From Bacillota bacterium (GTDB lineage: Bacteria > Bacillota > Desulfotomaculia > Desulfotomaculales > Desulfotomaculaceae): a stretch of DNA of 64,000 nt. The stretch spans positions 6,270 through 70,269 of the forward strand of contig JBFMCH010000065.1 in the NCBI GenBank assembly GCA_040754595.1. The letters are read 5' to 3'. This document shows positions 1 to 64,000 of the stretch, one piece after another. The position numbers were made by a program, and so were the translations under genes. Position 1 is the first letter of the stretch, and each line of letters begins with the position of its first letter. The notes under the pieces were generated by a model. The model made no database searches. It was given only the letters and a program-made list of their open reading frames with translations, and had not been told where the DNA came from.

Positions 1-124
1 TTTCATCCTTGGCCCCGGAAAAAAAGATGTCATAAACCATGACCAGGATCGGAATTAATAAGATGGCCGAAACAGTGACCATAATTTGAGTGGCAAAGGA
101 TGTATTTTTAAAGATCCTTAACAT
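1..124 (-). CDS. N-terminus (partial) of a membrane protein, probably a sensor histidine kinase
   Basis: Manual translation MLRIFKNTSFATQIMVTVSAILLIPILVMVYDIFFSGAKDE runs off the window edge; RBS AGGAGGTG (complement of 131-138); one TM helix; divergent from a sigma54 promoter. Kinase identity is inference. Confidence 0.55.
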   Translation of the reverse strand, partial: MLRIFKNTSFATQIMVTVSAILLIPILVMVYDIFFSGAKDE

Positions 125-170
125 AGCAATCACCTCCTAATGCATGTTAACAAACAGCTGCAGGTTGCTG

Positions 171-294
171 TGTATAAAATCATACAGAACAGTTGGTTTG
201 TTACAACAAGCACAAATGTACGTAGAATAAGAGATTGCGAATGATAACGGAGTATCACAACAGATCCCGAAGTGTATGTGTATGAAAACATACA
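171..294. promoter_or_regulatory. Two TGTAT-N6-ATACA palindromes (171-186, 279-294), candidate bEBP upstream activator sites
   Basis: TGTATAAAATCATACA and TGTATGAAAACATACA upstream of the -24/-12 promoter. Confidence 0.55.
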
Positions 295-334
295 GTTAGT
301 TTATTGTTTAGCTAGGAAAAACCCCAAAAATAAG

Positions 335-350
335 TGGCATGGTTTTTGCT
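335..350 (+). promoter_or_regulatory. sigma54 (-24/-12) promoter
   Basis: TGGCATGGTTTTTGCT; GG at 336-337 and GC at 348-349 match the TGGCAY-N4-TTGCW spacing. Confidence 0.8.
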
Positions 351-568
351 TGTAAGTGGGGGTAAGAGAGAATAAAAAGGATACTTCTTAAGAAAAATTC
401 AATTCATTATACCATAATGGCTAAAAGTGTTAAATGAGCAATGGTTGATTTTATACATAGTTCAGCAAAATTTTTGTTTCTGGTCCTTGTATTTGTTTGT
501 AATCAAGCAATTATTCCGGAGAGCTATGGAACAAGTCAATTTTTAATTCTCAAAGGGAGGAATGGGGC

Positions 569-712
569 ATGACCAGCGCTCAATTTGCGGCATGGGTTCA
601 GGAGAAATTTGATTCCTGCAATATTCATAATGAAATTGAGACCAGTAAAGTGATCGTGGAAGTAATGAAAAAATTTTTTTCCCTGGCAAAAGAAGAGGAA
701 GAGAACCATTAA
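569..712 (+). CDS. Small hypothetical protein, 47 aa (below ORF-track cutoff)
   Basis: GGGAGG RBS at 555-560, ATG at 569, MTSAQFAAWVQEKFDSCNIHNEIETSKVIVEVMKKFFSLAKEEEENH, TAA at 710-712. Confidence 0.6.
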   Translation: MTSAQFAAWVQEKFDSCNIHNEIETSKVIVEVMKKFFSLAKEEEENH

Positions 713-769
713 ACGGTTACACAGTAAGCAAGGTCGTATGGTGGTTTCAACAAGGGGTGAGAGTACTGG

Positions 770-1267
770 ATGCCCGAACATGCAGAAAAAAAAGTAAAAC
801 ACATTATGGTGCCCATCCAGGATTATGCAACCGTTTTTTTGGAAAACTCCCTGAGAGATGCCATGTTTGTTTTAAAAAGCACTTTCTTTGCGGGGTGTAC
901 AGCCGGGTCGCAGGCTCACCGGTCGGTCTTGGTGTTTGACAATCATAAAAAATTGGTTGGAACCTTAAGTTTTCGAGATGTTATCGCTTCATTAAAAACA
1001 CACGGCGAAGGACCCAACTACTGGGAAAGTACCTTTACTCGCTTATGTCTTTTCCAGGCCGGCAAGAAAGTGAAAGAGGTTATGAGGCCGCTGGGGGAGA
1101 TCAGGGTCAATGTAGAGGACGGTATTCTGGACGCCATTGACTTGCTGATGGACCAGGATTTGGAACTGATCCCGGTGGAGGAAAAGGGTCATATCGTTGG
1201 CATGGTCAGGACGGTTGAAATCTTTAAGGAAGTTAGCGAACTGGTTGAGGCCAATGCCTTGTCGTAA
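770..1267 (+). CDS. CBS-domain (tandem CBS pair) protein
   Basis: VKHIMVP...VLVFDNHKKLVGTLSFRD and VKEVMRP...IPVEEKGHIVGMVRTVEIF are two CBS repeats. Confidence 0.85.
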   Translation: MPEHAEKKVKHIMVPIQDYATVFLENSLRDAMFVLKSTFFAGCTAGSQAHRSVLVFDNHKKLVGTLSFRDVIASLKTHGEGPNYWESTFTRLCLFQAGKKVKEVMRPLGEIRVNVEDGILDAIDLLMDQDLELIPVEEKGHIVGMVRTVEIFKEVSELVEANALS

Positions 1268-1282
1268 CAGGGGGCGAGAGAA

Positions 1283-1660
1283 ATGAGCTTTTTGTCTTAC
1301 CCGGAGGGCACAGGAGCAGGTACAGCAAACAACGAGTTTTTCCGGCAATTAATAAGCCATCTGACAAACCATGCCGGCATTCAAAGGTCGGCAAAATTGA
1401 AAGGGGTTGTGCAAAGGGCGGTTGCAGCCGGCGATTTGTGTACCGGCTATCCTCACCTTAACAGGGATGTGGTCATGGCCGGCATGCTGCTGTTCCCTCT
1501 GATCAGGGAAGGATACCTTCCGGGCGGCCTGCAGGGGGCTATGGGGGTTCTTGGGGGTATGGAAGTGGAGGAGAGATTTAAGATCCTGCAAGTTCTCGTG
1601 TCTGCGCAAACGGATTTTGCCCGGGGCGAGGCAAAGATAGTCCGATATTTCTACCATTGA
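1283..1660 (+). CDS. Hypothetical protein resembling a degenerate HD-domain helical bundle
   Basis: YPHLNRDVVMAGMLLFPL resembles the YhaM-type HD segment (LxRDLLxAGxLLHD) with HD replaced by FP. Confidence 0.55.
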   Translation: MSFLSYPEGTGAGTANNEFFRQLISHLTNHAGIQRSAKLKGVVQRAVAAGDLCTGYPHLNRDVVMAGMLLFPLIREGYLPGGLQGAMGVLGGMEVEERFKILQVLVSAQTDFARGEAKIVRYFYH

Positions 1661-2469
1661 CGGTGAATGGAGTGATGGTATTGGATAAAAATCGTTTTAA
1701 AAAAGCAAAACACAATCATTCCTGGAATCTGGAAATCGTATTAAAAGAATTACGGCAGCACAGCGATCAAGGCGGTGTCTCGCTGGAGTACCTGGCCCTG
1801 GCATGCGGGGTAAGCACCAGGCAGATCTACCGCTATCTCAGAGAACTGCAAAGCTTGGGATACGAAATTCTAAAGACGGTTTCTCATGATTCAGAATGTT
1901 CCGGCGGTTACACCCTGAAGGAACCTGATTCGGAACATCACGAAGAATTGCCGCTGCTTAATCTGCTGGATGACTTGGAAAAACAAAAAAATCAAATCCT
2001 GCTTGCAAAAACCTTTATCAAAGAATTGTTAATTCGTTTATGGATGAACAAGCTGGGCGTGGTTTTACCCTTAACCCTTCCCATCCTGGCATTTGATCAT
2101 GATGATGCGGTTACTGTGAGCCGGCAGACACTGGTTATCTCTGATCCGTCGGTGGGGGTCTACGAGGATGTGAGGATCAGGGTATCCGCCAGGGTAATCA
2201 GCAATGTTACACAAAGTTTGGCCGCTGAGATTATTGCCAAACAAAAACAAAAAGACGGCTGGTTTAACGTTCAATTAAAGACCAAAAGGATCCGGGAAAT
2301 GACCGGTTTACTGACGCAATGGGGCAGCGAAATTGAGGTTGTCGAACCCGGTTGGCTCAGGCACAGGATGTTGGAGAATTGCAAAGCCCTTCTTCATGCC
2401 AACTGGTTGAGAAAACTGGATAAAACCAATCTTTGTGTTCAGGGTAGTAAATTTCTAGTTAGTTATTAA
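1657..2469 (+). CDS. YafY/WYL-type HTH regulator with WCX-like C-terminus but no evident WYL core
   Basis: LALACGVSTRQIYRYLRELQSLGYEI (HTH_11-like); LLTQWGSEIEVVEPGWLRHRM (WCX-like); start could be ATG 1675. Confidence 0.7.
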   Translation: MTVNGVMVLDKNRFKKAKHNHSWNLEIVLKELRQHSDQGGVSLEYLALACGVSTRQIYRYLRELQSLGYEILKTVSHDSECSGGYTLKEPDSEHHEELPLLNLLDDLEKQKNQILLAKTFIKELLIRLWMNKLGVVLPLTLPILAFDHDDAVTVSRQTLVISDPSVGVYEDVRIRVSARVISNVTQSLAAEIIAKQKQKDGWFNVQLKTKRIREMTGLLTQWGSEIEVVEPGWLRHRMLENCKALLHANWLRKLDKTNLCVQGSKFLVSY

Positions 2470-2770
2470 AGAATTCATTGATGAGAGAGGGGGTGGCGAA
2501 AAGAAGTTCAGGAAGATGAACCTTGGTTGTTTTTCGGAAGAAATGTACGTTTGAACTGTTTTCAGAGACGCGATTATGCATGACATGTACCTGCTGAAGG
2601 ATTTACAGAAGACTTATTCCAACAAGTTAACCGGTTGATCATGAAATGTTCAAGCACATTTGGTATAAAACTAACTTGGGAAGCACTTTGTTTCACAAAC
2701 AAGCAAACGAAGCAGCGTATTCTTTACAGCACCTTGTCTTTAACTAAATTGATCTTTGGGGGCTATCGTT

Positions 2771-4492
2771 ATGAACATTTTAAAGTACGTACCGATCTTG
2801 GATACCTTAAAGAACTACGATAAGCGGGACTTTCGATTTGATTTAATCGCTGCGCTTACCGTAGCAGTGGTCGCTCTGCCGCAAACCATGGCCTACGCCA
2901 TGATTGCCGGTGTCCACCCGGCTTACGGCCTGTATTCGGGGATTGTCCTTACCATCATCGCATCTTCCTTCGGCAGTTCCCACCAACTGGCCACCGGGCC
3001 CACCAACGCCATTTCTCTGCTCATTGCAGCTTACATGGTGCCCTTTGTGGGGCAGGATAATTTCTTTGCCAACCTGTTCTTACTGACCTTTCTGGTGGGC
3101 GCCATCCAGTTTTTAATGGGTGTGTTACGGCTGGGTTCCCTGGTCAACTATGTATCCCACGCAGTTATCGTAGGCTTTACCGCCGGCGCCGGTATTATCA
3201 TTGCCATGGGACAGCTCAACAACCTGATGGGGATCAAGCTGCCCCAGGGGCATCTTTCCAGTATCGATAAAGTGGTCGCCTGTTTCCAAAACATTGATAA
3301 AATGAACTACGTTGCCTTTGGCATCGGACTCTTTACCATTGCGATCATCCTGATCTGCAGAAGGATTAATAAAAACCTGCCCGGTGCGTTATTGGGGGTC
3401 ATTTTCTCGGTCATTTTGGTGATGGTCCTGGGGCTGGAAAAATACGGTGTAAAAGTGGTCGGGAAAATTCCCCAGGCCGTTCCACCTTTCAGCATGCCCA
3501 ATTTTAATCCTTCAGCCATTGCTGATTTAGGCACCGGGGCGCTGGTCATTGCCATTATCGGGCTGGTGGAGGCGGTATCCATCTCCAAGGCCATTGCCTC
3601 CAAAACACTGCAAAAAATCGACCCCAACCAGGAGTTTATCGGCCAGGGCATGGCCAACATGGGCGGCGCCTTCCTAAGCAGTATTGCGGGTTCCGGTTCC
3701 TTCACCCGTTCGGCCATCACCTACCAGAACGGGGGCAGAACCAGGCTGTCCGGGGTGCTGGTGGGTTTCATCATTCTGCTGGTATTAATCTTCTTTGCAC
3801 CCTTTGCCAGGTATATCCCCAATGCTAGTCTGGCCGGGGTCATCATGGTGGTGGCTTATTCCATGATTGACAAGAAGGCCCTGGTGAAAGTGTTGAAAAC
3901 CAACCGCAATGATGCCGTTGTATTGCTGGTAACCATGCTAACCACCATCTTTGCGCCTGAACTGGAACAGGCCATTTACGCCGGTGTGGCCATTTCTCTG
4001 ATCCTCTATCTGAAAGACTCCGGCGTGGCCAGCGTGAAAACCCTGGCTCCCGTCAGAGCCAGTGACGGGAGATTTGTGGAGCAGACCATTAACGGCGAGA
4101 GTCCCTCCATTGCCATTTTCCAACTGGAAGGCAACCTTTATTTCGGCTCTGCTTCCGATTTGGAAAAGAAGCTAACGGATAATTATTCGGATTCCCAGGT
4201 ATTTCTGATCCGTTTTAAAGGTGTTTCGGTGATCGACATTACTGCCCTGGAGGTTATTGAGGCCTTCATTAACAGGGCCCTGGGTGGTAACAAGAGAGTC
4301 ATGATGTCAGGTGTTACACCGAAAATCTATAAAATGCTGGAGAAAATGCACATTGTTGATCACGTGGGCAAAGACAATATCTTTATGGAAGATGATGAAG
4401 TATTCGCCACTTCCGGCAAAGCCCTGGACGAAGCCAGTTCCTTTGTACGTAATGTCAGCTACAGCTCGCAGGAAAGAGCTGTCCAGGCATAA
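2771..4492 (+). CDS. SulP/SLC26 family anion permease with C-terminal STAS domain
   Basis: DLIAALTVAVVALPQTMAYA, GLYS, ATGPT, PNQEFIGQG, GSFTRSA motifs; LEGNLYFGSA STAS; ATG 2771 chosen over TTG 2756. Confidence 0.92.
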   Translation: MNILKYVPILDTLKNYDKRDFRFDLIAALTVAVVALPQTMAYAMIAGVHPAYGLYSGIVLTIIASSFGSSHQLATGPTNAISLLIAAYMVPFVGQDNFFANLFLLTFLVGAIQFLMGVLRLGSLVNYVSHAVIVGFTAGAGIIIAMGQLNNLMGIKLPQGHLSSIDKVVACFQNIDKMNYVAFGIGLFTIAIILICRRINKNLPGALLGVIFSVILVMVLGLEKYGVKVVGKIPQAVPPFSMPNFNPSAIADLGTGALVIAIIGLVEAVSISKAIASKTLQKIDPNQEFIGQGMANMGGAFLSSIAGSGSFTRSAITYQNGGRTRLSGVLVGFIILLVLIFFAPFARYIPNASLAGVIMVVAYSMIDKKALVKVLKTNRNDAVVLLVTMLTTIFAPELEQAIYAGVAISLILYLKDSGVASVKTLAPVRASDGRFVEQTINGESPSIAIFQLEGNLYFGSASDLEKKLTDNYSDSQVFLIRFKGVSVIDITALEVIEAFINRALGGNKRVMMSGVTPKIYKMLEKMHIVDHVGKDNIFMEDDEVFATSGKALDEASSFVRNVSYSSQERAVQA

Positions 4493-4640
4493 TTCGAGAC
4501 CCGGGAGTAACATGGTAATAAAATAAAAAAATATTATACATTTTTTAATTAATTATAACAATCCAGAAGGTTAAAAAATCTTTTTGAATTATTTTTCGTC
4601 ATTACAAGTACGAAAATAAAATAAGTAAAGAGTTCGTAAC

Positions 4641-4670
4641 AAAAAAGCGGCCTGGCGGACCGCTTTTTTT
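4641..4670. terminator. Bidirectional intrinsic terminator after sulP
   Basis: AAAAAAGCGG-cctggcgga-CCGCTTTTTTT. Confidence 0.8.
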
Positions 4671-4833
4671 AATGCTTCATAAAATTGAGATAAGTAATTG
4701 TATGATATAGATAGCAGGAGATAAATAGAAATATCTTACTTGAATGAAGCTGTACAAAATTTCACGTAACAGTTATTTTAAGACAAAGCAAAATGTCACC
4801 TCGTTTTGCAATGTTTAAAAATGTTGGGCAGAC

Positions 4834-4918
4834 AAGGTGCGAAGGAAGACTTGGCATTGGGTAGGCCGGCACAGTGTACGGAGATTTTTCCGCGCGCGTG
4901 TGCTGGCCTTTTCGTTTC
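4834..4918 (+). ncRNA. Candidate riboswitch/attenuator leader, copy L0
   Basis: AAGGTGCGAAG-gaaga-CTTGGCATTGGGTAGGCC overlaps terminator stem AGGCCGGCACA(4863-4873)/TGTGCTGGCCT(4899-4909) followed by a U-tract. Confidence 0.55.
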
Positions 4919-4948
4919 GGCCACAGTATAGATTAAGGGGGTAGAAAA

Positions 4949-5224
4949 ATGTACGGAACCTCTAAGTGCGGCAAATGTGCCAACAAGGAAACCTGTGAAA
5001 TTCGGTTGCACCTCGGCAGCATCATCCAAGAAGCCATCAAGAATGCGGAAACGGAAGTAAAACGCCTGGCGCCCAAGGAAATTGACTATATGATTTTGAC
5101 GGACATTTCGGTGATTCCCACCCGCTGCGAGAACTATGTAAGTCTGGACGGTTTGAAAGAAGAACAAAGTGAAAGGGAAAGTTTGTTTTTCCTGGGCAGA
5201 TCCCTGGCGCCTACGGCCATATAA
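4949..5224 (+). CDS. Hypothetical 91-aa protein with CxxC-x5-C...C motif
   Basis: RBS GGGGG, CGKCANKETC plus a distal Cys, followed by a terminator. Confidence 0.7.
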   Translation: MYGTSKCGKCANKETCEIRLHLGSIIQEAIKNAETEVKRLAPKEIDYMILTDISVIPTRCENYVSLDGLKEEQSERESLFFLGRSLAPTAI

Positions 5225-5246
5225 AAAATACAAGAAAGATGTCAAC

Positions 5247-5275
5247 GCTCCTGACAAATCAGGGGCTTTTTATTT
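5247..5275 (+). terminator. Intrinsic terminator
   Basis: GCTCCTGA-caaa-TCAGGGGC-TTTTTATTT. Confidence 0.7.
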
Positions 5276-5523
5276 GACAAAGGGACTCTTTAAACCGCCA
5301 ATTTCAATGCTATCAGGAGTAGTCAGTAGTGACAAAAAAATTTATTCCCGTGGAAACATGAGCAGAAGGGCAATTGTGAGAGTACAAGTGCTGAAAATCA
5401 CAAAAACAAGGAAATATCGCCCTGTACAATAATTTCTTGTTTTATTACGCTAATAGCACAATGACAGAACAATTTGTCAATAAGGGAGTTTAACGGTTGT
5501 CATAAAAGACAGGGGGCTGGTTT

Positions 5524-5886
5524 ATGTCACAGTCCGCAATGGAAAAACGCATATGCGATGAATTTATCAAGTTCCAGAGAGAACTCGTTGGGCGGGGACC
5601 GGAGTGTACCAGGGTAATGATCTGCCGGGATATGGTGATCATCCGGTCAACCGGCGTCCTGACCAAGGAGGAAAAACATGTGAGCGGAACTCGCAAGGGC
5701 AGATCTCTGGTAAAGCAATTAAGAATGGAGTTAAGAGAAACGTACATTGAACGAATCGAAGACGTTATCCGGGAGATTACACAGTGCAAAGTCATGAGCA
5801 GCCATGGGGATATCAGTATCAGAACCGGTGAACATATCGAAGTCTTTATCCTGGATGCCGATTTGGAAAAAAAGTTTAGAAGATAA
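5524..5886 (+). CDS. DUF2294 / MpsC-like family protein (copy 1)
   Basis: KFQRELVGRGPE...DMVIIRSTGVLTKEEK...LVKQLR...ITQCKVMSSHGDISIRTGEHIEVFIL is typical of DUF2294. Confidence 0.85.
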   Translation: MSQSAMEKRICDEFIKFQRELVGRGPECTRVMICRDMVIIRSTGVLTKEEKHVSGTRKGRSLVKQLRMELRETYIERIEDVIREITQCKVMSSHGDISIRTGEHIEVFILDADLEKKFRR

Positions 5887-5912
5887 CCGGCAGGTTGAAT
5901 TCTTGTTTGATG

Positions 5913-6045
5913 AAGCTGCAAGGGTTCGCGTTGTCGGATCTCTGAAAGGTTGGTAGGCCTTACACAAAGCTGAACCTTGGTGTTGGTAGACCAGCGTTAT
6001 CAATGGGCAGGAAACTGCTTGATTGGTCGCTGGTCTTTTTATTTT
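5913..6045 (+). ncRNA. Candidate riboswitch/attenuator leader, copy L1
   Basis: GCAAGG...CCTTGGTGTTGGTAGACC overlaps terminator AGACCAGCG(5988-5996)/CGCTGGTCT(6028-6036) with a GAAA tetraloop and U-tract. Confidence 0.6.
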
Positions 6046-6161
6046 CACCGGAAGGGGGTGGGTTACCGGCAGGATTGATTTTTCAAGAACTGCCTTGTTT
6101 ACACTACTATAAACATAAGCAAGCACCTTAGTGAAAAAAAGAAAGAGAGAGGTGTGGTAGG

Positions 6162-7613
6162 ATGAACAAAAACAGTAAGCGTATTTTCTTTATATTATTG
6201 GGGTTAGGTTTGTTTTTAGCGCTTTATTTTGCTCCCCAATTCGGTCCTGCTGTGGACCCGTCCGGAAAAGCCTTTGAATTGTCTCAGGAAGGTAAGGCAG
6301 CCATTGGCTTATTCCTGCTGGCAGGTATTTGGTGGGTCTTTGAAGTGACCCCCATCGGTGTCACCAGTATTGCCATCGGTGTTTTCCAGGCCTTATTTTT
6401 CATTCGTCCGGCCAAGGATGCTTTCCGTGATTTTATGGATCCCACGGTCATGTTTATTTTAGGTTCCCTATTGATCGGTTTAGCATTTACCAAGGCCGGC
6501 GTCACCAAGAGAATCGCCTATAAAATGTTGGATGTGGTCGGTGAAGATACCCGGAAGATTTTATTAGGGGTATTTGTCGTAACGGCATTATTAACCCACA
6601 TTATGGCCCATACGGCGGTAGCCGCCACCATGTTCCCGATTTTGGTCGCCATCCTGGCCCTTTACGGCGAAAACTCCGACGGCAGGCCCACCAAGTTCGG
6701 TAAGGCTTTGTTTATCGGGATGGCCTATACGGCTGGTGCGGGCAGTATCTGTACCCTGCTGGGCGGCGCCCGTAACCCCGCGGCGGTTGGTTTCTATAAG
6801 GAATTTACCGGGATTGACGTATCCTTTATTGAATTCACCACCCACCTGGCCCCTTTTGGCTGGGCAGCGGTTTTACTGGTCTGGGCTTTACTGCTGGTTA
6901 TCTACAAACCTGAAAAAACCAAGATTCCCGGCTTACGGGAAAAGGCTCGTGCCGAATATGCCAAACTGGGACCTGTCAGCAAGCAAGAGATTTTCGTTGG
7001 CATTGTCGTCTTCTGTGCTTTGACCATGCTTGTGCTGCAGGCAATTATTCCCGCCTTAAAAACCATGGACCGTTCTGTTCCGCTGCTGGCTGCAGGATTA
7101 CTGTTCTTCCTCTCGAATATACTGACAGTGGAAGACTTGGAGAAGAAAATTCCCTGGAACATCGTCCTGCTGTTCTCCGGCGCCATGAGTATTGGTTTCT
7201 GCCTGTGGAAAACCGGCGCTGCTCAATGGATTGCCGTTAAGTGGCTGGCGATGCTGGTAAATGCTCACTGGCTGGTATTTGTACTGGGGATCTGTTTCCT
7301 GGTGCTGATCATGACCAACTTTATCATGAACGTGGCGGCCATTGCCATCACCTTGCCCGTGGCCCTGGTCATTGCCAAATACTTAGGAGTCAACCCTGAA
7401 TTGATTTTGTACGGCGCTACCGCTATGGCCGGGATGCCCTTCCTGCTGCTGATCGGCGCCGCTCCAAACGCCATGGCCTACGAGTCCAAACAATTTACCA
7501 CCGGTGAATTCTTTATGACCGGTATTCCCGCCAGTGCCATGATTCTCTGCCTCCTGGTCTTGATGACCTTTACCTACTGGCCTTTGATCGGCATGTCAGC
7601 GCTGATTAAATAG
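6162..7613 (+). CDS. DASS/SLC13 family Na+:anion symporter (copy 1)
   Basis: Polytopic membrane protein; AHTAVAATMFP, TLLGGARNPAA, IPWNIVLLFSGAMS, NFIMNVAA, LIGAAPNAMAY are SLC13-type motifs. Confidence 0.88.
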   Translation: MNKNSKRIFFILLGLGLFLALYFAPQFGPAVDPSGKAFELSQEGKAAIGLFLLAGIWWVFEVTPIGVTSIAIGVFQALFFIRPAKDAFRDFMDPTVMFILGSLLIGLAFTKAGVTKRIAYKMLDVVGEDTRKILLGVFVVTALLTHIMAHTAVAATMFPILVAILALYGENSDGRPTKFGKALFIGMAYTAGAGSICTLLGGARNPAAVGFYKEFTGIDVSFIEFTTHLAPFGWAAVLLVWALLLVIYKPEKTKIPGLREKARAEYAKLGPVSKQEIFVGIVVFCALTMLVLQAIIPALKTMDRSVPLLAAGLLFFLSNILTVEDLEKKIPWNIVLLFSGAMSIGFCLWKTGAAQWIAVKWLAMLVNAHWLVFVLGICFLVLIMTNFIMNVAAIAITLPVALVIAKYLGVNPELILYGATAMAGMPFLLLIGAAPNAMAYESKQFTTGEFFMTGIPASAMILCLLVLMTFTYWPLIGMSALIK

Positions 7614-7694
7614 CACCCCATCTCTGATACACCTGGAGCTGCCAGGTGTATCAGAAATTTGTCCTATTTCATTTAACGAGCGAGGGGATACATT

Positions 7695-8978
7695 GTGGAA
7701 GCAAACAGCCAGGTTATTTTTGCCACAGCGGTGTTTTTAATCACCTATGCCGTTATTATTTCGGAAAAGATTCACCGGGCGGTGATTGCGCTCCTGGGGG
7801 CCATGGTCATTATCCTGGGAGGCGTACTCCATCAGGAAAAAGCGGTAGAAGCGGTTGATTTCAACACCATTGGCCTGCTGGTAGGCATGATGATTATCGT
7901 AGGTGTTGCCAGAAATTCCGGTGTCTTCGAGTATCTTGCGGTCTGGGCTGCTAAAAGGAGTAAGGGTGAGCCGCTGGCCATTTTGGTATCTTTATCCGTC
8001 ATTACAGCCTGTTTGTCCGCTCTTCTTGATAACGTAACAACCGTTTTGTTGATTGTGCCCGTAACCTTTTCCATTGCCAGGGCACTGGAAATTAACCCCA
8101 GCCCCATTTTGATCTCAGAAGTTTTGGCATCCAACATCGGCGGAACCGCAACACTCATTGGTGATCCCCCGAATATTATGATTGGTTCTGCCACCGGCTT
8201 GGGGTTTATGGACTTTGTGATTAATCTTACACCGGTCATTATTGTGATTATGGCAGTTACAGTCGTTCTCCTTAAGATGATTTATCGAAAACAGTTGATT
8301 GTACGGGAAGAATTAAAGCAAAACATTATGGATTTAAACCCGGAAAACGAAATTAAAGACCCGGTATTGTTAAAGAAATCTTTGTTTGTCATCGCTTTAA
8401 CCATTGGTGGCTTTTTACTGCACCAGTACGTTCACCTGGAATCGGCTACCATCGCCCTGGGGGGGGCGGCCCTTTTACTTTTAATTACCGGTGATGATCC
8501 GGAGCATGCCCTGGCAGCCGTTGAGTGGCCCGTCATCTTCTTCTTCGCCGGACTGTTTATCCTGGTGGGCGGTCTGGAGGAAGTGGGGGTCATTGAATGG
8601 ATTGCCAGGGAGTCGCTGAAACTGACCGGGGGCGAATTGCTGCCCACCGGCATGTTAATCCTGTGGTTATCAGCCATTGCCTCGGCCTTTGTGGATAACA
8701 TTCCCTTTGTGGCCACCATGATCCCGTTAATTCAGGAAATGGGCAGGTTGGGCGGCATTGCCGACCTGAACCCGCTCTGGTGGTCTTTATCCCTGGGTGC
8801 TTGCCTGGGCGGCAACGGCACCATTATCGGCGCATCTGCCAACGTTGTGGTGGCCGGCATGGCAGAGAAGCGTGGCGTTAAGTGGACTTTCGTCGGTTTT
8901 ATGAAAGTGGCCTTTCCTCTTATGCTTGTTTCTGTCGTTATTTCAACTGTCTACCTGTATTTCTTCTTTTTAACCTAA
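7695..8978 (+). CDS. ArsB/NhaD family (ion transporter superfamily) permease (copy 1)
   Basis: SALLDNVTTVLL, SNIGGTATLIGDPPNIMI, SAFVDNIPF, GACLGGNGTIIGASAN. Confidence 0.88.
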   Translation: MEANSQVIFATAVFLITYAVIISEKIHRAVIALLGAMVIILGGVLHQEKAVEAVDFNTIGLLVGMMIIVGVARNSGVFEYLAVWAAKRSKGEPLAILVSLSVITACLSALLDNVTTVLLIVPVTFSIARALEINPSPILISEVLASNIGGTATLIGDPPNIMIGSATGLGFMDFVINLTPVIIVIMAVTVVLLKMIYRKQLIVREELKQNIMDLNPENEIKDPVLLKKSLFVIALTIGGFLLHQYVHLESATIALGGAALLLLITGDDPEHALAAVEWPVIFFFAGLFILVGGLEEVGVIEWIARESLKLTGGELLPTGMLILWLSAIASAFVDNIPFVATMIPLIQEMGRLGGIADLNPLWWSLSLGACLGGNGTIIGASANVVVAGMAEKRGVKWTFVGFMKVAFPLMLVSVVISTVYLYFFFLT

Positions 8979-9017
8979 TCATCTGGCAATCTCAGGTATT
9001 AGGGGAGTGATGTCCTC

Positions 9018-9461
9018 TTGGAAGTACCGGATATTCTAAATGCGCCGGCGAAACGCGGCAAGCATAATCATGAGGCCAACCTGGGGATTGTACTAAGGGA
9101 ACTGAGGGACAGCACTCAGGCAGGAGGGGTAACTCTCCAGCACCTGGTAAATGTATGTGGAGTCAGTAAGCGCCACATTTACCGTTATTTGAAAGAATTG
9201 GAGGAGATGGGTGTACCCATAGAAAGGCCGCAGATTATCCAACCGGGCAAGTTGGGCGTGGGGCGCTATAAATTAAAGGACAGTCAGGCCAATGAAGCGA
9301 TGGGTGAGACCATGCTGCTGGCGGCTTTAAATCAAATGCTGGAACGGTGCCATATTTACCACAATCAGATGGTGTTTTTAAAGGGTGTCATTGTTCAGAG
9401 CATGGCCATCCGTTACGGATTTAAGCTGCCACCGCATCTGATGATGCAGGGGGAACAGTAA
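9018..9461 (+). CDS. HTH regulator, short paralogue of the 1657-2469 N-terminus
   Basis: NLGIVLRELR..QAGGVTLQHLVNVCGVSKRHIYRYLKEL vs NLEIVLKELR..DQGGVSLEYLALACGVSTRQIYRYLREL. Confidence 0.75.
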   Translation: MEVPDILNAPAKRGKHNHEANLGIVLRELRDSTQAGGVTLQHLVNVCGVSKRHIYRYLKELEEMGVPIERPQIIQPGKLGVGRYKLKDSQANEAMGETMLLAALNQMLERCHIYHNQMVFLKGVIVQSMAIRYGFKLPPHLMMQGEQ

Positions 9462-9492
9462 TCTCAAAAATTTAATGAAAGTGTTAGAACGG

Positions 9493-9530
9493 AACCCTTT
9501 CTCGGATTGCTGAGAAAGGGTTTGTTTTTG
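9493..9530 (+). terminator. Intrinsic terminator
   Basis: AACCCTTTCTCGG-attg-CTGAGAAAGGGTT-TGTTTTT. Confidence 0.75.
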
Positions 9531-9877
9531 TTAAGAAAATCTTAAAGTTGCGAAACAAACATTAATATGAAGAAAGACTGAGTTATTTTACAAGAAACAC
9601 AGGTGCAAGTAAATATATCGGGCTGTACAGAATTAATTTAAATCTGTACTTTAGAGACACAAAAGTTTGTCATTACACGACATTAGATTTTTGTCACAAA
9701 AGACAAGACCTTATTCAGTTGTGCGTTGAGATAAATGGAGAAATTTTTTGACATACCATGAGGAGGTTTGTGTTTATCGTAACAAACTTTTGCCTGCAAC
9801 TCCGAGCACCCTTTTGACACAAAGCACCTGACCGATAAGCCTGTATTTGGAATTCAAACTGAAAAGGGGGAGGGTAC

Positions 9878-10246
9878 TTGAGCCAGCAGACATTACTGGA
9901 AAAACAAATATGCGAGGCCTTTATAAAATTCCAACGGGAACTGGTGGGGCGGGGACCGGAAACCACAAAGGCCATGATTTGCCGGGATATGGTGATTGTC
10001 CGTTCCAAAGGGGTCCTGACCAAAGAAGAAAAACATGTCAGCAGCACCCGGAAAGGCAGATCCCTGGTGAAGCAGCTAAGAATGGAGCTTCGAGAGTCTT
10101 ACCTGGAGCAAATTGAAAACATGGTTGCTGACCTAACCAAATGCCAGGTTGTCAGCAGTCACGGGGACATCAGTATCCGAACAGGGGAGCAAATAGAAGT
10201 TTTTATCTTAAACACAGACTTAGAAAGAAAAATAAAAACAAACTAA
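9878..10246 (+). CDS. DUF2294 / MpsC-like family protein (copy 2)
   Basis: Closely similar to 5524-5886; TTG start with GGGGAGG RBS. Confidence 0.85.
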   Translation: MSQQTLLEKQICEAFIKFQRELVGRGPETTKAMICRDMVIVRSKGVLTKEEKHVSSTRKGRSLVKQLRMELRESYLEQIENMVADLTKCQVVSSHGDISIRTGEQIEVFILNTDLERKIKTN

Positions 10247-10264
10247 CTGGCCTGAGACTTGGAT

Positions 10265-10390
10265 AAGGTCGCAGGCGAGTTAATAGGGTGGAATGTTGGT
10301 AGACCGGATGCGAAGCCGTAAGGCTTGGTATAAAGTAAACCAACGTTATCTTGGTTCATGATGGCCAAAATAGCGTTGGTTTTATTTTTT
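10265..10390 (+). ncRNA. Candidate riboswitch/attenuator leader, copy L2
   Basis: AAGGTCGCAGG...GTTGGTAGACC...GCGAAGCC-gtaa-GGCTTGGTATAAAGTAAACC overlaps terminator AACCAACGTTA(10338-10348)/TAGCGTTGGTT(10371-10381) followed by a U-tract. Confidence 0.6.
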
Positions 10391-10542
10391 GAGGGAGGGG
10401 AGGGCTGTACCCGGGCTCAGTCGCACGCAGCATCAGTAACAGCTTTACATACAGCACCTTTTACCGCTTCGTGAGTTGGAAGAAAAAATAAATGAGTGTT
10501 ATAACGTTAAGCACCTTTATTATTTTAGTCGAGGTGATTGCT

Positions 10543-11991
10543 ATGAGTAGTGAAGTAAAACGGTATTTCTTTGTGGTTCTCGGATTTGCTGCATTGTTAT
10601 TATTTTATTTTATGCCGTCCCTGGACCCTGCGGTGGACCCCATGGGCAAAAGCTTTGAACTTACACAGGCCGGTAAAGCCGGTCTGGGGCTGTTCCTGTT
10701 AGCAGGGATCTGGTGGGTTTTTGAAGTGGTTCCCATTGGTGTAACCAGTATTGCCATCGGCATTTTACAACCTGTATTTGGCATTCGTCCTGCAAAAGAA
10801 GCGTTTCGGGATTTTATGGACCCCACAGTCATGTTTATTTTAGGTTCACTGCTGGTAGGGCTTGCCTTTACCCAGTGCGGCATTACCAAAAGGATCGCCT
10901 ATAAGATGCTGGTGATTGTCGGCGAAGACACCAGAAAGATTTTGCTGGGTGTTTTTGTCCTGACAGCGCTGTTAACTCACGTCATGGCTCATACCGCTGT
11001 AGCAGGCACCATGTTTCCCATCTTGATGTCCATTTTGGCGCTGTATGGCGCTGAAGCGGGGAAGCCCAGTAAATTCGGTAAAGCACTGTTTATCGGCATG
11101 GCCTTTGCCGCCGGTGCGGGCAGTATTTGCACGTTGATGGGCGGGGCCCGGAACCCTGCAGCTGTCGGCTTCTTTAAAGAATTTACAGGACAGGATGTCA
11201 GCTTTTTAGAATTTTCCGCAGCCCTGGCGCCCTTTGGCTGGGCCAGCGTTTTTATGGTGTTCTTCTTAATGATTACCCTTTTTAAGCCTGAGAAACTACA
11301 GGTGCCCGGTCTACGCCAGCGCGCCCAGAACGAATTGGATAAATTAGGTCCCATTACCAAACAGGAAATTTTTGTACTTAGCGTGGTTACCATTGCCCTG
11401 TGCACCTTAATTTTCCAAAAGTTTATCCCGGCACTGAAGGGTATGGACCGGTCCGTGCCTTTGCTGGCAGCAGGCTTAATCTTCTTTATTACGAAGGTGC
11501 TTACTGTAAAAGAACTGGAAAAATCCATCCCCTGGAACATCATGCTGCTGTTCTCCGGGGCTATGAGTATCGGTTTTGCTCTATGGCAAACCGGGGCTGC
11601 CGAATGGATGGCTGTCAGCTGGCTATCCCTCATTAAAGATGCCCCCTGGTTGGTGTTCCTGCTAGGTATTTCCTTCCTGGTACTTATTTTAACAAACTTT
11701 ATTATGAACGTAGCGGCCATTTCCATTTGTCTGCCCGTCGCTCTGGTTATTGCCAAATACCTGGGCGTAAACCCGGAAATCGTTCTGTACTCTTCCGTAG
11801 CCATGTCTGGGATGCCTTTCCTGCTGTTGATCGGCGCCGCTCCCAATGCCATTGCTTACGAGTCCAGGCAATTTACCACCGGTGAGTTCTTTGTCACCGG
11901 TATCCCGGCAAGTTTAGCCATTCTCGCCATGGTGGCAATCTTCTCCTTAACCTTCTGGCCCATTATCGGCATTCCTGCTGTTCTTCACTAA
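10543..11991 (+). CDS. DASS/SLC13 family Na+:anion symporter (copy 2)
   Basis: Paralogue of 6162-7613; start ATG 10543 with GAGGTG RBS preferred over 10492. Confidence 0.88.
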   Translation: MSSEVKRYFFVVLGFAALLLFYFMPSLDPAVDPMGKSFELTQAGKAGLGLFLLAGIWWVFEVVPIGVTSIAIGILQPVFGIRPAKEAFRDFMDPTVMFILGSLLVGLAFTQCGITKRIAYKMLVIVGEDTRKILLGVFVLTALLTHVMAHTAVAGTMFPILMSILALYGAEAGKPSKFGKALFIGMAFAAGAGSICTLMGGARNPAAVGFFKEFTGQDVSFLEFSAALAPFGWASVFMVFFLMITLFKPEKLQVPGLRQRAQNELDKLGPITKQEIFVLSVVTIALCTLIFQKFIPALKGMDRSVPLLAAGLIFFITKVLTVKELEKSIPWNIMLLFSGAMSIGFALWQTGAAEWMAVSWLSLIKDAPWLVFLLGISFLVLILTNFIMNVAAISICLPVALVIAKYLGVNPEIVLYSSVAMSGMPFLLLIGAAPNAIAYESRQFTTGEFFVTGIPASLAILAMVAIFSLTFWPIIGIPAVLH

Positions 11992-11998
11992 TACCCGT

Positions 11999-12083
11999 GA
12001 ACCCCTGGTTACAAAACCAGGGGTTCTTAAAATAAAATGTTTTTAATTCTCTCATTGTAATGACAAGGGAATGGCATTATAAT
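11999..12083 (+). promoter_or_regulatory. Hairpin (11999-12026) followed by sigmaA-type promoter TTGTAA-N17-TATAAT (12055-12083)
   Basis: GAACCCCTGGTT/AACCAGGGGTTC; -35/-10 at 17-bp spacing. Confidence 0.55.
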
Positions 12084-12138
12084 ACTCATTGGTGACATGC
12101 GTGGTAATACCTTTAATTTATTTGCAGAGGTGATGTAT

Positions 12139-13422
12139 GTGGAAGGAAACAGCCAGGTCATTTTAGCGACTACCATATTTTTGGTAGCCTATGCCATTAT
12201 CATTTCAGAAAAGATTCACCGTACCGTTGTCGCCCTTTTTGGGGCGATGATTCTGATTATTGCCGGTGTGCTGCACCAGGACGAGGCGATCCATCATATT
12301 GACTTTAATACCATCGGGTTGCTGGTAGGTATGATGATTATCGTGGGAATTACCAGACGTTCAGGGGTATTTGAGTATTTGGCCGTGAAAGCTGCCAAGC
12401 AAAGCAAAGGCGAACCACTGGCCATCATGGTGTCCTTGTCCATTGTTACTGCCGTTTTATCTGCACTGCTGGACAATGTTACCACGGTTCTTTTGATTGT
12501 TCCGGTTACTTTTTCCATTGCCCGGCAGCTGGAAATTAACCCCATGCCCATTTTAATTGCTGAAATTCTGGCGTCCAACATTGGCGGTACTGCCACCCTG
12601 GTTGGTGACCCGCCGAATATTATGATTGGTTCGGCCGTCGGCATCGGTTTTATGGACTTTGTTATCAATCTGACTCCCATTGTAGCTCCCATTATGATTG
12701 TTACAATTTACCTGCTAAAATGGATCTACAGGAAGCAGTTTGTGGTTCGGGAAGAGTTAAAGAAAAATATTTTGGCCATGAATGAAAATGACGAAATTAA
12801 AGATCCCAAACTTCTCAAGCAGTCTCTCATCGTGCTTGCTCTGACCGTGCTAGGCTTCTTATTACACCAGTATGTCCACTTGGAGTCTGCTACCATTGCT
12901 CTGGCGGGAGCGGCTCTGCTGCTGTTAGTGACGCGCCAGGAACCCGAGCATGCTTTAGAAGCGGTGGAATGGCCTGTGATCTTCTTTTTTGCCGGCCTGT
13001 TCATCCTGGTGGGCGGTCTGGTAGAAGTTGGGGTCATTGAGTGGATTGCGGTGCAAGCCCTTGAATTAACCGGGGGCGAATTGCTGACCACAGGGATGTT
13101 AATCCTCTGGCTGTCAGCCATTGCATCTGCCTTTGTTGATAACATCCCCTTTGTTGCGACCATGATCCCTCTTATTCAAGATATGGGACGTTTAGGTGGC
13201 ATTACCGATCTGATGCCCCTGTGGTGGTCCCTTTCCCTGGGTGCTTGCCTGGGCGGTAACGGTACCATTATCGGCGCTTCTGCGAACGTAGTTGTTGCCG
13301 GTATGGCCGAGAAACAGGGTATTCACTTTACCTTCTTAGGCTTTATGAAGGTTGCCTTCCCGCTCATGCTGGTATCCATCGTTATGTCCACGGTGTATTT
13401 GTACTTCTTCTACTTAACTTAA
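12139..13422 (+). CDS. ArsB/NhaD family permease (copy 2)
   Basis: Paralogue of 7695-8978; GTG 12139 with GAGGTG RBS aligns to the paralogue start (MEGNSQ vs MEANSQ). Confidence 0.88.
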   Translation: MEGNSQVILATTIFLVAYAIIISEKIHRTVVALFGAMILIIAGVLHQDEAIHHIDFNTIGLLVGMMIIVGITRRSGVFEYLAVKAAKQSKGEPLAIMVSLSIVTAVLSALLDNVTTVLLIVPVTFSIARQLEINPMPILIAEILASNIGGTATLVGDPPNIMIGSAVGIGFMDFVINLTPIVAPIMIVTIYLLKWIYRKQFVVREELKKNILAMNENDEIKDPKLLKQSLIVLALTVLGFLLHQYVHLESATIALAGAALLLLVTRQEPEHALEAVEWPVIFFFAGLFILVGGLVEVGVIEWIAVQALELTGGELLTTGMLILWLSAIASAFVDNIPFVATMIPLIQDMGRLGGITDLMPLWWSLSLGACLGGNGTIIGASANVVVAGMAEKQGIHFTFLGFMKVAFPLMLVSIVMSTVYLYFFYLT

Positions 13423-13524
13423 TTTTACCGGCTGTTGGCCCGGTGATATGCAAATATCGCCGGGCTATTATATTTCTCACCGTCCGGGGGACAAATAGTA
13501 ACAGAAACGAGGGAGGGAATAAAT

Positions 13525-14433
13525 TTGGCTACTGCTGTCGCCACCGAAGTCACCTTAGAAGGAAAAAAGATCAAACTTACCAATTTAAACAAGCTAATGT
13601 GGCCTGAGGGCTTGACCAAAGCCCATTTGGTAAAGTATTATACGGACATTGCGCCCTACTTGCTTCCCTACATTAAAGGTCGTCCCCTGGTCATGAAGCG
13701 ATACCCCCATGGCATTGAGGGAGAGTATTTTTACCAGAAGGAGTGCCCCGACTACGCGCCGGATTGGGTGCAAACCGTAAGCGTCCCTCATACAGACAAA
13801 AGGGTCAATTACATCGTGTGTGAGGATGCTGCCACGTTGGTTTGGCTGGCCAACCAGGGATGTATTGAAATTCATGCATGGTTGTCACAGAAATCCAATG
13901 TGGAACACCCTGATATCGCCATCATTGACCTGGACCCAGGGGATCAGGCCAGTTTTAAGGATGTCATGGAAGTGGCCCTGGTGGTGCACCAGGCCTTAAA
14001 TCACCTCCGTTTAAAAGGCTATCCCAAAACTTCCGGAGCCAGCGGCATTCATATCTTCATTCCGTTGCAGCCCGTCCATACGTTCCAGGAAGTCACCAGG
14101 GCCATGGGTTTGGTGGCCAGACTGGTGGCCGGCACCTTGCCGGACAAGGCAACCGTTGAAAGATCACTGGAAAAGCGGGAACAGAACAAGGTGTATGTGG
14201 ACTACCTGCAAAATACCCGGGGTAAAAGCATGGCCTGGACCTACAGCCTAAGGCCGCTGCCCGGTGCGCCCGTTTCAACCCCCGTTCCTTGGGAAGAAAT
14301 TGAACACCTGGCCCTTAACCCGGCGGATTTTAACATGGCCACCATCTTTCGACGCCTGCAGTTGTTTGGGGACTTGCACCGGGACATGGCCAAGAACCCC
14401 CAGGATTTATCAGAAATCCTGAGCATGACATAA
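13525..14433 (+). CDS. ligD: Stand-alone LigD polymerase (primase-polymerase) domain protein
   Basis: KLTNLNKLMWP, LTKAHLVKYY, RYPHGI, FYQKE, IIDLDP, PKTSGASGIHIFIP, VYVDYLQN, YSLRP. Confidence 0.85.
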   Translation: MATAVATEVTLEGKKIKLTNLNKLMWPEGLTKAHLVKYYTDIAPYLLPYIKGRPLVMKRYPHGIEGEYFYQKECPDYAPDWVQTVSVPHTDKRVNYIVCEDAATLVWLANQGCIEIHAWLSQKSNVEHPDIAIIDLDPGDQASFKDVMEVALVVHQALNHLRLKGYPKTSGASGIHIFIPLQPVHTFQEVTRAMGLVARLVAGTLPDKATVERSLEKREQNKVYVDYLQNTRGKSMAWTYSLRPLPGAPVSTPVPWEEIEHLALNPADFNMATIFRRLQLFGDLHRDMAKNPQDLSEILSMT

Positions 14434-14520
14434 TTCATTTCGATAAAATTTAACACTTTGGAAGGAAAAACCAATTGCCATCCCGAAAGTGGTAGAAATC
14501 CAACTGCAGGGGTGGTCGGT

Positions 14521-15618
14521 TTGCAGAACCGTCAATATTGGATATACTGGCAAATGCTGATGCCCGGCGCCGGTCGCCGGGTCTGGGATTTGGTGAATTA
14601 TTTTGGCTCCCCGAAGCAGGCCTGGGAGGCTGCCGAGTCCGAATTGTCGGAAATCCCTTTTATCGGAAGGGACGACGCAAAAAAATTGGTTAAGCGGAGG
14701 GAAAGCTTACAGTACGGTAAGCTGGTTGAATACCTGAAGAAGTTGAACTGTGCCGTCTTCACCATTGAAGACGAGGCATACCCTTCTCTGCTGAAAACCA
14801 TTTATGACCCGCCGCCGGCCATTTTTGTCAGGGGCGCATTGCCCTCCGGTGAAAACGCTGCTTTAGCCATGGTGGGTTCCAGGCAGCCGACCCCTTACGG
14901 CTTGGCCGCGGCCGAATCCTTGGCCGGTGAATTGGCCGGGGCGGGGCTTACCATCATCAGCGGCATGGCCAGGGGAATTGACAGTGCGGCACACCGGGGG
15001 GCTTTAAAGGTGAACGGCAGCACCGTCGCTGTTTTAGGTTGCGGCCCCGATGTTGTTTACCCCAGGGAAAATGAGCGATTAATGAAACAAATCCTGGAAA
15101 AGGGAGCTGTACTGACGGAATTTCCCCCGGGCACCGCACCTAAACCCTGGCATTTTCCCTGTCGAAATCGAATCATCAGCGGGTTGAGCAGCGCTGTGCT
15201 GGTGGTGGAAGCAGCAGAAAAAAGCGGCGCCTTGATCACCGCCGATTTTGCTCTTGAGCAGGGCCGGGAGGTCCTGGCCATTCCGGGAAATATAAACAGT
15301 AGCAAAAGTGCCGGCGCCAATAAACTGATCCGGCAGGGTGCCAGACTTATCACAAGACCGGCCGATGTTCTGGAGGAATTGGGTCTGGGAGACATCTCCC
15401 TGCATAATCGTTGCGGCAAGGGATTGGATTGCGCCGGTTTAACCGGCAATGAGAAAAAAGTCATGCAGGCCCTGACACACCTGCCCATGTCACTGGAGCA
15501 GATTATTGACGAATGCCGTTTGGAACCGAAAGAGGTTGCCGCCGCGTTGACCGTTTTAGAGCTAAAGGGTTTCACCCGAATACTGCCGGGGAAGATGTAT
15601 GCGGCTGCCGGACTATAG
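14521..15618 (+). CDS. dprA: DNA-processing protein DprA
   Basis: AMVGSRQPT, ISGMARGIDSAAH, FPCRNRIISGLS, VVEAAEKSGALIT; start refined to TTG 14521. Confidence 0.93.
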   Translation: MQNRQYWIYWQMLMPGAGRRVWDLVNYFGSPKQAWEAAESELSEIPFIGRDDAKKLVKRRESLQYGKLVEYLKKLNCAVFTIEDEAYPSLLKTIYDPPPAIFVRGALPSGENAALAMVGSRQPTPYGLAAAESLAGELAGAGLTIISGMARGIDSAAHRGALKVNGSTVAVLGCGPDVVYPRENERLMKQILEKGAVLTEFPPGTAPKPWHFPCRNRIISGLSSAVLVVEAAEKSGALITADFALEQGREVLAIPGNINSSKSAGANKLIRQGARLITRPADVLEELGLGDISLHNRCGKGLDCAGLTGNEKKVMQALTHLPMSLEQIIDECRLEPKEVAAALTVLELKGFTRILPGKMYAAAGL

Positions 15619-15749
15619 AGTGTTCTAAAAGATTAGGAATTTTGATACATTGTAAAAGAAGTAAGGGACGGTAATAATAGTTCCAAGAGGAACGGAAACC
15701 CTTACTAACATGAGAGCTTGCTAGGCTTTCGTAAAATGGGGTGTACCGA

Positions 15750-17885
15750 TTGAGTAAAACACTTGTGATTGTTGAATCACCTGCCAAAGCTAAAAGCATC
15801 GGCAAATATCTAGGCAGAAATTATACCGTAAAGGCTTCCATGGGGCATGTGCGGGACCTGCCCAAAAGTCAATTCGGTGTAGATGTAGAAAATGATTTTT
15901 CTCCCAAGTACATCGCCATCCGGGGCAAAGGGGATATTATCAAGGAACTTCGCACCGCCGTCAAAAAGGCGGACCGGGTCCTGCTGGCCTCCGACCCTGA
16001 CCGGGAAGGGGAAGCCATTGCCTGGCACTTGACCAAGTTACTGGATATTAATGAAGACAGCCACTGTCGCATTGAGTTTAACGAAATTACGCCAAAGGCC
16101 ATTGAACAGGCAGTAAAACACCCGCGCCCCATTGACCTGGACAGGGTGCATGCACAACAGGCCAGAAGGATTTTGGATCGCCTGGTAGGATATAATCTAA
16201 GTCCCCTTCTCTGGCGAAAGGTAAAAAAGGGACTGTCGGCAGGCAGAGTTCAATCCGTTGCCGTCAGGCTGATTTGTGACCGGGAAGAGGAAATTCAGGC
16301 CTTTACTCCTGAAGAGTACTGGAGCCTTACGGCTAAATTAGTCAAGTCTGGAAAATCTCCCTTTGAGGCGAAGCTTCATAAATATCAAAACAAAAAGATC
16401 GAAATACTCAACCAGGAGACCATGGATAAAATTCTGGCTGACCTCAAGGGAGTTTCTTACGTTGTTGCCAGCGTGACCAGAAAGGAGAAACTGCGCCACC
16501 CAGCGGCGCCCTTTACCACCAGTTCGCTGCAGCAGGAAGCTTCCAGAAAGCTGAATTTTACTTCCCGCAAAACCATGGTGGTGGCCCAGCAGCTCTACGA
16601 AGGTCTGGACCTGGGCAAAGAAGGCCCGGTGGGCTTGGTCACGTATATTCGCACCGATTCCACCAGGGTTTCGGAAACGGCTGTGGAAGAGGCCAGAAAA
16701 TTCATTTTGGAAAGATTTGGACCGGCTTATCTTCCCAAGCAGCCAAGGCAGGTGGCGTCCAAGGGCAAGGTGCAGGATGCCCACGAGGCCATCCGCCCCA
16801 CATCGGTGAACCGTGATCCGGAAAGCATCAAAGAGTTTTTAACCAACGATCAATACAAGCTTTATAAACTGATCTGGTCAAGATTTGTGGCCAGCCAGAT
16901 GGCGCCGGCGGTCATTGATACCACCAGCATGGACATCGCCGCAGGAGACTATATTTTCCGGGCCAGCGGCTCCATCGTCAAGTTTCCAGGATTTATGCAG
17001 GTCTATATTGAAGGAAATGATGACGGCACCAAAGAAGAAGAAAAACTGCTGCCGGAACTGGCAGAAGGGGATAAGGTACAGGCCAAGTCGTTAACACCCA
17101 AGCAGCACTTTACCCAGCCACCGCCCCGCTATACCGATGCCACCCTGGTGAAAGTATTGGAAGAAAAAGGCATCGGGCGCCCCAGCACCTATGCGCCCAT
17201 TGTGGAAACCATTCAAAAGCGCGGCTATGTGGTGAGGGAAAACAAACAATTCTATCCCACGGAACTGGGCATGATTGTGGTGGATCTGCTGAAACACCAT
17301 TTCCCGGAAATCATAAACATAGAGTTTACGGCCGATATGGAAGAAAAATTGGACCAGATTGCCGAAGGCGAACAATGGTGGGCGGGTGTCTTAAAAGAAT
17401 TCTACGAACCCTTCTCCAAGACCCTGGAAGCGGCCGAGGAAAAAATCGGCAAAGTTGAAGTTGCCGATGAAGTGACGGAAGAGGTCTGCGAACAGTGCGG
17501 CAGAAATATGGTTATAAAACTGGGACGGTACGGAAAATTTCTGGCCTGCCCCGGTTTCCCCGAATGCCGCAACACCAGGCCGCTGCTGGAGCCAACGGGA
17601 GTAAACTGTCCCAGGTGTGAAGGCGAAATGGTATTGAGACGCAGCAAAAAAGGGCGCAAGTTTTACGGCTGCAGCCGTTATCCTGAATGTGAATTTGTTA
17701 CCTGGGATACGCCCACACAGGAGAAGTGTCCCCAATGCGGCGAAATGATGGTAGAAAAAATGAACCGCAGTCGAGAAAAACTGCTGCAATGTGTGAACGA
17801 ACACTGTCCAACTAGAGGAGAAACCGGTACTTCTGAAAAGAAGGGTGCCGTAAAGAAGAAAAAGGCTGTCAGCAAGAAGAAGTAA
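15750..17885 (+). CDS. topA: DNA topoisomerase I
   Basis: LVIVESPAKAK, SAGRVQS, TYIRTDS, C-terminal zinc ribbons; start TTG 15750. Confidence 0.97.
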   Translation: MSKTLVIVESPAKAKSIGKYLGRNYTVKASMGHVRDLPKSQFGVDVENDFSPKYIAIRGKGDIIKELRTAVKKADRVLLASDPDREGEAIAWHLTKLLDINEDSHCRIEFNEITPKAIEQAVKHPRPIDLDRVHAQQARRILDRLVGYNLSPLLWRKVKKGLSAGRVQSVAVRLICDREEEIQAFTPEEYWSLTAKLVKSGKSPFEAKLHKYQNKKIEILNQETMDKILADLKGVSYVVASVTRKEKLRHPAAPFTTSSLQQEASRKLNFTSRKTMVVAQQLYEGLDLGKEGPVGLVTYIRTDSTRVSETAVEEARKFILERFGPAYLPKQPRQVASKGKVQDAHEAIRPTSVNRDPESIKEFLTNDQYKLYKLIWSRFVASQMAPAVIDTTSMDIAAGDYIFRASGSIVKFPGFMQVYIEGNDDGTKEEEKLLPELAEGDKVQAKSLTPKQHFTQPPPRYTDATLVKVLEEKGIGRPSTYAPIVETIQKRGYVVRENKQFYPTELGMIVVDLLKHHFPEIINIEFTADMEEKLDQIAEGEQWWAGVLKEFYEPFSKTLEAAEEKIGKVEVADEVTEEVCEQCGRNMVIKLGRYGKFLACPGFPECRNTRPLLEPTGVNCPRCEGEMVLRRSKKGRKFYGCSRYPECEFVTWDTPTQEKCPQCGEMMVEKMNRSREKLLQCVNEHCPTRGETGTSEKKGAVKKKKAVSKKK

Positions 17886-17887
17886 GA

Positions 17888-17972
17888 TGTGAGAAAATGG
17901 AGGTGAGATGATCGGGGTAACGAAGCAAGGACCCGGGTTTTCTCACTTCTAACCTCCCACTTCTCACCTCTC
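17888..17972. repeat. Heptamer-periodic imperfect inverted repeat (STRR-like)
   Basis: Right arm TCTCACT TCTAACC TCCCACT TCTCACC; left arm GTGAGA...GGTGAGA. Confidence 0.6.
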
Positions 17973-17992
17973 AAACAGGAGGCTAATCAGAA

Positions 17993-19318
17993 ATGTCAGA
18001 AACCAGGGTTATGGTAATCGGCGCCGGGTTGGCAGGGTCCGAGGCGGCCTGGCAGTTGGCCCGCCGGGGAGTCAAGGTCGATCTTTATGAAATGAGGCCA
18101 CGGAAATACCCGCCGGCCCACCACACTCCTTACTTTTCAGAACTGGTTTGCAGTAATTCCCTGAGAGCCGCTGCCATTGAAAACGCCGTAGGTTTGCTGA
18201 AAGAAGAAATGCGGCAGCTGGGCTCTTTAATTATTTCTGCCGCAGATGCCCACAGGGTACCGGCCGGGGGCGCACTTGCGGTGGACCGGGAAGGGTTTGC
18301 CAGATTCATTACCCACACCCTGGAGCGGCACCCGCTGATTGATGTGCACCGGGATGAGGTAACAAAATTGCCTGGGCAGGGAGTTGTCATCATTGCGTCA
18401 GGCCCCCTTACCTCAGAGGCGTTGTCACAGGAAATCGCCAGGCTGACAGGGGAACAGTACCTATACTTTTATGATGCGGCCGCTCCCATTGTAACCCTGG
18501 AGTCCCTGGATATAACAAAGGTTTTTCGGGCTTCCCGGTATGGGAAGGGCGAAGAGGCCTATTTAAATTGCCCCATGAACCGGGAAGAATATGAAACCTT
18601 TTACGAAGCGCTGCTTCATGCAGAAAGGGCACCTTTAAAGGAATTCGAGAAACAAGTTCACTTTGAAGGGTGCATGCCCGTTGAGGTTTTGGCTTCCCGG
18701 GGGAAAGACACACTGCTTTACGGACCGCTCAAGCCTGTGGGCCTGACAGATCCCCGCACGGGAAAAAGACCCCACGGGGTTGTCCAGCTAAGGCAGGACA
18801 ATGCGGAAGGAACCCTTTACAACCTGGTTGGTTTTCAAACAAACCTCAAATGGGGAGAGCAAAAGAGAGTTTTTAGTTTGATCCCGGGGTTGAAAAATGC
18901 AGAATTTGTCCGCTACGGAGTTATGCACCGGAATACCTATATCAACTCCCCGGCTTTATTAAAGCCGACACTGCAGATGAAAGAACATGAATCAATCTTT
19001 TTCGCCGGTCAGATCACCGGGGTGGAAGGCTATGTGGAATCCGCCGCGGCAGGGTTGATGGCGGGGCTTAACGCGGCCAGGCTGGCAACGGGCCGGAAAT
19101 TGCTAGAATTTCCCGTGGAGACTGCCCACGGAGCTCTCGTCCATTATATTACCACCGCCCCCGGTGGGAACTTCCAACCGATGAACGTTACCTTCGGGCT
19201 GTTTCCAGAGCTTCCCGTACGAATCAAAGGGAAAAGGGAACGGGGTCAAGCCCATGCGGTAAGGGCTTTGAACATGCTTAAAGAATGGTCAGAAGCGGAA
19301 AGAATCAATGATCTTTAA
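17993..19318 (+). CDS. trmFO: FADH2-dependent tRNA (uracil-54) methyltransferase TrmFO
   Basis: [46 protein letters not shown]. Confidence 0.96.
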
Positions 19319-19434
19319 ATTTTCAAAATGTGATAACAATTTCTTCTTTAAATTGTCGAAAGGTAGTTGCAATTTAAAGTGGGCTTGTGATATGCTTTAT
19401 TAAGTGCCATATTTCGACACTCCGACGGGTTGTT

Positions 19435-20331
19435 ATGTATATTCTGATCGATCATTTTATCGGTTATTTAAAACTACAAAAGAATTTTTCCGACCGTACC
19501 GTAGAAGCCTACCAGAAAGATCTATTTGACGGCTTGGACTTTTTTTCTTCCGTTCTTTCCACCCCGGTGGAACAGATCGAGCCGTCTGTTATTGATGGCA
19601 GGCTGCTGCGAGGCTTTTTGGCGAATTTACAGCAAAGGAAATTGAGCAGGGCCACGGTGGCCAGAAAATTGGCCTCCTGGCGGTCCTTTTTCCGGTTTTT
19701 ATACAACGACAGGCTGATCAAAGCCAATCCCATGCTGAGGATGGCCAACCCGAAGCAGGAAAAAAGGCTGCCCAAATTCCTGCACCAGGAAGAGGCGAAA
19801 CAACTTGTGGAGGCGCCGGATGCCACTCCCCTGGGCCTCCGGGACCGGGCGCTGCTGGAGTTTCTTTATGCCACAGGAACCCGGGTATCCGAGTTAGTTT
19901 CCCTGGACCTGAATAACCTTGAACTGAACCGGGGTTACGTAAGGGTGATGGGCAAGGGGGCCAAGGAACGAATGGTCCCGATTCATGACCGGGCGGTGGC
20001 GGCCCTGGAACACTATTTACGAAATGTCAGACCCGGCCTGGTTAAACAGGATTGTCCCGCAGTATTTGTCAATTATCAGGGGACCCGACTCAGTGACCGG
20101 GGCATTCGAAAAATCATCGATAAATACTGCCGGCAGGTGGGGCTTAAAAATAACATCAGTCCCCATGCGATCCGTCATTCCTTTGCCACACACCTGCTGG
20201 ATAACGGCGCGGATTTGCGCAGTGTCCAGGAATTGTTGGGGCATGTTTCGTTATCTACCACTCAGATTTATACACACGTTACCAAGCAGAAACTGAAGAA
20301 GGTTTACAAGATGAACCACCCGAGGGCATAG
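19435..20331 (+). CDS. xerC: Tyrosine recombinase XerC (CodV)
   Basis: Catalytic R (GTRVSEL), K (GKGAKER), HAIRHSFATH, H/Y (LLGH..STTQIY); codVWXY context. Confidence 0.9.
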   Translation: MYILIDHFIGYLKLQKNFSDRTVEAYQKDLFDGLDFFSSVLSTPVEQIEPSVIDGRLLRGFLANLQQRKLSRATVARKLASWRSFFRFLYNDRLIKANPMLRMANPKQEKRLPKFLHQEEAKQLVEAPDATPLGLRDRALLEFLYATGTRVSELVSLDLNNLELNRGYVRVMGKGAKERMVPIHDRAVAALEHYLRNVRPGLVKQDCPAVFVNYQGTRLSDRGIRKIIDKYCRQVGLKNNISPHAIRHSFATHLLDNGADLRSVQELLGHVSLSTTQIYTHVTKQKLKKVYKMNHPRA

Positions 20332-20349
20332 GTTGGTTAGAGGGAAGGG

Positions 20350-20886
20350 ATGTCTATGTTTCATGCGACAACCATCGTTGCCGTGAAAAAAGGAACCAAA
20401 GTGGCTGTAGCCGGTGACGGGCAGGTAACCTTTGGTCAGAATACCATTATGAAACATACCGCCCGCAAGGTCAGACGCCTGCACCAGGGTCAAGTGGTGG
20501 CCGGGTTTGCAGGTTCGGTGGCGGATGCATTTACCCTGTTTGAAAAATTTGAAGGCAAATTGGAAGAATATCATGGCAATTTAATGAGGGCTGCGGTTGA
20601 ATTGGCCAAAGACTGGCGAACTGACAAGTACCTGCGGACCCTGGAAGCCATGTTGATTGTAGCAAATAAGGAACACCTCTTAGTCTTGTCCGGCAACGGC
20701 GAAGTTATTGAACCAGACGAAGGAGTTACAGCCATCGGTTCCGGGGGACCCTATGCACTGGCGGCTGCCAGGGCCTTAGTCAAACACACCGACCTGTCGC
20801 CCAAAGAAGTGGCACAGGAGGCCCTTAGTCTGGCAGCAGATATTTGTGTTTATACTAATAACAATATCTCGGTGGAGGAAATTTAA
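20350..20886 (+). CDS. hslV: ATP-dependent protease subunit HslV
   Basis: [17 protein letters not shown]. Confidence 0.96.
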
Positions 20887-20912
20887 ATTCAGGATTTAAA
20901 GGAGTGGAGCCT

Positions 20913-22313
20913 ATGGAGGCCCTAACACCCCGGGAAATCGTAGCTGAGCTTGATAAATATATTGTCGGACAGAACAAAGCGAAAAAAGCAGTGGCTGTGG
21001 CTTTGCGAAACAGGTACCGCCGCGGTAAACTGCCGGAAGATTTAATCGACGAAGTTGTTCCCAAGAATATATTGATGATTGGTCCCACCGGCGTTGGGAA
21101 GACTGAAATTGCACGCCGGCTGGCCAAACTGGTCAAGGCGCCCTTTGTCAAGGTAGAGGCCACCAAGTTTACCGAAGTGGGTTATGTGGGACGCGATGTT
21201 GAGTCCATGGTGAGGGATCTGGTAGAAACCTCCATCCGCATGATGAAGCAGGAGAAGATCGAGGAGGTTGAGGAAAGGGCCAAGCGTATGGCCGACGAGC
21301 GCATTGTGGAACTCTTGTCCCCTCTGCCCAGCCGGCCGGTGCAGGCAAAGAACCCCTTTGAAATGCTGTTTGGCGGCGTACAAGACAACCAGGAAGACAA
21401 CAAGGTCTGGGAGCAGCAAAACAGCCGAATTAAATTTGAAAGGGAAACCTTAAGGGAAAAGCTGGCCCGCGGTGAGTTGGAAAATGAGTATTTGGAAATT
21501 GAGGTGGAAGATCATCATCCACCCATGCTTGAGGTATTCAGCAACAGCGGCGTGGAAGAGATGGGCGTCAATATGCAGGACGTTTTGGGAAGCATCTTCC
21601 CGAGAAAAAAACGCAAGCGCAAAGTCACTGTCAGCGAGGCCCGTAAAATCCTGACCCAGCAGGAAGCCCAGAAGCTTATCGACATGGATGAATTGACCAC
21701 CCAGGCAGTAAAACGGGCAGAGGACCACGGGATCATCTTCCTGGACGAAATAGACAAAATCGCCACCCGGGAGGGGAACCACGCGGGAGCGGATGTCTCC
21801 CGGGGCGGGGTACAAAGAGATATCCTGCCCATCGTAGAAGGCTCCACAGTGGTAACCAAATACGGCCCGGTCAAGACAGACCATATACTATTTATCGCAG
21901 CCGGTGCTTTTCATATCTCAAAACCTTCTGATTTAATTCCCGAACTGCAGGGACGTTTTCCCATCCGTGTGGAACTGGAGAGCCTGAGCAGAAGTGATTT
22001 TGAGCAAATCTTAATAGAGCCACAAAACTCTCTTATAAAACAGTATACAGAACTCTTGCTTACCGAAGGAGTTAGGATAGAATTTTCAAAAAATTCACTT
22101 GTACAAATCGCTGATATTGCTTATACTGTAAATGAGCAAAATGAGAATATTGGTGCAAGGCGTCTACACACCATCCTGGAAAAACTACTGGAGGACATTT
22201 CTTTCGAGGCTCCCGAACTCAAAGGACAGTCACTCACTATCGACAGTGAATATGTTCAAGAGAAGCTAAAGGACGTCGTAGCAAACCGTGACTTAAGTCG
22301 TTACATTCTTTAA
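20913..22313 (+). CDS. hslU: ATP-dependent protease ATPase subunit HslU
   Basis: [43 protein letters not shown]. Confidence 0.96.
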
Positions 22314-22326
22314 TAAGTAGGGGAGA

Positions 22327-23121
22327 GTGACAGAATTGAGAAGCTTATTGGAAAGAACTCGCACAATTAATAAGCTGCTGCAGAAATCCGCAGGATACCC
22401 GGTTGATTTCGGTGAAATCGCAGAAGTGCTGTCTGAAAATATTGATTGCAACTGCTACATTATCGATCGCCGTGGACGTGCCCTTGGTTACAAGTTTATG
22501 CCCCAATTTACCTGTGACATCATGAGAGACATTGTTGAAGGTTCCAATCGTTTCCCGGAAGAGTATAATGAAAGCTTATTGAGCATCAACGAGACCCACG
22601 CCAATTTCTGCCAAACCTATGATGCCTGCGTTTTCTTCGATGAAGAAAAATGCAAGGGTCAAAACAAAGTAACCACGGTGGTTCCCATTGTGGGCGCCGG
22701 TTCCCGCTTGGGTACCCTGGTTTTGGCCAAGTTTAACCAGAACTTCACCGACGAAGATCTAATCTTAGCCGAATACGGCGCCACCGTTGTGGCCATGGAA
22801 GTTCTGCGGGCCCGGGCAGGCCGTATGGAAGAAGAAGCCCGCAAAAAGGCAGCCGTGCAGATTGCCCTGGGGACCTTGTCCTACTCCGAACTGGATGCTG
22901 TGCAGCATATCTTTGAACAACTTGAAGGGGATGAAGGGGTCCTGGTGGCCAGCAAAATTGCCGACCGTGTGGGCATCACCCGCTCCGTCATCGTAAACGC
23001 CTTGCGCAAATTCGAGAGCGCCGGTGTCATCGAATCCAAATCCCTCGGCATGAAGGGCACCTACATCCGCGTACTGAACGACCGCTTGCTGGAAGAACTG
23101 CAAAGACTCAAGCATAATTAA
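22327..23121 (+). CDS. codY: Global regulator CodY
   Basis: GAF domain plus [38 protein letters not shown]. Confidence 0.97.
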
Positions 23122-23229
23122 TATGAAAGAGAAACCACAGTATAGGATGCTGTGGTTTATTCGCATTTAGCTTGGTTATAGTAAAACTTATGAGAGGTTG
23201 TAAGGAATAATTTAAAAAGTATTCAAACG

Positions 23230-23650
23230 GGGACGGTTCTTGAAGGGGGCAATCGGAAGTTTTGCATGCAAAAAGGCTCAACCGTCAGATATTAGCTGAT
23301 TGTTGAGCCTTTAATAATACTTACGCAAAAAACTAAGCGCAAAATTTTTGATTGCCCCAGAAGAACGAAGTCGCGACTTTCCCGGGCTATGGGGTTTATT
23401 CGTTTCTGTACTCTCTGGAAAATATTTTTCTAAAAAGAAGGACTTTTTGGATTTATGTCGAAAAAAACGGGGTTTCAATCAGCACTCTTTTCCTTGCTAT
23501 ATGTTCATTTTAACACACTTGTAAGGGAATTTCACTAGACTTTATATTATGAAGGCCATCGCGGAGCGATTTCGTTCTTCTTGACTTGAATTCCAACCTG
23601 TCAAATTCAAGTCAAGAACCGTCCCAACTTGAATTAAGGACCGTTCCCTT
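23230..23650. repeat. Nested inverted-repeat element (REP/MITE-like)
   Basis: GGGACGGTTCTTGA(23230-23243)/TCAAGAACCGTCCC(23612-23625); 113-bp hairpin 23246-23358; perfect 15-bp IR 23578-23592/23604-23618. Confidence 0.7.
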
Positions 23651-23740
23651 GTAGCACTTGTCGCAAATCTAAAAGCCAAAGGCCGATGGCTGATGGCCGA
23701 CGGCCTGACCCGAAAGGAATGCAGAATAAGCACTTGGGAC

Positions 23741-23769
23741 TTGCACCATAGGGCTTATTATGCTAAAAT
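23741..23769 (+). promoter_or_regulatory. sigmaA promoter of rpsB-tsf
   Basis: TTGCAC-N17-TAAAAT with TG extended -10. Confidence 0.7.
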
Positions 23770-23782
23770 ATGCCTTGGTGTT

Positions 23783-23870
23783 AATTACACACGTTGTCGG
23801 ATTCGGGCAAGGTTGCCTTATCTTTAAGGTCTTGCCGGAGATGAGGGTAACGGAGGACTAAAAACAAGGC
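23783..23870 (+). ncRNA. rpsB leader (t44/S2-leader-like cis-regulatory RNA)
   Basis: TTACACACG...GATGA...CGGAGGA elements directly upstream of rpsB. Confidence 0.55.
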
Positions 23871-23891
23871 AGGGAGGAGGTGTAACTAGCT

Positions 23892-24590
23892 ATGGCAGTT
23901 ATCTCCATGAAACAGTTACTGGAAGCAGGCGTTCATTTTGGACACCAGACCCGTCGCTGGAACCCCAAAATGGCTCCCTATATCTTCACCGATCGTAACG
24001 GTATCTACATTATTGATCTGCAAAAAACCGTTAAGAAAGTGGAAGAGTGTTATGACTTTGTGAAGCAACTGGCTGCGGATGGCGGTACCATACTGTTTGT
24101 TGGTACCAAGAAGCAGGCCCAGGAAGCCGTTAAGGAAGAAGCCGAACGCTGCGGGATGTTCTATGTCAATCAGCGCTGGCTGGGTGGTATGCTGACCAAC
24201 TTCCAAACCATCCGTCATCGTATCGATCGACTGCATGAACTGGAGCGTATGGAAGAAGACGGTACCTTTGAGGTTCTGCCCAAAAAGGAAGTTGCTCAGC
24301 TTCTGCATGAAAAAGAGAAACTGGATAAGTTCCTTGGTGGAATTAAGAATATGCGCCGTCTGCCGGGGGCTCTGTTTGTGATCGATCCCCGGAAGGAACG
24401 CATCGCGGTGGCAGAAGCTCGTAAGCTCGGTATTCCAATTGTAGCCATTGTTGATACAAACTGCGATCCTGACGAGGTTGATTACGTAATTCCCGGTAAC
24501 GATGACGCTATTCGGGCAGTAAAACTGCTTACCGCCAAGATGGCTGACGCTGTTTTGGAAGGTAAACAGGGCGAACAAGTCGCAGAGTAG
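23892..24590 (+). CDS. rpsB: 30S ribosomal protein S2
   Basis: [19 protein letters not shown]. Confidence 0.98.
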
Positions 24591-24752
24591 AATGTAGGTA
24601 GAGGGCGTCTTGCAACACGGGAGGCCCCTACCTTTTTTTATGTTTGTTAGGGGAAGATTATGGTTATAATACCACAAGATTAACAGGGTACCTTATTCTG
24701 TCCATTCTTAAAATTTACCTATTCTGATCGTTAAATAAAGGAGGATTTGATC

Positions 24753-25406
24753 ATGGCAGAGATCTCTGCAAGCATGGTTAAAGAGTTAAGAGAACGTACC
24801 GGAGCCGGTATGATGGACTGCAAAAAAGCCCTGGCCGAAGTGGCCGGGGATATGGAAAAAGCCATTGAGTTTCTGCGTGAAAAGGGTCTGGCTGCAGCAG
24901 CCAAGAAGGCCGGCAGAATTGCCGCTGAAGGCATTGTAGAAGCTTACATACATGGTGGCGGCCGTATCGGTGTTCTGGTGGAAATCAACTGTGAGACCGA
25001 CTTCGTAGCCAAAAACGAAGATTTCCGTGCCCTGGCCAGGGACATTGCTATGCAGATTGCCGCTGCAAAACCAGAGTATGTACGCCGTGAGGAAGTACCT
25101 GCCGAAGCCATTGAAAAAGAGCGTGAGATTTTACGGGCCCAGGCATTAAATGAAGGCAAACCCGAAAAAATCGTTGATAAAATGGTGGAAGGCCGCATTG
25201 AAAAGTACTTTAAAGAAGTTTGCCTGCTTGAACAGCCCTTTATTAAGGACAGCGATAAGAGCGTCCAGCAGGTTGTTAACGAAATCATTGCCAAGATCGG
25301 CGAAAAGATTGACGTTCGTCGTTTTACCCGTTATGAAATGGGTGAAGGGTTACAAAAACGTCAAGAAGATTTTGCCGCTGAAGTGGCCGCCCAAATTAAG
25401 TGCTAA
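24753..25406 (+). CDS. tsf: Elongation factor Ts (short form)
   Basis: [27 protein letters not shown]. Confidence 0.97.
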
Positions 25407-25429
25407 GCACTTTTTAAGCAGAGATCTAA

Positions 25430-26762
<1,333 letters not shown>

Positions 26763-26978
26763 ATGATACCAGGTGTGCTGGGTTACAGGCTAAACGATGC
26801 AGTTTCCCTGCTTGAGAGTTCAGGCTATCAGGTAACGGTTGTCACCACCGGGCCGCCCAAGGGCAACCCCGGCGGACCCGAGCGAGTGGTAAAATTGGAA
26901 GCAAAGGACTCTGATAATTTGGTGCTGACAGTGGTATGTGAGGAGAAGGGGAAAGGAGGTGTACACAATGGCCTATAA
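26763..26978 (+). CDS. Small PASTA-domain-like protein
   Basis: IPGVLGYRLNDAVSLLESSGY matches the PASTA N-terminal pattern. Confidence 0.6.
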   Translation: MIPGVLGYRLNDAVSLLESSGYQVTVVTTGPPKGNPGGPERVVKLEAKDSDNLVLTVVCEEKGKGGVHNGL

Positions 26979-27132
26979 AATCACGGACGAGTGTATGGCC
27001 TGCGGCACCTGCTTGGAAACCTGTCCCAACAATGCCATTGAGGAGGGTGACATTTTTAAGATAACCATGGACTGCGAAAATTGCGGCGCATGCGTGGATA
27101 TATGCCCTACCGGAGCCATTATTGAAGACTAA
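26968..27132 (+). CDS. 2[4Fe-4S] ferredoxin (54 aa)
   Basis: CMACGTCLETCP and CENCGACVDICP; AGGAGGT RBS before ATG 26968. Confidence 0.92.
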   Translation: MAYKITDECMACGTCLETCPNNAIEEGDIFKITMDCENCGACVDICPTGAIIED

Positions 27133-27187
27133 TGCAGTAAACCCCCTTCAGATCCGGAAGGGGGTTGTTATATTGGAGGCTTATGCG

Positions 27188-27976
27188 ATGTTAAAAAAGA
27201 TAACCGGTCTGTTAAACAGACAAAAGGTTACGGAGGACGAGAACACGCTTCTGCAATCCATAGACCGGAACAGGCTTCCTAAACATATCGCCATTATTAT
27301 GGACGGTAACGGCCGCTGGGCCCTGCGAAGGGGTATGCCCAGGTCCCTGGGCCACCGGGCCGGGGTAGAGTCCCTGCGCAGCATTGTTGAATTATGCTCG
27401 GAACTAGGCGTTAAAGTTTTAACCTGTTATGCCTTCTCAACCGAGAACTGGAAACGCCCAAAGGAAGAAGTATCTTTTTTAATGGATTTGCTGATCGAAT
27501 ACCTGGATAAAGAAATACAGGAACTACACCGCAATCAGGTAAAAATAAATGCCATCGGGCACCTGGAGGAACTGCCTCAACCAGCCCGGGAAGCACTTGC
27601 CAGGGCCTTCCGTAAGACCGAAAATAATTCAGGATTGCTTCTGAACCTTGCGCTTAATTACGGAGGCCGCACGGAACTGACCGATGCCGTTGTTAAGATT
27701 GCCCGTTTGGTAAAAAACAACCAGATCGAAGTCAGCGACATTAACGAAAACCTGATCAAAGAACATCTTTACACGGCGGGGATGCCGGATCCCGACCTGT
27801 TGATCAGACCCTCCGGTGATTTTAGAATCAGCAATTTTCTTCTATGGCAGCTTGCCTATACGGAATTTTGGCTGTCGGATGTGATGTGGCCGGATTTTAA
27901 AAGGATTCACCTGTTGCAAGCCATTCTGGATTTTCAACGTCGGGAACGACGTTTTGGAGGATTAATCAAAAAGTAG
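27188..27976 (+). CDS. uppS: Undecaprenyl diphosphate synthase
   Basis: HIAIIMDGNGRW, YAFSTENWKRP, RPSGDFRISNFLLWQ; start ATG 27188 after GGAGG. Confidence 0.96.
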   Translation: MLKKITGLLNRQKVTEDENTLLQSIDRNRLPKHIAIIMDGNGRWALRRGMPRSLGHRAGVESLRSIVELCSELGVKVLTCYAFSTENWKRPKEEVSFLMDLLIEYLDKEIQELHRNQVKINAIGHLEELPQPAREALARAFRKTENNSGLLLNLALNYGGRTELTDAVVKIARLVKNNQIEVSDINENLIKEHLYTAGMPDPDLLIRPSGDFRISNFLLWQLAYTEFWLSDVMWPDFKRIHLLQAILDFQRRERRFGGLIKK

Positions 27977-27977
27977 G

Positions 27978-28775
27978 TTGGTGGACGAATTGCTGCACTT
28001 ACGAGTGCTGAGCGCGATCGTAGGAATACCGGTGATCATTGTTGCCGCATGGTATGGCAGTTGGGTACTCTGGTTGTTAACCTTTATGTTCTTCTTCTTT
28101 GCCGCACGGGAAATCACTGTCATTCTTAAAGGGTTGGGCCTGAAACCCGCTAGATGGATCATCCAAATCGGAGGATTAATTACCTTTGCGGGCGCATACC
28201 TATATAATGATGAAACCTTGGGCCTTGCCTTTGTCTCCCTGGTCATTGCCAATCTTTTAATGATGGCCTTGCTATATCCCCGTACCATGCCTGTAGACAT
28301 TTTTGGCAATTTGTTTGCCATCTTTTATTTAAGCAACTTCATTTTCTTTTACCTGACCCGGGGGTTGGAAAACGGTTTCGTCTGGATACTCCTGTTACTA
28401 AGTGCTACTTGGGCCAGTGACACCTTTGCTTATTTTGTGGGGCGGTCCATTGGCAGGCACAAGCTGGCGCCGGTTCTCAGCCCGAAGAAAACTGTCGAAG
28501 GGGCTGTGGGAGGACTCTTTGGTTCTGCACTGGTCTCCTTCCTTTTCGTACAGTGGGTTCCTTCCCTGCCTTTGCTGCCGGTTTTACTTTTAGGAGTCCT
28601 GATCGGAATTGCTTCTTTACTGGGAGACCTGGTTGAATCGGCCTTAAAAAGGCAGGCCGACATCAAAGATTCCGGACATATGATCCCCGGCCACGGGGGT
28701 GTGCTGGACCGTTTCGACAGCCTGTTGTTTACGGCGCCTTTGGTATACTACTCTGTTAAACTGTTTATAATTTGA
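27978..28775 (+). CDS. cdsA: Phosphatidate cytidylyltransferase
   Basis: SDTFAYFVG, SPKKTVEG, GDLVESALKR, PGHGGVLDRFDS. Confidence 0.96.
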   Translation: MVDELLHLRVLSAIVGIPVIIVAAWYGSWVLWLLTFMFFFFAAREITVILKGLGLKPARWIIQIGGLITFAGAYLYNDETLGLAFVSLVIANLLMMALLYPRTMPVDIFGNLFAIFYLSNFIFFYLTRGLENGFVWILLLLSATWASDTFAYFVGRSIGRHKLAPVLSPKKTVEGAVGGLFGSALVSFLFVQWVPSLPLLPVLLLGVLIGIASLLGDLVESALKRQADIKDSGHMIPGHGGVLDRFDSLLFTAPLVYYSVKLFII

Positions 28776-28800
28776 GTATAATTCATAGAGGTGATAAAGT

Positions 28801-29889
28801 TTGCCATCCTGGCTTAAGACAGCCCTGAATTATGTATTGGCCGGGCTACTTCTTTTAGTGGCTTTCTTTCTCATTGATAAAATTTCGGAGTACTTTATCA
28901 GAGGTTTTTCCTTTGTACTGCCGCTGATTATTCCTTTTATCATCGCTGTTTTCATCAGTTTTTTACTGGAACCGATGGTATGTGTGCTTCAGAATAAGGC
29001 CCGCCTGTCCAGGGGATCGGCGGTGGCGTTATCCATGCTGACGTTGTTTTCTTTTTTGGGGACCATTATTACCCTGTTGTTGTTGCGGTTAATTACCGAA
29101 TTAATTCATTTGTCCAAAACGGTGCCCTACATTATTTTCGATATCCAAAGCTGGGTTGAAATATCTTTGCCCAAATTTCAGCGTCTTTACGGCGAGTTAC
29201 CCCCGGGTATCACTGATTACATCCAGCAATCTTTCAGATCTGTTGCGCAAACCCTGCAAAATTTCCTTAGTATTACATTAGACTCCTTGTTAAATATATT
29301 TTCGGTTATTCCAGGTATCATAACCCTAATTGTTGTCAGTTTTCTAGCGACCTATTTTATCAGTAAAGACAGGAGAAGTTTAGCCAGGCAGTGGGTCCGC
29401 CTGATGCCGGCTCCCTATGGCGAACAAAGCCTGCATGTTATAAAAGAAGTGTTTGGGGCCTTTATTTCATATATTAAAGCCCAGGGAATTTTGGTAAGTA
29501 TCAGTACGATGATCAGCATTATCGGTTTATACGTGATTGGGGCGGACTATGCCCTGACCATGGGGCTGCTCATCGGTTTTTTTGATATCATTCCCGTCCT
29601 GGGGCCCGGCACGATCATTTTGCCCTGGGTGGGCTGGTCCTTTGTTTCCGGGAACGCCGCCTTTGGCATAAAACTCTTTGTTTTGTATCTGATAGTTTTA
29701 GTATCCAGGCAATTATTGGAAACCAAGGTGGTAGCAACCAACCTGGGACTTCACCCTCTGGCCACGCTGGTTGCTTTGTTCGTTGGCTTCAAAGTACTGG
29801 GCTTTGTGGGGATGATTGCCGGACCGATCTTGTTAATTGCGGTTCAAGCCGTTATAAAAGCAGGAATTCCAACTCCAAGGGTGAAATAA
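28801..29889 (+). CDS. ytvI: Sporulation integral membrane protein YtvI (AI-2E family)
   Basis: AI-2E topology; RQLLETKVVATNLGLHPL; cdsA-dxr position. Confidence 0.8.
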   Translation: MPSWLKTALNYVLAGLLLLVAFFLIDKISEYFIRGFSFVLPLIIPFIIAVFISFLLEPMVCVLQNKARLSRGSAVALSMLTLFSFLGTIITLLLLRLITELIHLSKTVPYIIFDIQSWVEISLPKFQRLYGELPPGITDYIQQSFRSVAQTLQNFLSITLDSLLNIFSVIPGIITLIVVSFLATYFISKDRRSLARQWVRLMPAPYGEQSLHVIKEVFGAFISYIKAQGILVSISTMISIIGLYVIGADYALTMGLLIGFFDIIPVLGPGTIILPWVGWSFVSGNAAFGIKLFVLYLIVLVSRQLLETKVVATNLGLHPLATLVALFVGFKVLGFVGMIAGPILLIAVQAVIKAGIPTPRVK

Positions 29890-29909
29890 AATAACTGAGG
29901 TGCCAAAGC

Positions 29910-31070
29910 ATGAAGCAGATTGCAATCCTGGGAAGTACAGGCTCCATTGGCAGACAAACCCTGGAGGTTGTGGATTCTTTTCCCGATAAACTGAAAGTGG
30001 TTGGACTGGCGGCAGGCCGAAACCGCCAGGCGTTTTTGCGACAATGCCTTCAATACAAGCCTCTGGTGGTGTCCCTGGAAGGGGAGGAAGATGCAAAATG
30101 GCTGCAAGAACATTTGGCCGCTGAAGGTTTTTTTCCGGATATTTACCACGGGGTCAATGGTTTGGTGGCTGTAGCCACCTGTCAGGAAGCTTCCACAGTG
30201 GTAACCGCTTTAAGCGGCGCCATAGGTTTAATCCCCACCTGTGCTGCCATCAAGGCCAAAAAACAAATTGCCCTGGCCAATAAAGAAACCCTGGTGGCCG
30301 CAGGAGATTATGTAACCAGGCTGGCGGAACAAAATAAGGTACAAATCCTGCCGGTGGACAGTGAGCATTCCGCCATCTGGCAGTGTTTACACGGGGAAGA
30401 CAGGCAATCCGTAAAAAGAATCCTGTTAACCGCCTCCGGCGGTCCTTTCCGGCAATATGACCGGGACGCCCTGGCACAAGTGACTCCCCAGGCGGCCCTT
30501 AAACACCCCAACTGGTCCATGGGACAAAAGATCACCATTGACTCCGCCACCTTGATGAATAAAGGCCTGGAGGTTATCGAAGCCCGGTGGCTGTTCAACC
30601 TTGACTTCAATGATATTAACGTGGTGATTCATCCCCAGAGCATTATTCACTCCATGGTGGAGTACGGTGACGGTTCCATCCTGGCCCACCTGGGCATGCC
30701 GGATATGCGGACCCCCATTCAATATGCCCTCAGTTATCCGGAGCGCTGGTTTAACCAACTGCCGCGGTTGAATTTAACCGAACTAAAGGGGTTAACCTTT
30801 GAAGAACCGGATACCGGGCGGTTTCCTTCTCTGGGCCTGGCCTACCAGGCCGGACGACAGGGAGGAACAGCACCGGCGGTGCTGAACGCCGCCAATGAAA
30901 TTGCTGTACATGCGTTTCTGTCAGGCCAAATCAATTTTTTAGAGATTCCTGCAGTGGTGGAAAGAACCCTTGATCAACACAGGGCAATCACACCGTCCAG
31001 CCTGGAGGAAATCATCGAAATCGACGGCTGGGCCAGAACGGCAGCCAATAAAATTATAAGGAACTTATAG
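29910..31070 (+). CDS. dxr: 1-deoxy-D-xylulose-5-phosphate reductoisomerase
   Basis: ILGSTGSIG, LANKE, PVDSEHSAI, HPNWSMGQKITIDSA. Confidence 0.97.
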   Translation: MKQIAILGSTGSIGRQTLEVVDSFPDKLKVVGLAAGRNRQAFLRQCLQYKPLVVSLEGEEDAKWLQEHLAAEGFFPDIYHGVNGLVAVATCQEASTVVTALSGAIGLIPTCAAIKAKKQIALANKETLVAAGDYVTRLAEQNKVQILPVDSEHSAIWQCLHGEDRQSVKRILLTASGGPFRQYDRDALAQVTPQAALKHPNWSMGQKITIDSATLMNKGLEVIEARWLFNLDFNDINVVIHPQSIIHSMVEYGDGSILAHLGMPDMRTPIQYALSYPERWFNQLPRLNLTELKGLTFEEPDTGRFPSLGLAYQAGRQGGTAPAVLNAANEIAVHAFLSGQINFLEIPAVVERTLDQHRAITPSSLEEIIEIDGWARTAANKIIRNL

Positions 31071-31080
31071 AGGTGAAGTT

Positions 31081-32118
31081 ATGCAGACATTTATCGCTTC
31101 GGTGGTTGTTTTTGGTTTACTGATTTTCTTCCATGAATTAGGCCATTTCCTGGTTGCTAAAAGGGTTGGGATTATGGTGCACGAGTTTTCACTGGGGTTT
31201 GGGCCTAAAATTTTTGGCATCCACCGGGGCGAAACCAGGTATAATCTTCGCCTGTTACCACTGGGTGGTTTTGTCCGCATGGCCGGCATGGACCCCAATG
31301 AGGAAGAAGATAAAGGAATCCCCATTGAAAAAACCTTCAATTATAAAACCGCCCTGCAGAGGGCGGCGGTGATTGTTGCCGGTCCGCTGATGAACTTTGT
31401 CCTGGCTGCAGTTCTCTTTGCGCTTATCTTAATGTTACAGGGAGTTCCCGACCCCACAACCACGAAAGTGGGAGAAATTATCGCTGGCTCTCCTGCCCAA
31501 AGGGCCGGCCTAAAAGTAGGGGACGTAATCACTGCCGTAAATAACAGCCCTGTTGAAAACTGGGATCAACTGGTTGCGGAAACCAACAAAAACCCGGGAC
31601 AACCTTTGCGGATAAAAGTGTTAAGGGACGCACAGGAGCTTAACCTGACGGTCGCCACCGTTAAAGATGAATCCGGCCAACATAAAATGGGGATCAGGCC
31701 GACATTGAAAAAAATGGATCCTTTCTCGGCGCTGGCCAAAGGCACCGCCTTTACAGTTCAGATTTCAGGCTTAATTCTTTCTTTCCTTGGTCAAATCTTT
31801 ACCCAACAGGCCCCCATGGATTTGGGCGGTCCGGTCAGAGTCGTCAGTGAAATCGGCAAGGCGGCAGAGTTCGGAATCTTTCAGGTGATGCAGCTGGCCG
31901 CCTTCTTAAGCATTAACCTGGGTCTGTTTAACATGCTGCCCATCCCTGCCCTGGACGGCAGCCGGGTGTTGTTTTTACTCTGGGAAAAGATAACCGGCAG
32001 GCCGGTGGAACCCTCCAAGGAAAGCTTCATTCACATGGTGGGCTTTGGGTTGTTACTGCTTCTCATGGTCGTTATCACTTACAACGATATTGTTTCTCTC
32101 ATGTTTGACAACCGGTGA
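31081..32118 (+). CDS. rseP: RIP metalloprotease RseP
   Basis: HELGH, PDZ domain, [10 protein letters not shown]. Confidence 0.95.
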
Positions 32119-32129
32119 CGGAGGATAGT

Positions 32130-33179
32130 ATGAACTTTAAGAAAACACGCCCGGTCATGGTGGGTCCTGTACAGATCGGCGGGGGCGCCCCCGTTGTGGT
32201 CCAATCCATGACCAACACCGATACCCGGGATGCTCCCGCTACCATCCACCAGATTAATGAACTGGCTCAGGTTGGCTGTGAAGTGATCCGGGTTGCAGTG
32301 CCGGATCAAGAAGCCGCGGCGGCTTTGCCGGCCATCAAAGCGGGAATTACCCTTCCCCTTATCGCAGACATTCACTTCGATTATCGTTTGGCCCTGGCTG
32401 CTTTACAGGCCGGCGTGGACGGGTTGAGGATCAACCCCGGCAATATTGGCGGCAAAGCCAAGGTGCGGGAGGTTGTAGCCGCTGCCGCTGAGCGCAGGGT
32501 GCCCATCCGTATCGGGGTAAATGCCGGTTCCCTGGAAAAGGAACTGTTAAAAAAATACGGCGGGGTCACTGCCGATGGCCTGCTGGAAAGCGCTTTAAAC
32601 CACATTCAACTGTTGGAGGAACTCAACTACCCGGAAATTAAGGTTTCCCTTAAAGCCTCCAACATTCCTTTAATGCTGGAAGCATACCGGAAACTGTCGG
32701 CCAGGGTGGATTACCCCATGCATGTGGGGGTCACCGAAGCCGGTACAATAAGAAGCGGCACCATTAAATCCGCCGTGGGCATCGGTGCCCTGCTGGCCCA
32801 AGGGATCGGGGACACCATCCGGGTTTCCCTGACGGGCCATCCAAAACATGAAGTACATGTGGCCTGGGAGATCCTCAAGGCGCTGGGTTTGCGCCGGCGG
32901 GGGGTGGAACTGATTTCCTGCCCCACCTGCGGCAGAACCCAGATAAACCTGATTCAAATTGCCGAGCAGGTGGAAGAGAGACTGGCCAATGTAGACAAGC
33001 CTATCAAAGTGGCGGTCATGGGATGCGCGGTCAACGGACCCGGCGAGGCCAGGGAGGCCGATGTCGGCATCGCCGGCGGCAGAGGCATCGGCCTCATCTT
33101 CCGCAAAGGCGAAATCATCCGCCAAGTCCCCGAGGAAAACCTGCTGGCGGAACTGCTGAAAGAAATAGAGAAGTTATAA
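32130..33179 (+). CDS. ispG: HMBPP synthase IspG
   Basis: [35 protein letters not shown]. Confidence 0.96.
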
Positions 33180-33295
33180 ATCTACAAAAAAGAAGTCTAT
33201 ACTTACAAAGAAGGTAAAAAGATACAATTCCAATAGCCAATAGCCAATGGCCAGACCCCAGAGAAATACCCAATAGCATACCAGGAGGATCTAAC

Positions 33296-35005
33296 ATGCG
33301 TGCCACTCAAATGTTAATACCTACTTTACGAGAGGTTCCGGCTGAGGCGGAAGTCGTCAGCCACCAGCTATTATTACGGGCCGGTTTTATTCGGAAAACC
33401 GCTTCCGGCATTTATACATATTTACCCTTCGCCCAGCGGGTGCTTAAGAAAATCATGCAAATTGTCAGGGAAGAGATGGACAGGCAGGGCGGGCAGGAAA
33501 TGCTAATGCCCATTATCCAACCGGCTGAAATATGGCTGGAGTCAGGGCGCTGGCATGTCTATGGTCCTGAACTGTTCCGTTTGAAGGACCGGCACAATCG
33601 TGATTTTTGTTTGGCGCCCACCCACGAAGAGGTTATTACCCTGGTGGTGCGTGGTGAAGTAAAATCCTATAAGCAGCTGCCGCAGCTCTTGTATCATATT
33701 ACCAACAAATACCGTGACGAGCGCCGCCCCAGGTTTGGTCTTATGCGGGGCAGGGAATTTATCATGAAGGACCTCTACTCCTTTGACCGGGATGAGGAAG
33801 GTTTGGAGATCAGCTACCGGAAAATGCATGAAGCTTACACCAATGTTTTCAGTCGCTGCGGGCTGCAGTTCCGCCCGGTGGAGGCCGATTCCGGTGCCAT
33901 TGGCGGCAGCACCACCCATGAATTTATGGTGCTGGCGGAATCAGGCGAAGCGGCCATCCTGTATTGTTCTGTTTGCGATTACGCCGCCAATGTGGAAAAA
34001 GCCACAACCCTGCCGGCGGCCGGTCTTGATCCCGGCATTCAACCATTGGATCTGCAGGAAGCAAGCACCCCCGGCAAGAAATCCGCCGAGGAGGTTGCCG
34101 CCTTTTTTGGGATTGAACCCTTCCATGTGATTAAAACCATGTTGTATAAAACCGATCAAGAAGTTGTGGCGGCACTGGTGCGCGGTGACCGGGATGTCAA
34201 CGAAATCAAACTGTTAAATACCCTGGGCGCGCTGACCCTTGAACTGGCTGACGAAGCCACGGTGCAGCAGGCCACCGGCACACCCGCCGGTTACGTGGGT
34301 CCGGTTGGCTTAAAGAACATCCGCATTGTGGCGGACCCCGAAGTGATGGCTCTCACCAATGCAGTGGCCGGGGCCAACAAACGGGATACTCACCTTATCA
34401 ACGTCAATGCCAACCGGGACTTTAAGCCCGATCTGGTAGAAGATATCCGTATGGTCAGGGCAGGGGAGCCCTGCCCGAAATGCGGCGCCCAGCTGCAGGA
34501 AGCCCGGGGGATTGAAGTGGGTCAGATCTTCAAGCTGGGCACCAAGTACAGCAAGGTCCTGGGAGCAAACTTCCTGGATGAAAACGGCAAGGAAAAACCC
34601 ATTGTCATGGGCTGCTACGGCATCGGGGTCACCCGGACCATGGCCGCGGCCATTGAGCAGAACCACGATCAAGACGGCATCATCTGGCCTGCCAGCATTG
34701 CCCCCTATCATGCAGTGGTGATTCCGGTGTCCCCCAAGGATGAAAACCAGATGAAGCTGGCTGAAACCCTGTATCAGGAACTTAACCGGGCAGGGGTGGA
34801 AAGCGTGCTGGATGACCGTCTGGAACGTCCCGGTGTTAAATTTAAGGATGCCGATTTAATCGGTTACCCGCTGAGAATTGTTGTGGGAAATAAAGCCGTT
34901 GAGGAAGGCGTAGTTGAGATCCGCCGGCGGCGTTCCGGTCAAACGGATTTGATTTCCCTATCCGAAGCAGTGGAAAAGGTACGAGAAATTTTACCCACCC
35001 TGTAG
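33296..35005 (+). CDS. proS: Proline--tRNA ligase (with INS editing domain)
   Basis: [38 protein letters not shown]. Confidence 0.97.
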
Positions 35006-35014
35006 GAGTAAATT

Positions 35015-36184
35015 ATGATTGTAAATAAAGTTCTGGTACTGTCAGTCTCGGCCGGAGACGGTCATATGAGGGCAGCGGCGGCCATCAAACAGGAGGTCCT
35101 GCAGCGAAACCCCCATGCCGCAGTGATTGTTCTTGATACCTTTCGTTATGCCAGTCCTTTCATTGAGAAGGTGGTACTGGGCACCTACATGGAAATTATC
35201 AAGATGTCTCCGGTTATCTACGGCTATCTTTACCGGCAGGCAGAGAAGGAAAAACCCATATCCGGTTTTGCCAAGAATGAATTTAACCGGATTATTAACC
35301 GGTTGGCAGCACCAAAGCTGATCTCTTTTATCGAGCAGATGCAGCCCCAGGCCATTGTCTGCACCCACCCTTTTCCCCTGGGTATCTTAACCCATTTGCG
35401 GGACATGGGAAAATGTGAGGTGCCCATTATCGCTGCCATTACCGACTTTACGGTTCATCCCTTCTGGCTGTTCGATGATGTGGACTGCTATTTGGTGGCT
35501 GCGGAGTCCCTGGTGAAGGCCTTTGCGGATCATGGCATCAAATTAAGCAAAATCAAAGCCACCGGCATACCCATTGACCCGAGCTTTGCTGTTCCCAAAG
35601 ACCGGGATTTGCTGCGCCGGCAATGGAACCTGAACCCCAAACTGCCCGCCATCTTGATTATGGGGGGTGGCCTGGGCATGGGGCCTCTGGGAGAAGTGGT
35701 AAAAGAATTGGCTTCCGCAGGCTTACCCTGCCAGCTGGTGGTGGTCTGCGGTCGCAATGAACAATTAAGAAATAAACTGCTTAAAATGCTGCCCGGATTG
35801 CCCGGCAGGGTAGAGGTATTGGGTTACGTCACCAACATTCAGGATCTGATGGCCGTCTGCGACTTAATGGTCGGCAAGGCCGGCGGGCTTACTTCTTCGG
35901 AAGCCATGGCAAGCGGGCTGCCCATGTTTATTACCGATCCCATTCCCGGGCAGGAGGAACGCAATGCGGAGTTCCTGGAAAGCGTGGGCGCGGCCAGGTT
36001 GGTAAGGGGTCAGAAGGATCTTCTGCAGCAAGTTAAATACTATCTTAACCAACCGTCTCTGCAAAAATCGATGACCGAAGCGGCCAGAGCCATCGGACGG
36101 CCCAAATCCGCCGCCGCCGCGGTGGATGTGATAGAAGAGCTTATCGAAAAAAATACCGGTGAATCGCTTCGTTCGATTAACTAG
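35015..36184 (+). CDS. ugtP: MGDG synthase / diacylglycerol glucosyltransferase family protein
   Basis: SAGDGH, CTHPFP, TGIPI, GKAGGLTSSEA, PIPGQEERNA. Confidence 0.8.
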   Translation: MIVNKVLVLSVSAGDGHMRAAAAIKQEVLQRNPHAAVIVLDTFRYASPFIEKVVLGTYMEIIKMSPVIYGYLYRQAEKEKPISGFAKNEFNRIINRLAAPKLISFIEQMQPQAIVCTHPFPLGILTHLRDMGKCEVPIIAAITDFTVHPFWLFDDVDCYLVAAESLVKAFADHGIKLSKIKATGIPIDPSFAVPKDRDLLRRQWNLNPKLPAILIMGGGLGMGPLGEVVKELASAGLPCQLVVVCGRNEQLRNKLLKMLPGLPGRVEVLGYVTNIQDLMAVCDLMVGKAGGLTSSEAMASGLPMFITDPIPGQEERNAEFLESVGAARLVRGQKDLLQQVKYYLNQPSLQKSMTEAARAIGRPKSAAAAVDVIEELIEKNTGESLRSIN

Positions 36185-36306
36185 GGGTGTCAACTCAGGT
36201 CGGGACCCCGGGAGTTGAACCCCTTTGCCAGGATTTTTGAGGGCAACCGAAGTTGCCGCCTGGCACGCAGGGCCTGCCAGGCCAAGTTTCCTTTGGAGGG
36301 TTTACC

Positions 36307-39300
36307 TTGGCTGTATCGTTATTTGATGTGCTGTATAAACACAAATTCAACAACGACTTGCAAGAAATCTTCAAACATGCCCAGGTGGTTCGTGTTGTTG
36401 TCAGTGTTGCCAGAAGGCAGTGGAAATTACAGTTAAAAAATCATCGACAACTAACCAGTGAAGAAATTATTAAGCTGAAGTCGGCCCTGGCTGCCCTGAC
36501 ACCGGGGCCGGTTTTGTTAGAGATTGACCTGCAGTCATCCAGGATGCCCTTTGAACAGCCGGATACCGAGTTTCTCAAGGCGGAGCTGGCGCACAGGTTT
36601 CCGGTGGTCCGTGGCTGGTTAAACAATACACAGTGGCAGTGTGAGGAAGGCTGTTTAACCATTTACCTGCCGGACGAGGTGAGTCTGGAACTGTTAAAGG
36701 GCAGGGAGTGTGAATTGTTTTTACAGAACTGCATCAAGTCCAACTTTGGACTTGATTATACCGTTCATTTAGAGATAAAGCAGGAGGCGGCTGCGGAACC
36801 TTCCTGGTGTGAAATGCAAGACCAGTTGGAACGGGCACTGTGGGAAAAACTGGCGGCCGAACAAGCGCCTGCCCAAAAAGAAAATTCCGGGGCTGCATCC
36901 GGCAACTCCGGCGATGAGAATATTATCCTCGGGCGGGCCATCAAAGGGGATGCCAAACCCATCAAAGAAATTCAGGAAGAAGAACGGACCGTTGTACTAC
37001 GGGGAAAAGTCTTTGATCTTGAGCTAAAGCAGCTGAAATCCGGCAGGCAAATCCTGACCTTTAATATAACAGACTACACCGACTCCATTGAGGTGAAAAA
37101 GTTTCTCGACGAGGATGACACCAAAACCCCTGAGCGGGTAAAAAACGGCCAGTGGGTGGTCATTCGGGGGCCGGTGCAGTACGATAAATTTTCCCAGGAA
37201 CTGACTTTGATGGCCTATGATATCAACCTGGCTGAGACAACCGTCCGGCAAGATCAGGCGGAAGAAAAACGGGTAGAGCTTCATTTGCACACCAAGATGA
37301 GCACCATGGACAGTGTGTGCAGCGCCGCTGACATCATAAAACAAGCGGCGGCCTGGGGTCATCCGGCAGTGGCGGTCACCGACCACGGAGTTGTTCAGGC
37401 CTTCCCGGAGGCCTATGCCGCAGCCAAAAAAGCAGGCATCCATTTGATTTACGGCGTTGAAGGCTACCTTATCGATGACGGCATTGCCACTGTATTGAAT
37501 CTAAAAGATAACGGGTTTTTAACCGATTTAGAGTACGTTGTGCTGGATTTTGAAACCACCGGATTCTCTCCCCAGACCGATGAAATCATCGAAATCGGCG
37601 CAGTAAAGTACAGGAATGGCGAAGAAGTGGATCGTTACGGGACCCTGGTGAAGCCTGAAAAGGAGATTCCCTTTGAAGTCACCAAACTGACCGGCATTAC
37701 GTCTGAGATGCTCAGAGAGGCCCCGGCAGGCCCCCAGGCTCTGGCCGCCTTGAGGGATTTTATCGGAGACACCGTGCTGGTGGCCCATAATGCTGCCTTT
37801 GACTTGGGATTCCTTAAAGTAGGTTTTCGCAAACACCTGCAGCAAGAGGTACAGAACCGGGTCATTGATACATTGGGTGTCGCCCGGGTGGCGCTGCCGC
37901 AGCTGAAAAACCACAAGCTGGATACTCTGGTCAAAGAATTTAAAATTGAACTGGCCAATCACCACCGGGCGGTGGATGATGCGGCTGCCACGGGCAAACT
38001 GTGGCAGATCCTGATGAAAAAGGTTCTGGAACAAGGGGTAAGAGATTTAGAAACCCTCGCTGAAATGGGCAGGGGCGTCCAGCAGGAAAAGCTCAGGTCC
38101 AAGCACGTGACGATTTTAGTGAAAGATGAAGTGGGGCTGAAGAATCTCTACCAGCTTATTACCTTATCCCACCTGGAATATTTTCACCGCCAGCCGCGAA
38201 TTCCCAGGCGGGAGTTGATCAAACGCAGGGAAGGTCTGCTGGTGGGCTCCGCCTGCGAGGCTGGTGAACTCTACCAGGCCCTGCTGTCCGGCGCCTCCCG
38301 GGAGGAACTGGAGGCGATCGCTTCCTTTTATGACTACCTGGAAATCCAACCCCTGGGCAACAATGAATTTCTGGTGCGGTCCGGCCAGGTCAATTCACTG
38401 GAGGATTTAAAAGAACTGAACCGCAAGATCGTCAACCTGGGGGATCGGCTGGGCATTCCGGTGGTGGCAACCGGCGACGTGCACTTCCTGGACCCGGAAG
38501 ATGAGGTTTACCGGCGAATTTTGATGGCGGGCAAAGGCTTTGAGGATGCCGACAACCAGGCCCCCCTTTACTTTAAAACCACCGACGAAATGCTGCAGGA
38601 ATTTTCCTACCTGGGAGAGGAAACCGCGTACCGGGTGGTCATAGAAAATCCCCGGCAGATCGCTTCCCGGGTAAAGTCCTTTAAGCCCATCCCGGATACA
38701 CTGCATCCCCCCTATATCGAAGGGGCGGAGCAGCAAATTACCGACATGACTTTACAGAAGGCCCGGGAGTTATACGGCGACCCGCTGCCGGAAGTGGTGC
38801 AGCAAAGGGTTGACAAGGAACTGAAGTCCATCATTGGCAACGGCTTTGCGGTGCTTTACCTGATCGCTCATAAATTGGTGAAGAAATCCTTAGATGACGG
38901 CTACTTGGTGGGTTCCCGGGGTTCGGTGGGTTCTTCCCTGGTGGCAACCTTTACCAACATCACGGAAGTCAACCCGCTGCCGCCCCATTACCGGTGCCCG
39001 CAATGCCGCCACAGTGAGTTTATTACCGACGGTTCCGCCGGCTGCGGCGCGGATATGCCGGATAAAACCTGCCCCCGCTGCGGGACAAACTATATGAAAG
39101 AGGGCCACGACATTCCCTTTGAGGTGTTCCTTGGCTTTGACGGGGACAAGGTGCCTGATATTGATTTGAACTTCTCCGGGGAATACCAGCCCCGGGCCCA
39201 TAAATACACCGAAGAGCTGTTTGGCAAAGAATTCGTGTTTCGGGCCGGCACCATTGGCACCATTGCGGAAAAAACAGCCTTTGGTTTCGTGAAAAACTAT

Positions 39301-40575
39301 TTTGAGGAAAGAAACATCAAGAAGCGAAATGCCGAGCTGAAAAGGCTGGTTTTGGGCTGTGCCGGTGTGAAAAGGACCACTGGTCAGCACCCCGGGGGAC
39401 TGATGGTGGTGCCCAACAATCTGGATGTGCACATGTTTACACCGGTGCAGCGACCGGCCGACGATGTAAAATCCGATACCACCACCACCCATTTTGATTA
39501 CCACTCCATTCACGACAGTTTGGTGAAACTGGATATTCTGGGTCACGACGACCCGACGGTCATCCGCATGCTGGAGGATTTAACGGGGATCAATGCCCGG
39601 GAAATTCCCCTGGATGACCAGAAAACCATGAGCCTGTTTTCCTCCACCGAAGCCCTGGGGGTAACGCCGGAAGAGATCAGGTCCCCGGTTGGGACCTATG
39701 CCATTCCTGAATTTGGCACCAAATTTGTGCGCCAGATGCTGGTGGATACCAAGCCCAAGACTTTTTCGGAACTGGTCCGTATTTCAGGCTTTTCCCACGG
39801 CACCGATGTTTGGCTGAACAACGCCCAGGACTTAATCAGGGCCGGCACCTGCAAACTGTCCGAGGCCATCTCGGCCCGGGACGATATCATGGTTTACTTG
39901 ATTTATAAAGGACTGCAGCCCAAACAGGCCTTTAAAATTATGGAGGGTGTGCGCAAAGGAAAGGGCGTCAAGGAAGAGGATGCCGAGATCATGCGGGCCC
40001 ACAAGGTACCGGAATGGTATATCGAGTCCTGCCGCAGGATTAAATACATGTTCCCCAAGGCCCACGCCACGGCCTATGTGATGATGGCATTCCGCATCGC
40101 CTGGTTTAAGGTTTTCCGTCCCGAGGCCTTCTACGCCGCTTACTTCACAGTGCGGGCCGATGATTTTGATGCGGAGCTCATGGTGCAGGGCCCCAAGAAA
40201 ATCCGGCAGGTGATTGAAGAGATCGAAGAGAAGGGAAACGGTGCCTCCCAGAAAGAAAAGAACATGCTCACCATTTTAGAAGTAGCCCTGGAGGCCAACT
40301 GCCGGGGGATCAAACTGCTGCCCGTGCATTTGGAAAAATCCGACGCCGCCAAATTTATCATTACCCCCGAAGGCTTGCTTTCCCCCTTTGGGGGACTGCA
40401 GGGAGTAGGCGCAGCCGCAGCCCAAAACATCGTGGCCGCCAGGGAGGAAGCCCCCTTTACTTCTATCGATGATCTGCGGAACCGGGCTAAAATCTCGAAA
40501 ACCGTCATTGAGGTGTTACAAAACCACGGCTGCCTGGCGAATCTGCAGGCTTCCGATCAAATGGCTCTGTTTTAA
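36307..40575 (+). CDS. polC: DNA polymerase III PolC-type alpha subunit
   Basis: OB fold, PHP (HLHTKMS), exonuclease (VLDFETTG), VPDIDLNFSG, HhH tail; start TTG 36307 after GGAGGG. Confidence 0.97.
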   Translation: MAVSLFDVLYKHKFNNDLQEIFKHAQVVRVVVSVARRQWKLQLKNHRQLTSEEIIKLKSALAALTPGPVLLEIDLQSSRMPFEQPDTEFLKAELAHRFPVVRGWLNNTQWQCEEGCLTIYLPDEVSLELLKGRECELFLQNCIKSNFGLDYTVHLEIKQEAAAEPSWCEMQDQLERALWEKLAAEQAPAQKENSGAASGNSGDENIILGRAIKGDAKPIKEIQEEERTVVLRGKVFDLELKQLKSGRQILTFNITDYTDSIEVKKFLDEDDTKTPERVKNGQWVVIRGPVQYDKFSQELTLMAYDINLAETTVRQDQAEEKRVELHLHTKMSTMDSVCSAADIIKQAAAWGHPAVAVTDHGVVQAFPEAYAAAKKAGIHLIYGVEGYLIDDGIATVLNLKDNGFLTDLEYVVLDFETTGFSPQTDEIIEIGAVKYRNGEEVDRYGTLVKPEKEIPFEVTKLTGITSEMLREAPAGPQALAALRDFIGDTVLVAHNAAFDLGFLKVGFRKHLQQEVQNRVIDTLGVARVALPQLKNHKLDTLVKEFKIELANHHRAVDDAAATGKLWQILMKKVLEQGVRDLETLAEMGRGVQQEKLRSKHVTILVKDEVGLKNLYQLITLSHLEYFHRQPRIPRRELIKRREGLLVGSACEAGELYQALLSGASREELEAIASFYDYLEIQPLGNNEFLVRSGQVNSLEDLKELNRKIVNLGDRLGIPVVATGDVHFLDPEDEVYRRILMAGKGFEDADNQAPLYFKTTDEMLQEFSYLGEETAYRVVIENPRQIASRVKSFKPIPDTLHPPYIEGAEQQITDMTLQKARELYGDPLPEVVQQRVDKELKSIIGNGFAVLYLIAHKLVKKSLDDGYLVGSRGSVGSSLVATFTNITEVNPLPPHYRCPQCRHSEFITDGSAGCGADMPDKTCPRCGTNYMKEGHDIPFEVFLGFDGDKVPDIDLNFSGEYQPRAHKYTEELFGKEFVFRAGTIGTIAEKTAFGFVKNYFEERNIKKRNAELKRLVLGCAGVKRTTGQHPGGLMVVPNNLDVHMFTPVQRPADDVKSDTTTTHFDYHSIHDSLVKLDILGHDDPTVIRMLEDLTGINAREIPLDDQKTMSLFSSTEALGVTPEEIRSPVGTYAIPEFGTKFVRQMLVDTKPKTFSELVRISGFSHGTDVWLNNAQDLIRAGTCKLSEAISARDDIMVYLIYKGLQPKQAFKIMEGVRKGKGVKEEDAEIMRAHKVPEWYIESCRRIKYMFPKAHATAYVMMAFRIAWFKVFRPEAFYAAYFTVRADDFDAELMVQGPKKIRQVIEEIEEKGNGASQKEKNMLTILEVALEANCRGIKLLPVHLEKSDAAKFIITPEGLLSPFGGLQGVGAAAAQNIVAAREEAPFTSIDDLRNRAKISKTVIEVLQNHGCLANLQASDQMALF

Positions 40576-40645
40576 TCACCATTGAATGAATAGAAAAAGG
40601 ACCCTGCTGTTTTTTTAACTGCAGGGTCTCTTTTTGTATCCTACA

Positions 40646-41947
40646 CTAATGGCAAATTAGCATAAATCCCTGGGGAAGCGTGTTTATAAGTAGGGCCAGG
40701 TCCTCTTCCTTGAGGTAAATGCAGCTGTAGGTTTTCGGGAGGCCCAGTGCCTGGTGATTATCGGACATGTTATCAGGTACGCTGTGCAGCAGGATATCGG
40801 CATTGAGCCGCATCCAGCCGGGTGTTGTTTTACTGGTGCCTGTTTGACGGCTTTGTTCATAGAGGGTTCCTATAGGAAGTTGATTGGACTTTAAAGCGAT
40901 CTCCATCTTTTTAACGGTTTTATTTCCTTCCAACAACCACAGGGCGGGAGAGTTATCCAATTTTAATTCCAGCCATTTGCTGTTCCCCAGGTTGGTGGTT
41001 GTAAAGGAATACTCATAGTCCAGGGTTTCATTACTGGTGGAAATAAGATGTACCTTCACTTTGTAGGTCTTTCCGGGCATTAGCACCCGGTGGGAAATAA
41101 ATCTGATCTGGTTGTTTTTAATCTCGCCCCGGCCGGGTAACCCATTAATTGAAAGAGTACCGGACTTTAGCTGTTGATTGGCCTCGATCAGGATGTCCCG
41201 GGTCAACCATACACTGTCCGAACCGGGTTTGGGAAAAACCTGCTGGATTAAGAACTCCGGTGTGGTCTTAAAATTTGCCTTTACGGATTCCTCCAGCACA
41301 GTGCCGCTTTCGCCGGGCAGGCCTTTTTTAATCTCTATAGAATACCGGTGCAGGTTTCTTAACTTTTTGCCGGGCCAGTACAGCCAGCGGCTGTAATCAA
41401 AGATAGAACCTTTTCCCTCTATATGGGCCTTAACAGGCTCCAATTTCCCCGGTACTGGCCCCTTTACATAATTATGTATTTCCCGGGGGCTGACATTGGT
41501 GTTAAACTGTAATATAACCGGTCCCCGGGAGGGGACGGTGTCGCTGGCTTCGATCCCTACAAATCTTAGTTTTACCTGGGATTGAAATTCTCCGGAGGCC
41601 CAAACGTAAAAGGGCCAAATCATGGCCGGGGCAGACTTAAATTTGTAATGGTATCGCTGTCCCCGGGGATAGCTTTTTTCGGGGATCTTAACCTGCAGGG
41701 TACTGGCGGTGATCCAATTGTAGGTAAAGGGGACCTGCAGGCCGTTGTCCACCCGTTCTACAACAAGGTCCCGGGCAGCCAAAGGTTTCATAGGCGCCAG
41801 AAATTTAAAAGTAACGATCACTTCCCCTTCAGCACTGTCCTCGATACGCTGGGTGACAAAAAATCCGATGGCGATCCAGAGGGCCAGTGTAACGAAGAAA
41901 ATGACTGCGTATTGAATAATACGGGTCCGACTGATTTGGACAATCAT
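40646..41947 (-). CDS. Membrane-anchored Ig-like (SbsA/Big_5-type) repeat protein with C-terminal divergent L,D-transpeptidase (YkuD)-like domain
   Basis: N-terminal TM; FNTNV...YSIEIKKGLPG and FTTT Ig-like strands; ILLHS...LGLPKTYSCIYL resembles HG...SHGCIR. Confidence 0.6.
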   Translation of the reverse strand: MIVQISRTRIIQYAVIFFVTLALWIAIGFFVTQRIEDSAEGEVIVTFKFLAPMKPLAARDLVVERVDNGLQVPFTYNWITASTLQVKIPEKSYPRGQRYHYKFKSAPAMIWPFYVWASGEFQSQVKLRFVGIEASDTVPSRGPVILQFNTNVSPREIHNYVKGPVPGKLEPVKAHIEGKGSIFDYSRWLYWPGKKLRNLHRYSIEIKKGLPGESGTVLEESVKANFKTTPEFLIQQVFPKPGSDSVWLTRDILIEANQQLKSGTLSINGLPGRGEIKNNQIRFISHRVLMPGKTYKVKVHLISTSNETLDYEYSFTTTNLGNSKWLELKLDNSPALWLLEGNKTVKKMEIALKSNQLPIGTLYEQSRQTGTSKTTPGWMRLNADILLHSVPDNMSDNHQALGLPKTYSCIYLKEEDLALLINTLPQGFMLICH

Positions 41948-42131
41948 GAAAACGTTCCTCCAACCGTTTAAGTTTTGTCCACCACTTGCGAGGAGCCTGA
42001 TTCGTTAGAAATCACCGATAACGTTACGAATTGTTTCGTAAGTTATATATTTCCAATGATGGTCGAATATGACTATATTCCGAAAGAAAGGAAATAATAG
42101 AAGCAGGCAAAACTTTGGGAGGTTTATCCAT

Positions 42132-43082
42132 ATGAAAAAAGGCAAGATGGCCGCTGCTATCATTTTATCTGCCGCTTTGACCCTCGGCACCGGGGCCCTG
42201 ATGTACAGTAAAAATACTCAGGAACAGGCGGCCCGACTGCCGTCCGTTACCACAGAGTCCATGCCATCACCGGCAGTACCGCCGGCAACCCAGGAGAAAG
42301 TGGGCAAACAGGGGGCAGAAAAGGTAGAGAATAATTCTCCGGCCAAAGAGCAGACCCAAACCAATTCCCACAACCAGGCCGGTTCCGGTGCACAGACCTC
42401 TGCCAACGAAAAAATGGGCTGGTATTACAAACCCAACAAGCAGCATAAACTGCCCGAGGTAAACCCCAGGGGAAGGGCTTTGTTGGAAAAGTATAACGGC
42501 ATTTATCACGGGGATACCAGTGGTAAGAATATCTACCTCACCTTTGATGAGGGGTATGAAAACGGATATACGCCAAAAATTCTGGATGCCTTAAAGGAAA
42601 CCAATGTCAAGGCCGCTTTCTTCATTACCGGAGATTACCTGCGCAGGCACCCGGATCTGGTAAAACGCATGGTCAATGAAGGGCATATTGTGGGGAACCA
42701 CACCTATAATCATCCCAGCTTACCCCAGGTAAGTGACGCTACGGTGCAAAAAGAAATTGAGTCCCTCAGTGAGGGCTTCGAGAAATTAACCGGGGCTAAA
42801 ATGAAGTACCTGCGCCCCCCCATGGGAGAATACAGCGAACGGACCTTAAAATTAACCCATGAGATGGGCTATCGCAATGTTTTTTGGAGTGTGGCCCTGG
42901 TGGACTGGCGCCCGGATGCCGGCAGCCCGGAGCAAAATAAGAATACCGTCATGGAGCGGTTGCATAACGGGGCGGTGGTTCTGTTGCACGCCGTTAACAA
43001 GGCCAATGCGGATATGCTGGGGGATTTGATAAAAGAGTGCAAAGAGAAGGGGTACCAGTTTAGGAGTCTGGATGAAATTTAG
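42132..43082 (+). CDS. pdaA: Polysaccharide deacetylase, PdaA-like
   Basis: MGWYY, YLTFDEGYENGYT, GNHTYNHP, RPPMG, FWSVALVDW, LLHAV; start ATG 42132. Confidence 0.8.
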   Translation: MKKGKMAAAIILSAALTLGTGALMYSKNTQEQAARLPSVTTESMPSPAVPPATQEKVGKQGAEKVENNSPAKEQTQTNSHNQAGSGAQTSANEKMGWYYKPNKQHKLPEVNPRGRALLEKYNGIYHGDTSGKNIYLTFDEGYENGYTPKILDALKETNVKAAFFITGDYLRRHPDLVKRMVNEGHIVGNHTYNHPSLPQVSDATVQKEIESLSEGFEKLTGAKMKYLRPPMGEYSERTLKLTHEMGYRNVFWSVALVDWRPDAGSPEQNKNTVMERLHNGAVVLLHAVNKANADMLGDLIKECKEKGYQFRSLDEI

Positions 43083-43129
43083 GTGCATATCTTTGGTAAC
43101 ATCTTTACAAAATAAGAAACTTACAATTT

Positions 43130-43312
43130 TCATTTCCATAAAAAGGTATCAAATAAACTATCCACTATAAAGTATAATATTGCTATCATTCCGGCCATAG
43201 TGAATAGCTTCCTCCGTGATAAATTTACTTTATGGTAATATTTATAGAAAATGTATAGTGCAATTATCGAAAGTGCTGTAAATACAGAGGTATCGTAAAG
43301 ACGTTCTAACAT
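43130..43312 (-). CDS. 60-aa two-TM protein, candidate immunity protein
   Basis: Two hydrophobic helices; ATG overlaps the upstream stop (TAATG); low-GC islet. Confidence 0.65.
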   Translation of the reverse strand: MLERLYDTSVFTALSIIALYIFYKYYHKVNLSRRKLFTMAGMIAILYFIVDSLFDTFLWK

Positions 43313-43663
43313 TATCGATTTCCGCCCCTAAAATAATTATATGTTCCTTTTACAACCGCTTTGGTGTATCCAGTTACAGCACCAGATGCAAAACCAATGG
43401 AATACCCGACAGCAGCCCCAGCAGCAGCCCCTTTAAACCCCTTTGAAACAGTTGCTGCTCCCCCTAAAACACTTCCAACAGCTGCACCTGTTATTGCATT
43501 TTTTGAAGCCTCTTTAAGAGCTTGTTCTTTTGCACTCTTTAATATTGATGATCCATTACCGACCTGTTTAGAAATCTCCCTATTTAATGTAGTACTCTTA
43601 TTTTTGACGCCTTTCGATCATTTTTAAGTCTCCAAATCCCGGTCTATATACTGATGAAGCCAT
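43312..43663 (-). pseudogene. Frameshifted glycine-zipper bacteriocin-like gene (about 116 aa if repaired)
   Basis: AGGAGG RBS and ATG 43663 give MASSVYRPGFGDLKMIERRQK*; the +1 frame is open 43617-43315 (...GAAVGSVLGGAATVSKGFKGAAAGAAVGYSIGFASGAVTG...); removing one A from the A5 run (complement of 43601-43605) fuses them. Confidence 0.6.
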
Positions 43664-44010
43664 TAGAAAAAACCTCCTTAAAAAATTTATTTATTTTATT
43701 GTAAAAGCTTAAAGTTATTCTCTAAGAAAATGTATATTTTTTTATAAAGTATTATTATGGTTCTTTCCCTAATAACCATAATTCTCGATCTTTACGTTAC
43801 AGTTATTAAGTTTAAGAACTAAGTGTTTTTTCTTTATACTACTTTTTTAAAAAATTACAACAATTATTTATATATAAATAATGACAAACTTCGACACTGT
43901 TGTTGGGAGTAAATTTGTATATTTTCAAGATATTACCTTTATACTTTTTCGCAAAATTCCTGTAAAATAATTGTGTTTCCTAACATAACTGACTGATTGA
44001 GGTATGTCCC

Positions 44011-45045
44011 ATGCTCTACAACTATTCCGGCGTTGTGCATATTCATACAAAATACTCCGACGGGTCGGCGGATTTAAAGGGCATTGCCAGGGCAGCCTAT
44101 AAAACCGGCGCCAATTTTGTTTTAATCAACGACCATGATACCCTCAAGGGCCTGTACCTTGAAGGGGAATGCTACATGCACGGCGTTCTGTTGCTGGTGG
44201 GGTCGGAGGTGACCCCCAGGCGCAACCATTTTTTATGTTACGATATTGACACGGTGCCCAGCAGAGACTTAAAGCCGGAACAATACGTAAGGGAAGTGTA
44301 CCGGCAGGGAGGTTTTGGTTTCCTGGCCCATCCCGACCAAAAGGAAAATCCCCTGTTTCCCGGCCGGATGCACTGGGAAAACTGGGATTTGGACATGCCC
44401 TTCGGGGTGGAGATATGGAACTTCTTTTCTCAGTGGATGGGAAGTTTTAAGACCGTAAAGGGACTCTTAAAGAGCATTTTCTTTCCCAAGGCCCTGCTGA
44501 AGCCTCCTCATCCGGAAACCCTGCTGCGGTGGGACCGGTTGGGAAGTGTGAGGCCGGTCCCCGCCATCGCCGGCGTGGACGCCCACGGTGGCAGGCAGTT
44601 TAACTGGCTGCCCACCATTGTCAGCAGTTATATACACCAGTTTAAGACCCTGCGCACCCATGTGCTGACCAGGGAACCCCTACAGGGGGATCTGCAAAGG
44701 GACCGGCGAATGATTTTATCTGCTATCAAAAAGGGGCGCAGCTACCTGGTGAACCACTTTGCCGGTAAAGTGGAACAATTTTCTTTTTACCTGCAGGATC
44801 AAGAACGCTGCTGGCATATGGGAGAGGAAGCCCAACACTGCCCGGGCATGATTTTTAAAATTGAATTGCCTGAGAAAGCCCATGTCAGGATCATCAAAGA
44901 CGGCAGGCTGTTTTCCCAGAGCACCACCCGCTCCTTGAGACTGCCCAACCCGGGACCCGGCGTTTACAGAGTGGAGGTATATAAAGGTAAATTCTGGCCC
45001 CGTCCATGGATTTTCTCCAATCATATTTATTTAAGGGCTTCGTAA
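44011..45045 (+). CDS. PHP-domain metallohydrolase (CehA/McbA-like)
   Basis: HIHTKYSDG, INDHDT, GSEV, LAHP, GVDAH. Confidence 0.8.
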   Translation: MLYNYSGVVHIHTKYSDGSADLKGIARAAYKTGANFVLINDHDTLKGLYLEGECYMHGVLLLVGSEVTPRRNHFLCYDIDTVPSRDLKPEQYVREVYRQGGFGFLAHPDQKENPLFPGRMHWENWDLDMPFGVEIWNFFSQWMGSFKTVKGLLKSIFFPKALLKPPHPETLLRWDRLGSVRPVPAIAGVDAHGGRQFNWLPTIVSSYIHQFKTLRTHVLTREPLQGDLQRDRRMILSAIKKGRSYLVNHFAGKVEQFSFYLQDQERCWHMGEEAQHCPGMIFKIELPEKAHVRIIKDGRLFSQSTTRSLRLPNPGPGVYRVEVYKGKFWPRPWIFSNHIYLRAS

Positions 45046-45132
45046 TGCCAGGGATAAGGAAAAATCCCTGGCATTGTTTTTTGAAGGGATTTGCTGTTTG
45101 TTATCGAATTAAACAACCGGAGGTGTTGGAAA

Positions 45133-45438
45133 ATGCAGGTTTATTTTGTCCTAGCCACCCTGTTGTCCCTGGCCGTTGCCGCATTCGCTATACAAAATTC
45201 CGAGTTGGTGACCATTCGCTTTTTATTCTGGCAGCTTCCCAGCGTTCCCCAGGTGATGGTCATTTTAGGGGCAGCCCTGGGGGGAATGATTATTGCCTTC
45301 TTCTTTGGTTTTTCCCGCCGCTATCAATTATCCAGGCAGTTGAATGAGCTAAAGGAATATGCCCGGCTGTTGGAGCAGGAATTAGTCAAATATAAACCCG
45401 GGTGCGACGGAAAGGAGAAAAACAATCAACCATCATAA
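45133..45438 (+). CDS. LapA/DUF1049 family membrane protein
   Basis: AFAIQNSELVTIRFLFW followed by TM and coiled coil. Confidence 0.8.
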   Translation: MQVYFVLATLLSLAVAAFAIQNSELVTIRFLFWQLPSVPQVMVILGAALGGMIIAFFFGFSRRYQLSRQLNELKEYARLLEQELVKYKPGCDGKEKNNQPS

Positions 45439-45519
45439 GGTTTTTCATATTTCCCGTGCATAGATTTAATAGGAAAGAGATACGATAGTACTAAAGATTA
45501 GCACTAGAAACCAGAGGCC

Positions 45520-45622
45520 TTGTCAAGAAATGGTTTCTATGGTATACTTATTATGCTTTTTGATTGTTATTGTGGTTTTCAACCTTTTTTGCTAGGAGAG
45601 GAGTGGGTCATTCCCACTCTTT
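45520..45622 (+). promoter_or_regulatory. sigmaA promoter and rimP leader hairpin
   Basis: TTGTCA-N17-TATACT (45520-45548); GAGTGGG-tcatt-CCCACTC-TTT (45601-45622). Confidence 0.65.
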
Positions 45623-45660
45623 CGTATTACATTGGGCAGAAACGGTAAGGAGGATGTTCT

Positions 45661-46122
45661 TTGGCTAAAAATACAGTCGTAGAAAAAGTAACAGCTGCCA
45701 TCAAACCCGCCATTGAAGAAGAAAATTTAGAACTGGTTGACGTTGAGTATGTCAAAGAAGGCGGTAACTGGTACCTGAGGGTCTTCATTGATAAGCTTGG
45801 GGGTGTAGATCTGGATGATTGCCAGGCTGTGTCGGAAAAGATTGACACAATCCTGGATGATTTGGATCCGGTTCCCCAGGCCTATTTTTTAGAGGTATCC
45901 TCACCGGGACTGGAACGGCCGTTGAAAAAACCCGAAGATTTCCACCGGTTTAAAGGCCAGCTGGTTCATATTACCACCTTTGCCCCGGTTGACGGGTCCA
46001 AATCCTTTACCGGCAAATTGCTGGATTACACTGATGAAGGGATTCAACTGGATGTGAAAGGGAAGCAGGTACTTTTACCCCATAAGCAGGTTGCAGCATC
46101 ACGCCTGGCAGTGGAATTTTGA
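45661..46122 (+). CDS. rimP: Ribosome maturation factor RimP
   Basis: LRVFIDK, DDCQAVS, YFLEVSSPGLERPL. Confidence 0.96.
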   Translation: MAKNTVVEKVTAAIKPAIEEENLELVDVEYVKEGGNWYLRVFIDKLGGVDLDDCQAVSEKIDTILDDLDPVPQAYFLEVSSPGLERPLKKPEDFHRFKGQLVHITTFAPVDGSKSFTGKLLDYTDEGIQLDVKGKQVLLPHKQVAASRLAVEF

Positions 46123-46144
46123 TTTTTAACGGGAGGAGCAAAAA

Positions 46145-47308
46145 GTGAATAGTGAGTTTTTAGAAGCTTTAAGGGACCTTGAAAAAGAGAAAGGTATTGC
46201 CGTGGATGTACTTCTGGAAGCCATTGAAGCAGCGCTGTTGTCGGCTTACAAGCGGAACTTCGGCTCTCTGCAAAACGCCAGGGTGCATATCGACAGGGAT
46301 ACCGGCGATTATAAAGTATATTCCCAGCGTACGGTGGTGGAAGAGGTAGAAGACGACCGGGTAGAAATCTCCCTGGAGGAGGCAAGAAAAATTGATCCCC
46401 GGTTCAACCTGGGAGATGTAGTGGAAAACGAGGTTACACCACGGAATTTTGGACGGATTGCAGCCCAAACTGCCAAACAGGTGGTGGTCCAGCGCATCCG
46501 TGAAGCGGAAAGAAACATTATCTTTGAAGAATTTTCCAACCGGGAAGGCGATATTCTTACCGGCATCGTCCAGCGCATTGAAAACAAAAATGTATTCATT
46601 GAACTGGGTAAAACCGAGGCCATTTTAACACCCTCCGAGCAAATGCCCAATGAAGACTACCGTCAGGGTGACCGGTTAAAAACTTATATCGTTGAGGTGC
46701 GCAAAACCACCAAGGGTCCGCAAATTCTGGTTTCCCGCACGCACCCGGGACTGCTGAAACGCCTGTTTGAAATGGAAGTTCCGGAACTGCAGGACGGCGT
46801 GGTTGAATTGAAATCCATTGCCCGGGAAGCGGGCTACCGCTCGAAGATCGCAGTCTATTCAAAGGATGAAAATGTTGACCCGGTGGGCGCCTGCGTGGGA
46901 CCCAAGGGAATGCGTGTGCAAAACATTGTCAATGAGTTGAACGGGGAAAAAATTGATATTGTGAAGTGGAATCAGGATCCCTCCAAATATGTAGCCTCCT
47001 CCCTCAGCCCGGCCAAGGTTGTGGCCGTTGAAGTTTGGGAGGATGAGAAGGTGGCAAGGGTGATTGTACCCGATTACCAGCTTTCCCTGGCCATCGGCAA
47101 AGAGGGGCAAAATGCCCGTTTAGCCGCCAAACTGACCGGCTGGAAGATTGATATCAAGAGTGAGTCCCAGATGGCTGAACTTTATCCTGAATATGATACG
47201 ATAGAAGATGTGCCGGAAGACCCGGCGGGTTATTCATCGGAAGCGTACTTGGAAAAATACGATGAATACCCTGCGGAAGATGCTGCAGTCGATAAGGACG
47301 AGAAGTAA
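46145..47308 (+). CDS. nusA: Transcription factor NusA
   Basis: [12 protein letters not shown]1 and KH domains, [14 protein letters not shown]. Confidence 0.97.
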
Positions 47309-47320
47309 GGAGGTTTTGCA

Positions 47321-47587
47321 GTGCCCAAGGTCAAAAAAGTTCCGCTCAGGATGTGTATCGGTTGTCAGGAAATGAAGCCCAAGCGTGAACTGACACGGGT
47401 GGTGCGAACCCCCCAGGAAACGGTTGAAATTGACCCCACCGGTAAAAAGTCCGGCCGGGGAGCCTATATTTGTCCCAACCCTGACTGCCTGCAAAAGGCC
47501 GTTAAAGGGAAAAGATTGGAACGGTCGTTGGAATGTCCCATCTCACCGGAAATTATTGAAACTCTTAAGCAGGGAATGGTGAAATAG
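47321..47587 (+). CDS. rnpM: RNase P modulator RnpM (YlxR)
   Basis: PLRMCIGC, GKKSGRGAYIC. Confidence 0.9.
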   Translation: MPKVKKVPLRMCIGCQEMKPKRELTRVVRTPQETVEIDPTGKKSGRGAYICPNPDCLQKAVKGKRLERSLECPISPEIIETLKQGMVK

Positions 47588-47589
47588 GA

Positions 47590-47901
47590 GTGCATGGGCC
47601 AATTTTTCATCTATTGGGTTTGAGCCAGCGGGCTGGCAAGGCCGTGTCGGGTGATTTTGCTGTACGGGAAAATATTGCCAGGGGCAAAGTAAAGATGCTG
47701 ATCATTGCCACCAATACTTCCGAGAGAATTAAACAGGACTTTGTTCGCATGGGCCAGTCAAAGAACATCCCTACGGTATTGGCCTTTACAAAGGAAGAAT
47801 TGGGGTCCGCACTGGGTAAATCCCCCCGTGCCGCAGTGGCGATTTTGGATGCAAACTTTGCTCAGGGGATAGGACGCCTGCTGGAGAAGGGAGAGGGATA
47901 A
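47590..47901 (+). CDS. ylxQ: L7Ae-family protein YlxQ
   Basis: LLGLSQRAGKAVSG, ELGSALGK. Confidence 0.88.
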   Translation: MHGPIFHLLGLSQRAGKAVSGDFAVRENIARGKVKMLIIATNTSERIKQDFVRMGQSKNIPTVLAFTKEELGSALGKSPRAAVAILDANFAQGIGRLLEKGEG

Positions 47902-47941
47902 AAGATTTGGTTGCGTTTGTTGAAATTATGGAGGTGAATAT

Positions 47942-50866
47942 ATGGCAAAAAAACGGGTCCATGAACTGGCTAAAGAGCTTAACATAGAAAATAAGGATCT
48001 TATCAATAAACTGGTTGAAATGGGAATATCCGTAAAATCGCACATGAGTGCTTTAGAAGATAATGATATCCAAAAGGTCGTCATGGAATACGGGAAAAAG
48101 AAAAATCCCGTCCGAGAAAATAAAACGGAGCCGATGACCAAACAAAATCCGAATGAACGGGGTAGGGGGCAAGGAATGGAAGGCAAAAAGGAAAGAGATC
48201 AATTATTCAGACCCGACAATGCCAAGGGTCCGGGACTGGTAGACAGGGTTCCCAACCGCCCACCCGATCGAAGATATGAAGACAAACCAAAGGCACCCCT
48301 GCGTCCGCCTCAGGATACACGGGGAGCGAAACCGGCAGCCAACAGGGACGCTGCCAAAACAGAAGTAAAGGAAGCCGGACAGCGGCCCCAGAGACCGCAG
48401 GGAGGCGGCAGGCCTCCCCAGGGCGAGCGACCCTATCAAGGTCAACAGGGGAGACCCGACCAGCGTGATCGTACCAACCAGCCCCAGGGAGACCGTCCTG
48501 CCGGCGGTGGCAGACCGCCTTATGGCGACCGCACCGGTGGTGGCAGACCGCCCCAGGGGGACCGTCCCGCCGGTGCCGGCAGACCGCCTTATGGCGACCG
48601 CACCGGTGGTGGCAGACCGCCCCAAGGGGACCGTCCCGCCGGTGCCGGCAGACCGCCCTATGGCGACCGTACCGGTGGTGGCAGACCGCCTCAGGGGGAC
48701 CGTCCCGCCGGTGCCGGCAGACCGCCCTATGGCGACCGTGCCGGCGGCGGCAGACCGCCTCAGGGGGACCGTCCCGCCGGTGCCGGCAGACCACCTTATG
48801 GTGACCGTGCCGGCGGCGGCAGACCACCCTATGGAGATCGTCCCGCCGGCGGCGGCAGGTCGCCCCAGGGAGGACGACCGGGGGGCGGGGCGCGCAATGC
48901 GGGTCCGGTAATTCCAAAACCGCCGGAGCAGGTTGCCCAGCCGAAGCCTACCAAGGCGCCGGATAAAACCAAGGGTGACCGCCGTAAAAATTATGAGAAA
49001 GACGGTAAGTGGGCTGACAATAGCATCGAAAGTACCAAACTGAATAAACACCGCCAGCAAAAACCCAGAAGGAGACAGGAACATCCTGCACCGCCGCCGG
49101 TACTGGATAAGAGACCCATTCAGATCGGTGAAACCGTTACGGTTCAGGAATTGGCCGAAAAGCTCAAGAAGACTGCGGCGGAAGTCATTAAAAAACTTTT
49201 AGGCCTGGGCATTCTGGCCACTATTAACCAGGAGATTGACTTTGATACCGCTGCCCTGATTGCCGGTGAATTTGGCGTGGAAGCGGAGCTGAAAGTGGCG
49301 GTGGATAAAGAGGCCCTGGTGATGGCTGAGCCCGAGGATGATCCTTCTCTATTTGTTTCCCGTCCACCGGTGGTAACCATCATGGGTCACGTTGACCATG
49401 GTAAAACCTCTTTGCTGGATGCCATCCGGGAGACCAATGTGACCGCCGGTGAGGCCGGGGGTATTACCCAGCATATCGGCGCTTACCAGGTGGAGCACAA
49501 CGGCAAGAAAATCACCTTTGTGGATACGCCGGGTCACGCCGCCTTTACGGCCATGCGGGCCCGTGGCGCACAAATTACGGATATCGCCATTCTGGTGGTG
49601 GCCGCCGATGACGGGGTGATGCCCCAAACGGTGGAGGCCATTAACCACGCCAAGGCCGCCAATGTTCCCATTATTGTAGCCATTAACAAAATGGATAAAC
49701 CGGACGCCAACCCGGACAAAGTAAAGCAGGAACTGACCCAGCATGAACTGGTGGTGGAAGACTGGGGGGGCGATGTCATTGCCGTTCCTGTATCCGCCAA
49801 GGCCCGTACCGGCCTGGATAACCTGCTGGAAATGATCCTGCTGGTGGCCGAGGTGCATGAACTGAAAGCCAACCCCAACCGCCAGGCCAGGGGTACCGTT
49901 GTGGAGGCTGAACTGGATAAGGGCAGAGGCCCCGTAGCCACCGTCCTGGTCCAGAATGGCACCTTAAATGTGGGAGATACTATTGTTGTGGGTCATGTTT
50001 CCGGCCGCGTCAGGGCCATGATCGATGATAAGGGCCGCCGGGTGAAAAAGGCCGGTCCCAGTACACCGGTGGAAATCCTGGGTCTGTCCGATGTGCCGGA
50101 AGCCGGGGATATCCTGGTGGCGGTAGAAGACGAAAAGCTGGCCAGAGAAGTGGCGGAAAAACGGCAAATTCGCAAGAGAGAAGAAATTCTTAAGTCTACG
50201 ACCAAAATCTCGCTGGATGATTTGTTTAAACACATCCAGGAGGGTCAGATCAAAGAACTGCCCATCATTGTGAAAGCCGATGTACAGGGATCCATCGAAG
50301 CGCTGGCCCAGGCCCTGGAGAAGCTGACCACCGATGAGGTCAAGGTGAACCTTATTCACAGCGGGGTTGGCGCCATCAATGAAACCGACATTATGCTGGC
50401 CTCTGCCTCCAATGCCATTGTCATCGGATTTAACGTTCGCCCGGATGCCAATGCCAGAAAGATAGCCGAAGCAGAAAAAATTGACATTCACCTCTATCGC
50501 GTTATTTATGAGGTAATCGATGATGTCAAGAAGGCCATGAGCGGCCTGCTGGATCCTGAATTTAAAGAGGTCATTCTGGGACACGTGGAGGTCAGAAGGA
50601 TCTTCAAGGCCTCCAAAATTGGCACCATTGCCGGGGGTTATGTAACCGAAGGCAAGATTACCAGGGATTCGGGAATCCGGGTCATTCGCGACGGGATTGT
50701 CATTCATGAAGGCAAACTGGACTCCTTGAAACGTTTCAAAGACGATGCCAAAGAAGTGGCTCAGGGTTATGAGTGCGGCATCACCATTGATCGTTTTAAC
50801 GACATCCAGGAAGGAGATATCATCGAGGCCTTCACCGTAGAAACCATTAAACGGGAACTTGCATAG
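47942..50866 (+). CDS. infB: Translation initiation factor IF-2
   Basis: [32 protein letters not shown]. Confidence 0.98.
48488..48868 (+). repeat. 69-bp (23-aa) tandem repeat, about 5.5 copies, within infB
   Basis: ([23 protein letters not shown])n. Confidence 0.92.
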
Positions 50867-50904
50867 ATTATCCAAGAACTTAAATTACACAGGAGGTGTG
50901 TAGC

Positions 50905-51261
50905 ATGTCACACCGACCGGAACGTATCGCTGAAGCCATTAAAAAAGAGATAGCAGACTTACTGAGAAATGAAATAAAAGACCCCAGGGTGGGTTTTGTC
51001 ACCATCACCGGGGTGGAAGTTACCAAGGACCTGTGCTTTGCTAAAATTTTTATCAGTGTTATGGGTTCCGAAGACCAGCGGGCGGAAACATTAAGCACGC
51101 TGCAGAAAGCCGCCGGCTACATGCGTTCAGAAATCGGCCGCAGAATCAAGGTCCGGCATGCACCGGAAATCATCTTTAAATTAGATACCTCGTTAGACAA
51201 CGGTACTCGCATCATGGAGCTCCTCCGTGAGATTAACCGTCAGGAGGAAAAACGCCCATGA
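50905..51261 (+). CDS. rbfA: Ribosome-binding factor A
   Basis: IKDPRVGFVTITGVEVTKDL, HAPEIIFKLD. Confidence 0.96.
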   Translation: MSHRPERIAEAIKKEIADLLRNEIKDPRVGFVTITGVEVTKDLCFAKIFISVMGSEDQRAETLSTLQKAAGYMRSEIGRRIKVRHAPEIIFKLDTSLDNGTRIMELLREINRQEEKRP

Positions 51262-52247
51262 ATAACCTAATGGCAGTGGCAGAGGTCATTAAAAAAGCAC
51301 AGCGGCCTCTGCTATGCGGTCATGTCATGCCTGACGGGGACAGCCTGGGCTCCGTACTGGCTCTGGGGCTGGGCCTGCAGCGGCTGGGCAAAGAGGTGAC
51401 CCTCGTCAGCTCGGACCCCGTACCGGACCTCTATCATTTTCTGCCGGGCGTGGAAACGGTGATTGTGGGGGAGGTACCAGAGGGAGACTATGATTTGCTG
51501 GTTGCCGTGGATTTTTCGGTGCCCGATCGTTTGGGTTCAGCCCTGCATGCTTTCGTGAAGAACGGGCTGCCCGTGGCGGTCATTGATCATCATGTAAATG
51601 ACCACCCCTTCGGACATTACAATTATGTACGGACCGAAGCCGCAGCCACCGGAGAAATTATTATGGACCTCCTGGACCTGTTGCAGATCGATTTAAATCT
51701 GGATCTGGCCATCAATCTTTATACGGCCATTGTCACCGACACGGGGTCCTTTCGCTATGAAAACACAACTTCCGAGACCCACGCCAAGACTGCCCGGCTG
51801 TTGGAATGCGGGGTGCCGGTTTCCCGCCTGTCCAACTACATCTTTGGGGAACAGCCCCTGGTCTTGTTGAGACTGCTGGAAGCCGCCCTGGGTACGCTGG
51901 AAGTCAGTGATTGCGGTCAAATAGCCTGGATGAGTATCTCCAGGGAGATGGTACAGTCGGCGGGGGCCAGTGGCCAGCACATCGAAGGCCTCATTAATTA
52001 CCCCCGCAAAATCAAAGGGGTCGAACTGGCCATCGTATTCCGTGAATTGGATGAACAGCGGGTTAAAGTAAGTTTTCGGTCTAAATACCAGGTCGACGTC
52101 AATCTTTTAGCAAAAAAATTTGGTGGTGGAGGTCATGTACGGGCCTCCGGATGTACCGTAGAGGGCCCGCTGGAACAGGCAAGAGAACTGGTTCTCAAGG
52201 AAGTAAAAGAATTTTTCCGGGAGGGTTCCGATGGACGGCATCCTTAA
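51258..52247 (+). CDS. nrnA: DHH/DHHA1 oligoribonuclease / pAp phosphatase
   Basis: HVMPDGDS, IDHH, TDTGSF, GGGGHVRASG. Confidence 0.9.
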   Translation: MNNLMAVAEVIKKAQRPLLCGHVMPDGDSLGSVLALGLGLQRLGKEVTLVSSDPVPDLYHFLPGVETVIVGEVPEGDYDLLVAVDFSVPDRLGSALHAFVKNGLPVAVIDHHVNDHPFGHYNYVRTEAAATGEIIMDLLDLLQIDLNLDLAINLYTAIVTDTGSFRYENTTSETHAKTARLLECGVPVSRLSNYIFGEQPLVLLRLLEAALGTLEVSDCGQIAWMSISREMVQSAGASGQHIEGLINYPRKIKGVELAIVFRELDEQRVKVSFRSKYQVDVNLLAKKFGGGGHVRASGCTVEGPLEQARELVLKEVKEFFREGSDGRHP

Positions 52248-53163
52248 CGTCTTAAAACCCCCTGGCATGACGTCCCATGATGTGGTTGCCTTTGTTCGCA
52301 GGGTTACCGGTAACAAAAAATGCGGTCATACCGGTACCCTTGACCCCGGCGCCGCAGGAGTGCTGCCGGTCTGCCTGGGCAAAGCCACAAAATTGGCCAG
52401 ATTTGTCACGGAGGGGGACAAGACTTACCGGGGCGAGATCACCCTGGGTATCGCCACGTCAACCCAGGATGCCTTTGGAGATATTCTGGCATATCAGGAC
52501 GCATCCCGGGTAACCCTTGAGCAGTTTAAAGAGGTGATTCCTTCCTTTCTAGGCAGTATTGAACAAGTCCCCCCGATGGCTTCCGCCATTAAAGTGCAGG
52601 GGCAGCGTCTTTATGAATTGGAGCGTCAAGGCAAGACCGTAGAGGTTCCCACCCGGGTGGTCACAATCTACGACCTGAAAATCATTGACAGCTGGGACTG
52701 GCAAACACCTCACCCCCGTATTTTGTTTGATTGCACTTGTTCAAAGGGGACATATGTGCGTACCCTGTGCTCGGATATTGGCCAGGCACTGGGGTGTGGC
52801 GCCTATATGTCCTTTTTGCTGCGCTCCCGGGTGGGCGCCTTTGGCCTGGAGAGCACCGTTACCCTGGAAACGCTGGCGAAATTAGCCGAGGAAAAACAAT
52901 GTGCGGAAGTTACCATACCCATGGTACAGGCAGTACAGCATTTGCCGGTGGTGGAGATCCTTCCCACCGCTCAAAAATCCGTAACTTCCGGCGCCACCCT
53001 ATATCCCTCGGGAATTCGGTCCAGGTCCGGGGAAGTTTCCCCGGGTGATTTGGTGCGGGTACAGGTTGACCAGCAACTGTTAGGGATTTTCCAGGCGGTT
53101 CTAGATGGGCAGCAGGAAACCAGCCGGCTGGTTTATAAACCGGAGGTTGTATTTGCTTCCTAA
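52231..53163 (+). CDS. truB: tRNA pseudouridine(55) synthase
   Basis: KPPGMTSHD, GHTGTLDP, CSKGTYVRTL. Confidence 0.96.
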   Translation: MDGILNVLKPPGMTSHDVVAFVRRVTGNKKCGHTGTLDPGAAGVLPVCLGKATKLARFVTEGDKTYRGEITLGIATSTQDAFGDILAYQDASRVTLEQFKEVIPSFLGSIEQVPPMASAIKVQGQRLYELERQGKTVEVPTRVVTIYDLKIIDSWDWQTPHPRILFDCTCSKGTYVRTLCSDIGQALGCGAYMSFLLRSRVGAFGLESTVTLETLAKLAEEKQCAEVTIPMVQAVQHLPVVEILPTAQKSVTSGATLYPSGIRSRSGEVSPGDLVRVQVDQQLLGIFQAVLDGQQETSRLVYKPEVVFAS

Positions 53164-53272
53164 AAGCTTATTCCTTACCTTTACATATATTTCGTAAATA
53201 ATTTTTTGGTTTACCAAAATGTCGAGAGGTATTATATTATAAAGGGCGGATTGTTCGACTGGCAGGGGGTCA

Positions 53273-54211
53273 TTGAAATTGCGCGTTTACGAAAGCCTTA
53301 CCGGGCTTAAAGACAGGTATCCGAATATCACCGTCGCCTTGGGGAATTTTGACGGTATCCACCTTGGTCACCAAAGGCTGATCGGGGAGGCAGTGGCAAT
53401 TGCCCGCCGGAACAATGGAACGGCAGCGGTATTAACCTTTCACCCGCATCCGATGGCGGTACTGAAACCCGAACTGGCGCCGCCCATGCTGCTGGACCAG
53501 GAAGCAAAGCGGCGAATGATGGCGGAACTGGGTGTCGATATCTTGATTTTGCTGCCCTTTACCCTGAACTTTGCTCAACTGAGTCCGGAGGAATTTATTA
53601 AAGACGTGCTTGTAAAGCAATTAAATGTCAAAGCCATCGTGGTAGGCTACAATTATTCCTTCGGCCACAGGGGCCGTGGCAACCCGGAAACCATCTGGAA
53701 ATATGCGGAGGAGTGCGGCTATACGTTGAGCGTTATTCCACCGGTGAAGGTGGTCAGCCAGGTGGTCAGCAGCACCTTAATTCGAAACAAACTGGCGGAG
53801 GGAGATGTGGCCGCCGCCCAAAAACTGCTGGGCTACTATCCTTTTACCGAGGGGACGGTTGTCCTGGGGGACCGGCGGGGGAATACCCTGGGCTTTCCCA
53901 CGGCCAATATTGACTGCCCGGCGGGTATGATGGTGCCGGCCAGAGGGGTTTACAGTGTCCATGTGGATATGGACGGTGAGACCTATCTGGGCGTAGCCAA
54001 TGTGGGCACCAAGCCTACCTTTAACGGCATCAATCAACGAATCAACATTGAGGTTCATTTGCTGGATTTCTGTGGCGACATTTACGGGAAGAAAATAAAA
54101 GTGAAATATGTTCGCAGGTTGAGGGACGAGAGAAAGTTTTCCTCCATTACCGACCTGGTTAATCAAATCCAGGCCGATGTGCAAAGTGCCAGATTTGACC
54201 ATCCGGAGTAA
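53273..54211 (+). CDS. ribF: Riboflavin kinase / FAD synthetase
   Basis: GNFDGIHLGH, SSTLIR, LGFPTAN, EVHLLDF. Confidence 0.96.
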   Translation: MKLRVYESLTGLKDRYPNITVALGNFDGIHLGHQRLIGEAVAIARRNNGTAAVLTFHPHPMAVLKPELAPPMLLDQEAKRRMMAELGVDILILLPFTLNFAQLSPEEFIKDVLVKQLNVKAIVVGYNYSFGHRGRGNPETIWKYAEECGYTLSVIPPVKVVSQVVSSTLIRNKLAEGDVAAAQKLLGYYPFTEGTVVLGDRRGNTLGFPTANIDCPAGMMVPARGVYSVHVDMDGETYLGVANVGTKPTFNGINQRINIEVHLLDFCGDIYGKKIKVKYVRRLRDERKFSSITDLVNQIQADVQSARFDHPE

Positions 54212-54327
54212 ATCGAATAATGGACGGGTCTCCCTAATATATTTAATATTACCTAACATTTACTTATGGCAGCACTTATGCTACAATAAATGCGGCATAC
54301 GTCCCGAGATCATAACGAAAGGAGACG

Positions 54328-54564
54328 TTGTCCGTGGGGTATCCAAGATATGATACTCCTGAAGAGGAGGTTAAACGCTGGCTTAATCACATCGCACTGA
54401 TTTGTGTAAGCGAAGAGTTTCAATCCCTCAAACGTGAATTGGAATCTCTCTATGTTAAATCCAATATGGACAATGTAAGAATTACAGCCTTCCAGGATGC
54501 CCTTTATGCCTTTTTGGCCCAGGAAGAGGATGAAAACCGGACCTATCAATCTCGCAGCTGCTGA
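54328..54564 (+). CDS. Hypothetical protein, 78 aa, helical and acidic
   Basis: AAGGAG RBS, GTG start. Confidence 0.65.
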   Translation: MSVGYPRYDTPEEEVKRWLNHIALICVSEEFQSLKRELESLYVKSNMDNVRITAFQDALYAFLAQEEDENRTYQSRSC

Positions 54565-54576
54565 GCGGAGTGATGT

Positions 54577-54798
54577 ATGCGGATTATCATCACCGAGCAC
54601 GCTCGCAAGAGGCTAAAGGATTTGCGTCAGGATAAAATTACCAGTGCTGATATTCTCACCGCAGCCAGAGGGATTCCGGGTCGCATACCGACAGCCACCC
54701 GATTCAGGGGGTTTTTCGCCAAATCAGGCCGTATGTTTGATATTGTTGCCAAAGATATTGAAAACGGTCGCTTGGTGATTACCATAATTGGGAAATAA
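54577..54798 (+). CDS. Hypothetical protein with DUF4258/RelE-like N-terminal pattern
   Basis: [11 protein letters not shown]...VITIIGK; GGAG RBS. Confidence 0.65.
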
Positions 54799-54810
54799 TA
54801 TTCTCAGGAA

Positions 54811-54880
54811 CTGTTATCTAGGGAATTCGTTCACTCCGACGGTTGTCTTGGATAACAGGGATTATCAGAATAAGGAGGTG
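54811..54880 (+). ncRNA. rpsO (S15) leader autoregulatory structure
   Basis: CTGTTATC(54811-54818)/GATAACAG(54851-54858) long stem just upstream of the rpsO SD. Confidence 0.55.
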
Positions 54881-54886
54881 AACATC

Positions 54887-55156
54887 GTGGCATTGTCTGC
54901 AGAAAGAAAGAATGAAATTATTCAAACCTTTAAAACCCATGAGAGCGATACCGGTTCTCCCGAAGTGCAAATTGCTCTTCTGACCGAACGTATCAATCAA
55001 TTAACCGAGCACCTGAAGTCCTTTAAAAAGGATCACCATTCCCGCCGTGGCCTGTTAAAAATGGTTGGCCAGCGTCGTGCTCTTCTCAATTACCTGCGGG
55101 ACCGTAACTTCGACCGCTACCGTGCCATTTTGGAAAAACTGGGATTGCGCAAGTAG
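54887..55156 (+). CDS. rpsO: 30S ribosomal protein S15
   Basis: [23 protein letters not shown]; GTG start after AAGGAGGTG gives 89 aa. Confidence 0.97.
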
Positions 55157-55157
55157 T

Positions 55158-55187
55158 AAAAGTGGGCTGTTCGCCCACTTTTGTTTT
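55158..55187 (+). terminator. Intrinsic terminator after rpsO
   Basis: AAAAGTGGGC-tgttc-GCCCACTTTT. Confidence 0.75.
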
Positions 55188-55303
55188 ATATAGGGGTCAG
55201 TGAGACGGCAATCTGTATTTTTCATGTAGTAAGAAGGAAATACTAATAAAAATGTCGAAGTGCTAAGATTTGTCAAGAACTTGGAGTTGTGGAGGTAGAA
55301 AGA

Positions 55304-57535
55304 GTGTCAGAGAATCCAGTATTAATCAGGGAGATTTCCCTGGGGGGCAGAGCCCTCACCCTGGAAACAGGCAGATTGGCCAAGCAGGCCAGCGGCGCCG
55401 TATTGGTAACATACGGGGAGACCGTGGTCCTGGTCACCGCAACGGTGGCGAAGAATACCAGGGACATTGACTTTTTCCCGCTTACAGTGGACTATGAGGA
55501 AAGACTTTATGCTGTGGGAAAAATTCCCGGCGGTTTTATTAAACGTGAAGGGCGGCCCAGTGAAAAGGCCATCCTGTCCGGTCGCCTGATTGACCGCCCC
55601 ATCCGACCGCTGTTCCCTAAACACATGCGGAATGAGGTCCAGGTGGTGGCCACCGTATTATCCGTTGACCAGGATAATGCACCGGAAATTGCCGCCATGA
55701 TCGGCGCGTCTGCTGCTTTACATATCTCGAAGATTCCCCTTAAAAAGCCCATTGGCGGCGTGATTGTAGGGCGGGTAGACGGCCAGTTTGTCGTGAACCC
55801 GGTGGTGCGCCAGGCGGAAAACAGTGATATGCACCTGGTGGTGGCGGGCACCGACGATGCCGTCATGATGGTGGAAGCCGGCGCCAAGGAAGTGCCGGAA
55901 GATCAAATTCTCGAAGGCATTATGTTTGGTCACGAAGTTGTCAAGGAAATTGTAAAATTCATTGAGGACTTCCGGACCGAAGCCCTGGCCATGGGCCTGG
56001 CCCAGGAAAAAATGGAAATTCCGGAACCGGAACTGGATGCCACCCTGGTAGATGCCATTCTGCCCAAGGCGGAAGAAGCCATTCGCGAGGCGGTACTCCA
56101 TTGTTCCAGAGAAAACTTGAGCAAGAAGGAAAGAGAAGCCTACATGGATGAGGTTCTCAACGGCTTGCAGGAATTTTTCCTGGAACAATACCCGGACAAC
56201 CCCAAAGAAGTCAACATGCTGATTGAAAAGGCCGAAAAGAAAGTCGTCCGCAGGATTATCACCCACGATAAACTGCGCATTGACGGCAGGGCCATCGATG
56301 AAATCCGTCCCATTTCCGTCCAAGTGGGTGTGCTTCCCCGGACCCACGGTACAGGGTTGTTTACCAGGGGCCAGACACAAATTTTGTCGGTGGCAACCCT
56401 TGGTTCCATCAGTGAAGAACAAATTCTGGACGGCCTTGGCCTGGAAGAAACTAAACGATATATGCACCACTATAATTTCCCGCCCTTCAGCACCGGGGAA
56501 ACCAAGCCCATGCGGTCTCCGGGGCGCCGGGAAATCGGACACGGCGCGCTGGCGGAGCGGGCACTGGAACCCATGATCCCGTCCGAAGAGGTGTTCCCGT
56601 ATACCATCCGGGTGGTTTCCGAAGCCATTGAATCAAACGGTTCCACCTCCATGGGCAGTGTCTGCGGCAGCACGCTGGCCCTGATGGATGCAGGGGTACC
56701 CTTGAAGGCTCCGGTGGCCGGCGTGGCCATGGGGCTGATTATGGAGGAAGACAAATTTACCGTCCTGACCGATATCCAGGGTCTGGAAGACCACCTGGGG
56801 GATATGGACTTTAAAGTAGCCGGCACCGCCAGGGGCGTTACCGCCCTGCAAATGGATATCAAGATTCCCGGCATCACCAGGGATGTCTTTGAACAGGCGC
56901 TGGAACAGGCAAACCGGGGGCGTATGTTTATCCTGGGCAAAATGCTGGATGTTCTGCCGGAACCAAGACCGGAAATCTCCCAGTATGCTCCGAGCATCAT
57001 TCGTACCAGCATTCATCCCGATAAAATCAGGGACGTGATCGGACCAGGCGGCAAGATCATCAAGAAGCTGGTTGAAGAAACCGGTGCGAATATTGATATT
57101 GAAGATGACGGCAGGGTCTTTATCGCCGCCGTTGACCGGGAAAAGGGCAAACGGGCTTTGGAAATTATCGAAGCCATTACCGCCGAGGTCGAAGTGGGCA
57201 AGTTATACAACGGCAAGGTTACCCGCTGCACCGATTTTGGCTGCTTTGTAGAGGTCATTCCCGGCGTCATGGGACTGCAGGGCAAGGAAGGCCTGGTCCA
57301 CATTTCACAGCTGGCCTTCCAGCGGGTTGAAAAAACCGAAGACGTGGTGAAGGAAGGAGACGTCATCACCGTCAAAGCCATTGGCTACGATCATCAAGGC
57401 CGCCTGAAGCTGTCCAAAAAGGAAGCCATGAGGGATTTGGGCCTGGCGCATGAAGAAGCCCCCGATGATAAAGGGGAACGGGGGGAACGAAGGGAACGCA
57501 GACCCTTTAGCCGTCCAAAGGTTACCAAGGAATAA
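55304..57535 (+). CDS. pnp: Polyribonucleotide nucleotidyltransferase
   Basis: [37 protein letters not shown] and S1 domains. Confidence 0.97.
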
Positions 57536-57718
57536 AATCACATTGGCCGGTAAACCGGAGTTAACCATTGATTTAACTTCCGTTTACCGGCTATGTTTTT
57601 GTTAATGAGATTGGTTCCAGGTTATCTGGATATAGAAGCGGATACACTCTTTGCCAAAACTCCTAAGGAATAGGTAAAATAAGATTGTGCCTTTATATAC
57701 AAGCTTTTCTTAAAAGAG

Positions 57719-58447
57719 GTGATGGCAATTCGTAAAGGTAAATTAATGTCGGTCATTGTATTGTTTTTGCTGGTTTCTTTCCTGACGGCGGTTCCCTTCA
57801 GTCATGCCGAGGCCTACCTGGGGGACAGAACCTTGAAGTACGGTATAGTGGGCTACGATGTTTTACAACTGCAAAAGAATCTGGGTTATTTGGGATATAA
57901 CGTCGGCAAGCTGGACGGCAAGTTCGGCTGGCAAACCTTTAGTGCGGTCAAGAATTTTCAGTGGCGTAATGGTTTAAAGGTAGACGGTATTGTTGGTAAA
58001 AACACCGCCAACGCCATTATTGCCCAGGTGAGCGGCAACAAGGCACAGCGTCCTAAGGCGGCAAACGCCGCTTCCCGAGGCAATCTGCCCCTTTCCCGGC
58101 AGGACCTCTATGATCTGGCCAGGGTGGTGCACGGCGAAGCCCGGGGAGAATCCTTTACGGGACAAGTTGCCGTTGCATCAGTGGTTTTAAACAGGTTACA
58201 GTCCGGACAGTTCGGCAATACTGTTCAGGACGTCATTTTTCAGCCCTGGGCCTTTACAGCCGTACATGACAGGCAGTTTTATTTGCCGCCCGACCAATCT
58301 GCTTTCCGGGCTGTCAATGCGGCTGTAAAGGGCTGGGACCCTACGGGCGGAGCTCTCTACTACTGGAACCCGCAGACCGCCACCAGTAAATGGGTTTGGA
58401 CTCGCCCAATTATTAACCAAATTGGTAGACATGTGTTTGCCTACTAA
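57719..58447 (+). CDS. sleB: Spore cortex-lytic enzyme SleB (PG-binding plus Hydrolase_2)
   Basis: DGKFGWQT / DGIVG; LARVVHGEARGE, WDPTGGALYYWNP, IGRHVF. Confidence 0.85.
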   Translation: MMAIRKGKLMSVIVLFLLVSFLTAVPFSHAEAYLGDRTLKYGIVGYDVLQLQKNLGYLGYNVGKLDGKFGWQTFSAVKNFQWRNGLKVDGIVGKNTANAIIAQVSGNKAQRPKAANAASRGNLPLSRQDLYDLARVVHGEARGESFTGQVAVASVVLNRLQSGQFGNTVQDVIFQPWAFTAVHDRQFYLPPDQSAFRAVNAAVKGWDPTGGALYYWNPQTATSKWVWTRPIINQIGRHVFAY

Positions 58448-58594
58448 AACCTGACTATTTAGAGCAACCCCCTCGATTAAAAGAGGGGGTTTGCCTTTTC
58501 CGGACCGGGGCCTGCCATTTCGGTTTGTAGAAATATTCCTCTCCCTGCTGGCATAGAGATTGGAAAGAGTAATTTTTTTAGGGGGAGAATAATC

Positions 58595-59338
58595 ATGAGG
58601 ATACTGTACATTCGCAGGGGCCCGGTTTATAAAGTGATTCTGTGGCTTTTCATCATCCTGTTCTTCATTAGTCTGGGGATCCTGGCCACCCGTGAAAAAT
58701 ACGAAAGAGTGCTTGCCCCCATTTACCAGGGCAGCGATCAAGAAAAAAAGATTGCCCTGACCTGCAATGTTTTCTGGGGAGAAGAGTATATCCCCAAGAT
58801 GCTGGAAGTGCTGGAAGACCAGCAGGTGAAGATTACCTTTTTTGCCGGCGGCACCTGGGTGAGGGATTTTCCGGAACTGCTCAAAAAAATGGACGCCGCA
58901 GGCCATGAAATCGGCTCACACGGCTATTCACACCCCCATCCCGACCGGCTTTCCAAAAGCGGCAACCTGAGGGATATGCAAAGGGCGGAAAAGCTGATTT
59001 ATGATACCATTAACAAGCGGCCCAAGCTGTACGCACCACCCTACGGGGAAAGGGGACCGACGGTCCTTAAGGCCGCCGAGGAACAGGGATATACCTTTAT
59101 TCTCTGGAGTATTGACACCATTGACTGGCAGCGCCCCTCGCCGGACGTCATTGTCAGACGGGTGGTGGATAAAGCGCATAACGGCTCCATTGTCCTGATG
59201 CACCCGACGGCTCCCACTGTAAAGGCGCTGCCGGTAATCATCAAGCAGTTGAAGAAAGAGGGTTATGAATTTGTGACGGTGGGAGAAATGATTGAGAACC
59301 TCCCTGCGGAACAAAGGAAAGAGAATGTGAAAAATTAA
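58595..59338 (+). CDS. Sporulation polysaccharide deacetylase (YlxY-like)
   Basis: ALTCNVFWG, GSHGYSHPH, APPYGE, IVLMHPT. Confidence 0.8.
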   Translation: MRILYIRRGPVYKVILWLFIILFFISLGILATREKYERVLAPIYQGSDQEKKIALTCNVFWGEEYIPKMLEVLEDQQVKITFFAGGTWVRDFPELLKKMDAAGHEIGSHGYSHPHPDRLSKSGNLRDMQRAEKLIYDTINKRPKLYAPPYGERGPTVLKAAEEQGYTFILWSIDTIDWQRPSPDVIVRRVVDKAHNGSIVLMHPTAPTVKALPVIIKQLKKEGYEFVTVGEMIENLPAEQRKENVKN

Positions 59339-59476
59339 TAGACTTACCGGTTCGGGGTATACTTACAATGATCTAAATTTTCTGCAGCCATACTTTTAGA
59401 GATTCTTAAATTTTTAAAGGATTTTCTGAGTTATTGGCGAAAAGACTGGTTAATTGCGCTTCCAGGGGGTGTTGTA

Positions 59477-60745
59477 ATGTTTTACCAAAAAGAAGTACTA
59501 CCAAATGGAGTAAGAATCCTTACACAACAGGTATCCCATGTCCGTTCCGTGGCTTTGGGAATATGGGTAGATGTCGGGTCCCGGGATGAGAGTGATACAA
59601 CCTCAGGTATTTCCCATTATATCGAGCACATGTTGTTTAAGGGCACCAAACACCGGACCGCCAAACAAATCGCCGAAGAACTGGATGCTGTGGGCGGCCA
59701 GTTAAACGCATTTACCACCAAGGAGTATACTTGCTATTATGCCAAGGTGCTGGATGAACATTTTGACCTGGCGGTGGACATTCTGACCGATATGCTGTTC
59801 CATTCCAAAGTTTCCGAGCAGGATGTGGAGCGGGAAAAAAATGTGATCCTGGAAGAGATCAAGATGTACGAGGATGCCCCGGATGAACTTGTCCATGACA
59901 TGTTCGCCAAAACCATCTGGTCCGGTCACCCTCTGGGCAGACCCATCATCGGGACTTCGGACACGGTATGCAGTTTTAACTACCAGGATCTCCGTTCTTA
60001 TATGAAGGATCACTATACGCCAAAGCGGATGGTTATTTCTGTGGCCGGGAATATAAGACACCGGCAGGTGGTTGAGAAACTGTCCCCGCTGTTTGGCAGC
60101 TTGACCGGTGAGGGCATTAGCAGGCAGCTGCAAAAGCCCAGTCCCACCGTGCAGGTAAACTGCCGCAGCAAAGAAACAGAACAGGTACATATGGTGATTG
60201 GGGCCCCCGGATTAAGTTTGGACAATGATCTGGTCTACATTGCCCAGGTAATCAATACCATCCTTGGTGGGGGGTTGTCCTCCAGGCTGTTCCAGGAAAT
60301 CAGAGAACAACGGGGTCTGGTCTATACGGTCTATTCGTACCACAGCTCTTACTACGATACCGGTATCTTTGGGGTTTATGCCGGCTTAAGCAAGCAAAAT
60401 GTAAACCAGGCTATGGAGCTGATCTTTAAAGAGATCCGGGAAATCAAAAAGAACGGGGTGTCCAGGGAAGAACTGCAACGGGCCAAAGACCAGTTGAAAG
60501 GCAACCTTTTACTGTCCCTGGAAAGTGTCAACACCCACATGAGCCGGCTTGGTAAGTCTGAACTGTACCTGGGCAAGGTGTACAGCCCGGAAGAAATTGT
60601 GGAAAAGCTCAACCGGGTCACCGTTGAGGACACCGTGCGGGTGGCTTCGGAGTTATTCCAACCGGACAAATTCTCCATGGCCGCCATTGGCCCCTGGCAG
60701 GATTGCGGAGAGTTAAAAGCCGTTCTGGATACCTTAAGAGACTAG
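59477..60745 (+). CDS. M16 family zinc peptidase (YmxG-like)
   Basis: HYIEHMLFKGT (HxxEH), NAFTTKE, SSRLFQEIRE. Confidence 0.9.
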   Translation: MFYQKEVLPNGVRILTQQVSHVRSVALGIWVDVGSRDESDTTSGISHYIEHMLFKGTKHRTAKQIAEELDAVGGQLNAFTTKEYTCYYAKVLDEHFDLAVDILTDMLFHSKVSEQDVEREKNVILEEIKMYEDAPDELVHDMFAKTIWSGHPLGRPIIGTSDTVCSFNYQDLRSYMKDHYTPKRMVISVAGNIRHRQVVEKLSPLFGSLTGEGISRQLQKPSPTVQVNCRSKETEQVHMVIGAPGLSLDNDLVYIAQVINTILGGGLSSRLFQEIREQRGLVYTVYSYHSSYYDTGIFGVYAGLSKQNVNQAMELIFKEIREIKKNGVSREELQRAKDQLKGNLLLSLESVNTHMSRLGKSELYLGKVYSPEEIVEKLNRVTVEDTVRVASELFQPDKFSMAAIGPWQDCGELKAVLDTLRD

Positions 60746-60977
60746 CAAACTTCCCCTGGCAACAGGGGATTTTTGGTTGTGACAAACATGGGGGAGGTAC
60801 TATTGTTATCCCCGGTCGCTCCAGGCTCCGCAAAGTCGCTCTCTAAGGATAACAATAGTACCTTGCCAATTCGAATCACATGTTCATATCAGGAAGTCCC
60901 TTTCAATAGTGGATTTTTTGTTTACCCGGAATATTTGTCCACCGCCTTCATATTATTTAGCAGGGAGGTGGAGAATA

Positions 60978-61319
60978 TTGGTAGGGAGTATTTTTGTGGG
61001 ATTGCTGGCAGCTTTGCTGGTGGTGTTTTCCATCAGGGAACGCATACGGATAAAACGCTACCGTAAAGAATGGGATGCCATCGGGGAAAGTAAGGCCTCG
61101 CCCATTTCTGAGTCTCTGGCGGGGCTGGTTGGCACTGCCGGCGGTATTTATTTGTCCCTGGTGATGCTGACAACCTTTTTAGAAATTGATGTACCTTCCA
61201 GGGTAAACGTTTCTGTGGTCAGCCTGGAGCCGATGGCTGCCATATCCTTTCTCCTGGCGATCATCAGTCCCTTTTTCAATCGTTTCATGAGAGGTTTGAA
61301 GAGATTTACATTCAGGTAA
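60978..61319 (+). CDS. Hypothetical membrane protein
   Basis: GGAGGTG RBS, TTG 60978, three hydrophobic segments. Confidence 0.7.
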   Translation: MVGSIFVGLLAALLVVFSIRERIRIKRYRKEWDAIGESKASPISESLAGLVGTAGGIYLSLVMLTTFLEIDVPSRVNVSVVSLEPMAAISFLLAIISPFFNRFMRGLKRFTFR

Positions 61320-61332
61320 GGGAGGGTTGGCC

Positions 61333-61602
61333 ATGCGGTTGTGTGAATTAGTGGGCAAAGAAATAGTGAATATTAACAATGGCGCCCGCCTTGGCGTGAT
61401 CGGGGAATCCGATGTCACCATCGATGTTGAGTCCGGGGCCATTTGCTCCATTATCTTACCCAGGCGGAGCAATTTTATCAACATGTGGATGGATAAGCAG
61501 CAAATGATCATCCCCTGGGAAAGTATCCGCAAGATCGGTGAAGAAGTCATTATTGTTGAAATGGACCAGTGCAATCCGGTTTTTCAAAAATACAATTATT
61601 AG
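61333..61602 (+). CDS. ymxH: YlmC/YmxH family sporulation PRC-barrel protein
   Basis: MRLCELVGKEIVNINNGARLG, IPWESIRKIG. Confidence 0.88.
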   Translation: MRLCELVGKEIVNINNGARLGVIGESDVTIDVESGAICSIILPRRSNFINMWMDKQQMIIPWESIRKIGEEVIIVEMDQCNPVFQKYNY

Positions 61603-61834
61603 GAACCCCGTCTCCGGGGTTCTTTTTATATGCTTTCCTGAAGCAATCATGATGAGTAATAAACTTTTAACATTTCATACTATTCAGTAAACAATCCTCT
61701 GCCTGCTCATAAACGTCAGGCACGGATGACCCTCCGGTTATATGGAACTTGACAAGTGCAAATCAGGTAATGGATAATAAAATGCAACAATTCTGCATAA
61801 AAACACAGGTACAAATCACAAAGGCGGTGGTCTA

Positions 61835-62632
61835 ATGATAAAGGTTGTTGTTGCAGGCGCAGTGGGTAAAATGGGACAGGAATCCTGCAAAGCGGTGGCG
61901 CAGGCAGAAGGAATGCAATTGGTAGGGGCAGTGGACAGCAGGGATAGCGGCAGTGCCATTGGTACATACATCGGCAAGCCGGATATAAACGTCGCGATTT
62001 CCAATGACCTGGAGCAGGTGTTTCGGGAAGTTCAACCCGATGTGCTGGTTGACTTTACGCGCCCCGGTGTGGTGCAGGGGCACATTGAACTGGCCCTGCA
62101 GGCCGGTGTAAGACCGGTAGTAGGGACCACCGGCATGAACGCCGGTGAAATTGAACGCTTTGTACAGATGGCCTCCGATAAAAAAATTGGGGGGTTGATT
62201 GTCCCCAATTTTGCCATTGGTGCCTTATTAATGATAAAATTTGCCACGGAAGCCGCCAAATATTTTCCCCATGTGGAAATTATCGAGCTGCACCATGACC
62301 AGAAGATGGATGCGCCGTCGGGGACTGCCGTGAAAACGGCGGAATCCATTGCCGCTGTGAGAGGCCGGATGTCCCAGGGCATGCCCAGTGAATTTGAGAA
62401 GATTGAAGGGGTGCGGGGCGGCAATTTTGAAGGCATGCGCATCCACAGTGTGCGGCTGCCCGGATTCGTAGCCCACCAGGAGGTAATTTTTGGCGGCATT
62501 GGCCAGACATTAAGCATCCGGCATGATTCCATTTCCAGAGAGTCCTTTATGCCGGGCCTTATCCTGGCTGTACGCAAGGTGATGGCGCTGGACCGTCTAG
62601 TTTATGGATTGGAAAATATACTGTTTGAATAA
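61835..62632 (+). CDS. dapB: 4-hydroxy-tetrahydrodipicolinate reductase
   Basis: GAVGKMG, VGTTG, ELHHDQKMDAPSGTA. Confidence 0.96.
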   Translation: MIKVVVAGAVGKMGQESCKAVAQAEGMQLVGAVDSRDSGSAIGTYIGKPDINVAISNDLEQVFREVQPDVLVDFTRPGVVQGHIELALQAGVRPVVGTTGMNAGEIERFVQMASDKKIGGLIVPNFAIGALLMIKFATEAAKYFPHVEIIELHHDQKMDAPSGTAVKTAESIAAVRGRMSQGMPSEFEKIEGVRGGNFEGMRIHSVRLPGFVAHQEVIFGGIGQTLSIRHDSISRESFMPGLILAVRKVMALDRLVYGLENILFE

Positions 62633-62677
62633 CTAAATATGGTATTTCCCGCACCTCCGTTAAGACCGTACGTACAA

Positions 62678-62707
62678 GCACCACCCCCTCCGGTAACTCA
62701 TATCATG
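62678..62707 (+). promoter_or_regulatory. Possible sigmaK promoter of dpaAB
   Basis: GCAC...CATATCATG resembles the sigmaK consensus; dpaAB is sigmaK-dependent in B. subtilis. Confidence 0.35.
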
Positions 62708-62742
62708 TAGTGTGTAATAGATGGTTGAGAGGAGGGGACATC

Positions 62743-63645
62743 ATGCAGCCCGATTTAAATGGGGTGAAGGTGGCTGTCCTGGGTGGTGACGCCAGGGAAA
62801 TTGTGCTGGTCTCTACCTTATCTCGCCTGGGTGCACATGTAAGGGTCGTTGGCCTGCCGGTTAAACAAGATCCCCCGCATGTAATCCATTACCAGAGATT
62901 GGAAGAAGCATTGGCAGATGTTCAGGCAGTCATATTGCCGGTACCAGGCATCCTGGAAGACGGTAATCTTTATTCTGTATATGAAGAGAAGCCTCTGGCA
63001 CTTTCTGAAGCGTTACTGGTTAAGCTGCCTCCCCAGGCCCCCATTTTTGTGGGGTTCGCCCGGCCAAAGCTGAAGGAAATCGTCCAGCGAAGCAATGTAA
63101 AGCTGATCACTGTGCTGGACCTGGATGAAGTGGCCATCCTGAATTCCATTCCTTCGGCGGAAGGGGCCATTCAGATGGCCATGGAGAATACGGCCATTAC
63201 CATTCACAACAGCAAGTCCTTTGTGTTGGGATTTGGCCGCACCGGAGCCAGCATTGCCAGGCTGCTCCATGGCATGGGGGCCAGGGTGACTGTGGTAACC
63301 AGGTCGCCTGCTGACCGGGCCAGGGTCTATGAGATGGGGATGGAGCCTTTATCCTTTGAAGAGCTGCCGGATGCAATTTCCAGGGCGGAGATCATTTTTA
63401 ACACGGTACCTGCGGTTGTATTAAGCAACAGCGTTTTAAGCAAGGCAAGGGAGGACGCAGTAATCATCGATGTGGCTTCCCCGCCGGGCGGCACAGACTT
63501 TGAAGCCGCGGCAAGGTTTGGCATTAAAGCGCTGCTGGCGCCCGGCCTGCCAGGCAAGGTGGCGCCGAAAACCGCCGGTCAAATCTTGTCGAAGGTGATA
63601 CCTTCCCTTTTAGCGCAGGAGTTGGTACGGAAAAACGGACAATAA
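62743..63645 (+). CDS. dpaA: Dipicolinate synthase subunit A
   Basis: LGGDARE, NSIPSAEGAI, LGFGRTG, LAPGLPGKVAPKTAG. Confidence 0.95.
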   Translation: MQPDLNGVKVAVLGGDAREIVLVSTLSRLGAHVRVVGLPVKQDPPHVIHYQRLEEALADVQAVILPVPGILEDGNLYSVYEEKPLALSEALLVKLPPQAPIFVGFARPKLKEIVQRSNVKLITVLDLDEVAILNSIPSAEGAIQMAMENTAITIHNSKSFVLGFGRTGASIARLLHGMGARVTVVTRSPADRARVYEMGMEPLSFEELPDAISRAEIIFNTVPAVVLSNSVLSKAREDAVIIDVASPPGGTDFEAAARFGIKALLAPGLPGKVAPKTAGQILSKVIPSLLAQELVRKNGQ

Positions 63646-63671
63646 AGGAATGGCTTGCGGAGGTGCGGCAT

Positions 63672-64000
63672 ATGCGTTTAAAAGGAATACGTATTGGCTT
63701 TGCCCTGACGGGATCCCACTGTACATTAGATGAAATCATGCCGAAAATTCAGGAGTTAGTGAACGAAGGGGCAGAGGTATTTCCCATTGTAAGTTATGCT
63801 GTTGACAAAATCGACACCCGTTTTGGCACAGCCCGAAAATGGCGTGATCTGCTAAAACAAATCACCGGCAAAGAGCCCATCAATACCGTCAGCGGCGCTG
63901 AACCAGTGGGACCCAAACAATTGGTGGATGTGGTCGTTATTGCCCCCTGCACCGGCAATACCATGGCCAAATTGGCCAACGGAATTACCGATACGCCGGT
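63672..64000 (+). CDS. dpaB: Dipicolinate synthase subunit B (partial)
   Basis: IGFALTGSHCT, IAPCTGNTMAKLANGITDTP; truncated by window end. Confidence 0.95.
   Translation, partial: MRLKGIRIGFALTGSHCTLDEIMPKIQELVNEGAEVFPIVSYAVDKIDTRFGTARKWRDLLKQITGKEPINTVSGAEPVGPKQLVDVVVIAPCTGNTMAKLANGITDTP

Follow-up and report, generated by a model that had tools for sequence, protein, structure and literature searches.

The window analyzed here, a 64,000-nucleotide stretch of a Bacillota genome of the family Desulfotomaculaceae, contains three similar RNA leaders (L0, L1 and L2) ahead of genes for a small cysteine-rich protein and pairs of predicted anion transporters, raising the question of what kind of element they are and what reads them. 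We find that L0, L1 and L2 are genuine leaders of one RNA family, termed R1, each folding as one irregular hairpin some 48 nt long (Table 1). Its base is formed by a closing helix, P0 (GUUGGN with N'CCARC), and a tandem purine mismatch (AG/AR), above which lie a 2-bp helix, P0b, a small internal loop and the P1 hairpin with the consensus RYRC-R-AAG..CUU-G-GYRY, in which an R.G mismatch separates helix P1a from the loop-bearing helix P1b. In all three leaders the 3' strand of P0 also serves as the opening 6-8 nt of a strong intrinsic terminator's 5' arm, the first 8 nt of the L0 terminator being common to both structures.

Table 1. Features of the R1 locus, numbered by position in the window
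Feature	Position	Strand	Details
SulP/STAS anion permease	2756..4492	+	PF00916, PF01740; directly upstream of L0
Sigma-A-like promoter block of L0 unit	4751..4797	+	kept upstream of L0-type motif in 10 genomes
L0 antiterminator hairpin	4823..4870	+	R1 63.3 bits, E 6e-16
L0 P0 strands	5' 4823-4829; 3' 4865-4870	+	3' strand GCCGGC
L0 purine mismatch	4830-4831; 4863-4864	+	AG; AG
L0 P0b	4832-4833; 4861-4862	+	AC; GU
L0 P1	4836-4858	+	GGUGC-G-AAG-gaaga-CUU-G-GCAUU
L0 intrinsic terminator	4863..4917	+	stem 4863-4909, U-tract 4910-4917; -32 kcal/mol
Cys91, 91-aa Cys-rich protein	4949..5224	+	sole gene gated by L0
DUF2294a, MpsC family	5524..5886	+	120 aa, pI 9.0; PF10057 at 6.8e-38
L1 antiterminator hairpin	5949..5995	+	R1 71.3 bits, E 2e-18
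L1 P0 strands	5949-5954; 5990-5995	+	GUUGGU; ACCAGC
L1 purine mismatch	5955-5956; 5988-5989	+	AG; AG
L1 P0b	5957-5959; 5985-5987	+	GC(C); (G)GU
L1 P1	5962-5983	+	ACAC-A-AAG-cugaac-CUU-G-GUGU, from orthologous leaders
L1 intrinsic terminator	5988..6045	+	stem 5988-6036, U-tract 6037-6045; -27.5 kcal/mol
Cargo 1 DASS-family anion:Na+ symporter	6162-7613	+	PF00939; NCBIfam TIGR00785 above cut-off
Cargo 1 ArsB/NhaD/CitMHS-type permease	7695-8978	+	PF03600; NCBIfam below all cut-offs
HTH147, small HTH protein	9018..9461	+	HTH_11/HTH_36 matches
DUF2294b, MpsC family	9878..10246	+	122 aa, pI 9.1; PF10057 at 4.3e-38
L2 antiterminator hairpin	10295..10344	+	R1 60.2 bits, E 5e-15
L2 P0 strands	10295-10300; 10339-10344	+	GUUGGU; ACCAAC
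L2 purine mismatches	10301-10302; 10337-10338	+	AG; AA
L2 P0b	10303-10304; 10335-10336	+	AC; GU
L2 P1	10308-10331	+	
L2 intrinsic terminator	10337..10390	+	stem ~10337-10383, U-tract to 10390; -22 kcal/mol
Cargo 2 second DASS symporter	10492-11991	+	Pfam
Cargo 2 second ArsB/NhaD/CitMHS-type permease	12097-13422	+	Pfam

A preliminary description of this DNA had already recognized three related leaders in which a GC-rich hairpin followed by a U-tract starts, on its 5' side, with the RRCC of GUARRCC, and both this and its alignment of L0 with L2 (GCGAAG..CUUGG..GUARRCC) are borne out. Its reading of L1 as GC-AAGG and CTT separated by a long insert needs revision, as the orthologous leaders define a P1 with no insert. 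Likewise, the internal GTTGGTAGRCC, taken as a sign of a tandem or two-lobed form, is no second lobe; it provides the 5' strand of P0 and so base-pairs with the arm of the terminator. This strand had been attributed to L1 and L2; L0 possesses an equivalent (GTTGGGCAGAC at 4823-4833), and the start at 4834 proposed earlier therefore truncates L0.

Covariation backs both P0 and P1. Among 11 sequences 96% of the cells are paired, versus no more than 44% with the partner slid out of register, and two-sided changes are present at 6 pairs; among 28 distinct sequences 95% are paired and compensatory changes affect 8 of the 15 pairs. The terminator-overlapping ON-switch architecture initially proposed thus holds, because the helix competing with the terminator displays such changes and because the 3' strand of P0 opens the terminator's 5' arm. 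The sequences of the internal loops, J1 and J2, are not conserved, and as the R1 data all derive from one genus the apparent conservation partly reflects shared ancestry. A covariance-model scan of the 3.08-Mb genome recovers exactly these three sites (E 1e-14 to 1e-17), while TTGGTAGRCC occurs 12 times genome-wide, about the chance expectation, four of these directly 3' of DUF2294 genes. A search with the Rfam 15 covariance models, those of the Na+, Li+ and c-di-AMP classes among them, yielded no match at gathering score or E<=10; the element is thus no member of the Na+ (DUF1646) class considered earlier, nor of nhaA-I or the c-di-AMP classes, and the earlier fallback, a new motif, holds. 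The R1 hairpin is accordingly an uncatalogued RNA motif.

When folded alone, each 5' part adopts the covariation-supported structure, with energies of about -19 to -21 kcal/mol for L0, -15.8 to -17.5 kcal/mol for L1 and -21.6 to -23.3 kcal/mol for L2. The folding z-score is -4.8 for the whole L0 leader and -5.0 to -5.6 for L2, and both arms of the L1 terminator stem are kept in seven orthologous leaders. P0 and P0b together contribute just about -10 to -13 kcal/mol, against -22 to -32 kcal/mol for the terminators, and read-through would therefore need a clamp.

We then considered the distribution and gene neighborhood of the motif. All 11 genomes of a Desulforamulus-like genus carry R1 and none of the order's 151 other genomes does; its setting is the block SulP-[motif]-Cys91-DUF2294-[motif]-DASS-permease; each of the 11 motif-bearing genomes has a DUF2294a or DUF2294b gene within the same block. 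One genome of the genus has lost the transporters and retained the motif-Cys91 unit with the DUF2294 gene, and the duplicated cargo module of a second DASS symporter and permease is kept in six of the 11, including the present one. The SulP/STAS permease, whose best NCBIfam matches (sulP, DauA, BicA) are all below cut-offs, is context and not motif-gated. The promoter block that follows it (TGTACA 4751-4756, a 17-nt spacer, TATTTT 4774-4779, then GACA-N8-TGTC 4782-4797) places L0 in a 5' UTR. The same layout, CTGTACA-N17-TAnnnT..GACA-N8-TGTC, is readable before both DUF2294 genes (5422-5478 and 9623-9671). Cys91, which retrieved no match in Pfam and NCBIfam searches, has its own terminator (5247-5266), and an L0-type motif precedes it in all examined genomes of the genus. 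The motif also directly precedes an HTH147 homolog in one genome (G005), and a weaker copy (26.6 bits) precedes another at a separate locus (C12 of G006). In addition, the DUF2294 stop codons are each followed by a conserved hairpin and the terminators by SD-like/anti-SD boxes, which suggests further RNA-level layers.

DUF2294a and DUF2294b are 73% identical and deviate from their family at four positions otherwise conserved at 90% or more (W17F, E18Q, A49E and R104H/Q). In a phylogenetic tree all R1-linked DUF2294 proteins form one long-branched clade with 100/100 support. A sister hairpin, R2, is linked to another clade of the same family: its model detects 24 sites, spread over 17 of 401 genomes from the phylum; 19 of these sites begin 5-40 nt downstream of a DUF2294 gene, and the remaining five are extra copies in genomes with a DUF2294-adjacent R2 site. 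R1 and R2 have in common the terminator-overlapping base GUUGGN-AG...AR-N'CCAAC and a second purine-mismatch site ~11 nt further up, and both occur directly behind a DUF2294 gene with additional copies at other places in the genome; their upper parts differ (UUAA-AG-GGUA..UAUC-AG-UUAA in R2 versus RC-N3-RYRC-R-AAG..CUU-G-GYRY-N2-3-GU in R1), and in cross-searches neither model matched sites of the other. The R2 cargo consists of CO2/bicarbonate genes (purE, PEP carboxylase, SbtA, PEPCK) and also CO-dehydrogenase-like genes, that of R1 of DASS and ArsB/NhaD-type permeases, Cys91 and an HTH gene. All R2-linked DUF2294 proteins fall inside one clade with 86/85 support, which also takes in seven rows lacking a motif downstream. 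RNA type hence matches protein clade, and this genome has both pairs, with contig C45 carrying a c-type DUF2294, an R2 hairpin and purE. The R2-DUF2294 system is widespread across Firmicutes, and the R1 pair is a genus-specific offshoot.

The strict tie of R1 to one DUF2294 clade, and of its sister RNA to a sister clade, points to a protein-read antiterminator, for which the DUF2294/MpsC proteins are probably the factor. On balance, we favor the proposal that DUF2294 is an RNA-binding antiterminator in the style of HutP and LicT, and infer that it binds the RNA, that binding turns the switch ON and that a signal is involved. The form of the RNA, a rod-like hairpin with purine-mismatch loops, and the protein's pI of ~9 also count in favor. 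Under this proposal the ~48-nt hairpin would be transcribed first in each leader, and absent the factor the terminator would displace P0, halting transcription before Cys91 (L0) or the DASS and permease pairs (L1, L2). The basic DUF2294a and DUF2294b, encoded just upstream, would bind the hairpin, probably when loaded with a signal in the form of a small molecule or ion; they are likely to contact the GGUAGRCC/GGUAGACC duplex, which is quasi-two-fold-symmetric and contains A.G/G.A mismatches, together with the second purine mismatch one helical turn away. Bound DUF2294 would then clamp P0, allowing RNA polymerase to read through into genes that, in this sulfate reducer, are candidates for the transport of sulfate or other anions. 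Several observations count against this proposal: P0 is down to 4-5 bp in several L0-type copies, and many DUF2294 genes, those of the B. subtilis group among them, are not followed by such a hairpin. A PDB structure search with the AlphaFold2 model of DUF2294a (pLDDT 94) found no significant relative (best E 0.02, TM 0.43), with HutP, TRAP and CAT domains absent among the matches. Likewise, deletion of mpsC in S. aureus has no growth phenotype (PMC6689103).

A true riboswitch, although rather unlikely in our assessment, would account equally well for the ON-switch architecture and the covariation: the hairpin would bind a small ligand or ion (an anion-related metabolite or Na+, with bicarbonate/CO2 for the sister class) that stabilizes P0 and blocks termination, DUF2294 being an accessory protein or simply the leading gene of the regulated operon. 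Aptamers of rod-like form that contain internal loops exist in the Li+ and Na+ classes, the cargo is coherent for each RNA type (anion transporters for R1, CO2/HCO3- genes for R2), and L0, the G005 copy before HTH147 and the weak G006 copy are not preceded by a DUF2294 gene. The linkage itself could reflect an operon in which DUF2294 is co-regulated and the hairpin is intercistronic. Yet a riboswitch needs no particular gene 5-60 nt upstream, as is seen at 19 of 24 R2 sites and in all R1 genomes; moreover, the unconserved J1 and J2 leave little for a binding pocket, and the RNA type shifts with the protein clade, the two types even occurring in one genome beside their own paralogs. Of the riboswitch-like character originally proposed, the ON-switch stands and ligand binding is doubtful, given a simple rod-like hairpin tied to a DUF2294 clade; DUF2294 had already been flagged in that description as a factor worth considering.

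Less likely again is an antiterminator read by another trans factor (a protein such as HTH147 or Cys91, a tRNA or an sRNA), or an element that lacks a dedicated sensor and acts passively as an attenuator or as a processing site. Conservation in the block extends to Cys91 and HTH147, the latter being sometimes motif-gated, and the stop-codon hairpins and SD-like/anti-SD boxes hint at such added regulation; however, neither gene was seen beside the R2 sites whose flanks were examined, DUF2294 is common to both systems, and the Rfam search revealed no T-box or other known leader signature. Finally, we consider it very improbable that the element acts as DNA, with the GGTAGRCC boxes as operator repeats or the L0-type 5' half as a sigma-54 promoter (TGGCAG-N5-GTGC) and the RNA fold incidental, for while boxes A and B resemble direct repeats, the GG-N10-GC spacing is kept in L0- and L2-type copies and the genome has rpoN, the boxes vary complementarily rather than identically (U-A to C-G across 11 sequences), favoring RNA pairing, and the intervening P1 stem covaries. 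In addition, the -12 GC is missing from the L1 type, a transcript started by sigma-54 would contain the full terminator yet no antiterminator, and L0 has a conserved sigma-A-like promoter 45-70 nt upstream.

Among known systems, the Na+ (DUF1646 motif) and Li+ (nhaA-I) ON riboswitches similarly use the 3' strand of the closing helix as the terminator's 5' arm and are placed before ion or anion transporter genes; unlike them, R1 has unconserved internal loops, gives no covariance-model match at E<=10 and is obligatorily linked to a protein gene. In the Bacillus subtilis hut operon, the ligand-activated protein HutP binds nascent RNA as a hexamer that reads single-stranded UAG repeats, and prevents terminator formation. 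The hutP-terminator-hutH arrangement, with a small regulator gene directly upstream of a terminator gating structural genes, parallels that seen here, but DUF2294 has neither sequence nor fold similarity to HutP, and its candidate target is a structured hairpin, with RNA binding and ligand presumed. In the BglG/LicT/SacY/GlcT family, a dimeric protein clamps a weak RAT hairpin by reading quasi-symmetric RNA, and the regulator gene often adjoins one of several RAT sites of the regulon. No protein with a CAT or PRD domain is encoded here according to Pfam, there is no PTS connection, and the R1 hairpin is longer (~48 nt versus ~29 nt) and different in sequence; like RAT, however, it is an imperfect hairpin with purine-rich internal loops that overlaps the 5' arm of a terminator and is too weak alone to prevail.

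All three leaders (L0, L1 and L2) end in an intrinsic, Rho-independent terminator, a strong GC-rich hairpin running directly into a U-tract, as the preliminary description had recognized. A simple terminator scan did not pick them up, presumably because these long, interrupted hairpins exceed its stem and loop limits. Based on the orthologous leaders of five related genomes, we derived a common plan for the RNA that runs into the terminator: box A, GUUGGUAGRC(C), then 2-3 nt and RYRC-R-AAG lead up to the loop, and CUU-G-GYRY, 2-3 nt and box B, GUARRCC, lead down from it. The partners of box A are box B and the beginning of the terminator arm, and together they form the 6-bp closing helix P0 (GUUGGN with N'CCARC), above which lie a tandem purine mismatch (5'-AG with 5'-AR), the 2-bp helix P0b (RC with GU), a 3-nt/2-3-nt internal loop of variable sequence, the 4-5-bp helix P1a, a single R.G mismatch, the helix P1b (AAG/CUU) and a variable loop. 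The duplex of GGUAGRCC with GGUAGACC has near two-fold symmetry around a central A.G/G.A, and one helical turn separates the two purine-mismatch sites of the hairpin. The earlier alignment of L0 and L2 was correct, as was the overlap of all copies with terminators; that of L1 has to be replaced, as the orthologous leaders give a compact hairpin in place of the supposed long insert, and the 5' strand of the structure had been missed. The internal GTTGGTAGRCC noted in L1 and L2 is real and represents box A, which L0 also possesses just outside the span then assigned to the copies; together, the repeated GGUAGRCC boxes make up a single quasi-palindromic helix, one box per strand, and not a tandem or two-lobed form.

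Pairing holds for 96.4% of the cells in an alignment of 11 sequences checked by hand, against at most 44% with the partners slid, and 6 of the 15 pairs show both-sided change. Across 28 distinct sequences from 11 genomes, all of one genus and in an alignment fitted to the model and hence biased towards the structure, 95.4% pair and compensatory changes are seen in 8/15 pairs. In P0 they are U-A to C-G, seen in 11 sequences, and G-C to A-U, seen in two; L1- and L2-type copies have U-A as the innermost P0 pair, and L0-type copies have C-G, GGU to GGC in box A going with ACC to GCC in box B. One sub-lineage has likewise exchanged RC/GU for GU/AC in P0b. Within the intergenic regions it is chiefly the hairpin and the terminator arms that are conserved. 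Folded alone, without the 3' arm of the terminator, which corresponds to the stage of transcription at which that arm has yet to be made, each 5' part adopts exactly the P0-P0b-P1 structure. The share of P0 and P0b in its energy is only about -10 to -13 kcal/mol, against -22 to -32 kcal/mol for the terminators in competition for these bases, so the terminator wins at equilibrium and read-through would require something that holds P0 closed. The covariation-backed P0 uses the first 6 nt of the terminator arm, which makes this a terminator/antiterminator switch of the general kind; given these energetics, the ON-switch architecture suggested earlier stands.

Features of the gene block and its leaders, in coordinates of the window
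Feature	Coordinates	Strand	Remarks
HTH/WCX protein	1657-2469		
SulP/STAS permease	2756-4492	+	
Shared promoter layout, L0-Cys91	4750-4797		
L0 box A	4823-4833		GTTGGGCAGAC
L0 intrinsic terminator	4863-4917	+	stem -32 kcal/mol, then UUUCGUUU
Cys91, 91-aa Cys-rich ORF (CxxC-x5-C...C)	4949-5224	+	no Pfam or NCBIfam family
Shared promoter layout, DUF2294a	5422-5478		
TGTC-N6-GACA before DUF2294a	5498-5511		
DUF2294a, MpsC family	5524-5886	+	PF10057 sole match
Post-stop hairpin, DUF2294a	5887-5938		
L1 hairpin	5962-5983		ACAC-A-AAG-cugaac-CUU-G-GUGU
L1 intrinsic terminator	5988-6045	+	stem -27.5 kcal/mol, then UUUUUAUUUU
SD-like/anti-SD-like boxes, first set	6053-6062, 6126-6130, 6148-6152		
DASS symporter, first copy	6162-7613	+	
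ArsB/NhaD/CitMHS-type permease, first copy	7695-8978	+	
HTH147, small HTH protein	9018-9461	+	
Shared promoter layout, DUF2294b	9623-9671		
TGTC-N6-GACA before DUF2294b	9692-9705		
DUF2294b	9878-10246	+	PF10057 sole match
Post-stop hairpin, DUF2294b	10249-10277		
L2 intrinsic terminator	10337-10390	+	stem -22 kcal/mol, then UUUAUUUUUU
SD-like/anti-SD-like boxes, second set	10392-10405		
Second DASS and permease pair	10492-11991, 12097-13422	+	

A search of the whole window with the Rfam 15 covariance models at gathering score gave 0 matches, and at E<=10 the region 4500-10600 returned only chance sRNA and terminator look-alikes. As no model matched at either threshold, membership in the Na+-sensing DUF1646-motif riboswitches, which had been considered at the outset, is excluded, together with the Li+ (nhaA-I) and c-di-AMP (ydaO) classes. 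What holds is the fallback of a new motif: Rfam has no family for it, and covariation is present in the orthologous leaders. R1, our covariance model of this hairpin, finds exactly three sites in the genome itself and 1-4 sites per genome in 11/11 genomes of its Desulforamulus-like genus, with none among 151 other genomes of the order; every motif-bearing genome (11/11) carries a DUF2294a or DUF2294b gene. The bare string TTGGTAGRCC occurs 12 times genome-wide, no more than expected by chance, its placement alone being non-random, and none of the 80 loci from a metagenome scan with CTTGGTRTN{1,4}GTARACCARCG matched R1, all being chance occurrences. In the published literature on DUF2294/PF10057/MpsC and antitermination, or on bicarbonate and riboswitches, we did not find the hairpin system described.

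We then considered the genomic setting, which, judging by the nearest relatives, is that of a Desulforamulus-like sulfate reducer. The genes at 2.7-13.4 kb all lie on the + strand, and the order of the block conserved across the genus is CBS protein, ORF, HTH/WCX regulator, SulP, motif, Cys91, DUF2294, motif, DASS and permease, optionally extended after this first permease by HTH147, DUF2294, motif, DASS and permease. The succession of regulator gene, terminator and targets, seen in DUF2294a-L1-DASS and DUF2294b-L2-DASS, is kept across the genus; L1 begins 62 nt and L2 48 nt past the DUF2294 stop codon, and L0, which precedes DUF2294a by about 650 nt, belongs to the 5' UTR downstream of a conserved sigma-A-like promoter. 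In one genome (G008) the transporters are gone along with their motifs, but the motif-Cys91 unit and a DUF2294 gene are retained, Cys91 being the most constant of the genes gated by the motif. In a second (G005) one motif immediately precedes the HTH147 gene, and a third (G006) has a weaker copy, at 26.6 bits, before an HTH147 paralogue on a different contig. The motif defines a small regulon of Cys91, the transporter pairs and, at times, HTH147.

The same region displays further conserved elements. The L0-Cys91, DUF2294a and DUF2294b units share a promoter layout of CTGTACA, a 17-nt spacer, TAnnnT, a few nt and GACA-N8-TGTC, with an extra TGTC-N6-GACA nearer each DUF2294 start codon. These GACA/TGTC elements might represent either an operator for a common DNA-binding regulator, for which HTH147 and the HTH/WCX protein are candidates, or a 5'-terminal RNA hairpin. 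Right after each DUF2294 stop codon lies another hairpin, whose stem covaries among orthologues (CCGGCA/UGUCGG, CUGGCA/UGUCAG, CUGAC/GUCAG and CUGGUGAC/GUUACCAG); it is placed outside the core motif because L0 lacks it, and could act in pausing, processing or stabilisation. Past the L1 and L2 terminators there is a conserved purine box resembling an SD sequence, AGG(U/G)GGUG, and a conserved anti-SD-like CACCU occurs about 25 nt before the DASS start codon, the real DASS SD being AGGUG; together these boxes may provide a second, translational or mRNA-stability layer of control.

Inspection of the sequence downstream of other DUF2294 genes uncovered a sister hairpin (model R2) in Clostridia-type loci and behind the third DUF2294 gene of this same genome, on contig C45. 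Its plan is GUUGGAAG - n - UUAA-AG-GGUA..loop..UAUC-AG-UUAA - n - AR-UCCAACACC, and, as in the R1-type, the base helix has a 3' strand that doubles as the 5' arm of a terminator. Of its alignment cells, 95.5% pair, with both-sided changes in five pairs; nine loci searched against Rfam, at gathering score and at E<=10, returned nothing relevant. Among 401 genomes sampled across the phylum, 17 have R2 matches, 24 sites in all. Nineteen of these sites start 5-40 nt past a DUF2294 gene, and the remaining five are extra copies in genomes that also hold a DUF2294-adjacent one; many DUF2294 genes have no hairpin behind them. The genes that follow R2 sites code for PurE, archaeal-type PEP carboxylase, SbtA-like bicarbonate permease, GTP-dependent PEPCK, CO-dehydrogenase-beta-like proteins and NuoE-like or 4Fe-4S proteins, and most of them use, make or carry CO2 or bicarbonate. 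On contig C45 (L004 1489-1960; L123) this c-type DUF2294 gene is succeeded by the R2 hairpin, a terminator and purE, with CCUUGGUAGACC spanning the stop codon of the DUF2294 gene. A fourth DUF2294 gene, also c-type (contig C96; L001 1106-1500), is followed after its stop only by the R2 5' half (UAG-UUGGAAGAUGCU) and faced by a convergent gene; this half-hairpin looks like the relic of a lost attenuator. In Bacilli we saw by eye a third form, GGGAGAUCUUUAAAAG-hairpin-CAGUUAAAGAUAAACCGRCA with a terminator, before SbtA-like bicarbonate permease genes and about 10-110 nt past the DUF2294 stop codon (L026, L033, L034, L049, L053, L055, L056, L058, L068, L078 and L079).

The R1-type and R2 hairpins share the base GUUGGN-AG...AR-N'CCAAC, which overlaps the terminator and carries AG/AR purine mismatches, as well as another purine-mismatch site some 11 nt higher in the hairpin, and both are tied to a DUF2294 gene that adjoins them or lies in the same genome. 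Their upper parts differ, the R2 module UUAA-AG-GGUA..UAUC-AG-UUAA being missing from the window leaders. At E<=1 the window contains no match to R2, and R1 yields a single sub-threshold partial match on the R2-type loci (L020, E 0.72); given this lack of cross-detection, we classify the window motif as a distinct variant rather than an R2 member.

A tree of 83 DUF2294 proteins unites the seven that are R1-linked in one clade with 100/100 support, whose branch is very long at 2.1 changes per site; all 24 R2-linked ones fall inside one other clade (31 rows, 86/85 support), and the Bacilli proteins constitute a third. Both protein-RNA pairs, R1 with DUF2294a/b and R2 with the c-type, are present in this genome. 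The window proteins (pI 9.0-9.1) retain the family core, with GRGP, R35, K64, R67 and the H-x-D-x-S and TGE motifs among its elements, but depart at four positions at least 90% conserved elsewhere (W17F, E18Q, A49E and R104H/Q). The predicted DUF2294 structure (pLDDT 94.3) consists of two alpha-beta-beta units plus a long central helix; by sequence the PDB yielded no match, and Foldseek against solved structures recovered no significant relative, the best match being TRAPPC3/Bet3-like (E 0.02, TM 0.43), followed by uL23-like ones. Deletion of mpsC in S. aureus caused no growth phenotype, and the gene was dispensable for MpsAB function (PMC6689103), which is compatible with a regulator without supporting one.

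The simplest reading of these observations is that DUF2294 is a candidate trans-acting RNA-binding antiterminator: once bound to the hairpin, perhaps as a dimer seated on the symmetric GGUAGRCC duplex, it would hold P0 shut, preventing terminator formation and allowing transcription of the cargo genes. The gene linkage and the correspondence of protein clade with RNA type argue for this indirectly, and the basic pI of about 9 hints weakly at RNA binding. As the RNA is rod-like, its internal-loop sequence unconserved and the gene linkage strict, we consider a protein a better candidate for the reader than a small ligand. The ON-type switch of the preliminary description is retained as a new one, not a Na+, Li+ or c-di-AMP riboswitch and probably read by a protein. 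More broadly, we posit, with belief and doubt about evenly balanced, that the widespread DUF2294/MpsC proteins are a new family of ligand-sensing RNA-binding antiterminators, and that this genome combines two orthogonal pairs, an ancestral one gating the CO2/bicarbonate gene purE and a genus-specific, fast-evolved DUF2294a/b-R1 one, in which protein and RNA changed together and the system was rewired to candidate uptake genes for sulfate or other anions.

A true riboswitch, in which the hairpin itself senses a ligand, is a less likely but live alternative, disfavoured by the same three considerations that favour a protein reader, and would constitute a new riboswitch class. Involvement of another trans factor, or a passive attenuator, is less probable again. 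A DNA-level element is very improbable, for although the L0-type 5' half (TGGCAG-N5-GTGC, 4823-4840 and orthologues) has the GG-N10-GC spacing of a sigma-54 promoter and the genome has rpoN, the box changes are complementary and not identical, which indicates RNA pairing rather than repeated DNA boxes. We judge both the sigma-54 promoter and the DNA-operator readings of the boxes to be by-products of RNA constraints.

With respect to the signal, analogy with the sister class would point to inorganic carbon. For sulfate reducers, among them the former Desulfotomaculum ruminis and D. reducens, SulP and DASS are the families that have been proposed as sulfate carriers (PMC5840216). The window cargo consists of a DASS symporter and an ArsB/NhaD-type permease with the SulP permease adjoining; on this basis sulfate or a related anion is a reasonable guess at the signal, no more. 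If DUF2294 indeed reads these hairpins, a Pfam family without known function acquires one. Control of a candidate sulfate/anion transporter in a Gram-positive sulfate reducer would gain its first handle, and the sister class would bear on inorganic-carbon sensing by anaerobic Firmicutes. The two diverged protein-RNA pairs in one genome offer a ready-made specificity experiment, in the four substituted positions and the remodelled upper hairpin.

Finally, we compared the system with known antiterminators, among which the regulator gene lies beside one of its own target sites in the case of hutP, licT/bglG, glpP and pyrR. A BglG/LicT-RAT system does not fit, a Pfam scan of nine proteins of the block finding no CAT_RBD or PRD domain. 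The window matches HutP antitermination in its order of regulator, terminator and targets but not in the protein, as DUF2294a/b match only PF10057 and HutP is absent among the Foldseek matches. If our reading is correct, DUF2294 would join the short list of protein-dependent antiterminators (HutP, BglG/LicT, PyrR, TRAP, ANTAR and GlpP). The kind of mechanism is already known, the family is new, and the window holds a diverged, genus-specific variant of it with new cargo.

Follow-up and report, generated by a model that had tools for sequence, protein, structure and literature searches.

A conserved leader RNA, in which a covarying hairpin (P1) and an antiterminator (P0) compete with an intrinsic terminator, accompanies genes of the MpsC (DUF2294) family across the Bacillota, and the protein and the RNA together apparently constitute a widespread and undescribed switch. 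The pairing was studied in a stretch of 64,000 nucleotides (the window) from a member of Desulforamulus, a sulfate-reducing genus, where two mpsC genes and their leaders stand in front of paired permease genes (Table 1). With moderate confidence we lean towards MpsC being a trans-acting regulator, of a logic resembling that of HutP, that sets readthrough of the leader in an inorganic-carbon regulon; binding of the RNA by MpsC and the nature of the signal are inferred, there being no biochemical or expression evidence. To our knowledge no function has been assigned to MpsC/DUF2294 since its naming in 2015. The literature search found no publication on the MpsC-leader pairing and nothing relevant on DUF2294, on a bicarbonate/CO2 riboswitch or on an ndhF attenuator.

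Table 1 Features of the array in the window, with the basis of each assignment.
Feature	Coordinates	Strand	Basis and remarks
SulP/STAS anion permease (BicA/DauA-like)	2756..4492	+	Pfam Sulfate_transp and STAS; without leader in front
Leader copy 3	4805..4922	+	Covariance models R1 and R2; own promoter region; no mpsC directly upstream
Leader copy 3, parts	P0 5' strand ~4822-4827; P1 ~4836-4858; terminator ~4863-4909 and U-run	+	Folding
91-aa Cys-rich protein, family unknown	4949..5224	+	Downstream of leader copy 3 (gating inferred); terminator 5247-5266 follows
MpsC_A (DUF2294)	5524..5886	+	PF10057, E 7e-38; encoded upstream of terminator
Leader A	5929..6049	+	P0 5' strand GUUGGU 5949-5954; P1 5962-5983; terminator 5988-6036 and U-run
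DASS_A, permease of the sodium-coupled anion symporter family	6162..7613	+	TIGR00785 and Pfam Na_sulph_symp
CitMHS_A, permease of the ion transporter superfamily (ArsB/NhaD/MamN-like)	7695..8978	+	PF03600, 350.9 bits
147-aa HTH_11-like protein between modules	9018..9461	+	Pfam HTH_11; terminator 9492-9523 follows
MpsC_B	9878..10246	+	PF10057, E 4e-38
Leader B	10276..10395	+	P0 5' strand 10292-10300; P1 10308-10331
Leader B, 3' part	P0 3' strand = terminator 5' arm 10339-10347; terminator to ~10388 and U-run	+	
DASS_B	10543..11991	+	Pfam Na_sulph_symp; start from homology and SD
CitMHS_B	12097..13422	+	Pfam CitMHS; terminator 13436-13467 follows

Each module would form one operon comprising a promoter, mpsC, a leader of ~120 nt, a DASS permease gene and a CitMHS-type permease gene. 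An earlier note, made from the letters of this DNA alone, had described two intact paralogous modules at 5524-8978 and 9878-13422, and the open reading frames indeed lie at these positions without frame breaks, with identities between the modules of 74% for MpsC, 71% for DASS and 81% for the CitMHS-type permease. For DASS_B the likely start is position 10543, where the homology to DASS_A begins behind the SD GAGGTG, the first in-frame ATG being at 10492. Synteny indicates that the array is kept across the genus (D. putei, D. aeronauticus and related assemblies), the upstream SulP gene in loci L007-L010 and leader copy 3 in L007-L011. In the phylogenetic trees the A and B copies form one clade for MpsC (SH-aLRT 100) and one for CitMHS (98), and monophyly of the two DASS copies is not rejected (AU p 0.54, the constrained tree being slightly better), which together point to a single module duplication in the ancestor of the genus; the tandem duplication proposed in the note is thus real. 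An older duplication of DASS, considered as the free tree put A and B with different outgroup clades, was rejected on the grounds of the AU test, which gives it no support, and of the A+B monophyly in the CitMHS and MpsC trees.

To count as a leader, a motif on the mpsC strand had to combine P0 (GGN...N'CC) and hairpin P1 with a purine internal loop and with an overlapping intrinsic terminator. As had been noted earlier, DUF2294 is encoded upstream of the terminator in both modules, and at the end of each intergenic leader stands a covarying terminator hairpin with a U-run behind it; these two leaders are real, and a third copy upstream of them had been missed. Covariation was observed for both folds in an alignment of 76 sequences: P1 with the terminator is 92.6% paired and scores 0.663 for covariation, a value that none of 500 shuffles (0.25) reaches, and P0 with P1 is 83.6% paired with a score of 0.542 against 0.218. 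Column 97 of this alignment covaries with column 28 in P0 (AU 28, UA 22, CG 7) and also with column 207 in the terminator (AU 35, UA 24, GC 10), which is the signature of alternative pairings, and in leader A the bases ACCAGC at 5990-5995 are common to P0 and terminator. Full-length leaders fold into P1 and terminator (-36.7, -37.7 and -44.2 kcal/mol), and truncated leaders into P0 and P1 (-19.3, -25.9 and -21.4 kcal/mol). The unpaired bases A30, G31, G83 and A94 are conserved. The geometry predicted from these data is that of a protein-stabilised antiterminator.

With covariance model R1 the three copies in the window score 103.2, 102.7 and 42.8 bits (copy 3 E 2e-6), and with R2 they score 68.9, 65.1 and 49.4 bits (copy 3 last). 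Scores of leaders A and B are partly circular, since both are in the seed alignment; independent of the seed are leader copy 3 and roughly 60 matches outside Desulforamulus. No Rfam 15 family reached its gathering threshold in the window and six other loci, a permissive search returned only noise (<=22 bits), and the bglG-cis-reg model, whose gathering score is 80, reached only 15 bits.

Across the Bacillota, R2 matches 71 of the 78 MpsC loci. Every one of the 87 matches at E<1e-3 has the orientation of mpsC and is located either immediately behind the stop codon of mpsC or, in operons of the order ndhF-dabA-canC-DUF6407-mpsC, ahead of ndhF; two whole Bacillus genomes have exactly one match each, at this position ahead of ndhF. 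MpsC was observed in 13 of 13 RNA-positive genomes of the phylum sample against a background of 50/150, and in 16 of 17 of the Bacilli sample against 80/150, which gives 29 of 30 for both samples together with two genomes (G069=G323, G110=G347) counted in both; the sole RNA-positive genome without MpsC holds a weak match of 40 bits. Moreover, the RNA adjoins an mpsC gene or remnant in every one of the 13 phylum-sample genomes, and the extra leader copies of genome G133 have no adjacent mpsC. No RNA match was found in 37 of the 50 MpsC-positive genomes of the phylum sample and 64 of the 80 of the Bacilli sample, which may reflect the strict filters or an MpsC often working without a leader. On the tree, leader subtypes go with MpsC clades; this is not independent evidence, as both also follow phylogeny and duplication history.

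Genes observed behind the leader include sbtA, ndhF-dabA-canC (dabAB), purEK, 2-oxoacid:ferredoxin oxidoreductase and NAD-formate dehydrogenase, and the DASS-CitMHS permease pair is a new cargo. Four MpsC genes are present in the Desulforamulus genome (99.94% complete), and at its C45 locus the order is mpsC, leader, purE, purK, sbtA, oxidoreductase. PF10070 (DabA) has no match anywhere in this genome, the window included, the B. subtilis positive control being matched, which bears out the earlier remark that MpsA/MpsB (DabA/B) genes are missing from the window and extends it to the genome. Thus membership in the MpsABC/DabAB system, for which DabA and an NdhF-like partner are the criterion, is not met here. 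The description of DUF2294 as uncoupled from MpsAB is true of this genome but does not set it apart, since only 27-28 of the 78 MpsC loci adjoin ndhF-dabA; the remaining ones are located before sbtA (the order mpsC-leader-sbtA being found at about 20 of the 78), purEK, oxidoreductases or formate dehydrogenase.

MpsC_A and MpsC_B exceed the PF10057 gathering score of 23 with 129.6 and 130.2 bits (profile positions 3-110 and 4-110 of 111). The Pfam scan (E<=0.01) identified PF10057 alone, without CAT or PRD domains. The AF2 model of MpsC_A has a pLDDT of 94, and it bears no confident likeness to any solved structure, RNA-binding proteins included: the best Foldseek matches against the PDB reach no more than TM 0.43-0.46, with E values over 0.02 and none at E<=0.001, and the sequence-profile search of the PDB gave nothing below E 0.6. 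TRAPPC3/Bet3 and uL23, considered as structural relatives, remained at TM<0.5 and were treated as no match. A conserved 107-aa protein encoded upstream of DASS in family f89 was likewise discarded as a remote MpsC (hhalign probability 0.06%).

In the mechanism that we propose, the fold formed first during transcription would be a long irregular hairpin made of P0 (GUUGGN with N'CCARC), the purine internal loop, which is conserved as AG opposite AG or AA, and P1. The bases ACCA(A/G)C serve both P0 and the 5' arm of the terminator, the two folds being mutually exclusive, and since the terminator is the more stable once its 3' arm is made, transcription would stop before the transporter genes unless P0/P1 is held. 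MpsC, whose coding sequence is transcribed before the terminator is reached, is the likeliest trans-acting candidate for binding P0/P1 and setting readthrough, by the logic of HutP or of BglG/LicT; it could equally promote termination, as the direction of regulation is not known. A role of DUF2294 as anti-terminator or sensor, suggested in the earlier note, gains strong comparative support from a conserved leader that travels with MpsC across Bacillota, while RNA binding remains an inference from co-occurrence and gene order. The third leader, which has no adjacent mpsC, argues for action in trans. Several observations count against the proposed mechanism: deletion of mpsC in S. aureus had no growth phenotype (PMC6689103), no solved structure, RNA-binding proteins included, confidently resembles the MpsC model, and many MpsC-positive genomes have no RNA match.

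Known systems offer partial parallels. In the hut operon of B. subtilis the regulator gene comes first and a terminator leader next, and HutP, a small effector-activated protein, decides readthrough. The order of the MpsC modules is the same, the structural genes following the leader, whereas in Bacillus mpsC is the last gene of the gated operon. No relation between HutP and MpsC was detected in sequence (Pfam) or in fold (Foldseek), and HutP recognises spaced UAG triplets, unlike the P0/P1 hairpin of the MpsC leader. The RAT elements of BglG, LicT and SacY are irregular hairpins with conserved internal loops that overlap the terminator 5' arm and are stabilised for readthrough; the MpsC leader resembles them in its irregular hairpin and its overlap, but MpsC lacks the domains of these proteins. 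The name MpsC derives from the MpsABC/DabAB pumps (S. aureus, B. subtilis ndhF-ybcC and the DAB of H. neapolitanus), and in Bacillaceae mpsC (ybcI) belongs to one operon with ndhF-dabA-canC that carries the same leader, in contrast to the present genome with its lack of DabA.

Placement of the leader and a neighbouring MpsC before CO2/bicarbonate genes throughout Bacillota suggests that the signal is probably inorganic-carbon status, and the DASS-CitMHS pair would then be part of an inorganic-carbon-linked anion transport regulon; effector and transporter substrate are both inferred. At 5% CO2, mpsA of S. aureus is down 1.7-2.5-fold, and mpsC is not required there for transport (PMC6689103), the B. 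subtilis genes ndhF-ybcCFHI form an i-modulon without known regulator (10.1101/2020.04.26.062638), and according to a 2026 preprint the regulatory mechanism of CO2/bicarbonate uptake genes in Gram-positives is still open (10.64898/2026.09.08.750065).

The two cargo permeases can be placed in known families as members only, namely DASS/SLC13 (VcINDY, bacterial sulfate DASS) and the CitMHS/ArsB/NhaD branch. DASS_A scores 216.9 with TIGR00785 (cut-off 198.6), and DASS_B is assigned through its identity to it. The CitMHS permeases meet Pfam CitMHS and show weaker ArsB/NhaB similarity, the NCBIfam cut-offs for MamN (226 vs 500), ArsB (109 vs 457) and NhaD (43.9 vs 80) not being reached. Outside Desulforamulus the pair occurs without MpsC and without the leader, and in 17 genomes from six families the DASS orthologue has a gamma carbonic anhydrase gene of the Cam/CcmM type no more than 4 kb away; this enzyme or a CBS protein is often encoded between or beside the DASS and CitMHS genes. 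We know of no previous description of this gene pair. Being linked independently to gamma carbonic anhydrase, DASS-CitMHS is a candidate for inorganic-carbon transport in anaerobic sulfate reducers. It is conceivable, though we hold it only tentatively, that MpsC and leader are the CO2/bicarbonate-sensing switch of an unrecognised Bacillota regulon and that DASS-CitMHS is at the same time a new type of inorganic-carbon transporter, in which case Desulforamulus would have put under the switch a pair that other Desulfotomaculia keep beside the Cam-type gamma carbonic anhydrase.

The mechanism may also be the same while the A/B branch of MpsC, along with the variant leader, has acquired a new role, with the DASS-CitMHS pairs importing sulfate (dissimilatory) or C4-dicarboxylates and answering to something other than inorganic carbon, which we judge unlikely without setting it aside. 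A very long branch of 2.46 substitutions per site leads to the MpsC A/B clade of Desulforamulus in the tree, and the leader of this clade has a distinct P1 sequence, so that it could respond to another signal than canonical MpsC does. For sulfate reducers, sulfate transport has also been proposed as a role of DASS and SulP proteins (PMC5840216), TauE and CBS genes adjoin the DASS-CitMHS pair in relatives, and the SulP neighbour is also DauA-like, although it remains below the NCBIfam cut-offs (sulP 367.4 vs 380.45, BicA (NF050096) 227.5 vs 880, DauA 266.5 vs 614). The carbonic anhydrase linkage speaks against such a change of role, and MpsC A/B retain every family-invariant residue in an alignment of 64 sequences.

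A stand-alone riboswitch, in which P0/P1 binds a small ligand (bicarbonate or a metabolite of carboxylation shortage) and MpsC is merely a co-regulated accessory, would account for the compactness of the element, the strong conservation of its unpaired bases and its classic expression platform, as well as for leader copy 3 and the extra copies of G133. We consider it rather doubtful, as the RNA is almost confined to MpsC-bearing genomes and adjoins mpsC or its remnant throughout the phylum sample, and as mpsC usually lies upstream of the terminator and is not itself gated, a position that befits a regulator and not a regulon member.

It is improbable that MpsC acts on proteins, for instance on transporters as the PII-like SbtB does on SbtA, with some other factor controlling the leader. 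Naming after a transporter operon and the many transporters among the neighbours (SbtA, DabAB, DASS, MFS) would fit this, and the cyanobacterial SbtA-SbtB arrangement likewise has a small regulatory protein gene beside a bicarbonate-type permease. SbtB, however, acts on the transporter protein, whereas MpsC has one constant partner only, and this conserved partner is an RNA; the cargo extends to soluble enzymes (PurEK, 2-oxoacid:ferredoxin oxidoreductase, formate dehydrogenase), and some SbtA loci already carry their own PII-like gene. MpsAB is active without need of MpsC (PMC6689103). Scarcely credible is a plain terminator of the mpsC transcript, with transporters on their own promoters and leader likeness as a residue of duplication, for although the region is rich in promoter-like hexamers (19, with 14 expected), the P0/P1/terminator architecture recurs with compensatory changes in the 76 sequences from distant Bacillota and also stands upstream of ndhF, with no upstream gene there to terminate.

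For the regulatory reading of MpsC, the conserved RNA partner makes its function, and the regulation of CO2/bicarbonate genes in Gram-positives, directly testable, with ybcI and the ndhF leader of B. subtilis as a tractable case, while the divergent duplicated MpsC/leader pair and a canonical pair in one genome provide a natural test of protein-RNA specificity. Two further proteins of the array were observed. The 91-aa Cys-rich protein has no family in Pfam or NCBIfam, and four conserved Cys are found in it at 49-90% identity across Desulforamulus. The 147-aa protein matches HTH_11 with 24.6 bits (E 2.3e-5), just under the 25-bit cut-off, and by synteny its gene is present in every Desulforamulus array.

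The ORF map and Pfam scan resolved two co-directional modules, A and B, each holding genes for MpsC (the small DUF2294/PF10057 protein), a DASS permease and a CitMHS permease. Gene order is the same in both, no frame is broken and the paralogues share 74% (MpsC), 71% (DASS) and 81% (CitMHS) identity, which bears out the tandem duplication of a DUF2294-leader-DASS-ArsB/NhaD module claimed in the earlier note. The array HTH, SulP, (leader, 91-aa ORF), MpsC_A, DASS_A, CitMHS_A, HTH11, MpsC_B, DASS_B, CitMHS_B is the same in the nearest relatives, namely Desulforamulus putei (88-95% amino acid identity), D. aeronauticus and related assemblies. In the phylogeny of both copies, which that note had suggested, MpsC A and B formed a single clade (SH-aLRT 100), as did CitMHS A and B (SH-aLRT 98); DASS A and B were separated in the unconstrained tree, and their monophyly was not rejected by the AU test (p 0.54). 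From these trees, one duplication of the whole module in the ancestor of Desulforamulus, with both copies retained since, is inferred. The uncoupling of MpsC from MpsAB, proposed from the window alone, was upheld genome-wide: the 99.94% complete source genome carries four MpsC genes and no DabA (the PF10070 pump subunit).

Features located in the window and in other loci
Feature	Position	Remark
HTH_11-like protein with WCX domain	1657-2469	upstream of SulP
Leader copy 3	4805-4922	4805-5266 including its gene
TGTACA and TTTGTCA boxes	about 5470-5515	precede MpsC_A
MpsC_A	5524-5886	module A
Spacer MpsC_A/DASS_A		275 nt, module A
CACCU boxes	6124-6154; 10455-10535	downstream of each terminator
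DASS_A	6162-7613	module A
Hairpin	7623-7655	between DASS_A and CitMHS_A
CitMHS_A	7695-8978	module A
HTH_11-like protein, 147 aa	9018-9461	between modules
Terminator	9492-9523	between modules, 3' of HTH_11-like gene
Inverted repeat and boxes	9625-9649; 9666-9696	upstream of MpsC_B
MpsC_B	9878-10246	module B, then spacer
DASS_B	10543-11991	module B
CitMHS_B	12097-13422	module B
Terminator	13436-13467	3' end of module B
Orphan MpsC	C96:1106-1465 (L005)	source genome
HTH_11-like protein	L005:2513-2977 (-)	next to orphan MpsC, contig C96
Leaders beside mpsC remnants	G079:C65:15890-16281; G120:C1:24952-25273
Gamma carbonic anhydrase	L119:12469-13101; L120:12121-12708; L121:7864-8445; L095:2952-3497; L117:359-901	beside/between DASS and CitMHS, other Desulfotomaculia
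Two small proteins, family f89	L122:7605-8428	same position in L098, L102-L107, L109, L111, L112

Eleven Desulforamulus leaders aligned with invariant blocks, and RNAalifold on them gave a hairpin, P1, with a terminator behind it and compensatory changes in both. The 5' block GUUGGN, which is invariant, complements the opening bases of the terminator 5' arm; truncated leaders formed P1 together with an internal loop and the antiterminator stem P0 (-19 to -26 kcal/mol), and full-length leaders P1 and the terminator (-37 to -44 kcal/mol). Across 76 sequences both alternative structures covaried well above shuffled and slid controls, and column 97 of that alignment covaried with each of its two alternative partners. 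A protein-stabilised antiterminator has this geometry; the family was not found in Rfam 15. In the window, a covariance model of the 11 leaders located a third copy. It has a promoter region of its own and gates the gene for a 91-aa protein that is conserved, four cysteines included, and belongs to no known family.

Unexpectedly, the same model matched immediately behind mpsC in Clostridia and Bacilli that are only distantly related, and a second covariance model (R2) was built from 36 such matches. The R2 motif was present in 71 of 78 fetched MpsC loci, and the MpsC-leader pairing, whose lack of conservation was one part of what would have refuted the earlier reading, is conserved. All 87 R2 matches with E<1e-3 lay on the mpsC strand, and two whole Bacillus genomes gave exactly one match each, at the mps locus. 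In a phylum sample the RNA occurred in 13/150 genomes, all 13 encoding MpsC (background 50/150) and all 13 having an RNA copy no more than ~500 nt away from a gene or remnant of mpsC; in a Bacilli sample it occurred in 17/150, with MpsC in 16 of the 17 versus 80/150 overall, the sole exception being a 40-bit match. Going by this co-occurrence, the RNA would depend on MpsC. Two genomes are common to both samples and related genomes are not independent; owing to this kinship and to strict filters in the large scans, RNA absence in MpsC-positive genomes is not established.

Neighbour clustering and Pfam annotation assigned the genes gated elsewhere. The leader precedes ndhF in ndhF(mpsA)-dabA-canC-DUF6407-mpsC (27-28 loci, all Bacillaceae), and follows mpsC ahead of sbtA, sometimes then canC or a PII-like gene (~20 loci); purE, purK and optionally sbtA; a CO_dh-like gene with 2-oxoacid:ferredoxin oxidoreductase (14 loci); or NuoE/NuoF-like genes with formate dehydrogenase (7 loci). 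MFS transporters also occur, and the fourth pair of the source genome (contig C45) reads mpsC, leader, purE, purK, sbtA, oxidoreductase. CO2/bicarbonate supply and use is the theme common to this cargo. mpsC has been described as dispensable for MpsAB and, staphylococci excepted, as not sharing a locus with mpsAB (PMC6689103); contrary to the latter, the fetched loci place it with mpsA/dabA in Bacillaceae. Expression of mpsA falls 1.7-2.5-fold at 5% CO2 (PMC6689103), ndhF-ybcCFHI forms an i-modulon without a regulator (10.1101/2020.04.26.062638), and a 2026 preprint offers no explanation of the regulation (10.64898/2026.09.08.750065). No publication on the leader RNA or on DUF2294 function was found in the literature.

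Of 162 genomes of the class, 66 keep the DASS-CitMHS pair (62-77% identity), and among these 162 it stands behind mpsC and leader only in Desulforamulus. Outside that genus, CBS-domain genes and the gene for a hexapeptide protein lie next to the pair or within it; the hexapeptide protein is most closely related to the gamma-carbonic-anhydrase domain of CcmM (3kwc, E 4e-37) and to Cam (1qrf, 3e-36). By coordinates, 17 genomes belonging to six families have this gamma carbonic anhydrase <4 kb from a DASS orthologue, and at the pair it is often accompanied by CBS-domain proteins and once by TauE; Cam/CcmM-type enzymes were found in 0 Desulforamulus genomes. Judged by gene neighbourhood, this is an independent link of the permease pair to CO2/bicarbonate. 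The substrate remains open between inorganic carbon and, for example, sulfate, DASS and SulP proteins being also candidate sulfate carriers in sulfate reducers (PMC5840216). The effector is inferred to be an inorganic-carbon-related signal, and a re-purposed signal for MpsC A/B cannot be excluded because their clade is very divergent. In family f89 two small conserved proteins of no known family (153 and 107 aa) precede the pair and may be a different regulatory cassette; the 107-aa protein was rejected as an MpsC relative, being unrelated.

Our favoured reading, an inference, is that MpsC is a regulator that binds RNA and follows a logic like that of HutP. As a rule mpsC stands ahead of the terminator and so is expressed whatever the attenuation, as supposed earlier for both modules; sometimes it closes the gated operon, where it would be autoregulated. 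Leaders without adjacent mpsC (extra copies in genome G133, and window copy 3, on which any MpsC action must be in trans) point to action in trans. A protein-protein role such as that of SbtB is disfavoured, since the partners of MpsC vary between transporters and soluble enzymes and the RNA alone is constant. The MpsC structure model is confident (pLDDT 94) and resembles no solved fold, so structure speaks neither for nor against RNA binding. The anti-terminator or sensor role first suggested for MpsC is well supported, comparatively only. The finding as such is real; conditional termination is an already known principle, to which both the MpsC family and the leader motif are new.

Among further observations, intact leaders in G079 and G120 adjoin mpsC remnants with stop codons, and both genomes hold intact mpsC copies elsewhere, which is consistent with action in trans. 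The canonical orphan MpsC of the source genome has no leader nearby; the genes close to it encode a ferredoxin-like protein, an HTH_11 paralogue, an FAD protein, a 466-aa protein of unknown nature and a TauE permease. Behind the terminators, pairing is possible between the conserved CACCU box and GAGGUG, the Shine-Dalgarno sequence of DASS, a potential present in all Desulforamulus leaders that may form a translational layer, with fold energies not significant; a purine-rich GGAGG box lies 3' of the leader U-run. The perfect 14-bp hairpin inside module A lacks a U-run and might act in processing, in stability or as an internal attenuator.

Upstream of MpsC_B, two TTTGTCA boxes and the perfect inverted repeat GTACAGA-N11-TCTGTAC are conserved across species, and MpsC_A has similar boxes in front of it. 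A DNA-binding regulator probably uses these elements as its operator, so a second, promoter-level control of the operons may exist. Three small HTH_11-like proteins of the source genome are encoded in the company of MpsC genes and are candidates for the factor binding this putative operator.
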